From Trichoplax adhaerens (taxonomy: Eukaryota; Animalia; Placozoa), in assembly GCF_000150275.1 (NCBI RefSeq), contig NW_002060943.1:4484008-4548007 (forward strand): a stretch of DNA of 64,000 nucleotides. Direction: 5' to 3'. The notes under the pieces were generated by a model. It was not told where the DNA came from. It worked only from the letters and a program-made list of their open reading frames with translations, and did not search any database. Shown here piece by piece: positions 1 to 64,000 of the stretch. The position numbers and the translations under genes were made by a program. How positions within the stretch are numbered: the stretch's first letter is position 1; each line of letters starts with the position of its first letter.

Positions 1-1435
1 TATGCAAGCAAAGTTGCTCTGTCGATAACAACCGTTATAAGAAAATGCAATAATCAAAATGGCTGAGTAGAAAACTCTATAAAGATTCTATGTTTATTCA
101 ATTTTCATCAGAGTATTACATCAAATCAAAATTGAAAGGCCCAGTGACCACACTTAGCGATATAACGAATACTATTTCAAAAATCAATACTCTGTAGAAA
201 TTACTACCTTAGAGCTATTCGTTTTACATGAAGAAATCTTGAGGTAAAAAGTACTGTAAGAATGTTATACTGACCTATTGAAATGAACCCATAATCAGAG
301 TAATCTAACAGTAGTATAAATACCCCGCGCTGCTATTCGAGGGATGATGGGTGGCATTTTGAAATAAAGACTAATAAATTTTTGATATCTGAATAAGTAA
401 AATCAATACTGCACGAGAGAATAATTTATTGATATTTATGTACTCATAATATTTCAGTATGTTGAATATTAAGAAGTACTATCGATAGGCAAGATCTTAA
501 AATTAACTAGCATTTCTGTATATGGCATTCCATTCTCAAAATGATGTCGTAGGCAAAAAAGCTACTCTGTCTATTACAATAATAAATTAGATGCCAATAT
601 AATGGCAACATCGATTATCGGTATAGCTATAAAATTAATCGATTAAAGATTATAAGATCCAGTATTTAAATAGTGATTCTGCTTTTACATTCATCAACTG
701 AAATATTTTATGAGATCATTAAAGTAAACAAGTTTTTAAAGACTTCCCTTTAACTTTTGCATATATATGCTGTGGTTCTGACAGGAATTTTTGGCTTAAG
801 TTCAAAGTGTATTAGATAAGGAAGTTTTCATTTTCAAGCGCTTCGGATTGCTGCCAATGTTCCGCACTAAATGAGATATATTTGAAGATATCAACAGAGA
901 TATACCTCTAAGCTTGGCTAGGTATCCAATATTAGGATATTTTATGGTTACCGCCATACTTCCTATTTAAATTAACTAAAGTCGATATGATACACTAAAT
1001 ATAAACGTTGTTACCTATAGAAAGGGGTTTAATTATTGTATATTAACTTTATAGATATTTATGCCAATCAACTCGACAGGCAATATTATTTCAATAGTTA
1101 TGCTAATGATCTTTCTGAGATTTACGCTATTAAACTATTGCATTGGGTACAAATACAGTTTGTAAGTGAAATCATTTACGATAAAGCCACATTTATACTT
1201 AAACAATTTTCTGGTCTAGCAAATATCATCATTAAAGATCGAAAGAAAAAATATTTTTACATCGTGATTAAATCTAATAAATATCTCCTAAATTGCCACT
1301 CTACTAATCAAAGATCAATTTGTAATTTAATAATAAAAAAGTTAGTAACGCTGCTGTTGCCACTTCAAGGTAATCATTAGTGCTAATTGGAAAGTATTAT
1401 TATTATCATCCATAGCTGTGACATTATTCAAGGAC

Positions 1436-4400
1436 TTAGTTTTTCTTATCAGTAGTTTCCGATATTAACGACGCTTTAATTAAACTTTGCTTAATACGTT
1501 CCTTGTCAGGTCGTCGTGACCTTACCCATTGCGCTTTAGCTTCAATATTATGCAATTTCTCTTGCAGAGTAATATAATGTTCACCACATGATATGCAAAC
1601 AAGCTGGTCACGTTGGATATCATTAAAATATTTTATTATTTTGCCGTCTCCATCATATAACTTCCTTGCTGCTGAGGCTATGCTTAAGCGGCCAGTAGCA
1701 TCGGTTAGTAGCTCATCTAGGGTGGATCCAAATATAAATGTTGTCTTTTTAGGATCGGTACCATTCAGGTAAGCAGCTACTCTGATGGTTTTATGCTGTA
1801 AATATAATCGTCGGCTCATGGCTTCAGCTGATTTATTCACTTTATTAGCAGTAATAGCTGTAGTACTTTGAAGTTGTGATGCCTTTTCTTGTTCTAGATG
1901 GGCTTGAAGTTTATTGATGTTTCTACTCAATCGTTTTTCTAATATCCGATTAGAACTGGCAGATTTTTTATTGCTGCCGCTAACCGTCTGTACGCTAGAT
2001 TCATCACCAGTTTGCATCTGTCCTCTAACTTGTCGTAGGCGATGTTTAGTTTGTTGCAATAATAGCTCTGCGTGGCTGATTTTATCTCGATTCTTTTTTA
2101 CATTTTGTTGGTTGCTAATAACATCTAGAATAACAGAAAAATCGGGAGCAAAGTCTTAATACTAAACGAAATACTTGCCGTTTTAATCAATTTAACTTAA
2201 TTACATCTACAGCTACTATATCGGAAGTAAATTATCATGTAGTGACTTTTACTTTCTCGTAAGTGATAGAAAAAGGAACTGAGCAATATCTTCATCAGGG
2301 ACTTCTCCTAGAAGTTCCAGTCTTAGTTTATAATCATTTCAATCGTGGCAGTAATTGCAGTAATGTTAAATTATAGGAAAATTATCTGAATTAAAAATTT
2401 ACATGCTATTTTTGAGAAAATTCTGAGCCTGATTTATATATTTTGTAAATACCTGCTGGATTAATAAATGGTTCACCACAAGAAACCCAAACAGGAACTG
2501 GTCTTAACTTTAACTCTGCAAAATCGAAAACTTCTTCATCTTCTCCTTCAGTACTGGTCAAGACTGAGCTTAGTATATCATTATTAGCATTAATTTCAGG
2601 TCTTTCTCTCTCTATAATACTATGCTCAGAATTTTCAATGTCATTCTCTCTACCATTTATAGACTCAGCATTCCGTGACTGATTGTCATCGATAGATAAA
2701 TCTTGCATGTTTTCATTTAGTTCGGGTGGATCGTCGTCATTAGGCTCAACATCTTGATTAGTTGTATCTTGAGCTAGCTGGCTGTTGCTATCTACTAGAT
2801 TCCTGTTTTCGCTATTTTGTACTAATTGATCTCGTGATAGCTGATTATCACTGAATGCTTCAGCTTGATTGCAATTGCTGTCAAAGTTTGAGCTACCTTG
2901 ATCAAACACATCTGCACCTTCTTCAGTTTGATTGGTTTCCTCAGACGCGTTTTCCATATTTGGATCAGGATTGTCTTGAGATTGTTGTTCTTCACCGTTT
3001 TCGATTTCATGCCTATTTGCTATGAGATCCGGCTCTTGGTTATTTAATATATAAGTTTCATTTTCTCCATTAGTTTGTTGATTGCCTTCAACATTGTCTC
3101 CATCTTTTTCTAATGCCGCTTGCAATGTATTTATATTCTTCATCTCCATTTTAGTATTTGATTTTGCTACCTGGTCTATCTCATTTTCCTGATCAGATGC
3201 TGTTTGTTCTAAAGTTTTCTCTAAAAGGCCGTAAGTTAAAGGATCAACTTTATATTTTCATAGATTGATTCCAAATCTAGTATTTAATTTACAAATAAAA
3301 CTTTTGCTAATTACCGAGCCTATCTAGAGAAGCTTTAGAAAGAGATGCTTTTCGCTTCATTTCGCGATATAAATCATTCATATCAAGAATTAATTTCCCG
3401 CGACGACTATACAATCTTCTAGCACTTCTAGGCAGTCCCAACCTCGTTGTGCAAAGATCCAGTAGCTAAAAATATTTTAGAATTAAAGAGAACTTGCAAT
3501 TATAACTATAACATAATAATAAGTCGAAAGTAATACTGCAAGATTAGCTATATGTTGTTGAGCACTTCTAATATTAAAGAATAAATTAACTAGTGAATAG
3601 TGCTTACAGCACGAGCCTACCTCTGTGATGCTAGAGCCACTAATAACAGCAGCCTCATTCTTGTTAGCTCTACCATTTCTGTAAGCAAGTACTTTAACAT
3701 GATGAACTTGTGGTGCTTGTTTAATATTTTGCGAAATAACCTTAACGTTCGTTGCTTGACGTAAATCATTGACTTCACTTTCCCAATAGTTTTTAGTCTG
3801 AACAGCATTTTCAGTCGTTAAATCAACCTAGTTAAGAATGTAATGAAATTGTTTCAATATTAGCTAATTCTAATCCGTAAATAGTATAAATTTGACATCT
3901 ACAAGATAATGCACATTGACGTGATGTATCATAGAGGAATATACCTTTCCATGTAAGCATTTTAAGGTTAGCGGCAACTTTAGAGTGTTATTTGTTGCTA
4001 CAATTTATTGAAAAAAGTCGGCAGTTAATTATTGTTTGTTAGCAAATTTTTGATTCGTCTACCTCTATTTTTGCTGCTATCATTTTGCAATCCTCGAAAT
4101 TAACGTATAAAATATACGACTATTTTAAACCTATCTGCAATTTAGACTATTACATCATAATATTTATTATCAATATCAATATTCCTTTTACCATTAGGTA
4201 ACTATACTTTAATTAATAAAAATAATAATTGTATGAGCTAATACCGTAATTGATTGCATATGGTAGTAAAACGCAAATCTTGTGGACAAAAGCATTATGT
4301 AAATGTTAATTTATATCATTTGTTAATGGTTATATGAAGGGGTTCTTGTCGTCATTAAAGGATTGTTTGCAAGGATTTTACTGTAAACGTTATAAAGTGC

Positions 4401-7400
4401 TAGACAGCATTATAACTATGTAAATATGATTGCTGAATTTTACCATCTCCCATCGCACAAGCGAATGCCACTGGATGTTCTATACGCTTAAATTTTCTTC
4501 GACCTCTAGCTGCTTTACCGCAGGCATCGCATAAGAAAAGTTCTTGATTTCCCGTCAACGCAATATAAGTAAACCCCTACAATAATATTGTTCCGCATTA
4601 TCTTCTAAGCTGAATTTTTTAAATTAATGGAATTTATGCAAGTACCGGCTGGACAATTTTGATGGGTCCCATAACCGCAAAAGTGCATAAGCTAGCATTA
4701 ATTGCCGCTGTAATTTCTGTTTAGAAATCAATTTTCAATTGCACTTATTAGTTTTTATTGTTAACCGTTATCTTGAAGGCAAATATTATGCTAAACTTCT
4801 TAAGGGCCTTATTGCATTATAATTAAAGCGTTGATCTTAAGCACCTTTATCAAAAATATCTGTCGAAAATGCTTCAATCATTTGTGTTATAGGATTATGA
4901 TGCCATCGTTGATGCCCTTGGCCGTAATCAAATGATTTAACTTGTTGTATAGTAACGGTAGCTTTATCATATGTGGCAGATTTCGGCTGATATAGACTAG
5001 GCATGGTAACGGTTAAGCCCAATTTCATGTTAAATTTAGCTAGAATATAACTAGAATAGATCATTGAAAGCGAATGAATAATATTATCAGGTTTATAATT
5101 AATATTAATAATAAGGAGTTGCAATCTATCTGTATTGTAATTTATTCGTGCAATCATTGCATGATTTCGGAAAGTATCAGTTAGAGAATCTAATTTTATA
5201 TCTATCCTAATAAAGCTGAGGTATACTGATATTTGCGAATACTAAAAACTGTAATTTAAGTCAAATACAGTCCTTCATTATTTAAATTTAAGAAACTAAA
5301 ATTCTAATAATTTTGTTTGTATTGTATTTGAAGTTGTGATATTAACTTACCCATCTTCTGTTATGATCCATCTTTGTGTGATATCGGTTACATCCTTTTT
5401 CTTTAGGATGATGCTGGCATTGGGTATTAACTAAATCAATTCAGTTAAATACAGAATTAATTGCTTCATAATGGAATTCTATTCGTAACCGTACTGATAT
5501 TATAAATAAGGTCGATTGGAATGATTACTTGTAAGTGGAAAGTCTCGTTATATTTTTAAACTGTAGTATTGTACCTCTCCATCTGCAGCTAACACAATAT
5601 TAGGATTAGATTTACAACAGATGAAATTTTGCTTTGTAAATAACCACTGCTGGGCAATATATGCTTTCTCAATCTTTTTATATGTGTCTTCAGATGATCT
5701 AGAAGAAAATGATTGACATCGAGTAAAAACAGCGTTGAAAATATCTTCTGTATATGATGATACTATAACGTCATTAAGATAGAGAGTATCCTAGTAGAAG
5801 ATCATATATTTCTGTAATTTACTTCATGTTGATAATCTGCCGCATGACTTCCATTTTAGAATCATGATTTGCTACCGCTTCATCATCAGTTAGTAATGGA
5901 TGTGAATTTAATTGCCATGGCTTTTTCAATTTCTCTAATCGTTCATCAGCGCGTGCATGGGACATTTGGTGGTAACTTTCATAATCCTCATCGTCTAAAT
6001 CATCTTCAGCCATAATTCCATGATAGATTTTAGTCAATCGATCCCTTTCCTTGGCAGTGATAGCGCTCTTACCGATACGAATACTGGATTGAGTAGTGAT
6101 TAACTCAGATGCAGAAGGTTTAATCACATCCAAAACAAAATCTAAAATAGAAAAATCGATTGATAGCTCTTAATTAGGTTATAGTATAAATAATATTTCA
6201 ACTTAGAATTTATGAGACCTCATATGTAGAGAGAGATGTGAAGAAAATTTTTTGTAACAATGACTACCTAGATATTTACTGCCTGCTTACCTGCTGGATG
6301 ACGTAAACTGCAAAAATATTTCAGCTTGTCGACGTCATGCATTAATATGGTTAACAATTCTTTCTTTTTCGTTTCCATTTTAATTGACTTAGGATTAACC
6401 CAATTCTCACCACAAGATATATATAATATCGTTTCGTCCGCCTCAATGGCATCAAGGTTCAATAATTCTTTACCTTGGATGTCGAAAACTCGTCGAGCAG
6501 CAAATGGTAATTCTAATTTACTAGTGCACTTCTCTAAAAACTAATCCGATGACAGAAAATTAGCAGTTAATCTAGCACTCTGGCCGATAAATGAAATTGT
6601 AATTTGTGGTTGTATCTGTCTGATTTGTATGATACTTCAAACTAAAATGAATATGAACGATTACAGTATTTTTGGACTGACTAATTTTTCCAAACTAAGC
6701 ATTTACGTTAAATCTCATTTTTATTCTGACGGTAATAGGGATAGTGTTTACCCAGTTAATGTTTCACGTTTAATTCAATGATTATTAAATGAATTGATAT
6801 AACTTACAGTTTGCATTTCGGCATCGAACTCTGTTTCTTCAGTAGGTGAATTAAATGAATTTCTAATCGAACATCAGTTACATGGTTGTATTTACTTTTT
6901 CGTATATGAAGCAGTAAGAGATTTCTCACACATTATGATTTTACATTACAAATAAAAGCTTACTTGGAATTAGAATTGCCTTGTACTTTTGGAGAAGTCT
7001 TTATATAATATGCAATGTAAGATAATAAATGACAGCTGAGAACTACCACACGATATCTACTAATAGCTTCACAGTCGTTAGTAGTACTGTACATCTAGTA
7101 TTAAACCGTACAATTTCTAGCATTATACTCTAATTTACCCATGACTTCTTCGGAATCACGATGGTCGCAGAAATCTCGTTAAAATTACCGCCATTTCGAT
7201 ATACTTTTATACTTCTACATGCTATCACAAGTAAATAATAAGAGTGCTGTTTACTATCTGTAAATGCGAATATACCTTGACATAGGGTGATTTTCGAACA
7301 AGCCAAGGAAAGAATGAACTTTTTTATAGCATACTCAAAAATCTCGAGTATGATTATGTACTAACCTATGCTAGTTTTATTAATATCGCCGGACTTAGCT

Positions 7401-10400
7401 TTCAATGAAGGAGCAAAGGGCATTATAAACCCTTCCATGGGCCAGGTGAATGTCTAAGGATTATTCAGGCGTAAAATAATTTTAAAGGAAGCTTATCACA
7501 ACATGAGTAGCTTTTAATTAACATTATGGATTTATTGAAGCCTGTAGCAGCATTTTAACCTCATTAAAGTGACCATCCGCATTGGAAGGCCATGATAAAC
7601 TTCTTTTGCTCCATTCGGGGTTTTCGACAACGGAATATTTAAACTGTCCGATAGAGTGGAAACCTTCCTGTTTAATACCCCACCTAAAATACGGTTGGAA
7701 TAACTTAAAATTAATCATGCTAGTTCTCCTATTTAGGAATAAGGATTATTCAAAAGTATATATTGATGTTATTAATACAGGGATGTTAAGGAGTAAAACT
7801 TTTTTATTTTATCATGGTAATATGCGATACTGTAATCATTTCATTTCTCTTTAAGGCAATCTCAGATATGCAATACCTTTGGCGTGATAAATTTCGGCTA
7901 AGCCTTGGAATCAATGTAAGCGTAAATTGAAGATTGCCTAGAATCAAAATATTTAGTCGTGTATGAGCTTAGAGGATTCTATTCTGATGAATTCATTCAC
8001 AAGTAAATGCGCTTTATGAATCAATCCATGAAATGCAAACTGAACGTTCAATTTACCTTGACGAGATGAAAGTACTGTACAGTCATTTGTTAGTGTTAAC
8101 TGTAGTTCTGGCTCATTCTAGAATATTTCAATGAAAATTTAATTTCAAAGTTAATTTCAGGATAGAAAATTAAACAGCTTGTTTCCAAAGGGCCAACAAA
8201 TAAAAAGAATTAAAGATATCTTCCATTTATGCTCTATTCATATTACCTTAATATAAACATTGCCGTCCCCACTCCAACACCATATTTGATTTGGATCTTT
8301 AGATTTACTGTAAATATAGCATAAGCTCTAATTTAAAAATGAGCATCGACTTTGGATGTCTGAAAGACTGTCGAAATGTATTAGACGATGAAAGGAAAAA
8401 AATTATCAATAGTCGCTATGATTTTATGGTTCACAGTGTCTAGATTTTTTGCTGAAATAGGTAATAACTTTGATTGGACATTTATGTTACTTTATGATTT
8501 TTTAAACTTAATCTTAATTCCTTTCACTGAAGCTATTAAAAGTGACAATATTTAATTCAAGGCTAACTATCATCTAAGTTATATTATAATTTGGATGGTA
8601 ATATATTTTCGCAGGATATTGAATTAGAATATGATAGCATGTGAAATTATTGGCTAGCTTTCTTTATATAGCGCTATCGTTAACGTTTTTAAAATGGAGA
8701 TTTTAAACATTAATAATTTCGGGTGATATTTTAGGAAGATACCTTAACTAGCTTACTATAAATTCACGAATATATTACAGAAATAGAGCACGCACTTGTT
8801 ACAATAATAAGTTAGAATATAATACTATACGAAATTAATTACAAACTAGCTCTCTTAACTATCGTTGTCATTAGCGTTTTTAAAATGGAAACTTGAAACA
8901 TTATTAATTTCGTGGCGATATTCGTACTAAGATGCTTTAATGAGCTTGCTATAAATTTATTAATATATGAAAGAAATAGAGCATGCAGTTATTACGATGT
9001 TAAATTATAATGTGATACCATATGGAACTAATTACAAATCAGCTTTCTTCATGCAGTGTTATCGTTAACATTTTTAAAACGAAGATTTGAAACATTCTTA
9101 GTTTGGTGACAATAATGGTAGCAAGATAGCTTAACTAACTTACTATAGCTTCACTCATATGTAACAGAAATAGAGTATGAACCTATTGCGATATTAAATT
9201 AGAATATGATACTGAATGAAATCAATTACAAATTAGCTTTCTTCATGTAGCATTATCGTTGATGGTTTTAAAATGGAAATGCAAATCATCATTAATTCCT
9301 TAACGTTAACAGTAGTAAGATACCTTGCGAGCTTACTATAACTTTATTAATATACAACAGATATAGAGTATCTACCAGCTTAAATACTTACTATTTGCGC
9401 AGGGCTACCTCATAGCCACTATACGTTTCAGCTTGATTTGGAATCTCCAAAGTAATCAGATGATCTAATTTAGTTAGAGCCAAGCTTGTTAGCGATTTAC
9501 AGCAAATGTGGCCGTCCTATACAAGTAGACCAGAGGAAATCTAGTTAGTTAACTAAAATGGTTTTTAAAACTTTTCTCGAATATTTGTCATTACTTGATG
9601 GATGATCCATTGCTGAGCCATAGGAGGCCAAAGCTCTTTATGATCTAACCTGTATTTCTTATCATAGGAAATATCTGGGTATAAAATCATGTTTTTGCTA
9701 ACCTATTCAAACAAAACAGAACAAGAAGCCGCATATAATTACCCTTAGTGCAAATCTGTATTTCAAGGCTGAGGAAATTCAATTTTTCAAATTACTGCTT
9801 ATAGTGAACATTTATAACTGAAAGCATTTCGATCGTGATTTACCTTGGAACGCAAATAATGCGAATTTCTATCAATTTCTTTTGGTTGGCCACCAATATC
9901 GCCCATTGCTGTTGGTAATTCTCTGGAAGAGAGCTCAGTCAGAACTTCCCATTGACTTCCACTATAGTATTCAGAGATGTTAATAATCGCTTAATTTCAT
10001 TCATCAATGAATTTGCCAGCTTTATACGTCAATCGGTTGCGTATTTATTGCTATCTTATTTTTTGCTATAAAATATTTTTAGCTTTGCAAAGCGTACCCT
10101 TGCCAATCTATTTCATCAAAGGTTCCTAATTCTTCAGCACCAATAAATTGCATTCCGTCGGGAGTGCATCCTTGAACAACTTTGTTTAAGACGAACTGAA
10201 GTGTTCGGGCTGAAAATAATATACGATAGGAAAGGTAATATTTAGAAAATAATTTCTTTCGAACTTTAGCTTCGCTTTATCTATTACGAGGTTTGATATC
10301 GCTATATTTTGCCTGTTTTTGAACTTTTATTTACCCGATTACAATACTACGTACTGTTTAAAGGTATGAAATCTTCACCATAAGAAATCCATACATCCTG

Positions 10401-13400
10401 ATCGTATTCTAAATCCAAAACCGATTTTATCTGAAAATAATGATAATTAATGTACAAGTCAAATTCATGTTTTCATAATTATTCATAATTATCGTACTAC
10501 TTCTGATATTCATATTCAATATACTTGAGTAACTCATTTCATTCCTATCGTCTAAATTTGATGTGAAACATTTATCTACTTACTTCGTCTCCTTGGCGTG
10601 TAAATAACCTTTGTGGAACAAGTGAAAAGCCGCTGATGGTATTCTTACCAACCTTCTGGAAATATTCATTGCAGCGATCGAGTAACTTTATAAAAAAATT
10701 GCGATATATTGCATTACTTTGACTCTCCATATCTCATCCATAACTCGTATTAATGGAATTACTGATTTGAATTAATAAAGCATCATAGTACTACCGATAT
10801 CGAACATACGATTTTTATTACTAGTAATAAGGGATTGGGAAATAAATGTAGGCGAAATAGGATAATTTGGGCGTTAGGGTGATTACATAAGGCGATTACT
10901 AGCATCATACCTTTTCTATAACAACTCTATCATTACTTGCGCCAAAGCCTGACTGTCTAACGTTAAAATGGATAACCTTAAAATCTACATCATCGCCATT
11001 TATGTGAACCTATTTCCAAGAAAAGTTCAGAGTCGCATCAAAAGCTGCTTAAATAAACATCAAATCAAATAATCCTGCTATATATCGTGGGGCATATTAA
11101 ATGAATAGTAAAAAATCGTATAAATATCCAACCATTAATGATTAGTACCTTCAGGCGTAAACCTTTAGCCCCTAATAAGCGATCTGATGTTTCCATAACC
11201 GGAATATGTTGCAATTTATAGGTCGCTTCATTGGCCTGCTTCGGATTGATGCGATTAAATATTGACGAAATTAGCCCATTATGGATTAAAAAGATTATAC
11301 CTTTTCTTCTTCATATAAATTAGAAATGCTTTCTAAGTCTGCTTGTAACGTTGCTATACCCTTTTTGACTTTATCCTTTAACTGTTCATTCTAATTTTTC
11401 AAAGAAATAACATTGTAATTGCGTTGTAACTATCACCAATACTGCACAAATGTCTGTGAGTAATCGATAATTAAATAGAATTTTAAATAACGCTAGTTTG
11501 AAAGAACGAATATTTTAAGGATCGTTAATAACTTGCTATCTGTCTCTTTTAAATTTTTAAGGCACCCATTTGCTTTGATTATGTATTATTGTTAATACAG
11601 GAGAGATACTGTTGACGTACCTTTACGTTTTCAAAGTTAGCCTGCTCTATAGTATATTCGGCTATCGTCAATCCTAACTCACCGTGATTGGTATTACCTT
11701 GCAATCTTTGATCAAGCTATCCATTTATTATAGAGTTACGAGAGTAGTAACGATAATAGTAATAAGTTATGACCATTAACCTGAAATAGACATCTATTCG
11801 TATGCTGCAAATAATGATTACCTTTTTCCCGTATTTTTTAACTTCATTTAATCGAAGCGTTAAAGCATGAATTGCATTTCGAATATATTCTTAATAAATA
11901 CCGATGTGGAAATAATGTTACGTCGTAGTTAGTTTCAATAGGTTTCTACAAATACCCCTACTTAACTTAAATTTAATATTTACCATAAGCACCCTTTGGG
12001 CTAAAATGTTCTGCACCTCTGGTAACCCACAGAGGGCCAAAGACTTTGCTTTGGCTTTTGATTTGAAGGCAATCTATTAAAGCTGGCACTAGTAGACAAA
12101 TTAATCGCGTTACTTTGAAGCTTACTCAGAAATTGTTAGCATTGGATGATATGATTTAAAATTATTGCAAAAATATAAAGGCACCTGTCGAAAGATCTAT
12201 TATTTGCTCGCCTTTCCAATTATATACCGCAGTGCAATGAGATTCCAGCTTAAATTTTTGAGTGCATAATTCCATTAACTAACAGACAAATAGAAATGTA
12301 GAACATAAAATCAACATTAAAGTTGATGTCGATTCGCTAGTAATATTTTAGCTGAAGGTTTGGTAAAATTTAAGAATATTCATGAAGCACGAAATTATGC
12401 GTAACATTGTAAATATTTACTCCACAAATACTAGGAGATCCAGGAATAATATGGTAGGCATGCAAGTACTATTTTATCTATTGACCCTTAAATTCCATAA
12501 TTTATGTCCGGCTATCTCTTGGTATTTACGATCGAAAATTTAAGGTACTAGTAGCCTCTAAATAAAGGAATCTTGCTTTGCGTAAATTTACATCACGAAA
12601 AGAAGTATCGTATATGACTAGGGGAACATTTCCTTTAAAATGTGGACAAGATGTAGCCTACCTCATCTACATCTCTACTGACGAGATAAATATTGCTAGT
12701 CCATTCTTGATTGCGAAAGATCATGTATCGGTTATTCTTCGCTACAAGCATTGATCTATAAATTATGTTCAAATAAATATGTTATTTAAATATTGTATTA
12801 AATAGCAAATTCTTTCATTTAATTTAAAGTTTATCATTAATTGTATAATTAATCAGTGAAATCATTTGATATGATATCACTACTTACTTTAATCTATCAG
12901 ACATTATAGCTGTCTTTGCCTTTCCTCTTTTCTTGTCTTGCGGTAAGACAAGCCCAGTTAATGTCCATTTAGTATTTTGCATTGCTGCTGAGTTATCTAA
13001 ATGATCAAAATTAAATTTTAGAAGCAATTTCAGGGATTTGCTAAAATTTTCGGTTATTTATTATTTTGCACATTCTGACCGCAAGAGAATTTTAATCAGA
13101 ACTGTGCTATTCTTCTTGCAGGTTTGTTGATATACCTTCTAAGTTCATGTCAGGATTTTTAAATGCTTCGCCGCACGATACATACACATCACAATTAATA
13201 TAAATTTTTATTTCTTTGGTGACAAGCGTGCCATCGGCTAGAAATAATTTTCTGGCCGCAGACGGTAGGTTCATCTTTCTTGTACATTCATCTAAGATCT
13301 ACAACGCGTTATATTGTAAGCTTCTAGCCTTTTCCGATTATATGAAATAGACCAAATTGTAGCTAATACACAGCATCTAATTATTCCTAGAATAAAACTG

Positions 13401-14438
13401 CAAACCTCTTCGATACTGCTTGCCACAACGTAAAAATAATCATGACTTTGACCATTTCTGAAAGCCCGGACTCTTAATCTTTCTTGTTGCATTCGTTTTA
13501 GAAATTTTTTATTGCCAGGATAAATTTTTGTCGTTTGTGAAGGAATCTCAGATCTATATGCACTAATTTAATTGTAATAATTGTGCAATACTATGTTAAT
13601 TAGTGACTACAAGATAATAGCTAGATTAAAATAATGAAATTTATGAGTACTACGATAAACTATTCGAGTCTATACATAGCTTCCAAAGTGTGCTAACGAT
13701 ACACTGTACTTCTGAAACTAGCAGAATTAAGAATTTCTATAACGTAATTCTCAGCTTTTGTATCGTTGCTATCACAAGTAAACATTAGTTTTTGTAAATA
13801 GTTACCGTCTCTTTCCATTAACCGTCGGAGATGAATGACGTCTGGAGGACCCTTTACTACTCGATGGGGATGCTGCTTGTTCAAAGGGAGATGGTGAGGT
13901 ATCTTTTGATCTCGTTAATGACTGCCGTTTTCGTCGATATATTTTTCGCAGTTGAGCTTCATCAACAAAATAATCAGGGGCTTTTTCATGGCTTCTATTA
14001 AAATTGGTAAACAAAATTAAAAGATTTGCTTTCACGTAATCGTTTGGCTAATGTCTACGTTTGTCGATAAAAAAGCAGACTGCTAGCACGTTTAATTATA
14101 AGACCATTTTTACTGCATAGATGGCAACCAGTGAAAAATAAAACTAAAATTTTATATCGAAGTGCAATTTTCTGTGGCAATGGTAATACGTTTATTTCCG
14201 AACAAAAACGACTCACTACTAAGAAAAAATTTAAATATTTTCGTTAAATAAAAGAGATATTGATCACTCATTATCGGATGTTGCACCGTTTCAATTGTAA
14301 AGGTGATGATTTCATCGATTTCCTTAATTCTTCGATATATTGCATCATGACGAGGTCTTCTAATTTCATTTCGTAGCCCCTTTGGAAGGATGAATTTGCC
14401 ATATTGGTAGATGCACCACTTCTCTGAGATCTTTTCAT
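1436..14438 (-). CDS. DCDC1: Doublecortin domain-containing protein 1 (DCDC1/DCDC5-type); multi-exon, with several DCX domains and ricin-B-like segments
   Basis: Manually spliced exons give repeated DCX motifs: 'QERLRVRAFRNG...CTRKMNLPSAARKLFLADG...DVYVSCGEAFKNP', 'AARRVFDIQG...LYISCGENWVNP' and 'IRVAAYLNG...ATGRLSIASAARKLYDGDG...LVCISCGEHY'. The linkers 'TKWTLTGLVLPQDKKRGKAKTAIMSDRLK' (about 12890-12980) and 'VPALIDCLQ...GPLWVTRGAEHFSPKG' (about 11990-12090) match vertebrate DCDC1 as I recall it. The first coding exon reads MKRSQRSG...EDLVMMQYIEELRK (ATG at 14438; an in-frame ATG at 14447 lies upstream of a likely acceptor). Stop at 1436-1438. GT-AG introns. Confidence 0.9.
8610..9370. repeat. 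Diverged tandem repeat, about 4 copies of a 193-194 bp unit, inside a DCDC1 intron
   Basis: Anchor AGAAATAGAG/AGATATAGAG recurs at 8779, 8972, 9166 and 9359. TTTTAAAA(T/C)G(G/A)A and GCTT(A/G)CTATA-like blocks recur with the same period. Confidence 0.9.
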
Positions 14439-15279
14439 GACTATCATATTATAGAAAGAGGACGTGATTAAGCAATTTCAAATAGAATATCAGTTTGCAT
14501 CACTAAATAAGTAAATTGTCATGATTTTAAGACACATAAAAGACCAGCAACTGTCAGCAAACTACAGAATTTTAGTAATGAATTTAATGTATAACGTATA
14601 AATATGGATGCTTTGTATCAATGAATTGTTAAAGTAGATCCTTAGGGTTGTATTAGAAAGACTGATGAAAGAAATTATAAAAAAATAGAGAAAGTAATCA
14701 GTAAGCTTCAGTTTAAAAACGAAATTACACTGAACATTATCACTAAGGGTATACCAGTCTACCTAATACCGCGTAGGATTAAAATCAGGCGATAACCGCA
14801 ACAGCACTACCAACTGATGGCTATCACGAGTTTTATTTACTTGCTGATTTGAAAATGAATACTACTATACGTAAACAATGTTCTTAATGGTGTTTGATAC
14901 CTACAACCATCAGTACTGTAACGTACCTAATATTATAGCCTCGATAGGCCAAGAAATTAGATCAGGAGGATGAGTACCAACTCAACGAATTGCAAAGTAA
15001 TAAATCTCGACTTTAATTTCCTATAGTAGATGTTTCTAGCTACCACTGTAAAATTAGTGTACCACAAGATTTTGCATTATGATAATATAATAACTCTTTA
15101 ATATTTTACGTAACTCAGTTTTTCCCTCAAGCAGTAGCCTGTCTTACCTATGAGCTCTATTCATGAGTTACTATGGGGGTATATTATGTTATTTACCCCA
15201 CGATTTACCACTACCTAGTAAGAAATTGAAGTAAAATATGCATTATTCCATGCTGATTCGATTCAGTATTGTAACTACT

Positions 15280-15293
15280 GTTGCCTTGGCAAC
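15280..15293. promoter_or_regulatory. RFX-binding X-box upstream of DCDC1
   Basis: GTTGCC-TT-GGCAAC fits the X-box consensus GTNRCC(N0-3)RGYAAC. It lies within a longer inverted repeat TACTGTTGCC-TT-GGCAACAGTA (15276-15297). A minus-strand donor TAG|GTAAGA at 15148/15147 suggests a 5'UTR exon just downstream. Confidence 0.8.
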
Positions 15294-15532
15294 AGTATGA
15301 TCATGCGTATTGATATAGTTACGGATATCTTAGTCATGCGCACCTGTAATAAGCACTCTGCAATATTAAAACGTAATAGCATGGTAAAATTATTTTTGCT
15401 CTAAAACTTAGTTTTATAGAAGCATTTAATTAGCTGTTAATTTAGATTAATTAATTGTAAGGAACATGGAAATATTCAGCTGTATAGAGATTATAGATAC
15501 TGTATGCAATTCTACCAAATATACTTGCAAGT

Positions 15533-17310
15533 TAGAGACAGAATTTCTATTATGTCAAAGCAAGATATTCAATAAAATATATAAGAATGATGGATAACTT
15601 TACTTACCAATACATTACTAGACTTTATCAATACAGTATGTAAAAATGACGGATAACTCGATTTGCCAACGCATATAAAAAATGATTGTGCTATTAGTTT
15701 TGATCGATTAATTATAATTAACGCGTGCATATCTAGCCGGATAGATATCATAGATATTGCGTTGTTACGAGCTAGGAATAGCCCTAACTTGCTACTAGGA
15801 TTAAGAGGGCGATTTCTATCCTTTACTACTGTTATTTGGAATGCTAGACAATTGGTATTCCACGGCAGATAGGGTTCAACACAGAGAGACCTTCAAGACT
15901 TACTAGAAAATTACAATCTAATTTATTGTCGGTAAACTCGCCCTTAATATAGGTTTCGGACCTAAAACTAGTTTAGCTACCCAAGTCACCTCGTCTATTA
16001 GAAATTAATTAAATTAATACTCTAAAGAGATTCTATCTGTACCGATTAGATACAATCTAATCCTATTAAATTTACTGTAACAGTATTGAAATAATCAATG
16101 CTTATTAATAGTTTAGCAGATACATATAAAGCTGTCCGTCACGGTACGCCGTTACTAATTAAGTAACTGTAAATTAATGAATGCTTATGAATAGATAAGA
16201 TAAGGTTATGTGCTATGTTTAATGCGCTTGTAGCTGATAATAGGATGGTAGGAATGAGATAAAAATAGAAGTTGTTAACAGTTAATTTACTGTAGGTTTA
16301 TAAGGTATGTTAATCTCTAAAAATTGAGCTGTATATGGACGAAGGTTAAGCGTCTTAACACCTGATAGCTTGTAGCTATCTAAGTCTGAGAATATCGACA
16401 TGTATATTTAGTAATGGTATTATACTAATTAATGTAACTTGTAAAGCATGAATTCTCACTCGTTAATATTGGAATTCACTGTAGAAACCTATTTAAGCGC
16501 GTGTGTTTGTAGAATAAAGCAAGTAATTGCTCAAGAAACGGCAAGACTCATATCGTGAAGAATAGTGTAATAATTAGTCAGTAGTCTGTGGAGATCAGCC
16601 GAGAAATCGAGTTCTCAAATACTTCTCTCATAGAAACTGAAAGTACTGGGAGAAATAGCCCTAGTTTTAAGTAACTACACTAGAGTTCTTTACTTTCCTT
16701 TGCCACAAGTGAGGGTTGTGAAACTGTCCTACTAAGGCATTTCGTCTAAACTTAGGAATTATATTTTAAATTTTAACAACCTTGGAGGTGATAGATATAA
16801 TCCAGCTTAGTTTGCAGGTAATTACTATTTTAGTCTATGTAATCTTAAATTAAGGATATTAACTGTTAACCACTAAATTTACAATTAAGGAGACCGTAAA
16901 ACATTTTTGAGATATAAACATATATAGAATGTAACATAGAAATAAAGTATACGTCACGAAGATTACTTTCGTGACATGCATTTACTCCTACTAAAAACAT
17001 TAACACCTTACAGAAACAATTTTTATTCTGTCATAACGAGTTTTTCAGTACAATGTACAAAAAATGATACGATACCTTTATTTGCCAAACCATATAAAAA
17101 ATGATTATGCTCTTAATTTAGATTGATTAATTATAAGTAAGGCGTAGATATCAAGCCGGATAGAGATTATAAATACTGCATGTATTCCTAATAAACATAG
17201 TAATATGCTAGAGAAAGAATTTCTATTATGTCATAACTGGACTTTTCAATACAGTATACAAGAATGATGAATAGTTTTACTAGCCCAAGAATATAAAAAA
17301 TTAATTGATT
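15533..17310 (+). repeat. Dispersed, decayed repeat family of about 200 bp: copies at about 15533-15760, 17010-17180 and 17208-17310
   Basis: Shared blocks: AGAATTTCTATTATGTCA (15540 and 17216); CATATAAAAAATGATT-TGCT...GATTAATTATAA...AGCCGGATAGA (about 15672-15745 and about 17091-17165). Confidence 0.8.
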
Positions 17311-20300
17311 TCTCGAGTAATATTGCACTTTGATTGCTGTGGAATGCATTTTTTATTTGCTATACATTATTTAAAAAATAATATTGAACATGTTGATAAT
17401 GATAAACATTTAATGTTAAATTACAAAGCTTTATAAAATTATGCGTGACAAAATTTTACCGCCACCTTAATTACTGAAGTCAACGACAGGATATCCTGTT
17501 CGTTTTATATCCTATCCCTTGAGTATACCATATGGTGCGATTAATCACTGGTAAAATCGAATGTATAAAATATGGAGAATTGAAACTGTCCAATATCAAT
17601 TATCAAAAGTTATTATGGAAGTTAGTTAGATATTATCATGCTCAATTTTTTCTCTTAGAAAGTAGCCAATAAATGTTACGTATATGGAATTTATTCATAA
17701 CTTGAACCGTAAAAATTAAGAATAATAGTTATTAGATTAAATTAGGGTTCACTTTTTTAGTAATTTTTAATAGACGTGATATTGGGATTAAATTTTCACG
17801 AAGGTTGTTACCTAACTAAACTTGCCTAATCTAAACTAATTAGACTACCCTAGCTAAGTAACAATAACCGAGAAATGCACTTTCAGAATCTTCTGACTAT
17901 ATCTTTATTCTAGAAAATGCAAGTCTAATTTAATATTCTAAATCGATCATTTAGATAGCATTTTTAGCCATATAAAACCGGTTTACGATGTGTGATATAT
18001 TTCGACCAATAAGACTTCATGAATACATTAAATTATTCCTAGTCTAATCCAATGAATATGTAATATTACTATAGATTAACTTTATGTTTGCCCAGCTTAT
18101 AATTAACAGGATTTATATTGAATTTACCATTAAATTTACCATTGACAATTCATATACCATATTTAGTATAATTTAACCTGTATTAGGAACAGGTTTGTAT
18201 CGGCTATATTAAGTCATCAAATAATTCATGCACATATCCAAATTAATAACTATCTTAACGTGATACATATACATGTCTAAATTAAGTAAGTTATCATTCA
18301 TCACGGTAGATTCACTACCGTGACATAGATAGAATAAAACGCCATGCTTCGTAAAGCTCTTGCATGTATTAATAACTTTCTAGAGACATACACTAAATTC
18401 TAACTTTGATCTTGCTCTTGAAAGTACTTGCTAACATAGAATTATAGTAGAGACATATGTGCTATAGTTATTATATTGCTACAGACTTGGAAGTCAAGAA
18501 GTTCGCGTACAACCCTAAAATTATCTTGTTTGGCCTTTCTGGAGCTATTAATTTTTAAATATGATAATTTCCAATTTTTTATGACTGTACAATATATACT
18601 TACATAAATTAGTATACCATGTTAGCGATTAATAGATGGCACCGATAAAATAGTAAAAGTATATTTAAATGTAACCGAAAGCGGTATATTCCAGTAAGTA
18701 AATCATGAGCACCGCAGTGCACTTACTGATTAGCAATCGATTTTAACAAATTTAGAAAACGTTACGATAATATTATGTATAAAATATGAACTGCTAAATT
18801 CTTTACTATGAGGAGTGCATCTTAGCTTAACGTATGATACCACTCAATGACTTAATATGAACGGTGTATTTCTTACTGAGTAAAAATTATGGATACTTCA
18901 TATTTTTCTCTTTTTATCCGTTCGCCTTGTAATGATTTTAGCTAATTGTAGTAGTACAGCAGGTGGCTAATAGGATGAGACGGCGCACTTGTACTGTTTC
19001 TAGTATAAGATATCCTAGGAAATTACTCAATTTTTTTGCTAACTCGAATTTTGGGTTATGTAGCTGAACTAATAGTAATGGAAGGAGACTGTTACTCGGT
19101 CATTACACACCTCTAGTACCTAGACTTTTTGTATATTAATAATATTTAAAAATCGGAAATTTTCTGGCAGTTACATTACAAAAACGGCTTAGATTGCACT
19201 AGCGTTTTCTTAGTAAGTGGTATGAAATTGGATAAATATGAAACATGTTTGAATGTGCTAGTTATGATTGGTAACTACAACTATTCGATGAAAGGAGAGT
19301 ATTATTTGAGGATTCATAGCTATTAATAGATATCTGCAGGATGTTAGTTAATATCCGGGAAACATATAAAAATCATCGTCTGAATATTTCAGTATTAATA
19401 GACTACTAGACAATGCTTTAAATTCTTATCAATAAATATTAATAGGATATTTCATGAATATAAATTAAGCAAAGCTTTAGCGGAAAGGATACCATCAGAT
19501 AATTTTAGTAATAATATTAGTACAATTTGATACAAAACTTATTATATTTAAGGTATGCTTTACCACATAAATTTGAATTTATTTATATTCTCTCTTGGTT
19601 AGCATTAAGATTTTAATTTCTCTTAGTTTCGTTTGATTTACATGTGCTATAGTATTTGAGAGTCAACAGAACGACTTGGATTCATGTCCAGAGTAGACTA
19701 CAGCATACGGGCGAAACGATAATAATTAATATCAATTAGAGGCAATTTTAACAATATAATACAATGATAGTGTTGGAATCAATGTGAAATATTTTTTTGC
19801 TTGTTATTATTGCTAAAATTTCAACCTTTCAATCCTTTTAAAATAAAATTAAGATTAATTTGATACTGGTAATCTAAAAGAATCTCTAAATTACATATTG
19901 ATTTTTAATATAGAGAGAGAAGAATATATGAAAGGTGATAAACAATTATCTTAAAGTAACATTAGCAAGCAATCAAGCATCGCATAATTATATATATATA
20001 CATATATACAATGAATTATTTTTATTTTGGGAAAGTGAAGTGCATTTTATTAATGAAGTACTAATTAAAAGATTATAAATTGACTGACTTAGAAATTTTA
20101 AAAGATATGGCGTTGTTTTGTTTAATAAAAAGCTGGTTCACATGAACAAGTTATTCATCAATGTGTCATGCTATTAAAATATTGTATGCAGGAGTAACTA
20201 TTTCTGAATTTAATGATTACTTTTAAAATATATTTAATGCTACGTGTAACTAAAATACTCAGCAATTTCCAATGTGAAAGTAAATGAGCTTGGACAGATC

Positions 20301-23300
20301 ATTGGCGCTGCTATTATTGATCAAAATAAGAAGTTATGAATGCGATGTTTCAATAGATTGCCTGTCCGTTACAATTGCAAGCAATTGTAAGAGAGATAGG
20401 TTATTGAAAAGTAGTATTTATTGCAGTATGTGGGCAAAGAAAAACCGTTTACTTCCCCGAACAAACTGACAAGACCTATGCATGATGATTTATTTCATAA
20501 TGTAAGAAGCGCAGCAGGAAGAAATTATTTATAAACGCGAATGAGTAATAAGAATAGCTTAATTCTACATTAGAAGACTTCTATGCTACCATAGGATTAG
20601 AATATAAATGGAATTCAACGTTGCAAATATTAAATATAGATTATGAATGAACGCGTATAATGTTATACTACAGCGTAATAGACATTAATTTTACTAAAAA
20701 TAGAGTATACCGTATATAGCAGTATAAGCTACAATCGCAATAGTAATTTACAATTATATTCACTGTTGATTAGCGGTAAAAAGACCTTAAAAGGTGAAAA
20801 TGTACTTTATCTTTACAGACTACGGCCTCACTTTTACAATTCCAGTAATTAAGTTTTATGTCTTCCGGAAATAATAATTATTTCACTTTAGTTCTAATGG
20901 TGCCTTTTTCTATATTTGAGTTTTATACAAGCTAATATTGTATGCCTAGCTTTACCTCGTCATTTGGAATTCTGTTTTATTCTTGACCTACTAGTGGATC
21001 CAATTACCCGAGTGATATGTACCTTATGGACTAAATAGAATAATAATTTTTATTTGACAATTATAACTGTAAATATGCTCACATACACTTTATCATGAGC
21101 TACTAAATCTCACCTCTGAATCATTAGAGTATTCTTAATATCAGAACTACAGTCAATAAATTTGATAATAAAAAGAGTACTTTTTCATCACTTCTAATCA
21201 TAAAGCACTATCCTTTAATAATACTATTACGTGAAGATACTAAAACCACGGCTTCAACTATATTGATTTTTCCATATCATACTATGTCTAATTTCAACTA
21301 TCAGTATAAACTTAAACATACCAAGTATCTATTAGAGCTGAAGAATTAATTAAGATTCAAAGAAAAAGATTACTTAGATTCCATAGCCGGCACTAGTCGT
21401 AATTTACTGTACTAATGGTTGCGTAGTTGTAGTAGTCTAACCGACTCTAACTAATTTATCTAATCTTAGATCATTATAAGAACTTCGTAAAAGATCTTAT
21501 TCCATAAGGTTTTCAGCAATAGCACAAGGAACAATAAGTATCGAACAATCGCCGCAAAATGGACGAATAGAATTATAAAAATAAAATGTCATTCTAATCT
21601 TATTAAGAAAACAAGACTGAAAATTTGCTTTTTGCTGAAAGACAACGATTCGAGCTTATTAATTAAGAGTAGGTTTTTAATTTTTATAAACCGACGCTAA
21701 ATAGGGAAAATTGAACAATTTAGGAATATTATTTTAAGGATTTCGGATGCATCATTAACCACTGTACAATCTCAAATACTTTCACGGTCTATTCTTACCA
21801 TTAATCAATATAAGTATCAAGCTTTTGATCAAGCTTAAACTATTTATTGCTAAAATATGAAGTTTAAATGCACGAACCTCGAATGTAAATCAAAGTTCGT
21901 ACTTCTATATATAACGCGAATATTGTGATAGGATTGCAAATAACGTATAATATGATAGTTGTTGGTAAGCTTGAAATTCCTTATTTAGATGAAAGTATGA
22001 AAGTCAAATATCATGATAAAATTAAAAATTAATGAACGATCATATCTGGTATGCTAATATTGCTTAGTTCAAACATGGTGACGCCACTCAAAAGGTTGAT
22101 AGATCAACTAAGTGTTGATATGAAATTGCAAAAGTTTGATTATAATATTACTATACCGAAACATAATAGAAATCATTCATCCTTAAGATGAATTTTCTTG
22201 TTATATTGGGTGATATTCAACATCTAGTTGTCCGCAGTCTTTAATTAATTAAACTGAATAATAATATTCCTATCAAGATACTGGATATTACTTCTTAAGT
22301 ACAGCTCTTTCTTTATCTGTGAAGAGAATTTCTACACGAAGTAAATTATGAAACATTTGATGATTTTATTTTGCAGTTCAGCATAATAATTTCAATATTA
22401 TTCATATGTAGCAGAGCAAAATTATATATAATACAAAAACTAATGCTTAAATGGCCTAGCTGATTGCTGATAACTATTAAATTATGCTTCTTCGAAAAAC
22501 GCTATCTCATAAATATTAATTTAGCAGATCACTAGATTTAATAAGTTATAATAGTAATCACTTTTATCAAGAATGTAAGTATGTAGCCAAAATGGCTCTT
22601 TCAACCGCGTATTGGCAAGACTAAATAAAACAGGAAGCCAATTTATTTCTGCTATTTTTACTTCAGATGGCAGACTTTTGGTTAAAAGCGAAAGAAATTT
22701 GTAATACATAGCTATACCCTGCTCGTATCGATAATTAAGGGCTTTTAAAAGTAAGAGAGTCCATTGAAACACCATAACTATCAGCGCTGCTTTTAGATAC
22801 TGATTATATATTATTTGTATTGTTCATAGCAAATTTCATCTTTAACGTTTTATTCATTTAATCTTATTTAATAATTTCCGATTAATTGATATAGATCAAA
22901 ATCTGATTTAATAAAATAAATTTCAACGGCGTAGAATTACGCGCTATTTAACATAGAATTTGTGGACTTAATAAATTGATCAGAAAATTGAGAAGTATCC
23001 TAAGGATGGAGAATAACTTCAAGATGAAATTTATAAATTTATAAATAATCGCCACATTTTATAGTAGACGTAAAAATCTTACCTATATTTGTTTGGTTTT
23101 GGTTATTTATTGATATTTATTATCTTTACCAGTGCACCATTTATAAAACCAATCTAATATTACCAGGAAAGTTATACCGCAAATTTAAACATAATATCCA
23201 TATCTGAGGAAAGATATAAACAGCTCATCTTATAAATCGTAAATTTCATAACATCGAAGAATACTAATATTATTTAACTAATACCTTATACCGATTATCA

Positions 23301-26300
23301 TATCCAAACACAGCCAAGGCAATTTGCTTTTAAATAAACAAAAATCTACTCATAAAAATTTTTCAGAGGCGATACAGTTTACTGTACAATTATTGATGTT
23401 TTTTTGCAGTATCGCACAGGCTACTAATGAAAGGATTAAACAGGAGACAGTATCTGAGAACTCTATTGTTCGCATTTTCTTCTATTCTTATCTCAATCAT
23501 TACTACTTCATGTAGGCTAATATATTATAGAAATTTAATTAAATTGGTTTGTAAGCTAATTTAGCATTTGTATATGTTAATCTACTCTATGAATTGAAAT
23601 GTAGTTAAGAAATAAATCACGCTTTTATATGTAGTTGGAGACTGTTAACAGCGTGTCTGCATAAAAAATGCAATATATTTGTTATTGTAATTTACTTTTA
23701 TTTATATGAATGAAATACTGAGCGATGAGAAAACATGAATATGATACTCTCTTAATAAATATTTTTTGATCAATGAGGTTGTCATAAGTAACTTGGACAG
23801 GCAGTATTCTTAATTCTTTCACTGAGCCATATCACGATCATAGTTGATTAACAGTAATATGATTGTAATATTCTATACTGAAATTTTAACAAGACGTCAA
23901 GTTTGATATTTTATTTTAAGACAATTATCCAGACTAAATTTGCTAACATATCCAGTTTAAATTCACACTGATTTATTTTATTGCTGTATTCATCAATAGA
24001 ATCAGCTACACCATTCTTTTCTCAATGCAGAATCACGTAATTACGTAGATAATTTTCATTTATTTCATTATCAAACTGAAGCCAAAAGGGCTCATATCAG
24101 AGAAACTGTTATAAATAAAAGATAAGAAAGAATTTTTACTGCTTTTCTTTATTAATTTGAACTATTAGATATTAACGGAGCAAAAAGGCTTTAGTTTTCA
24201 TCAAAGGATAAGCGTTTAGCCGTAAGACCGGTAACGATCAATTAAATGCTATTAGCTTGCTAGTTGCATAAAATTATTTATACTTTACAATTTATTTATT
24301 TTGACTAGACCTAGCAGTTTAACGCCAAGAAACGCATTGTGATAGAGATTAAAAGTCTTTTTCCTTATTTAGTTTGATAATAACAGTACGTTTTGTTTTG
24401 ATCTGTTTACAGCTGAAATAGAAATGGAAAATCATTCTTGGACAAATTTAATATTTTTAATTTAAAGTTCTAATATCACACAGTCAATATCTATGCAATG
24501 CGTATTAAAATTCTACCTACCAGCAGTTGTCGTTAGCGAAATTGCTACATTTTTAGGATGTTCTGATTACAGTATAAGAAGCCTAACCTCATTAACTGTA
24601 CCACGCGAATCGGTTAAAACTATGGTTTGATATGGAATTTTTTAAGGATATTTAGCCAAAATACTTATCTAAGTTACTCTTTAAGTAAATAAATATATAT
24701 CTATAATTTTAATAAATCTGTTAAAGAAATCAATTTCAGCTTATATAGAAGATTTTTCGTTAGCGTAGAGTTCGATATTATAAGTATCAATAAATAGCTT
24801 TAATACAGAGTAGAGACTGACTTCAAATATTCATATGTATAATTCTCATTTGATACTCTTTTAAGATAAAGTATTAAAATCGTACGAAGCAAAATCTCTA
24901 TTAGTTATACGTTATAGTTCGTTCATTTTGACCTTTAACTTCAATAATTTTATCTCAATTAACGTGAGCGAATGGTTCTATTAATTTCGATCATCTAACT
25001 AAGCAAAAAATTAATTAATTGTAGTTCCAACTAATTTTGTCACTATTTCTTTCTCTACCAAGAGACTATGCCTCGTAACATCAGATCAAAGTACTCGATA
25101 TAAAGGACTAAAGCAAATCAGTAGTAATAAAATATATCAAAATTATCGCTACTGTATTCCTTTATGGAAGGTAAATAAATTAAGCTACGTGAGTGTGAGA
25201 ATGAATATTAAAAGTTGAAAGCATTATGGTATCATTTATGAAATATAGCACAACTGGAATTGAATTTGCAATGATTCCTACTTATTGTTGTAGCAGTGAA
25301 AATTTAAATGCAATAATAGCGTTGGTCTTGCAGTTAAGCCACTCATTCTAGAGCCTGCCTAGTGATTTGTTTTGGTATCAGTAAATGAAATACTAAAGCA
25401 AATTTAATCGTTTTTGTTTTGTACGGTTTGCAAGCAATAATAATAATAATTATCTTTTTACTTTACAGCATCAACATAAATCAAAACCAGTTGAAGATAC
25501 AGTATATTCAAATGGCAATTTAAGTTTGACTTCATGCTAAAAAGATATCGGTCCTAAATACCTAATTTTATTTTTTAAAGATTGGTACAAGACTTGAAAA
25601 GGTTTTATCAGATTCTATTGGAAAAAAATCATACCCGCGAAATGATATAAATTGCAAAACTACATATGCCAGTGTACACTGTACAATATTTGCTTTAAAT
25701 TTCGATTAAAATCGCAATGTCTGCCATACTACTAATTTTGAATAAAGAAGTTTCATAGGCAAGATAAATCAAATTTTATTGTACATTTCATATGATGATT
25801 AAATATGTCCATAATAAATTTCTATTTTTCAAAACACATTCACATTAGGCTTATCAACCTCTGACCTTGATTAAGATATAAAAAAGTGGCTATTTTTGTA
25901 GCATACCATTTTATGACCACCTTTATGTCATATTACGTTCTAGGTTACCTATTGACAGACTTATTGGTATTTTATTATAGTGATTTCAATGCATCTGTCG
26001 TTTATTCTATTCTACCTATGCTGAAAGTGATTGTTTAGCTATAACTAAACATATAGATAGTATACGAAAACTCTATTATTTGCTGTATAATAATACCTAG
26101 ATTGAAAATTATTACTGGTCATTACCATTTGCTATTTTTGCTAACATCTGATTAAATTTAATATTACAGTGTAGATATCCTAAAATTATAGAATTGTTAT
26201 CAAGTTATATCAAGGTCAGCTGCACAGTAGGAAATAAAATCACACAAATGAAGAGCCACTCCAATCAGTTTATAATATTTTTCTTAAAAATTTCGAATAA

Positions 26301-27505
26301 AAAATTGGAATAATTATAAAAAATCCAATTTTTTTGTTCTTTCATTTCACAGAACATCAGTAGTCGACACATTGTGGAAATTACAAATTAACTAGCCATA
26401 TTTAGCAACATAATACTATAACTGAAATTAGAAATGAAGCTAAGAATGAAATGATAATAATTTTACAGACAAGTCGAAATAATCGAAATTCACAGAATAA
26501 TAATAAGCTAAAAGTGAAAGTAAAAACATTTGAAATGGTTAGTATGACTAGTACCATCATTATTTTAATTATACATCGTCCACCTTACCTATGACGAAAA
26601 AATCTTCTCAAGACAAAACAGACGTCTATAATATCCGCCCTTTCTCCTCTTATCTAAGATAATATTTATACTTGTGTGCAACGTGTCCTTGTTTCAATCA
26701 AATTTCATTTTCCATTTTGCTCTATTAATGTGATCAAAACTAGTCACATACAGGTTCTTAAATCTCTGCAATCTTAGCAAAGTTAGCTGTTGAGATATAG
26801 AATTAACTTGCTTGGTAATGCTATCGATGATAATACCTTGTAATTGCATACTATTAACAAGTCGATCAAAAATTGCATTAATTCCAATATGGCCTATAAT
26901 ATCAATTTGATATCTTGTCATTATATAACATTGAATTAGATATCATGGATTCCTTGATTTCATTTCTCTTCTATTTTTTCTGGTTACTATTGTTACTTTT
27001 ATAGAAGTTAGCAAAAACGAACTATCTGATATGATAGCCGTAACGCCTACTCATGTACAATATCGCTAGATGTTACATTCATGACCTATGTTGACTAATT
27101 TATTACACCTTTAAGTATAATATTTTTGTCTATTTAATCGAGATAGCGCTAATTAATGCTATAAAATCTCTGCAGGATATTTATGTCCATTAAATAATTT
27201 AACGTGCCACAAGAAATTTTCAATTGTAATTATCACCATCATCAAGTAAAATATGTCAACAAATTGATTATTTCATTTCGATGTCGAATACCATTATGTT
27301 GCTCAACTCATTGCAATTTGCCATCAGTCCAGTAAACGGACATTGTATGACTTGGACTTTGCAACCCAATAAGTATGTATGTAGATGAGTATTTTTTTGA
27401 TTGGATCATTATGACCATGTTCGCACAGACTAAGTCTTCAAATTAAGATGTATATGAGATTTAAACTTGAATTAAATAAGGAGGTCAAGGATATAAGATC
27501 GAGAC

Positions 27506-27940
27506 CTAACAATTACTATTGTTCGACTTATGCAATGATATCCCCAGGCGTTTCTTCCAGCGTTTCAACCACGTGTCACTAGCTCGAAATGTCTGACTAA
27601 TATTGAGTTCTTTAGCTAACTCTAAAGCCTTCTTTTTAAGCAATTTATTACTTACCAATCGATTATTGGCTAATTCATCCTTATAATATTCATAGACAGC
27701 ATTGTCTAAATCGATAGATATAGGTCGGCGACCAACATGTAATTTACGTTTCTTCTTGCGATCGCCTTCATTTTCTGCGGCTAATTTAACATAATTTTTA
27801 TTCCACTCTCGAATTCTAACACGCTCAACACCATATTCTCGCGCTGTTTTAGATACATTACAGTTATTAGCTCTTAAATATTTGACGGCTTGAATTTTAT
27901 ATTCCACTGTAAACGATCTTCTCCTCCTACATAGTGCCAT
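27506..27940 (-). CDS. Pogo/Tigger-derived DNA-binding protein (Brinker-type HTH plus CENP-B/Tc5-type HTH), 144 aa, single exon, no DDE domain
   Basis: 'RRRSFTVEYKIQAVKY...NVSKTAREYGVERVRIREW' matches the BrkDBD/HTH_psq-type first HTH. 'LDNAVYEYY...VSNKLLKKKALELAKEL...FRASDTWLKRWKKRLGIS' matches HTH_Tnp_Tc5. First ATG at 27940; the ORF track starts at an upstream TTG (27970). The frame is uninterrupted and stops right after the second HTH. Confidence 0.85.
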   Translation of the reverse strand: MALCRRRRSFTVEYKIQAVKYLRANNCNVSKTAREYGVERVRIREWNKNYVKLAAENEGDRKKKRKLHVGRRPISIDLDNAVYEYYKDELANNRLVSNKLLKKKALELAKELNISQTFRASDTWLKRWKKRLGISLHKSNNSNC

Positions 27941-28273
27941 GATGCCAGCTTCAACATATGATTGGATCAATTTTTTAAAACTCTAAGTTGATAAATGGAC
28001 TAAATTATTAAAAAATGAAGGATATCCTGATGTTAAAATTGCTAAAATTCAGTAGGTTGAAATTGGACTATATGTAGTATTGGAAATTTAACTGCTACGC
28101 TATAAGATAGGAAAGCAAGAATATTACCAACGAGAGAAGAAGATGAAAGTTAAAAAGAAAGTGAATGTGTGCATACGATTATATGTGTATTTGAGTGTAC
28201 TTGTATTTAAGGTGAAGAATTGAATGGTGTGAACAGAGAAAACAAATTTTGCACTTGCTACCCTTATGCCATG

Positions 28274-28283
28274 TATTTAAATA
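28274..28283 (-). promoter_or_regulatory. Candidate TATA box of the pogo-derived gene
   Basis: TATTTAAATA lies about 335 bp upstream of the ATG and is followed on the minus strand by a pyrimidine-rich leader. The motif is common in AT-rich DNA, so support is modest. Confidence 0.35.
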
Positions 28284-31200
28284 GGCGTTTATTAATAAGC
28301 CAGGGCCAAGATCATTCTTGTCTGGAGGTCATATTATAATTTACGGTAGTTGCTATCCAGCACAATTACGATTACAATGTTGATAGTTATTGCTATTATT
28401 AGCCTCATCAACTATAATTGCTATGTCTACCCTGATGAGTATTCTATCCATTAATTGTTTTAATTATAAAAGATTGAATAACTGCAATAATAATTATTCC
28501 ATTTTTTTCAGGAACAATATATGAAAATTAAGCAAGAAAATGCGATGATACAATAAAGATAATTATCGTTAATTTAAATATTTTTTTCACATGTCAAATT
28601 ACAAAGGTAAGCATTAAATTCCACATCAACGGAATATAAAAACATGCATTGAAAACCAATAAGTGATATGCGACGTGATGGGAGGAGATTTGTTAAAATA
28701 GGAATTGTTACAAATCAAAGGTGCTGGGTAATAACTAAACAAGCGAATGAGATTTGAGGAAATAAATAGACAGGAATACAGAGAGAGAGAGTAATAATGT
28801 AGACTATGCAATTTATAGCAAATAATTAATAGAATGTAGGGATAATGCCATAATGAAAATGAGGAAGGAAGGGATATTAAGAGAAAGAGTATAAATTTGA
28901 TTAAACAGTAGGTTAGTTTTAACAGAGTATTCCTTATTGAGTAGCCACTAATATAAATCAATGCAGTGAAACAATCAATCTTCTTTGAATACAATAGTTA
29001 TTAGCTCTGCCGGTAGGGGTTGTCTCTTCGTTAATAATAGAACGGTAGGTGAACTGGACTGAATTAGAATGGTGTCAAAAGATTTCAATCAGAAAAAGAA
29101 AAGATTTCAGATGAAAAATAAAACATTTCATGTGTAATATTCAATAAAGCAATGATACCGGTAAGCAGTAAATATCTACAGGACATGCACCTGCTGGGAT
29201 AGTATCTATTATGTAACTAACAACACTGTTGATTTGTTTAGTATTAACAGTAGCCAAAAGTAATAAAAGCTTAAAATAGTAGTAACAGCTACGTTTAGAG
29301 CCAGCTTAGTAAAAGAGTTCTATAATTAATGACTTTTATTATCATTTCGATTACTGTTATCATTTTTCTTATTATTGATCAACATATTTTGCTTATTAAC
29401 TTTAACTGTAGCCATCCGATTATATTAAACACATTAATCAGTGATGCTTTCAGTTCTGATTCAAATCTAATGATCAATCACATTAAATGTCTTAAGAGTA
29501 ATCATAACTAATAAAGTATAAACACTCAAAATACTAATTCTGCATTTTTAAAGTGCTGAGTCAATTTAGCCGATTTAGATTATAATTAAAATTCTATTGT
29601 TACCTAATATGTACAATATTATTTCATCTATATCTATCTATCAATCTATCTAGCATTTCTACGAATTTAGATTTATTACTCAAATATAATTTCTAATAGC
29701 AGAATAATTTAAAGCAGCCAATAATGTTTTACACATCGATGACGGCTGAGCGATTTACTCTCCAATCTATACAGAATAAAATAATTAATTCGTTGATATT
29801 AATCAGGAGTGATAACGACATAGAAATTTTTTAGTAGTAATTGATCAATATGAGAATCTTTTATCTTTAAAGTATAAATGCATAAAATCTATACCCCAAA
29901 GTTTAAAATATATTCTAAAGACTTTTAATATTGATCTTTCATGTTAATTATATACCATCACAACGGATTTAATTAAATTGAGACCGCTACCATTTAATGA
30001 TCAATACTAACTGATACGCATTTATAGTAATCTATTAATCTACAGTATTGCGTTCAGTACAAATTTGTTCACTATTAATGGGTATCACACCTGCCTTACA
30101 CCATAGTTAACTATACCGTACTATTGAATAATGATTGCAGAAGTGATTATAGTGGTAGCTAATGCAAACTGTTGTTGCTACTACTTTAGACATTAATGCA
30201 GTCAGGTAACAATTAATTTCCTGAACGAATGAGAGACTCATTCAATAAAAAAATAGATCAAGCTGTAATTAGAAAATATTGAATAATATCATTTACGGGT
30301 GATTATCAGTCCCCTAGATCAATCACAGTAGAATAAAATCATTATATATTATCAGTATCCTAAGAACAATGTGTCACCAAAATTTCTTAATTGATCCAGT
30401 ATTATTAGAAAAATAGGAAATTACGGTCAATTTCTAATGTTTTATATTGCGTACGTTCATGATTAATAGCGTCTGACCGGTGAAATTAAGCTATTTGGGG
30501 GCTTTATCAGATAGATGTAAAGGTTATACAATAACTACATATGATAAATTTATTGATCCAAAGCAGCATGAAATTTCGTCCTTTCAGACATTTCGATCTC
30601 ATTATTGTCTGTTATCACGTTTACGACTCGTCATTGAATAATTGCTATTAAATAACACGTAGAAAACGACCAGAGCTTATTTATTCTTAGATGAGAATAC
30701 CACCAGCTAAAAAAATACCCTAGTAGCAAAGGAAGTTAAAAATAGAGTTGTTAATGAGCGTTTCAGTGGATAATATAATTTAGTCTTTATGTCAATAATA
30801 TTGTAATCATAGCTATGAGTATTATGTAACAGGAATGCCAAAATTTTACATATGCAATTTCTACTGTTATTGTTTCTATAATTTAAATAAATATTCATTA
30901 TAGCTCTTAATTAAACTTCACTTTAATATAGTATAGATCAGACATTGATAAATTGCTCATTAGTGAATATTAGGGAAAAACGGTGATAAGATTATAGCTT
31001 TATTTCGAGTATTGGCTTAATGAATTGCTAGTCTATATAATCCTTATATAGGCACATTAGTAATAAATAGCTAACCGTATCTATCTATAATTCCATATTA
31101 TTTTATCAACATAGCCTTATCCTATTGTATAAAGCTATTTAAATTTAAGTTACTTTAAGAAAATTACTTTTGCAGTAAATTAGATTCTATTGATTCAAAA

Positions 31201-34200
31201 ATTAAATTAATATCAACGTTATAATTACTTACCGCAACTTTATTTGCAATACTGTATCCATCAAGGTAAGATCAGTATGCTTCCCATTATAATTAAGCAA
31301 CCAATAATTTACCTTTGCAAATATTAATCAACGAATTAGATCATATGACAATCAATGTCTTGGAAGATTTGATTAGCCATCAAAAGGAAACAACAGCGGA
31401 AGAGGAATCAAAATCTATTAATCAAAATTGAGTTACAGCAATTTTGCCAAGGGTCACGAAATATTTTGATTGTAAATAGCGGGTAGAGTGCATTTACATC
31501 TTACGTGGATTTATTGATCAGCTTATAAAATAATAAAATAAGGGAAGTCAATCTATTCTTAAAAGAAAAGATTTACTTATGAAACATGACTACTATTTTC
31601 TGTATGGATACATTATGAAATATGTTCATATTGCATTTCACTTTTTTGATTACAGCATAAAGCTCTTGATTGAAGGGATAACTAAAATATTTAATCAACT
31701 GTATAGGCACAGAAATGAAATTATAAGCTAGATATTTGACCACCACATTTCTGCTTAGCTAAGAACTGTTTGCTGGGTACAGCATAATTCTACAGTCACA
31801 TAGATCTACCATCTTTCATTAACTGATATCAGCAAAAAAACATTAAAATATCAAGAAGATATCCAATGTTTTTACTTAACTTTAATACCATGAGGTAGGT
31901 GAATCTTTTTTTAATTTACTGCGCAAGGGAATATTAATATAGAAATAAAAGAGGGAAACAATGAAAATGTATGAAAATCGCTTGCTATTGCAAACTAATC
32001 ATTGTATTTTATAGCTAACAATTCGATCTTAACATCATTATAGCTAATATATTTATTACCATTATTACCAGTTTTGCGGCTGCATTTGATTAGGTATGGA
32101 ACAAAGCGGGTTTAATTTTTACTTCATTTCATAAATACAAAGATGATATGCGATTAGCCTCATCAAATGATGCTAAAGTTTACGCTTACTTAAAAGAAAT
32201 CTAAAAAAGGCCTACGAAGGTAATCTGAGCCATTGGTGCTAACGAATGCTATAATTTTTCGCAATGACAACGACATCTTTTGATCACAATACAACTAGTA
32301 CTGCAATTTATGAGATTGAAATAATGAAATATTTAGAATATATAGCTTTACAAGAACATTTCATTCGAATGTCACTATTGGTAAATACAGTGTTGATGAT
32401 ATAGATTTGATCTGACAGATTATAATGCTTGGTTTTAAGAAAAATCCGAAATTTCCGTCTTATATATTATACTTCCGATTAATTAAAAAGAACTTTAGTA
32501 ATATTTATTTTTATCATAGGATCATAGTGATTTAATAGCGATGACTAAATATAGTCAATGTTCTGTTACTGCCGTAGGCTACAAAAGATGAATTATAAAT
32601 ACAATATTTTTACTTCCTACTTATAGATAATGCAGTAAATTCGTATTTTATTGCCCATACAGTAATATCGAAATAGTGACCACGGTAGCGATATAGGTAA
32701 AACAGAGTTGGAATGAATCCAGTATTTCATCAAGTGATCTATAAGCAGCCTTTCTGGCCAAATTACTTAGTATAAGACAGTAATAAAAGTTATTAAACTA
32801 CAATAATACAAGACAAATCTCTACGCTGTGTACGATGCATTTTGTATTTGTTAGTATTAAAAATGTTTCTTAAGTATCCAAGAATAAATTTTTTATCTAA
32901 AAATATAGTAATTCAATCAATATAGCCCCTACAAAAAGTAGCTACTACAATCAACGTAAAATATTGCTTCAAACCAATTTCACATACAATCAAAATTTAG
33001 TAATGCCACGTTCTTATGCTAATTCTTGTTTACATTATTCGTAATGATTTAGACTGCTGATAATTTGTTACTGTGCTTGAAACTAGAAATATTTTAGGAG
33101 TAGTGTTTAATAAAACTGTAGATTACAACTCAGCTATAATCATTAGCAGAACTTACAGTTTTTGTAATACAATGCAGAATTAATAATTCTAAATGAGTCT
33201 ATTATTGATAATATTGGCACCGAGAATAGCATTGTACATCTTGTTGTTTTTAAGGTCAATTTTTGGATATAAAATTCAATAGTTATTTTTCACTATACAA
33301 CTATAAATGAATTAAATTAAAACAATTTCATTTTTTTTGTCAATGCAAGGGGCTATTAATCGATCGCATGACTACAACGCATGAAATTAGGCCAATTTAA
33401 GAAGTTTTGATATTGTCAAATCGGGAGCTTGAAAGCTATTTCTATTTTATTCTACGAAATGTCAGTTAGAATTTTTAAACTATCAGTATTTGCATTAAAA
33501 TATTTGCTAAAGCAAAAGCTAGTTTTAATTTGTAAATATGGTTTATAATATGAAGCAATCACGAAATTTTCAAGGATATAGCTGTCATAAATCTTTGCTA
33601 CTTGGTTACTTTGCTGTAGACGATAATATCGTATGCATACTAATGAATTAATTATAACTAATGATTTTAATTGTAAATAGCGATGCCTAATAACTTACCA
33701 AGTTTTAAATAATGTTTATACCTTTATTTATGTCTTTCGTTTATCGTGAGAAATGATTTGAACATGAATCATTTGTTGAAAGACGCAATATAAACATAAT
33801 AAACTACGTAATTTTCCACATGAAAAAGCAGACGTCTGTATTTCATAATCTCCGGTTAATTCAAAAAGTTAGTAAGACCTGTCAAAATTGCAGTTTTTAA
33901 TGCATTTATTCAAACAATATCATTCCATTTATTATTAGCCCACTGCTTATGAATTAGACCGGTATTTCATCTTGTAATTGAATTTCAATTATATGCATAG
34001 AAGATAAAAGAAGGTGATTCCTTTATTATCTTATTATAACCAAGTTATTTTTATTAACATTAGTTTAGGTATACTATCAATTCTAAAATTGCGTTGTAAA
34101 CAGAATGATAATAATATTAATATAAACTACTGCCTACATTTTATGGTATCAAACTTCGATTAATAATAAAATTTAATCAATTTTATACTCCTTTCATAAC

Positions 34201-37200
34201 AGGTGTAACTTTAAAGGATGTAGATAATATGGGGAATTTTATAAGCTATGATCTAATGAACTAATAAACTAACATTATCTGGCCGTTTAATGGTAATGAC
34301 CTATCTGACAATACAATAACTGAAATTGTTTTGTATGTATAATTTAATTTACTTTATTGACGATGCTGAATAATATGTGTCAGTACGACATTAAATTTGA
34401 ATTTTATAAAATAATGAATATCTTATGATAACTTGCGTATTAAATACCATTTCGATACCCAAGTAGTGGATGGGATATAGTATTTGTTAGGTGGCTTAAT
34501 ATTGCATATAGCACCTTTTTACAGTCGTGAGATTCCACCTTTTTCGTTTTCAGAATTTAATCGTAAGAATTCTATACCAAAAATTTATTTAGGCTAAGAG
34601 TCACAATTATTTGTTCTGGTAGAATGGGCTTCATTTAGGCATTACAGAATACCATAAATCAATCAATTAATTGTGCCACTTAAGACTAGCTTTAATGATT
34701 GCTTAAATATAAAATAGCAGACAGCATTCCGTAAACTCAATTTCAATAACAATACATATCCAGTTCAGTAAGTTATACGTACAGGATAGAATAAAATAAA
34801 GGCTACGAATTATGTAAGAAACTCAAAAAGGCATTTAGCCGTTAGGATATTGGTCGACAATATTGGCTATAAGAATAAAGTATTTGGAAACAATATATTG
34901 CAGATTAACGACAGTTCCTCATGCATTTAACTACCATCTACAGCGAAATTACTTATTAAATTTCTATTGGATATCTGCGGCCGATACTTTTATTAGATGA
35001 GTCGACATTATATTATGACCACCATTTCGATAAAAAAATTAGACCATGGCTGAATAAACGAATGATTCAGTTACTAAATTTACAGCTAATTGTTTAGCAA
35101 AATAACTTTTCTTTATCCCAAATATATGAATATGTGTTAATGGATTTCGTCGAGACTTAGTCCTATATCGTATAGTAATAATAACACCAATCTTTCCTTT
35201 TACAGAAAATTTTATAGACTGTTACTGATATTGTTAATACAGTAAGCTATTCGTATATTTTATAAACTATGCTCGACTTTTTATGCTGTAAATAGCTTTG
35301 AGACAAAAGTCTTCAATATCAAATAGAATGTATTGTTAAGATAGTTGCATATGTCAAGACTTAGGGCTATTGTTATCTTGAAGCCTAAAAGATCATGGTC
35401 ATAAAGATTCAGAAATAATATGAAAGATTGTGAGGATGGGATCGATCTCTAAAACAAACAATTTACTCTAAGAAATAGTTTTAAATTTTATCGAATTAAA
35501 TAGATGCTTAATAAACAATGGAAGTAGCTTATAATAACTGAAATCTGCAAATTATCCAAGTATACTGTGTATGTTAGATATACAAATATACTATTGTCAA
35601 TCAAGAGTTTAACGGTGTGCCGTAAACCATTAAATTTCAAATACGACAGGTATTATCTAAATGGTAGAATTTTAAACTGATTATATTCTTGATTTACAGT
35701 ATTTATAATTTTATATCAATTTAGGAAGTGATGTTAATTAGTCTAGACATTAGCCGATTAAATTGCTGTTGGCAGTTACAGATGATATAGTATGATGATG
35801 TATCGTAAAAAATTACAATGCCCTCAAGGCAAGCTACCGAAAATTTTTGATAACGAATAAAGATAATATCTATAATGCTCTCAGCTTTAAAAATAATAGA
35901 GTAACAGTAGATGCGGAACTTCCTAGTAATGGTTGCTGATAAATATTTTATAATCCTATCAAGTAAATTTTCTAGATAAATTGATAGAAGATCATTACGA
36001 ATTACTATGCCAATTCTATATTATTTTTAAGATATCATTTAAATAGCATCGAGCCAGGACACACTTTTCAGTAGAGTAGAACTACATTAATTTAATGCTT
36101 AGATATTTGTAAGGCTTCTATTTATGTTTTGACTAAGCGTGTTTACAGATATATTATTTTCATTCCTTAAGCTTTTGTCTTACGATATAACTGAATTAAG
36201 GATTATAAAGCTACAATATGACCCTGGTGGCGCATATAAAGCCATTAAATGCTAATCTAAGTTACCCGTAGCCAAATAGCTTGTGACTAGTGAAACAGGT
36301 AAAGATATAAAATATGGTGTAAAAGTGGCAGTTCCATGCTATTATTAGAGCTACTCTATAAACTATATTTAGTTATTTCGATTTATTATTTAATTACTCT
36401 AGCTAATTGTAGTGTATTTAGAATATACTATAACCATATTCTGCTCTTAAATATAGACATGTGTGACAGTGTTATGTACTGTATTAGAGTAGAAATATCT
36501 ATGTTAAGATAATCCTGTTAGCCTATCCTTATTTTAGTTAACTTCTAATTTGGATATACTGTGTTTTAATATAACATTGACTTTTTACGACAGAGACACA
36601 TATACATGTAATGAAATTAATAATTATAATAGGGAATGCAAATCATCTACTTACAGTTCGAATCATTGTGATTGTAATTTACTTATGGTAGATTGTAAAT
36701 TATCATGGAAATGTTCCGTGATAGGACATATCGTAATCTGACTATTCTGTATTAGTCATTACATGTCTATGTTCTTAAATACTGTTGTCTGCATTAAGGG
36801 AGCAGTAACTAAAATTAATATCTAATTCAGTAAATGATTCCAAAGTTAATTGTATTAACTATGACTCATGAACTATTGAGGAATAGTATATAAATGCAGT
36901 ATATCATGAAATAAAGTGGATTCTCAAACTTAGTGTTTAACGTAAAATACGAGGCGTCTAAGTCTTTGTGTAGTCTGCTAGTAGAGCAAAAAGTATTTCT
37001 GATAGTGTAGATATCGTTCCTTGATACGTGGTTCAAGGAATTGACTTATTGATCGTACATTACATTATCTTGTTGTAAAGTTTTTTTGTGACAACATGTT
37101 GTATTGATCTTATATTTATACATATCTACAGTCTGTTCGCTCTACATTCAAATATGGCTTACTGCATTTAGTTATTACAGTCCTCGCTATTTTCTACAAT

Positions 37201-40200
37201 CATCTGCTATTCTAAAATCTGTTATGGTATATATTGTATCTAATCCTACAATCATATTCTCTGCATGTGTTCTAATGCCATAGCTATAAATACTGCCATT
37301 TTCTACCTTAGACTTCTTAAGTTGCATTATTAGTCACAGTTAGCATTCACATGTTACTCACGGCAGCTACCAAGCTGACCTACTGTAATTATCACGCTGT
37401 ACCTAACTACTATCTACAATAAGGTATCCTCTTTTCTTAAACTCCTTGTACAATTCTCTGCATGGCAACTAAATCCACATTATCTGACTCTTCGAACCCT
37501 CCATCACACTGATATACTGAAAGAAATATACATATATGATAATTACGCTGTAAATTAATGCTCTAAGCAATCCCTACTATTTATTTCCAAACATCAACTG
37601 TAGTACCTTGTTCCTTTTACACGGAAATCATACGCGGATATGATGTTTGAGTAAATCTCTGGAGGGTGCCACAACTAAAAACAATCGAATAGCTATTGGT
37701 ATTTGTAGCAGATTCACTAGGAATCTTGTAACTTGCAGCTAGATAATAATACGATGCCAAAACTCCATTAAAGTACATGCCTTATAGTCAGTTTTACTTT
37801 GAATGCTGATAACTAAGGCATATAGCTTTAAGATGCTTAGGTAGTAGTATTTAAAAATGGAAAACATACTGTACTTTATACTCTGCTAATAATTTCGTAA
37901 TTAAAAGAAGATTATGCTATAATTAAGAACGTTGTCATTGTAGCCTAATAATTAATATTTATTAATCAGCTTTTAGCCCACATGATATAAAAATTTCCAC
38001 CATGTATGCACTTGAATTATTCTTGAAATTTTCACTGTATTACTGGATTTGTAAATTTAATATAACTAGTAATACAGTAACTCCTTTAATTCATGAAATA
38101 GTTAGTATTCTAAGTGATTTTTTTAATATACTGGAACTACTTTTGTATTGCACACTAGACATAAATTACGTACTGCTGCACTTATGATAAACCTTCAATT
38201 GATATGGAATTTTATTGAGGCTTACAATCCAGAAGATTTCAAATTCATACACTTATGATTTGGACATTTTACTAGAGTTGAAAGTTTAAAATTTTAGTTC
38301 ATTGGAGTATGTTCAAATTAAGTCAAACTCGATAATTGGTAAAATTTTTTAATTTTGTACGTAAAATTATAGTAACACTTATTGCTAATTTAATACATCA
38401 GGTCGAGTTCAGCCAATGAAGATTTTCGTCTCAAATTTAGTAAAATTGGTTGCGATATCAGTAGTGGATCTTATTTCGAGACCATCAATAGTCTTAAAAG
38501 TTATTACTGTTCAGTATCATGATGTGAATACTGACACTATCGTAGCAAGAGTTTGATACACCATAGTGACAATTGAAATTCTTATTTCCTACACTGATAT
38601 TAAATAGAATTGAATAAAGCACTGAAATAATCATTGCAATAATTTCCTACCGCTGATAGGTTATACATTGGTGATGTTGAAGAGAAAATGCAAGATATTT
38701 TAAGTTAAGTTAAAATTGAAAATTTACTTGCTAACTTGATACTATCGCGCATTAGTGATAAAAATTTAATGTCTTAATTAGTCATAAATTATTTTCAACA
38801 ACTACTGTAGCTTTATTTGATATGGTATTTATTTGGGAAGCAGATATGATCAAGAATAGGGCATAAAATATATTTTTAATGTACAGCATTAAGGATAATA
38901 AACAATTTTATAAAATTCGTTAATTTAAAATTTTTTGGCTGCTATACTGCTCAATGCAACAATAACTTCAGTACTAAATTGTAAAGGTATGCAATATTTG
39001 TTTCTTTAGCAACCATAGATTACTCATAGTTTTCGTCAACTAGGTGTGAATCTTTTTTAGACAGCAGCCAACTAATTAAGCAGCCATGAAAATTAATGGA
39101 TATGAGACAATAATATGATAGAATAAGCCCTTGAACTGACTAAATTTTTTTTGTAGCGCTTTGATTAAGTTTATTCTCTTGCCTCTATATATATTCACAA
39201 GAAAATGAAGTCTTTATTGGAAATAAAGTCTGACTAAATGCAATGATAATTAATAATTATTATAGTAATTTATAGGAGTACTTATATGAGTTCTGAAGTC
39301 TGTACTTTGATATTATGCTGATTTTGATTCATCTTATGCATTAAGCCGCAATTGTTAATTTTAGGATGTTAAGGAATTACGGCGCAGTATGAATGTCAAA
39401 ACAAATAAATAAGTTGTATAATAGTTGGTAATTTCAGTGATTTAGAGTGATGCCAATCATTTCTTTTTCTTGGAATTAAACATGTTAGAACGGACACGTT
39501 CAAGAATCTATAATTAAACATCCTTTCAGAGCTTAGTTACGGTTTTAAAACTGCCTACAATCTTAGTTTTACCAATCAATTACCCATAGCAATTCTAGAG
39601 AATGGACTTCGATGTGAAAATAATGTCCCAGTTTACTAAGTTATCATAAAATTTATTTTTAAAATACTTTCAAGTCTATAAAGTACTTTAATCATCATAT
39701 CATGATTTTATTAGCAGAAAATACTAATATACTCCTAATTCGGTCATTTGATAACTTTAAAATGCTTAAGACCATAGCGGAATATCAATAAAGAAAAAAC
39801 ATAGAAAAATTAATACTGAATAAATAAACAAATTTTTAATTCAATTTTCAGTTGATATGCTCCCTTGCTTTATGCTCGCATTACATTTCGTATTAATCAA
39901 CTAATATATATGGTACAGTATATAATTGTATCTAGATGAACAAGATATTTTTTGTCTGTATTTCAACCTTAATAAGCATAAGGTATTGATTCCTGTTGCT
40001 TATAATCATTTCTGTGGTTCGATAGTGTTGATTAACTAGTACTATAGTACGAGTGTACAATCTTTGTAATTTACTGAAAAACTTTATATGTTTGTACTAC
40101 ACATGACAATAGAAGTGGAAAAGGTGATTGCTTACTGTAGCTCGATATATGATTTATTATTTAATAATTACTACAATTAAAATTTAGGTTGTTAATGGAA

Positions 40201-43200
40201 TGGCGACGTTAAGATGTGACTTGTATTTTATCTCACTTTTAACATATGGAAATCTCCAAATTTGCGATTGATGATAAAGGAAAATATGATGATTTTCTAC
40301 AGGATATGTGTAGCAAAAGCCATTGTTTCAGATTTAAATTGCAGTAGATGATACAAAGATTTGCTTGTATTGTAGGGGGTATTCTCGGTTTCATTAATTT
40401 AAAGATGTAAATGGGTGATCCATTTCGCATCTAATGGCTAAGGTGTAAATCAATATCTCGGAGGCAATGAAGATGACGTAATAAAAATCATTGAGACAAC
40501 TATCTGTGTAACCAAATGATCAATTCATTGTTATTGAGAAAAAAATTAATTAAATTTTCAATAAAAATTGTCAGATCAACATTAATAAAATATATTTAGG
40601 GTTTATATATATACTGATATCCTGGACTTTGGATACTAAATTAACAATGATGAAAATAGATTTTATAATTGATAACGGAATATAGACATTAGCGTTCATG
40701 GTATACAGCCAAAGTATTGCATAGACAATACATATCATTTAGAATCAATTTTAAATTTCAAAATTAGAACTGAAACTTCGAAAACAATCGATCATCAATA
40801 TAGCACCAATTTTTAGCTTTCGAACGCGTCCAGTACCTGCAGAGTTAGCATCATTTTATAGAGTCCACTGATACCTGAATGCAATTTTATTTAAGATACA
40901 TGTAAAGATCAATTTATTATGAGATAAACTCTCGGTGATTGTAACATCTAGATTTATTAACAAATCTAAGCTACAGACTTATTTATTTAGATAAAGAAGC
41001 TATTGTATGATATTAATAGAGATGAAAAATTCATAAAATAGTGAGAAAATAAAAGCTACAATGTTACTTATTGTGGAAATAAGGAGCAAGTAGACAGTAA
41101 GTCTGGTAAACGATAACAATAGAATCACACGATATCTGGAGAATAAAGTAATTATAAGTATTGCGTGACTGGAATGACTTAAACTCTATTTCCAGCGATA
41201 ATAATTAATTAAAACGAATGCTCTTTTGCCAATACATGCTACTTTCTTATAGAGTGTATATATTTCTTAATGCGAAATAATGACGAATGAAAGATAGTCT
41301 GCTTATGCTTTACTTAGCAGCAAGGATAACAGTTGCATCTATTAATTTAAATGGTGTAGCGCTTTCAGTTGTTTCATTTAGTAATCCACTATATCAAATA
41401 TGACGCTCTAGTAATCGCATTTAAAATTATTTTGCACTATTGCACAAGTATACCCTGTGAATAAATTATTTCTGTATTGAATTAGTAAACAGAAATTAAT
41501 TATTCCCAATCATGTACACTAATGTACACAAAGCTGATCCTGCTAGAATATCTTAATAGCTTAATAGCCAGGTTGCGATATGAAATTTGCTCGTAAAGTA
41601 TTAACTTTATATTGATGTCGTAAAATTATATTGCAGCTATGATGATAAGTACTGGGCTATCGTAATTTTAATAAGATGCTTGATTGTTTTAATAAGTCAA
41701 CAATTTGTTATATAGAGTAATTAATCATTACTTCAAGGATATGTCTATTTCTAGTTTACTGATTTCACACGGAAATATACTGCATTATTCATTATTCATG
41801 GTTTGATTTCAGGTAATTAGCACCGATCCTGAAACATTGTGTGTATTCAATTCTTTAAATATAGGTTATGACGATACATTCTAATAAAATAAGCTGAAAG
41901 CAATATCTTCATGGAAGACAGAAACTATATAACCATATAATTTTTCATATTATTCACAGATGAGTGAGAGTCTTTGTCTGACTGTTAAACGAAAGACTTC
42001 GGAAATACCTAAATCAGGATCGCTATTGTGTTGTTAATGTGCTTACTCTATACGATATCATGACAGTAGCAGCAGAATGAATTGGCTATCAAAATGGAGC
42101 GTGATGGAAACAAAGTTTTTCAATGTTTGGAAATACTGTAATAAAGTATCTATTAAAAAAAAACATAATCCCGTAGACATTCTTAATATTAAAGAAACTG
42201 CATTTCCGTTATTCGTCAGGCACCCCGAACATATCATATACAATTCTTTATAAATTGCAGTTCTGATTGCGTGATCTTATGTGCTTATGTTACTTTACTG
42301 TCTAAGTGATAAATAGAACAGTTATTGAAGTGGTGAATTGCAGATTTTTCGATTTAATTACAGTTTTATGCCTTCGGGAGGTCGACAGTATTTAAAGTCG
42401 TACTAAAGGTGGATGCCCGGGAAGATGAACTTTACGCTTGGCTGGGAGCCTGGACATTATTGCAGTGGTATACTACTGTACTGTAGTTGGAGTTTTAAAT
42501 TTTCCCAATACAAATTTCGGTTTGTAACACATCTCATTTTAAGTTCAAGTGGAGACAAAAGTTTTGAGAGTGATTCGTAGTTATTTGAATGCCTTCTTAG
42601 AGTGAAGATTTTTCGTAAAATTGTACTTGTCTTGTTAAGAAGTTTATCAGCGAGACAATCGCTAGAAGGGTAATTCTAGATACGCAAGCGACTAAGGAAG
42701 TCCACAAACCTGGCGTTAGCATTGTACCACATAGTAAATTGTGCCAGTTACAAGCACGAAAGCGTTTCTACTGTAATTATTTACCGTAACTCTTAATTAA
42801 GTTTTTAAGCTATAAATGCGCTTTCAAGATATCAATTTTTCGTTAGATGTATTCGATTGTTTTGTATCTGTGCCTTAATTCCTTATACAGCTCGTGCGTG
42901 CTGTTACTTCAGAAGTACTTTATTCGCTGCTTATTTCGATCTTTTACTTTGAAATTTTGTGGCGTAGTAGGATACAACGAAATGTCGCAAGACTTTGAGA
43001 TAAGTCGAGATTTTTGCCTAGCTACTGGCTATCTTTCACACATCCTGCTGTGCGTCGTTACTATACGCTAATTAATGCATACTACAAGCATGCGAAGTAT
43101 CATGCGTAAATTGAGCTCAATAGTTATAGTTAAGTAGACTATACACGTTAATTAAAAAGTTGTTTGTCCGGTAAAATATAGACCAGTACTGATTATATCA

Positions 43201-43569
43201 GTACGGAAACAATTAGGGTATAATTATTGTAAGAGCAATTCTACTTGATATCAAGTTAGAAAGTAGATTTGCTGCATTAACGAGCGGAAAGACTCCTATT
43301 TTGCACTATCTCCTTGTGTCGCAGACTCATTCGTGACATTATGCTACGATTTCAATTAATTCATTCAAAATATTGCTTTCGAAATCAGTCACTAAAATAA
43401 ATTGAGTAGCGAACATTCTTGAGTATAGGCGTGCTCCAATTTATACTCGTTAGCATTTTTTTGAAAGGCAATTTGCGTGCCGTTATTGAATTTATCGTAA
43501 AGTATACCTGATGAATGAGAGTGCAGGACTCAAATAAGCAAAAGGACGTCATATCCACCGTATATCTTT

Positions 43570-44663
43570 AATAGGGATGATTATTCTCGCAAATTACGGA
43601 CTACATGATGAGAATTTCTGATTTAAAGGAACACTTAAGAGGTGAGGGATTGCAAAATGCAAACTATCGATTATAATCACTACCAATAATGTGCAGGCAG
43701 ACTATTCTGCTGTGTTGTATTCGGATAACGTACCCAACGTACTCGCAAAACTGAACAAAATGGTTGCAGATAGCTAAAGAAATGTCCATTTCGACAACCC
43801 ACAGTAAAACAGCCTCCATAATTCTAGAATTTTTCTAGCAGAGAGACGTGGGAAAGTTTGAAAATAAATTGTCAAATGTGAATGAATAATGAAACCTAAA
43901 GTGGAGTCTTGAATCTTGAGGTCAAGATTTGACAGTTTTTACTATGGAATGCTAAACCTTTTGAAGATTTCTTTGTGAACTTTACCATATCATTGGCGGA
44001 TAGATCGTTTGCAGTCCTTTTCAATTCTCATAATCTCCCTCTATTACTGTAGCATGGACATCGAGGTAAGGGAAAAAACTCCTTTTTATGCTTTTGATCT
44101 GTATCTTAGCGCACATTTACAGCTGCCATCGATAAATCTGAGATAGCAGTAGATGAACTCGCACTTTCTACCAGAGTACTCAGTACAGAAATTTGTAATA
44201 AAGACCCATAGAGGTAAGAAACAACCTCTATNNNNNNNNNNNNNNNNNNNNNNNNNNNNNNNNNNNNNNNNNNNNNNNNNNTCTTGTATGGTAGATAGTA
44301 GAGACCATAGACTTGCAGAAGAATACCTGGAGTGAAACTCTTTTGGACGGACAGACATTTGACCTATTGTCATCTGGTCAACATATTGTATTCAACACTT
44401 GATTATTATAACCACTTGTAAAGAGTGCTTTAGTAAGGAGATAGTCGATTCTAAATTGGCTCATTTTTTCTAAATTAAGTAATTCTACATTGCATTCCAT
44501 TGCCTGTTGCTAAGCTCTGCTTGAAGTTAGTAACCTTAGATCATCAATGTTATTCAAATTAATACGAGTGATTTAGAAAACAGTCATGGAAGATCCATAC
44601 TGAGTACAGTAGCTATTTTTCGACCTCATCTGGTAAGGGAAGTCCGTCCATCCGAGAAGTGTG
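43570..44663 (+). pseudogene. Probable degraded HECT-domain E3 ubiquitin ligase fragment
   Basis: Motif-like pieces appear in HECT order across different frames, with stops: 'ELYHIIG' (about 43976), 'FYQS' (about 44166), 'TWSETLLDGQTFDLLSSGQHI' (44324-44387; compare F..DG...ELIPGG..I), 'IPLPVAKL' (about 44495) and 'WKIHTEY...SPSI' (44587-44652; compare DWKxHTxY...SPxI). The region is interrupted by the N gap. Confidence 0.45.
44232..44281. other. Assembly gap (50 N)
   Basis: Run of N bases. Confidence 0.99.
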
Positions 44664-44675
44664 ATGTGCTGTTAA

Positions 44676-45415
44676 GTGTACAGTACAGTACAGTGTACGG
44701 TACACAGACTAGACACCCTCTGTAATAAGGGTCTCTATCGTACAGTACGCTAGAGCCTCTTTAAAGAGAGACATGACAATCTGTTGTTATAATAGACGAC
44801 AACTGTCCTCTCTAGAGACCCTTAAGTTAATGTACACTTGTACAGACAAGCGAAAGGAAACCTGGATTGTTCCAACCAGTGCTCCGTACAATCCTATTGT
44901 TGGCTCCAACCAGAGACTAATATCAGCACTGAAAACTAAAAAAAGAAGTTGCGTAGTCCTAGTCCGTACTCTCACCTAAATGAGTACAGTACTGGCTGCT
45001 TGCAGTACTGACAGAGTACAGTACAGCTGTACAGTACAGTACTGAACTGACTGAGTACCGTACTGACTGAAATTTCACTTAATAATGTACTGTACACTGT
45101 ACAGTACTGTAGAGTCAAATTATTTTAAGTAGAGTTTAACGTATAAATTGATATTTTTACAATTTTTATTACGATGTTTGAATTTTGAATTATCTAGGCT
45201 ATCAATTGATACCAAATTTGTCTAATTTTGTCTTGAAATTATGTTTCCATATTATTTCAATCAGACGGAATTTTTTGGAGTGTCTTCTTTTAGTACTGTA
45301 CTGTACAGTACTGTACTGTACTGTACTGTGTAGAGTGTACTGTACAGTGTACAGTACTGTACTGTACTGTACTGTACTGTACTGTAGGGTGAAGTTTAAA
45401 TTCTACAGTACTATG
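44676..45415. repeat. ACTGT/ACAGT pentanucleotide microsatellite clusters (about 44676-44706, 44983-45112 and 45293-45385)
   Basis: Visible directly, e.g. GTACTGTACTGTACAGTACTGTACTGTACTGTACTGTG... Both orientations are interleaved. Confidence 0.95.
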
Positions 45416-45781
45416 TCTTGCTTTCCCGACCGTTGCTCCAAATGAGCTGGCGGACCATTTAAAAAATAAAAAATATAAATAAAATAATTAATTATACAAT
45501 ATATACTGTACCGTGTACGGTGCGTATAGTAATATCGTTAAGGTACAGTACATTGATTGTATGTTATAGTTATAATTTACATTAGTGTATTCAAAATCGA
45601 TTTCCCTTGGTGTACAAGTATACTGTGTATTAGTGACTGACGACTGTATTCGTTATTTTTTAGATGTTGAGATATCAATGTTGCCCAGCTGTTCAATTTC
45701 ATAAGTAATTTTACAAGTGCAGACCTTGGATACCGCTGAAATTAACATCAAAAGGAGCTAAATCTTGGCTTTTATTTAATC

Positions 45782-48700
45782 ATGCAATTTGATCGATTTG
45801 GATTTGCTATTTATGGAAATACGGAAGAATCGCAGGACGACATTCGATATCATGATTATGAGTTAGTGAAAGAAAGATGAATGACGAATGCATTATAAAT
45901 ATCTTCAACTCTTAACTTGCATAAAAGTATATTAATTTTCAAGATTAACTCGATTATGCCAATTAGTACCGCTGTAGGATAATGTTTAGGCCTGATAAGG
46001 TTAGATGTATACGGGCACAAGTATTAATTACAGTAAATGGGATAGACAAAAAAAGAATTGCCATCGGCCGTACCATATCTCATGCAGTATGCAATGTCAG
46101 GATGCATAGATACATGGATACGTTCAAAACGAATTGTATAGTTATTGATTAATTCGACTTCCGATAGAAGCAATAGTAAAGCTTAAGATCGAGTTTACAA
46201 TAATCATATTGTTACCGTCGATGTAATGAAGACGGATAGTGATGATAACTTTCAAAGATAAGTGGCTATAGAAATCCGTTCCTATCCCTACCTCATCAGA
46301 TGAAGTAGTCTACTACTTTCTAACAATTGCATCCATTTCTTAACTTTACCACAGAAATGATAATTACTTGTATAAACTTGTTGGCTGTGTGGTAATATAT
46401 AAGGTTATGCTATAAACTTTTCAGAATTATATATACGTATTAAACAATTGCATCAATTTTATTAGTGAAGGAAGCGTTGATTCCAATTTTTTAACAACAC
46501 AACGTGTTTGGGAGAAAATAGTCAACAATTGGGAAAAATATACTAATGGATCTCCTAATAAAGTCAGTACCAAACAATCGATATCGCTGGTTATTAGAGA
46601 CGTGCTTTCTAACCTATAATAAAATTGAGTAAAGTGACATTGGATATCAGTAGATGCTTATTAATGACTGTCATATCTTACAGTTGAGGACGCATATTAA
46701 GCGTGGTATTCCAGATACATATCGATCAACCGTTTGGCAATTACTACTGGGCAGTAATTTCCTGATGTGTAATTCGGACTTCGATTATCAAGTTTGTAAT
46801 TGATGACTTCTATAATTGATTAGATTGCATTTTTATGTACAGTATATGTTGATTTGAATCCTTCAATTATTTTGCTTGCATTCATACGATATTGATAGGA
46901 AATGGTGAAAATGGTTTATCACGACTTAGTTGATGTAAATATTAGTGAGTATTGCATCGATCATGCAATTATTACCCTATCCAAATATGAATGTAAGTTA
47001 ACATATACTGGCCAGCTTGAACCATCATAACCTCTAAACCACAATTATTAAATTTAATGTACAAGTGACTATCGTTTCAGGCTCGTCTTCTATAGAATCT
47101 TCGAATATGACGGCGAAAACTGCAGCTCGCATTTCCATCATGAGACAAATTATGGTGGATATAGGTAATTGTGAATACCATCCGTGCTGAATTATTTAAG
47201 GGCATTGCATTCAGTGATTGTCATACCTTGCAAACTGTAAATTAAAATTTAAATAATCCTTATCTTGGTACATAGGACGTTCGTTTCCTACCCATCGAAA
47301 ATTTATGGGTGATCTAGCTGAAGGCAAGGAAGGAAGAGCTCAGTTATTTAGACTTCTAATGGTCTACGCATTGTACAATCCTTCTATCGGTTACTGCCAA
47401 GGTAGTAATATAAAATTCAAGGCATTAAATTTGGGGCAAAATTTTAGATAGAATCTTGACTGAAATGTAATGTACTAGTTTTATATTTGATATTCATTGT
47501 GTATGAACATTATCTAGGTATGGCATTTATCGCCGGTATGTTGCTAATGCACATGAACGAAGAGGTAGTGAATGTGAATGGATAAATGATTATCCTGTTA
47601 AAATCTTGCTATGATTCCAGATAATTTAGGCTAACTTTATTTTATTGAGGATGCTTTTTGGTCAATGGTGTCGTTATTTGAAAAATCGAAATATCTTAGA
47701 GGATATTTTGATAAATCTCTATCGCGGTATGCTCAACTATCATTTGCATTTAGTGATATACTATTCGAGTGACAATGTGTCATTAAAAGCCATATTAGAA
47801 GCTCTTGAAGAAGTTTTTGAACCATAACGTAATATTTAACTAATTAAATCATTTGAACAGGATTCACCGAAATGCGGAAGTCTTTTGGCGTATTCTTGAA
47901 CAAAAAATGCCTAAACTATGGCATCATCTTGTATGAAACATAATTTTATGTCTGATAGAATTGTAGCTTAATTATTTATCATTTTATGAATTTAACTCGT
48001 TTTTTTATAGGACGATATGAAAATTCACCCTCTTATGTTTATAACTCAATGGTTTATGACTCTTTATACTAGCCTTCCATGCTGGGATACTGTATTATGC
48101 ATTTGGGATATGACACTTTTTGAAGGTAACTATAACGATGCAGACTAATGTGCAAGTACTTTGCTTAAAATAGGTTCTGTATTGTTTGATCTATGCTTTA
48201 TCATTAAATTTATTAGGAACAAATAATTAATTCTTCATACATTAATGCTTGTACATTTTTTAGGAACTTCGACTTTATTTCGTATTGCAATTACCATTAT
48301 GATGCAGTTAGAAGGTATTCCACGATAACTCGTTCTAAAGAATCAGCGTCATTGTTGACGCTCCAGTATTGATTGCATGATTACCTTAGTATTACAACGT
48401 TTCTCAGTTTCAGAAATGAAAGGATTTCACCTTAATAAATCTTCTGTTTATTTAAAGTTGACGCTATTTTATAGCTTGTAAATAGTACTACACAAATTGG
48501 TGTTGCTCAATGTGTTTTCTAATTTGAACACAGACGAATTACTCGGAGCCACAAATTTAACTGATCTAATGCCATGTATTCTGAAAATTTCACCAAAAAT
48601 GTAAGTTATTCACGTTCACATTCTTAACTGCCAATTCCATATTACTCATTTATGAATATATTTGGTAATAGCGTTAAAAAATCAAAGTTTATACCGGCTG

Positions 48701-50162
48701 TGCGGAAGACCGTTCTCCCTGAATGGGAAATTGAAGCTGTGCAAGCAATTATCCATGAAGATAAAGCAGATGAAGGTATGCCACCAATCGTATTTTGTTC
48801 GTCATAAGTTAACAACATTATTTTAATCCAATTAATTTCAATTATGTAGTAGCGAAAAGGAAAAGGTTGGAACCAGAATTAGATGAGTTAGGTAGCAGGG
48901 ACAAGCGCAGTCGGATAGACGAAACCCAAGCTGTTGTTACAAGTAAGAAATAAAGAAATTTATTAGTCTAAATTATTTCTCGTTCCATGATATAATAACG
49001 TGATAGTGTAGTTATTATCGTGCAATTAACATAATTTAATATCTGGTATCATGCTATTATTAGGCGATAATCAAGTATCAGAGTCGAGTTTGCTTCAGAA
49101 GCTTGCAGGTATAATATCAGGAACTAAAGAAATAAAGAAGCATAAGGCGAGGAGAACTTCTCAAATCACCCCGAAAAGAAGACAAAATGATATCCGAAGG
49201 AGAAGGGCAAAACCTGTAATGATCGAAATGGTAAGATGATGTATTGTCCTTGAATAATTAATTATTCACTAAATAAGACAAGCTACTTCAATCGCTGTAT
49301 ACTTTAAACAAAAAATGAAAATTTACTCACGGTTTTATGACCATTAGAAAAACTTAGGAAACGTGAAAGTGGATAATTTAGCATCAAATGTATCGATGCT
49401 GAACAATCCATTGTATAGTGATGCTAAGTCTCGGAGCATAAATAATCAAGAGAATACGTTCTCCTTCAGGAAAGAGCTCAATAATGACCAGTTATTCGTA
49501 AGTTATGCTCAGTCATTCTCAGTCAAATTTAAATTTTCTAAATAATCGAAATTTAATAAGACTGTGATATTGTATTTAAAAATAAATACGGAAGCCTAAC
49601 GCAAGTGCAGTAAAACCTGCAATTGGAAGGTAAGGATAGTATATTATTGCAATTGCAAGTTACTTCAAAATTTGGCGATATGTGATAAGTTATTTTAATT
49701 CTTTAAAGTACGGCTAGAGATAAGCTATCATTCAAAATTTTCAACACTCCTACTCCTTCGAGGCTAACACAAGTAAGTGACATTACTGAATCATATTGCA
49801 ATGAGGACAACATTCTGACGAATGGTCAACTCAAGTTAAGATGTTCATATTAATCACTAGTCCAGTACTTTGATACTATTTGCAAAGATAGACATTAGGG
49901 AAAACGCTCTATAAAGTGCTACAGTATAGTTAACTTTACTGATCATGACATGGAGATAGAATTGAACGATCTTTAATATGTGTTTTACATGCTATTTCAC
50001 CCTAACATTAATACACTTACTCATTTCTGATTTTAAATAAAGAAAACTGCTAGAAATGATTGGTTCTGTAGTTCAGCAATTACTAATTCACCAGACGTTG
50101 AAATGAGCGACTTCAACAAGCAAAGTGTGCGATTGAAGCTTGAACTTGAGAATGTAGACTAA
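45782..50162 (+). CDS. TBC-domain Rab GTPase-activating protein (TBC1D10/USP6NL/GRTP1-like group), multi-exon
   Basis: Spliced translation: MQFDRFGF... 'LRTHIKRGIPDTYRSTVWQLLL'... 'RQIMVDIGRSFPTH' (IxxDxxR arginine finger)... '[32 protein letters not shown]' (YxQ glutamine finger)... 'PLMFITQWFMTLYTSLPCWDTVLCIWD..LFEG..LFRIAI'. The last exon ends ...KLELENVD*, TAA at 50160-50162. C-terminal exons are less certain. Confidence 0.9.
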
Positions 50163-51297
50163 TGTAATCGGTTAATTAAATGCTAATATTCTAGCGTAGA
50201 TGTATACTTATAGCGATTTCTACTTAATACAAAATGTGGCGGTTAGAAGAGTTCCTGTCGTATCACTGCATTGCAGACAAAATCTGACATGTTGCAGGAC
50301 TCGAGCTGTTCTATTTGCTTATGACTTAGCCCGGAATTTTACCTTGCTGATATACAACAAAAATTTCAGCTAAAAAGTGTGTTGGATTTTATTTTGTTAG
50401 GCAGAGTTTGACGTCAATGTCTTGTAATCCTACAGTCATTGAGGTGCTTGTATCCCAATATATAATATTCTTAAATCTTAAATGCTTAGATTTTATACCT
50501 ATTTCTTCATGAATTTTTAATGTAAGACATAATGAACGAAGTTCATGCTGTAGATCAGCTTCATAAATAGCAATTGGTTGTGAACTTAAAAATTTCGTTG
50601 CGTACATAATATATAATATCATTACATTCTAAAAATAAAATGAACGCATGTATTCTTTAGTGATAACTTTCAGGTAAGGTTTCTTTACTGTGGAATTCCT
50701 AATTCAACGATAAATTGATTGAAATTGAAGTATGGCGTTATCAAGCGATATAATGTATCACAAAGTAATTGACGTCTACAGTATACGAGCTCATAACAGG
50801 ATTCAAATTCTCAGTATCATCGAAATCTAGTCAACTGTTTCGGATGAGTTTATTTGATCATGAACACTACATCATCTGCTCAATGTAACTTTCGCATAAA
50901 TTTTAATAAGACACTGAAGTTAGAGTTAATGTATGCTAAATAAAGATAAGATTAGCTACAACATAGAAAAACAGATCTTGAAAGGTGAACTCACCCTAAC
51001 TAAAACTAGGTGATTCGATCATGCATTTTGTCATCCTGCATTAAGCTAATTGTTATCTCGTGAATTGACTAATTAATGAATGAGCCAAAGTATTGACCGG
51101 TCTATTACATCATTTATCAACAATTTCATGTATCATGCTATGCTTATTTTAAAGTCACAAATCTTTTAGAATAAATTCAAATTCTGCATTACGGTGTATT
51201 TCATAGACACCAGCCATACCACTACCAAAAATAGCGTACCTTATGCATGCGTATCGTATTATGTTGACACAGGTAGTAATCGCATATTGACTGATCC

Positions 51298-51311
51298 GTT
51301 TCCATGGCAAC
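51298..51311. promoter_or_regulatory. RFX-binding X-box upstream of the CH-CH-ankyrin gene
   Basis: GTTTCC-AT-GGCAAC is one mismatch from the ideal GTTGCCATGGCAAC. It is followed by a donor-like CAG|GTAGT (about 51333) and the acceptor TTGTTTCAG| at 51819, just before the ATG at 51838. Confidence 0.8.
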
Positions 51312-51837
51312 ATAGAGTCTTACTCAATCGCAGGTAGTTTCTACCTTACAACAGTCATTTATCAGATATTAATATAATTTATAATTATTCTTACGCTTGA
51401 TTCATCGGATGAGTTAGCTTTTAAAACAACCAAATTCGAGAAAGCTCGAAAGCTTTATTAACCAAAAAGTACATTTAGTTTGCATAATAGGATTGCACTT
51501 CTATATTTTATAAAATTATCTGTTCATGATGAGCATAAAAATTTCATGATTTTTATGAGGTTTACGTAAAGACCATACTATAAACACACCATAAGGTAAG
51601 CTTTAAGTGTAACCTTCCTACCATCATAGAATTTACGATAGTTGTTATGTGAATAGCGTTTTACTTATGGTTACATAAATTTTAAGAGCCCTACGAGTAG
51701 TAATCCTAGAATATATCGCCAAATTGCACTAATATTATTTAAGAGACAGAGAGTATTATTATCATTATCATTGCATAACGTGAATAATTTGAAAATTAGA
51801 TAATAAAGAATTGTTTCAGGAAGTACATGTTGTAGCC

Positions 51838-54800
51838 ATGTCTGTTTTACGCTGCCGTTTAAATGGATTCTCGGCGTGGATTAATGTTCGATTACAGCCT
51901 TATGAGCACCAAATCAATAATGCCTTAACTGATCTTATGAAAGGAACTAATCTACACACATTTCTATTAAGTATGTAGTAATGTACTAATTACAGCTGTG
52001 CTAGAGATTATTTGGAGCAATAATTATAATTAAATCTCATCAATCGTAGCTCTTACTTTGCAGCTTTTTCGATTGTATATTTCAATAACTGTTTTTTATC
52101 ATAAATATACAAAGACTGATTCCTGAAATTCAATTACTTGATAGGTTTAACTGGTCGTAAGCCACGCAAAATCAAATCTTTCGAAAAGTATGCACAGTAG
52201 TATTTTAAAACTGGCTTACTATAGAATACTGATCTTCTTAATTTTATCTAGCCATCAGTGAAAATGGATAGCAGCTGTTGTTACATTATATATATAAGTC
52301 TAATTTAGATCATTTCAGTTCATTTCACTAACGACCAAAAGCATCAAATCCGGCTACTTTCATAAATTGGATTATAGAAATATTTACAAGAAGTTTAAGT
52401 CTACTTTATAATATAATTGTTAAGTAATGATATTAGAGAAAACGAGAACTTTCAGATGGGTCCGTATGCGAGTTAGTTATTAAAGTTATTACAGTTTAAA
52501 TCTAATATATGAATTTAATTTGGCAATCATAACTATAATTAGTCACGAACTAATACAGCTCATTACAGGCTAGACATAATTATGACTTCAAGAATTATAG
52601 TAAATTTTACCGTCCATTTTCAGTTTAATTAATGGCTCAGTGTAAAAATCTACTAATATTACAAGATATGTATGATAACTCTAGAAGAATTACAGTCAGT
52701 GTATCTAATGAATATGTTTAAAATTATTGGTAGACTAACAAAGTATCAAAAGGAAACTAGAATAGAATGGCTAATGGAAGAGCTTCTTCTCTTGTATGTA
52801 TAAAATAAGAATGGAAGATAAATGCTTTTTTAGCTGCAACTATCGCGTTATTTACGAGTATATTTATTCTATAGCGAAATTGTGCCGGATGACACAGTCG
52901 TTGATTGTAATTTATTTGTCCGCAAGAGCGCTGAGCAGGTAGAAATCATTCGATATATAACTTTACTTTGTTGCAGAAAAAATTTAAATGAATTATAATT
53001 GGTAAAAGTTAAACTATCGTTTCATATTTTATTGACTTAAAATATACAGAAGCTTCTTTTTTTGCCATGACTAAATCAAATCACGACATCAAATAAAACA
53101 TAATTATTTAATTAATTTACTAGATTTTCGATTTGCTATGGATGATTGTTAGCCAAGACATTTGGTTTCTATGGCAGCAAATGGATTTTTTACGCTCTAA
53201 TGATCCGAGAAAGTTAACGGTGACTCCACTATCGGTAGGACTATACCATTATAAACATTTTCTTACTTAAATTGCAAATACTTCCTCAAGGTTTTAAGCA
53301 GTTATTAGAAATTGAGCCTAGTTCATTTTTTTTAACAATAGTGGACACCTCCGGAACCCCCTCCACCGAGGCCACAATCTGCTCGAAAAATTTCATTACT
53401 ACAAGGATTTCGCTCTGCAGCATTCATAACGGAAGGAGAAGTTAAAGAATTCAACCCCGTTAGTCTGATACAATTACATTACAAATCTATAGCCTTAAAC
53501 TATCCTACTGACCTTTGATAACTAATTTATAAAATAAATAGTTGAATAAGAGACTTAATTATAGAAATGTAGTTCGGAGATTGTATTTGCAAATAAGCAT
53601 ATTACAGCAAAACCTTACTGGAATTGAAAAGATTTCTTTTAAATTTTTTGCGCCTATCTAGAAAGATCTCAAAGATGAAGAGTGCGACAGGTATGTATGC
53701 CCGTAATGAATTTCTGTCTAAAGCTTATTAATTCCGATGCTCATACTTTTAAAATATTAGCTTTTTCTTGATTGAGTACGAAATCATAAATATCAACTTT
53801 TTGATTTACTGTACTGTATGTTATTGTAACTGAATAATCGAGATAACTGTGGAATTTGATTTTTATTCAAATTATTGAATGCTTTTGTAAAGGCTTAGAC
53901 TATCTAGAAGGAAAGGAAACAGGTAAAAATTGCAATCTTTTATGCAAAAATTTAGCTCATGACGTACTATAGATCATGCTACCGATCATAAATTAACTTA
54001 AAGTACGAAATAAAGCAGAATCTCACTTCTGGTGGGCTGTCTTTGCTTAAAGATGCTTTAAATAAAATAAGTAAAGATTAAAAGAGTTAACAGAAGTTGT
54101 ATTGTTATAAGTACTAAGTGCAGCTTTGTATCTACGTCTTAATTTAAACAGAGACGAATACCCGTTTCCTGAAGAATGTGTCATTGATCTTATAAATAAT
54201 CAACTAAAAGTAAGCTACGAATGGTTAATTTTAAGTTAACATAAATTATCGAAATAGTAATTAGCAATGAAACAGTATGAATTATTAAGATAAATAGGCA
54301 CAAATTATGATAATTGACAGCTAATTTAACTACTTTGAGGGTAATTGATTATCATTAACCACTGACTTATTTATTGTTTTAAAAATATTCGTAGTTAACA
54401 AGGGAAGGCAAAAAATTAAAAATAGAAGTAAGTTTAGTGAAGTAAGCATTGAAATATATTCGAATTATTATCAGAGATAATATTTTCTTCCCTTGTATAA
54501 TTGTAGGCATTGAATGAGTTAGCAGATGGAAGGTAATGTAAAATTAACGTTCATTTAGCTGAAATATCATAATCTTACGCTAACGAAATTGTGTCTCTTA
54601 ATGTACTGGTTATATATAGGATACTATGTGCTTTGGTCAATTCTTTTGTACCCGGGACTTTCACAACTGAGGTTTTGCTTAACGATAGGTATGACTAGCC
54701 CATATGAATTTTATGCAAAACAATCTACATTCTGAAATAGCTTGTCATTTTATTAAAGCTTAACAATTAAGTTTTCTTCTGTAAATAAAGGTGGTCTATG

Positions 54801-57800
54801 AACTTAGCTATTAAAACGGCAGGAGATATGTTTGATGGTTCTCATCCAATTCATTCCGGCGATCTTGTAGAGGTAATATCTGAAGGAGTCTTCACAATAT
54901 GTTAGTCCTAAATTTGTTATTATTTGTGATAAATTAATTTTCTTTGAAATAATTTTAGGCTGATAGTGTGGGTTTGTGCGCATTTTGGGCATCATTCTTC
55001 ATGCTTGGTTATAAATATCGGCAAAGCATGGCAGCTCTACAGACAAGAGTTAGTAGTCGTTTGAATTAATTAAGTAGTGACCACTCAGGTTCTAGTTCAT
55101 TACTAGATCTCTTTTTCGCGATTGAGTTTTAAATAGTATTAATATCTTAAACTAAATATCATGCAAAAAGTTCACTCATAATTTACACGATTAAGTTAAG
55201 CGAAAGTCGTACTCATTTCTTAGTTATGCAGATGTAATATTTGATGTTTAGTTATTAAGATGAAATTAAAATAGAAGAAAATAATTTTAAGGGTTTAACC
55301 CTAGACAAAACTTAAAAGCCTAGCTATACGTAAAATAACCGCAAAAAGGACTGTTTTGAATCTATTCTTATCAATTTTTTTACACTAGAAAAATTTACAT
55401 TTGAAGTGCTTAGAATTGAAATCAGAATTTGATCAATTTCCAGCGGTTGTTTCTTCAATGGCTCATCTACAGAGGTGAAATTAGCTATAAATTTCAAAAA
55501 GCAACAAAACATTTCTTTAACTTTGCTATACCATGTTTAATAATAATACGTAAATGTAACGAATAAACTCATGGTGGAAAATAATTTTTATCCAGGCGAA
55601 CACAAATTGTTAGTAACTTACGGGAATTGGAAGAAGGTAAGCAGAATCGAAGAATTGAATCTAGTTTAACCTACTGCAATGTTACATATAGCTTGATTTC
55701 TTGTCTGCCTCCTAGAAATTGCCACAATAGAAACTAATTATGATTTAGAGATGTGTGAGAAGTGGAAAGAGAGAGTGGAAAGAGTTCAGAGTGAGGTACG
55801 TAACATAATACGTACATATCATAATTTATTCATTTAAACGATCGAAATAGCCAGTGCTTGATTCGTGAGAGACTGAAAGTTTGCAGAATATATATATAAA
55901 CCACTACAGCTAAACAGTTAACCACAGAAAAAAATCTTCATGCTTATTTGATTCATGTACTTTTAATTACGTTTCTGAATACAGATGTACTGTTTATTGC
56001 AATTGCTTTTTCCTTTAATTCTGGCAATACGAATGATTATTGTTATATTTCCTTAGACTCGACATATCGTGGCAAGTAAAATAAGGGATCGCTTCGACGT
56101 AATTGAATTAGATCGGTAATTATAATATATTCATAAATAATTACTTATTTATGGCAATCAGTATAATACTCTATATAAGAACTATTGATAGCTTAAAAAT
56201 GTAAATCCGAATTACAACTACGGGTATCTTTTTTGAATGAAATCAGGAATATCACGATAAATGACTTGAGCGCTTCCTTGATGATCAATTTGGTAAGGCA
56301 AAAAGTTTTTAAGATGCTTACCTTATCTGTAATTCTATCTATTTAGATATTATATCATTTAATGTATCATCAATATCGAATGATTTAACGTAAATATATT
56401 CTTAGGAATAAATCTATTATCCCTACTTCGCTTGATTTATACAAATTTTCATATGCATACGTCATGCTCTAATTTATCGACTTTAATATACATCTTCAAT
56501 TAGCAATTAACCAATGGAACAGGATATTATTCTAGTAGTACTCGTGAAACCGTTTGGAACGGTCGTAGAATGATTTTAAAGGATAAGAAATCAGGTGAGG
56601 ATATAGGCAAATAGGAAATTATTATATGTTATCCACGTCCTTATTATTTTGCCAAGTTAAATTGATGAATAGTCTCGTCTATTGTCTAACATTTTTTTCA
56701 AAATATCTTGCTATAATTTAAATTTTTCGTATATCTCCTATTTTAAATAATAATAATTACCGTAGCTTTTATATCTATTTGATAGATTCATTCTTATTAC
56801 ATTTTTGTTAACGACTACTTTATAACAGGGCATTTTTATGATGATTTTACTACACGACGAAAAAATCATTGTAAGTTTATTAAACAACCGGAAAGTCTGC
56901 AGAAAATAAGACGATATTATTATGTTGATACCTAGATACTGTAGATTGATCAACTATTAGTAAATCAATACAGCCATCTATATTAATTATTTGCAATAAA
57001 CTAATCACTACTTTAGCCGATGTTCGTTCTATTCTCGGTTTGGATCCTTACGAAGTTGTGGAGATTTCACCTAATGATGCCAGTAATTATGAAGTAAGAG
57101 ATTATCGATCCTATAATGTGATTAAAACTCTGCTAGTTTCATTTAGATTCTCTCAAATTAGTTCGTATTTCCTTACGTTGCATGTTACTATCAGCTTATA
57201 GTCACACCATGTTAAGGCATTTTTTACGTTGTTAATCTAGGTTTACTTTGAAAGTCCATCAAGAAATAAAATGCTTAAAGTTGGAACTAAATTTGTGTAT
57301 CAAGTCTTTCCAGGTAACACCTTAATATGTGAACGATTGTACCACAGAGCAGCAAAAATGGGTGAATTAGATACCATCAAGAAATTGGTAAAGTATTTGC
57401 TATAGCAATCATAAACCCGAATATATAGTCAGGATACTTTACTTTCTCACTTTTTATTATTTATCTTTCTCTATTAAAGCATTTATATATCAAATATGCT
57501 TAAATATTTAGTTCATACTTTATAAATTACTATCTTTTTTATAATTTTCAGGTCATATTCTTTAAGAAGGCCGAATCATTTGTGAACTCAAGAGAAAAAC
57601 GAAGTGGGAATACTGCTTTACATTTAGCTTGTAAACACGGCCATAAGGTGACTTACTTCTAGCACTTGATTTATAATCTTGCTATAGGCCTATTCTTAAA
57701 GTAGCTTTTAAACATCGATAATTGATAAAATTTAATCAAGTGTTGATAGTCTGAGAACGTTTGTATTGTAATAGTAACTGATTGAGTATAGTTATTTATG

Positions 57801-60800
57801 ATACCTCAAGATAGAGTATAGAAATTTAGATTTAAAAGCTACACATATAATGCGTTATAATCAAGGATTACTGTTTGTTTTAGTTAGCAGTTATTCAATT
57901 GCAATCTTCTATTTACCTTAGGTAGAAATCGAGCTATTAATCTTAAAAATAATCATGTATAGCACGAAATTTAGTAAAATTATCTCCTATTTTTTATACA
58001 TTGTAAGCTTTAATCTTAGCTTCTTTGCTGCATAGCACATAATGTTAAAGCTTTACTATCATGAGAGACGAATTTGTTTAATTTACACTTTAAAAAATTA
58101 ATTTCTTCCTTAGGATGTTGTTATATACTTATTGGAATGTGGTGCTAATATTAATGCTTTAAATAATCATGGAAATACGGCTCTATTTGTATCTATTGAA
58201 AATCTTCATCGCGACATTAGTCAAGTTAGTATTTAAAGCTCTCCTATTTATGTATTTTCTGCTATTTATGAAATTTTCATATCACAATTAGTTTTCCTTG
58301 ATAAATTTGTAACTCTATAAACTCATTGAAGTATTTCATAGAGTCCATTAAATATGTTACGGTAGATATTATATTGTCAACGTTTACTTCTTTCCATGAT
58401 AGTTACTAATCGAATGGGGAATAGATGTCATGACCAAAAATCTTCACGATAAAACAGTGTTCGAAACGATTCGAAATAAAGAGTTTGGAGATTACCTGAA
58501 AGGTAACTATAGTTTAAGAAGCCAGAATGAACCTAAAAATACTCGGCAGTATTACTGTTGCATGATAAATTTATTCCATAACTCATAAAGAGTTTTTAGT
58601 AATAAATAAATGATAAATAGTCTATTTCTAAGTGATGGAACGATAGATATGATCGATTTATTGTGCATTGTGTCTTTAATCAGGAAAATATGAAGAATTA
58701 AAATCTTTAGTACCTGATATTATCAATGGCAACGCAGCAAGAATTGAAGAAAGTATCAAAAATCATATAGCCAATGTCAGTACATTTGCTAGTCTTCGCA
58801 GTCGTTTTATTAATGGTAGTACATTATTGCATATGGCTGCACACCATGGCAACATTGCTGCTATCAAGGTTATTGCGTACAGAGAAAATATTTCGGGAAT
58901 GAATCTTTCCCTATATACGTATATTTTACCATTAACTTTCAGTTTTAGTAAAACTTTAATTTCAATCATGGTAAGAATGCTTTCCTAAATCACATTTTAC
59001 TTTACAGCTTTTGCTATTTGATAATCGTTTGGATGTTAATGTCTTGGATTACAAAGGTGCAACGGCTCTACATCGAGCACACAATGAGGAAATTGCTACG
59101 GTACATACTTATATATAGATAATTAAATACTACCATAGATATTAGAATAATAGGGTATATGATAAAGTGATATATCCTAAATACATATGTGTTTAAGCTA
59201 ATTACTTTAATTCTGATTTGGCAGTTACTATTAGATTTTGGTGCGCATGTGGACGCTGTTGATGATGAAGGCAATACGCCTTTGCATACGAAGTGCTATG
59301 GAACGGCAACAAAAAGAACTGAAATGGATACCTTATATGTCTTGGTTTGTATCTTTTGCTGAATAATCGACTTTCGATATTTTAGTTATTTGAATATCGT
59401 AAGAAAAAACTGCTGCAGCGTAAATGCTGATGATAATAATTCATACTTTTGATTTAGATTAATAGAGAAGCTCCATTAACAGCTAGAAATAATAAAGTGA
59501 GATTTGATTTTAATTTCAATATATTAAGTTTAATATCAAAATCTCTTCTCTCGTGTTATTAGTAGCAGATTAAAATTGTTAAAAGGCTACATGGTACATA
59601 TTTGATGATTATAGGGCTTATTACCTGTTCATTGTGCCGCAATGCAAGGGAGAATTGATGCTTTGCAATTACTGTTTCAATATGATAAAGTTAAAGGTGC
59701 TATTAAGAAGAGTTTAAAGCAAGAAGATGAGGTAATTTACATTTTTGACTGTACGATCAAGTACAAAGCTAGCTAGGCTGTTATCCACTTTCGTTTGCAA
59801 TCAACTGATGATTGGCTATTACGTGATTATTTTTTCTTCATATACTATATTCGTGATCAATAAAAGAAAATTCCTAGTTTAGTTTACCTGGCAATAGCTA
59901 ATGACTTTCTAAAGTGTGCGAAGTGGTAAGTAAATCTTTAGTAAATATTTTCAAGATTAGGGTCGTCATAAATTGTAGTTTAAACTAAAACGAAGGTATT
60001 CAAATACAGAATATAAAATATGATCCAAGCTGTTTTAATAATTTAGTTCCGTCACATAAAATAAATTATAATAGACTTAAAATCATTCTTATCGTGAACT
60101 AATATCTCTATAAATACAAATTTTTTTACGAAATTAGTGATAAAGTTAAATTAGCGATTTTATGAGATATTTATATTTATCAGATTTGATTCTATATCTT
60201 GTTAGGCTGATTGACAATCATATGCAATTCAGAACCGGAGAACAAAACACTTTAGTTCATAAGCTTTTAGTTGAGCAAATTCCGAGGTAAAACATATTTT
60301 ACTTCTAGTTCTATATTTAACATTTACTCTTATTAAAGATGCATACGGTTAATGAACTTTGATTATTTTTTACTAAAATTTTTTTCACTTTCCAATAAAA
60401 AAATTAAAGTTCCGATAGAGCTATCACCTTTCAATTCTTATTAGCTAATGGGGCAAATCCTAACCCGAATTATCCTGGGGGTAATAGGTATGATAATACG
60501 TCTTCTATGTCGTTGAAGATTAGATTTCCAATTTTATAGCAATTGATCGAATACCATTTTACGGTTGTAAAATTTTCAGAGCCATCCATTTGGCTGCGGG
60601 ATTGTCGGGTAATCCCGATGTTTTAGAGCTACTTATTACTCATGGTGCTGAAATTAACGTAATGAATGCAGACAATAGCTCTCCGTTATTTTTCGCTACC
60701 AAGGTTAACAACTACCGATGTGCAAGTGTATTAATTAAATCCGGCGCTAATATAAGAATAAAAAATACACAAGGTATGATTTAATTTAGAGGGTAGCGTT

Positions 60801-61616
60801 ATGTTCTGAACTGCATATAGGCATATTTACCTAATTCATCTATCTGCACACGCTCCTTTGTATCATATCTTTGCATATTTAACTATCAATTCCTTGACAT
60901 ATTGTGCCACTTTAATATCACCTATTCTCAAGTTAAAATATTTGCCTGTTTATCACTAACGGTTTATAGATGTATTCGTTCCATAACTTTTCTTGTACAT
61001 ATTTTGATGCGGCCTCAATATTATTGCTTAGGTTTAACCGCTTTTGATTACATTGAAGATTTTGATGAATGGATCGATAGCCGTCATTTTGATGATGATA
61101 CTATAGCAAAATTAAAAGGTGATATTCATATGATTTAAAGTTTCATTTTTAATCCGTTAAAGAAAAATAGTTCTAGAATGAGTTTTAAAGATCAGTAATT
61201 CATAGAATTACACATAGGATATGTGTAAGATACGGCTAAAGCACGTAATATATTATTCAATCACGCCTGAATTTGGATGCTAGCAGCTATATCCATATAC
61301 TGCATTACTAGTATGAATATCATTAATTTTATTTTTATGTAATCGTTTATTGGGTCTAATCACGCGTAAAGTTATCACACTAGTAACTTTCGAGGTAATT
61401 TAGGATAAATGACGATGGTATGTTATTTTAAATGCTGATTTCTCTTTATTTTTGATAGCTTACAAGATTAAACATTCAAGAGATTTAATACATGCCATTT
61501 CGCATAAAATCAAAGGTAGCAATCAAGAAGAGAGAAGAATTGATATAGCTAAAAATTCTTATGCTTTAAGTAAAGCTTCTAATAGTAGAAGTGTTGTTTC
61601 TTTACCTCATATCTAG
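51838..61616 (+). CDS. Uncharacterised protein: two calponin-homology domains, coiled coil, an unassigned domain of about 130 aa and an ankyrin-repeat array (about 30 exons)
   Basis: CH1: 'LNGFSAWINVRLQ...INNALTDLMKGTNLHTFLLSLTGRK...QKETRIEWLMEEL...IFDLLWMI'. CH2: 'CVIDLINNQL...ALNELADGRILCALVNSFVPG...NLAIKTAGDMF...SGDLVEADSVGLCAFW'. Ankyrin repeats: 'SGNTALHLACKHGHKDVVIYLLECGANIN', 'GSTLLHMAAHHGN', 'GATALH', 'GNTPLH', 'GLLPVHCAAMQG', 'NSSPLFFA'. Intron phases were consistent in the manual splice. The protein ends ...SVVSLPHI*, TAG at 61614-61616. Confidence 0.88.
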
Positions 61617-62539
61617 CGTCATAATTAGTCCAAGATGTTGTAAAATGTTATGAGCATGTGGATGTAATTCCATGATTACCTTCTGTACGGGTCCTAGACA
61701 CGATTACGATTACAATACGGCTTCTTTAGAAATAATATTTTATATAGCATATATCAAATTATTTTTTTAGCAACTTTACAAAGTTTATATTCCACTCAGA
61801 TTTTATTATGAGGAGAGAATTCTTAAGGCAGATTCAATATTTTATTGTTTTAATTGTATATATGTATATATGTATAACATAATGGCCGGTCATTACGCGT
61901 ATTGGCCGGAATTTTCGGGTTTTGGCCGTAACAATTTAATGCGGTCATTATTATACCATTATAGCGTAGACTCTGTATATACGTATATTAGGAAGACATT
62001 ATTCAGGGCATCAGCTCAAAATGAAATTTGAGGACTAAAGATAATTTTATCATTCATCTAACAATTTTAAGCTATAAATTATATTTTTGCTATACATATG
62101 CAGACACTGAGCTTATAGAACGACAATAAGTATAAAATAATCATGGATGGCTTATTCGATTTCTATATTATCATTGAAATTTTGGCTATTTGACTAAGAA
62201 ATCTGCTATTTGCAGTATTGCATTCTCAAATATACAAATAGGATAATCAAAATCAATGAATATGGCCTGATTGTTTTTAAAATCATTAAAATTCGCAAAA
62301 GGGTCAATTACGCTCTTAGTATTAAGCGGTATAGAGAGAATACTTTAACATTAAGTTGATATACAGTGATCCTAAAATTTATATGTGGGTTAAATGTCCA
62401 TCCCTTACATTTACTATTCATCACTCCAACGGTATAACTGTCGTAGCGATATGGAAAAAGGAAAAGATGATAGAATCCGCGAACCAGCTGATTGTGTGTA
62501 ATGATTTCCGCTAATTACAGCAGTTGTCAGTTATGAATT

Positions 62540-63550
62540 CGGGAAATACGTTGATAGAATGTAGTATAGAACCATATGTCTTAGTGGAGTAAGTGTTGAT
62601 TACAATTATGGCTAGTATGACGAAACGGCTGATACATACTACCCAGGTATGTGTTATATTATCAACTCAAATTTTGAGTTGTGGATTGCGAATCTATGGA
62701 TAAGAACACATACCCACTCTACATTGTGATTTGAGTTAATTACTGTAATAATGTGTGTCGAAAGCTTTACAGTAATTTGAAGTACGTACTTTATGGCGTG
62801 ACTTAGTCTGTTAAGGTTAATAAAGTCCTTACAGATGATGGTTAGTATGGAGAAACAGTGTACTATTTTATCGCGAAGTGACTTTTTCTACAAAATACTT
62901 ATCTCATTTACGTTTGATGATATACCGTTATCTATGACATTTTACATATTTTTAATAGATAACTGTCTAGTTTTTTAATGTTATACTGATAACTAATGGT
63001 TACGTAAATTAACTATAAATTGACTGGTTTTGACAATAATATCTGGGTTCAGCTATGTCTGAGATATACTAGAGGTGTTTAGTTTCTCCTAACGATAGAA
63101 GATCGCCAGTATTTAGATTCGTACAGGTCAATATCAGGAAGGACAAACCTGATAGTAGACTTATAGTTGCAGTTTTCTGAAATAGTTTAACTTTTCCACG
63201 TTACAAATTTCGATTTGTAACATATTTTATATCAATTGCTATTTCTTCAATTTTAAAAACTTCAAAAATTACGAGTACGCGGATTGTAAACGTAAGCTTA
63301 GTAGCATCATGATCGTACATAAACTACTAAATACATTGCGACTGCAAACTGATTAAGCATTAGTATATTATGAATCCTTGCGAATTTGTCCTTGTAATGA
63401 TATCAGCAATGGCAATACTCGCAGTACAGTAGTGTTATACGAGGGAATAGTGGGATAGTATACAGTATAAAATTGTGTGTCCTAATAAAGTAAGTGTTGA
63501 TTATGGCTAGTATGATGAAATAGCTCCCTTGTACTGTGCTATGTACTATA
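62540..63550 (+). repeat. Diverged direct duplication of about 110 bp (about 62540-62660 and 63443-63550)
   Basis: Both copies contain AGTAAGTGTTGATTA...TGGCTAGTATGA(C/T)GAAA with similar flanks. Confidence 0.75.
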
Positions 63551-63590
63551 TGCTCTATAACAAAGAACGCATCCTTTAAGTTGCTGTCAT

Positions 63591-64000
63591 GGATTCCTAT
63601 TCGTTTTGTGATCGATCGATCACTTAATTATAAACTATCCAATTACGTTGTACGCAAACCGTAACGTAAGCTCGAGCTACTCCCAGATTAGAAGACAGTC
63701 ATGTATGTAAAATGTAGGTTTAAAAAATACCCAGCTACTGTTAGTCACTGTCTTGGATTCCTATTCTCCTCACTTACTCCTCTCGTTTTGTGATCGATCG
63801 ATCGGTTAATTATAAACTATCCAATTACATTGTACGCAAACCGTAATGTAAGCTCGTGCTACTCCCAGATTAGAAGACAGTCATGTATGTAAAATGTAGG
63901 TTTAAAAAAATACCCAGCTACTGTTAGTCACTGTCTTGGATTCCTATTCTCCTCACTTACCCCTCTCGTTTTGTGATCGATCGATCACTTAATTATAAAC
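63591..64000. repeat. Near-identical tandem repeat, 182-183 bp unit, at least 2.2 copies, running off the window end
   Basis: TCGTTTTGTGATCGATCGATC starts at 63601, 63783 and 63966. The units differ by only a few substitutions and indels. Confidence 0.95.

What the first reader, a model, noticed from the sequence alone, without database searches (positions are those of the whole stretch)
51298..61616. Unnamed CH-CH-coiled coil-novel domain-ankyrin gene with an RFX X-box promoter: candidate undescribed ciliary/cytoskeletal protein
Seen: an intact gene of about 30 exons encodes tandem CH-like domains, a proline-rich linker (WTPPEPPPPRP), a predicted coiled coil and many ankyrin repeats, with GTTTCCATGGCAAC at its apparent transcription start. 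Established: X-boxes are bound by RFX factors and mark ciliary genes across animals; CH domains bind actin or microtubules. I know of no named animal gene with this architecture. Inference: it is an RFX-regulated scaffold linking cytoskeleton to partner proteins in ciliated cells.
Basis: partly seen in the sequence, partly recalled or inferred. Interest (0 to 1): 0.85.

Follow-up and report, generated by a model that had tools for sequence, protein, structure and literature searches.

The report
Unnamed animal-wide actin-binding ankyrin scaffold gene
This Trichoplax gene is real and belongs to an ancient, never-studied animal protein family that joins an actinin-type actin-binding head to a long ankyrin-repeat platform; one of only 17 perfect RFX sites in the genome lies upstream of it, which makes it a reasonable but unproven candidate gene of ciliated cells.

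Summary
Observation confirmed. The gene is TRIADDRAFT_51756 on the + strand, CDS 51838-61616. The public 988-aa model maps exactly in 34 GT-AG exons. It misses three small exons, so my revised model has 37 exons and 1043 aa.

Architecture, from two confident AlphaFold models of orthologues:
- a tandem CH1+CH2 actin-binding domain (Z 18 to alpha-actinin and filamin)
- a conserved WTPxPPP linker between the two CH domains
- three long helices
- an alpha/beta domain of about 130 aa with no Pfam family
- about 12 ankyrin repeats, then a C-terminal helix

Orthologues are single-copy and run from sponges and ctenophores to sharks, sturgeon, gar and amphibians. All are labelled "uncharacterized". None turned up in arthropods, nematodes, flatworms, teleosts or amniotes.

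The X-box at 51298-51311 is real and lies 526 bp upstream of the ATG. It is one of 17 perfect sites in the 105.6-Mb genome, against 4 for a reversed control. At least 5 of the other 15 unique sites lie upstream of axonemal or cilium-microtubule genes: DNAH1, another dynein heavy chain, EFCAB6, a CIMIP2B-like gene and apicortin.

RFX control is therefore plausible, but a role in cilia is untested. The scan has flagged other X-box genes in this genome, but not this one.

The parts
51298..51311 (.). Perfect palindromic X-box (RFX site) GTTTCCATGGCAAC. It lies 526 bp 5' of the start codon, in the roughly 1.8-2.3 kb intergenic stretch after the upstream + strand TBC/RabGAP-like gene.
   Evidence: Unique in the window with 0 expected. 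It is one of 17 GTTNCCATGGNAAC sites in the genome, against 4 for the reversed control. No convincing ORF lies between about 49.5 kb and 51.8 kb on either strand.
51312..51837 (+). Promoter and 5' leader region; the transcription start is unknown. A possible short non-coding first exon ends at the donor CAG|GTAGTT (about 51332/51333), and a strong acceptor TTGTTTCAG|G lies at about 51819/51820, just before the ATG. This is inference only.
   Evidence: Read directly from the sequence.
51838..53234 (+). Exons 1-5, aa 1-137: CH1 (type-1 calponin-homology domain). Includes exon 3 (52734-52793), which is missing from the public model.
   Evidence: Exact mapping. The added exon fills an orthologue-only block without gaps at 35-55% identity. 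In the orthologue model, residues 1-131 have pLDDT around 90 and align to the CH1 of actin-binding domains.
53342..53922 (+). Exons 6-8, aa 138-195: the conserved WTPxPPP motif, then a basic, poorly conserved linker predicted to be disordered.
   Evidence: W and P are nearly invariant. pLDDT is below 50 in both models. Identity to orthologues is 10-32%.
54152..55048 (+). Exons 9-14, aa 196-315: CH2 (type-2 CH). Together with CH1 it forms a closed tandem actin-binding domain.
   Evidence: Pfam CH PF00307 hits this region in orthologues at 17.6-33 bits against a cut-off of 26. Foldseek and VIA-align match it to alpha-actinin, filamin, plectin and dystrophin actin-binding domains.
55389..55795 (+). 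Exons 15-17, aa 316-384: the long-helix region, modelled as three long helices directly after CH2.
   Evidence: Helices 299-342, 350-376 and 379-406 in the Acanthaster model. It aligns with the actinin neck/rod in 7ank and with 4z6g. Sequence conservation is low, 12-32%.
56057..57387 (+). Exons 18-23, aa 385 to about 525: the alpha/beta 'middle domain', which has no Pfam family and carries the nearly invariant FLYQVFPG and SRNK motifs. It includes exons 18 (56057-56115) and 19 (56247-56292), both missing from the public model. The end of exon 23 starts the ankyrin stack.
   Evidence: Added exons: AG/GT sites, frame-preserving, 26-57% identity to orthologues with no gaps. The models show about 8 strands and 2-3 helices at pLDDT around 90. 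No Pfam hit and no Atlas lead.
57552..61118 (+). Exons 24-36, aa 539-991: about 12 ankyrin repeats in two blocks, separated by a helical insert (exons 26-27).
   Evidence: Pfam Ank families hit single exons and orthologues at E down to 1e-49. The helix-pair pattern is visible in the model.
61459..61616 (+). Exon 37, aa 992-1043 plus the TAG stop: a conserved C-terminal long helix (LKAY..KH.RDL..AI) and a disordered tail.
   Evidence: Mapping. Conservation 24-58%. Helix 1004-1029 in the model.

Best explanation
The locus encodes the Trichoplax member of an ancient, single-copy, animal-wide protein family that has never been named.

The protein has these parts, in order:
- an alpha-actinin/spectrin-type tandem-CH actin-binding head
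- a short helical rod
- a family-specific alpha/beta domain
- a platform of about 12 ankyrin repeats
- a conserved C-terminal helix

The most likely mechanism is that the head binds F-actin while the ankyrin solenoid holds membrane or cytoskeletal partners. In effect, it combines the actin-binding end of spectrin with the cargo-binding end of ankyrin in one chain.

Transcription is probably driven, at least in part, by an RFX factor bound to the perfect X-box 526 bp upstream of the ATG. That would place the protein in the ciliated epithelial cells of the animal, for example at the apical actin network around basal bodies.

Shown here: the gene, its exons, the family, the folds, the rarity of the site, and the association of such sites with axonemal genes in this genome.

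Inferred: actin binding, RFX binding, expression in ciliated cells, and any role at cilia.
For: - Gene: exact 34-exon mapping of P0190, plus three conserved exons recovered.
- Family: colinear tblastn matches of orthologues along the whole locus. There were 91 and 45 family hits in two searches, all unnamed, from Porifera, Ctenophora, Placozoa, Cnidaria and many bilaterian phyla. The tree follows the species tree.
- Fold: the models have pLDDT 79.6 and 83.5. Residues 1-310 match the alpha-actinin actin-binding domain at Z 18.2, rmsd 2.8 A over 218 residues, filamin B at Z 18.2 and plectin at Z 17.7. They match the closed dystrophin actin-binding domain at TM 0.75, rmsd 3.8 A. phmmer also aligns CH1 and CH2 colinearly with actinin-2.
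- X-box: unique in the window; 17 sites genome-wide against 4 for the control; RFX DNA-binding-domain genes are present.
- Other perfect sites lie 5' of DNAH1 (E 7e-25), a dynein heavy chain (DHC_N1, 3e-50), EFCAB6 (4e-25), a CIMIP2B-like gene and apicortin (p25-alpha + DCX). Where a start codon could be read, these sites are about 0.2-0.5 kb from it; for DNAH1 and the CIMIP2B-like gene the first recognised coding stretch is about 1-1.7 kb away and the true start may be closer. The 526 bp spacing at this gene falls within that range.
Against: - There is no RNA, binding or localisation evidence of any kind.
- The transcription start is unknown.
- X-box conservation in orthologues could not be examined.
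- About two thirds of the other perfect X-box sites could not be tied to a recognisable ciliary gene.
- The family is absent from every solved axoneme or cilium structure by sequence.
- It was lost in amniotes and teleosts, which keep motile cilia. It was also not found for Xenopus, although ten other frog genera have it.
- Pfam recognises only CH2, and only weakly.
Confidence: 0.45

Rival explanations
1. The protein is a general cortical actin-to-membrane linker used in many cell types. The X-box is either bound by a non-ciliogenic RFX or contributes little, so the gene has no particular link to cilia.
For: The closest structural relatives (actinin, filamin, plectin, spectrin-type heads) are general cytoskeletal proteins. 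The family is lost in amniotes and teleosts despite their cilia. It matches no chain of a solved ciliary structure. Several perfect X-box sites in this genome lie near genes with no evident ciliary role, for example a PGS1-like gene and DDI1.
Against: Perfect X-boxes are about four times commoner than the control and are enriched 5' of axonemal genes here. No orthologue was found in arthropods or nematodes, which lack motile epithelial cilia.
Confidence: 0.35
2. The CH domains bind microtubules, as in SPEF1, CFAP47 or HYDIN, and the protein is a structural component of the axoneme or central apparatus.
For: The X-box association with axonemal genes. There is a middling structural match to a CH-bearing chain of the mouse sperm central apparatus, 9ijj_4A, at Z 9.3.
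Against: The best matches by far are closed tandem actin-binding domains at Z 17-18. Neither the sea-urchin orthologue nor any relative appears among the PDB axoneme chains, which include sea-urchin sperm doublets.
Confidence: 0.08
3. The long gene is an annotation artefact that fuses a CH-domain gene with a neighbouring ankyrin gene.
For: None beyond the unusual architecture. The public model does contain errors: it skips three exons.
Against: More than 100 proteins from over ten phyla have the same colinear architecture at 1000-1100 aa. All 37 exons keep the frame with GT-AG introns.
Confidence: 0.02

Closest known systems
Alpha-actinin / spectrin / filamin / plectin / dystrophin family (tandem-CH actin-binding domain proteins)
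   Same: An N-terminal CH1+CH2 pair in a closed arrangement, followed by long helices. The fold match is Z 18.2, rmsd 2.8 A over 218 residues. The CH1 helix A motif FTAW.N is shared with actinin.
   Different: A conserved insert of about 65 aa, carrying the WTPxPPP motif, separates CH1 from CH2. There is no chain of spectrin or filamin repeats and no EF hands. Instead there is a family-specific alpha/beta domain and about 12 ankyrin repeats. Sequence identity to known actin-binding domains is only 13-21%. Actin binding is untested.
Ankyrins (ANK1-3) and other ankyrin-repeat scaffolds (automatic names 'ankyrin-3-like', 'ANKRD27-like', 'tankyrase-2' on some orthologues)
   Same: A long ankyrin-repeat solenoid that could hold several partners.
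   Different: Pfam found no ZU5, UPA or death domains, and no PARP or VPS9 domains. The repeats are C-terminal and number about 12, not 24. The link to actin would be direct, through the protein's own CH head, rather than through spectrin. The automatic names are misnomers.
RFX/X-box ciliogenic regulon (DAF-19 targets in C. elegans, dRFX targets in Drosophila, RFX2/3 targets in vertebrates, cRFXa in choanoflagellates; PMC2873420, PMC2375033, PMC10530576)
   Same: A perfect palindromic X-box lies a few hundred bp 5' of the coding start. The same motif lies 5' of axonemal dynein, EFCAB6 and CIMIP2-like genes in the same genome.
   Different: No binding, expression or conservation evidence exists for this gene. 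At 526 bp from the ATG, the site is farther out than the 100-250 bp typical of C. elegans (PMC2873420). The gene has no orthologue in the organisms where the regulon was defined.

Membership tests
Tandem-CH actin-binding domain (actinin/spectrin type) | Two CH folds in tandem, type 1 followed by type 2, packed as one unit | tested here: met
   AlphaFold models with pLDDT around 90 over both CH domains. VIA-align Z 18.2 / rmsd 2.8 A / 218 aligned to the alpha-actinin actin-binding domain and Z 18.2 to filamin B. Foldseek TM 0.70-0.76 to many actin-binding domains.
Tandem-CH actin-binding domain (actinin/spectrin type) | Recognised by the Pfam CH profile PF00307 | tested here: inconclusive
   CH2 scores 17.6-33 bits against a cut-off of 26, so it passes in some orthologues and fails in others. 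CH1 is not detected. There was no exon-level hit at this locus in the genome scan.
Tandem-CH actin-binding domain (actinin/spectrin type) | Binds F-actin | not testable with these tools
   Needs co-sedimentation or imaging with recombinant residues 1-310.
Ankyrin-repeat proteins | Multiple 33-residue ANK repeats | tested here: met
   Pfam Ank, Ank_2 and Ank_4 hit window exons and orthologues at E down to 1e-49. There are about 12 helix pairs in the model.
Canonical ankyrins (ANK1-3) | ZU5-UPA-death domain supermodule after the repeats | tested here: not met
   Pfam finds only Ank families and CH in six orthologues.
RFX/X-box target genes | X-box matching GTNRCC(N0-3)RGYAAC in the 5' region of the gene | tested here: met
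   A perfect 14-mer at 51298-51311, 526 bp 5' of the ATG, in intergenic DNA.
RFX/X-box target genes | An RFX factor is present, and the motif marks ciliary genes in the same genome | tested here: met
   RFX_DNA_binding hits at four to five places. At least 5 of the 15 other unique perfect sites are 5' of DNAH1, a dynein heavy chain, EFCAB6, a CIMIP2B-like gene and apicortin.
RFX/X-box target genes | Site conserved in orthologous promoters | not testable with these tools
RFX/X-box target genes | RFX binding and RFX-dependent expression | not testable with these tools
This needs ChIP, DAP-seq or EMSA, plus knock-down.
Ciliome (structural ciliary proteins) | Found in cilia by structure or proteomics | tested here: not met
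   The sea-urchin orthologue P0130 matches no chain among the sequences of all PDB entries except a weak actinin-2 hit. The supplements of the comparative cilia proteome were not held. This does not exclude a cortical or basal-body role.
Ciliome (structural ciliary proteins) | Phyletic profile follows (motile) cilia | tested here: inconclusive
   The family is present in all ciliated non-bilaterian phyla and many ciliated marine phyla. It was not found in arthropods or nematodes, but also not in amniotes, teleosts, flatworms or Xenopus. The searches rely on a word index and score only 8000 candidates.

The most novel reading that the evidence does not exclude
This is the founding, still unstudied member of a pan-metazoan actin-binding/ankyrin scaffold family that belonged to the ancestral animal RFX ciliogenic programme. 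On this reading it ties the apical actin cortex to basal bodies or to ciliary-membrane partners in externally ciliated epithelia. It was then lost repeatedly, in ecdysozoans, teleosts and amniotes, which would explain why no model organism ever revealed it.
Probability: 0.3. Interest if true: 0.75.

Novelty: new variant of a known kind. Interest (0 to 1): 0.55.

Why it matters
If the reading holds, an animal-wide gene as old as sponges and comb jellies has escaped study only because mouse, human, zebrafish, fly and worm lack it. It would add a direct actin-to-partner linker to the set of genes switched on with cilia. It also offers a tractable test of how far the RFX regulon reaches in a placozoan. 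Independently of function, this report corrects the public gene model by three exons. It also shows that the perfect X-box is a usable predictor of axonemal genes in Trichoplax.

Tried and rejected
Splice sites and the transcription start rest on sequence and homology only.
- Pfam on single N-terminal exons gave nothing, and the genome-wide PF00307 scan did not hit this locus. The exons are too short and CH1 is too divergent.
- The first exon-based library search found no full-length Trichoplax protein, only a 71-aa fragment plus orthologues. The Trichoplax protein surfaced only through an orthologue query.
- The profile search with A1 added only ankyrin-only proteins beyond the family. No non-animal member was found.
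- The ESM Atlas gave only the family's own cluster and nothing for the middle domain.
- The fold of the middle domain could not be searched alone. No reference exists for that piece, because it is split over six exons, and the fold-search lists were filled by the actin-binding domain. I therefore do not claim that the fold is new.
- Literature searches by gene identifiers and by architecture found nothing. The supplements of the cilia proteome were not held.
- Three further X-box neighbours (L006, L007, L014) could not be identified.
- A first tree run was killed for memory or time. FastTree was used instead.
- The joined 1043-aa revised model was used only inside scripts, for alignment and the tree. 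It was not sent to any search or folding tool. Searches used exon references or database proteins.
- Rejected: a fused-gene artefact, because orthologues are colinear. Rejected: membership of the canonical ankyrins, because there is no ZU5-UPA-death module.
Full report
**What is there.** The window is AT-rich (about 30% GC). It is part of scaffold C1414 of a 105.6-Mb, 1414-contig assembly.

The 14-mer GTTTCCATGGCAAC occurs once, at 51298-51311, with none expected in shuffles. The looser nematode-style consensus would be expected about once per window by chance, so only the perfect form carries weight.

Downstream, the + strand holds many short open stretches with GT-AG borders.

**The gene.** I searched with one distinctive exon by reference (58686-58871). 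This returned proteins of about 900-1100 aa that align colinearly with the whole locus by tblastn. Searching with the starfish orthologue then recovered the Trichoplax protein itself: P0190, TRIADDRAFT_51756, 988 aa.

P0190 maps letter for letter to 51838-61613 in 34 GT-AG exons, followed by TAG.

A 16-species alignment shows two blocks that are present in every orthologue but absent from P0190. Both blocks are encoded in the two longest 'introns' of the public model:
- 52734-52793
- 56057-56115 plus 56247-56292

All three pieces have AG/GT borders and keep the frame. They align without gaps at 26-57% identity to orthologues from sponge to frog.

The revised model has 37 exons and 1043 aa. I kept the joined sequence inside scripts only. 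It was not sent to any search or folding tool. All outside searches used exon references or database proteins.

**The family.** Three searches found over a hundred orthologues. Nearly all are 1000-1130 aa. All are called 'uncharacterized', 'CH domain-containing', or carry automatic names such as ankyrin-3-like.

The following groups are represented:
- sponges (Oscarella, Halichondria, Ephydatia)
- a ctenophore (Mnemiopsis)
- Trichoplax
- cnidarians
- echinoderms and hemichordates
- amphioxus and tunicates
- molluscs, an annelid, a brachiopod, nemerteans, a bryozoan and rotifers
- among vertebrates: a shark, sturgeons, gar, caecilians, a newt and ten frog genera

I saw no arthropod, nematode, flatworm, teleost, bird, reptile or mammal, and no Xenopus. 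These searches use a word index and score only 8000 candidates, so each absence is provisional.

A FastTree of 31 sequences follows the species tree. This fits a single-copy gene inherited from the first animals.

No paper mentions any of the gene identifiers I tried.

**Domains.** Two AlphaFold models built on orthologue alignments are confident:
- the Porites N-terminal half, pLDDT 79.6
- the full-length Acanthaster protein, pLDDT 83.5

Residues 1-310 are a closed tandem CH1-CH2 unit. VIA-align gives:
- Z 18.2, rmsd 2.8 A over 218 residues to an alpha-actinin actin-binding domain
- Z 18.2 to filamin B
- Z 17.7 to plectin
- Z 13-14 to fimbrin

Foldseek gives TM 0.70-0.76 to dozens of actin-binding domains, and 3.8 A rmsd to the closed dystrophin domain. 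phmmer alone already aligns CH1 and CH2 colinearly with actinin-2, though weakly. Pfam sees only CH2, near its cut-off.

Between the two CH domains lies an insert of about 65 aa. The rest of the insert is basic and predicted to be disordered.

After CH2 come three long helices. Next is an alpha/beta domain of about 130 aa with nearly invariant FLYQVFPG and SRNK motifs and no Pfam family. It is followed by about 12 ankyrin repeats in two blocks with a helical insert, then a conserved C-terminal helix and a disordered tail.

I could not fold or search the middle domain on its own, so I make no claim that its fold is new. I could not test that.

**The X-box.** The site lies in intergenic DNA. The upstream neighbour is a + strand TBC/RabGAP-like gene ending near 49.2-49.5 kb, and no convincing ORF lies between. 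The site therefore belongs, if to anything, to this gene. It is 526 bp 5' of the ATG.

A plausible short leader exon would end at a CAG|GTAGTT donor just after the site. It would splice to the strong acceptor just before the ATG.

The genome has RFX DNA-binding-domain genes.

Genome-wide there are only 17 GTTNCCATGGNAAC sites, against 4 for the reversed control pattern.

I fetched the other 16:
- Two are the same sequence on a redundant small contig, leaving 15 unique sites.
- One of the 15 sits beside a tandem array.

Among the 15 unique sites, the nearest downstream gene is:
- axonemal dynein heavy chain 1 (E 7e-25 to DNAH1 chains)
- another dynein heavy chain (DHC_N1, 3e-50)
- EFCAB6, a doublet-microtubule inner protein (4e-25)
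- a CIMIP2B-like inner protein
- apicortin, with p25-alpha plus doublecortin domains

Spacing to a readable start codon is about 0.2-0.5 kb for three of these. For DNAH1 and the CIMIP2B-like gene the first recognised coding stretch is 1-1.7 kb away.

A sixth neighbour is an LRR_9/LRRC51-like gene, a weak match. Three others could not be named.

So in this genome a perfect X-box is a good, though not exclusive, flag for genes of the ciliary microtubule apparatus. Other readers of this scan have noted X-boxes near further ciliary genes in this genome. I treat those notes as leads only.

**How it most likely works.** The head has the fold of proteins that bind F-actin. The ankyrin solenoid is a classic multi-partner platform. 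The protein therefore looks like a direct actin-to-partner linker. The X-box makes expression in ciliated cells likely.

I put the combined reading at about 0.45: an RFX-driven actin scaffold of ciliated cells, for instance in the apical actin network around basal bodies.

The main rival, at about 0.35, is a general cortical linker whose X-box matters little. A microtubule or axoneme role is less likely, at about 0.08. The match to tandem actin-binding domains is far stronger than to any lone CH. In addition, no chain of a solved axoneme, sea-urchin sperm included, resembles the family.

**Phyletic pattern.** Loss from arthropods and nematodes fits a link with motile epithelial cilia. Loss from amniotes and teleosts does not.

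From my own knowledge, not tested here: the vertebrates that keep the gene are largely those with ciliated embryonic or larval skin, such as amphibians and sturgeon. Xenopus, which has such skin, did not turn up. I therefore count the pattern as inconclusive.

**Comparison and novelty.** The building blocks are known. The combination, the conserved insert and the middle domain are not described anywhere I could search.

The sequences are already in public databases as predicted proteins. What is new is the recognition of a coherent, ancient, unnamed family, its fold assignment, the corrected placozoan model and the regulatory hint. I rate it a new variant of a known kind, with interest 0.55.

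Noticed in passing
window 52734-52793, 56057-56115, 56247-56292: The public model TRIADDRAFT_51756 skips three conserved coding exons, 55 aa in all. The protein should be 1043 aa, not 988.
   Followed up: yes
L010 (G000:C1412:8198349-8206362), X-box at 4001, gene on the - strand from about 3790: The Trichoplax apicortin gene (partial p25-alpha plus doublecortin domain) has a perfect X-box about 230 bp 5' of its start. This fits the proposed link of TPPP-type proteins with cilia.
   Followed up: partly
L002, L005, L011, L015 (G000:C1388:228448-236461, C1406:2460040-2468053, C1413:2555231-2563244, C1414:10007508-10015521): Perfect X-boxes lie 5' of DNAH1, a second dynein heavy chain, a CIMIP2B-like gene and EFCAB6. 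This is direct in-genome support that the motif marks axonemal genes in Trichoplax.
   Followed up: yes
L007 (G000:C1408:3679156-3687169), X-box at 4001; ATG about 55 bp downstream on the + strand: An unidentified + strand gene starts right after a perfect X-box. It has basic, coiled-coil-like exons at 4523-4738, 4750-4956 and 5360-5557, and no Pfam or PDB match. It may be another unnamed candidate ciliary gene. L006 holds a similar case, a coiled-coil gene on the - strand.
   Followed up: partly
L001 (G000:C995:1-4554) and L004 (G000:C1398:555395-563408): The small contig C995 repeats part of C1398 in the opposite orientation; the translated stretches around the X-box are near-identical. This is probably assembly redundancy, so the 17 sites are really 16.
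   Followed up: partly
L016 (G000:C1414:13209149-13217162), about 2750-3960: A tandem array of at least 11 copies of a 106-bp unit lies directly next to a perfect X-box.
   Followed up: no
window about 46400-49500, + strand: The upstream neighbour is a TBC/RabGAP-like gene, judged by eye from motifs such as RGIPD..R..VWQLL and YCQG. I did not run it against Pfam.
   Followed up: no
window about 44150-44300; window 45000-45450; also L003 about 4410-4760 and L011 about 4360-4780: There is an assembly gap (a run of N) near 44.2 kb. A low-complexity repeat that translates as ...YCTVLYCTV... recurs at several unrelated loci of the genome.
   Followed up: no
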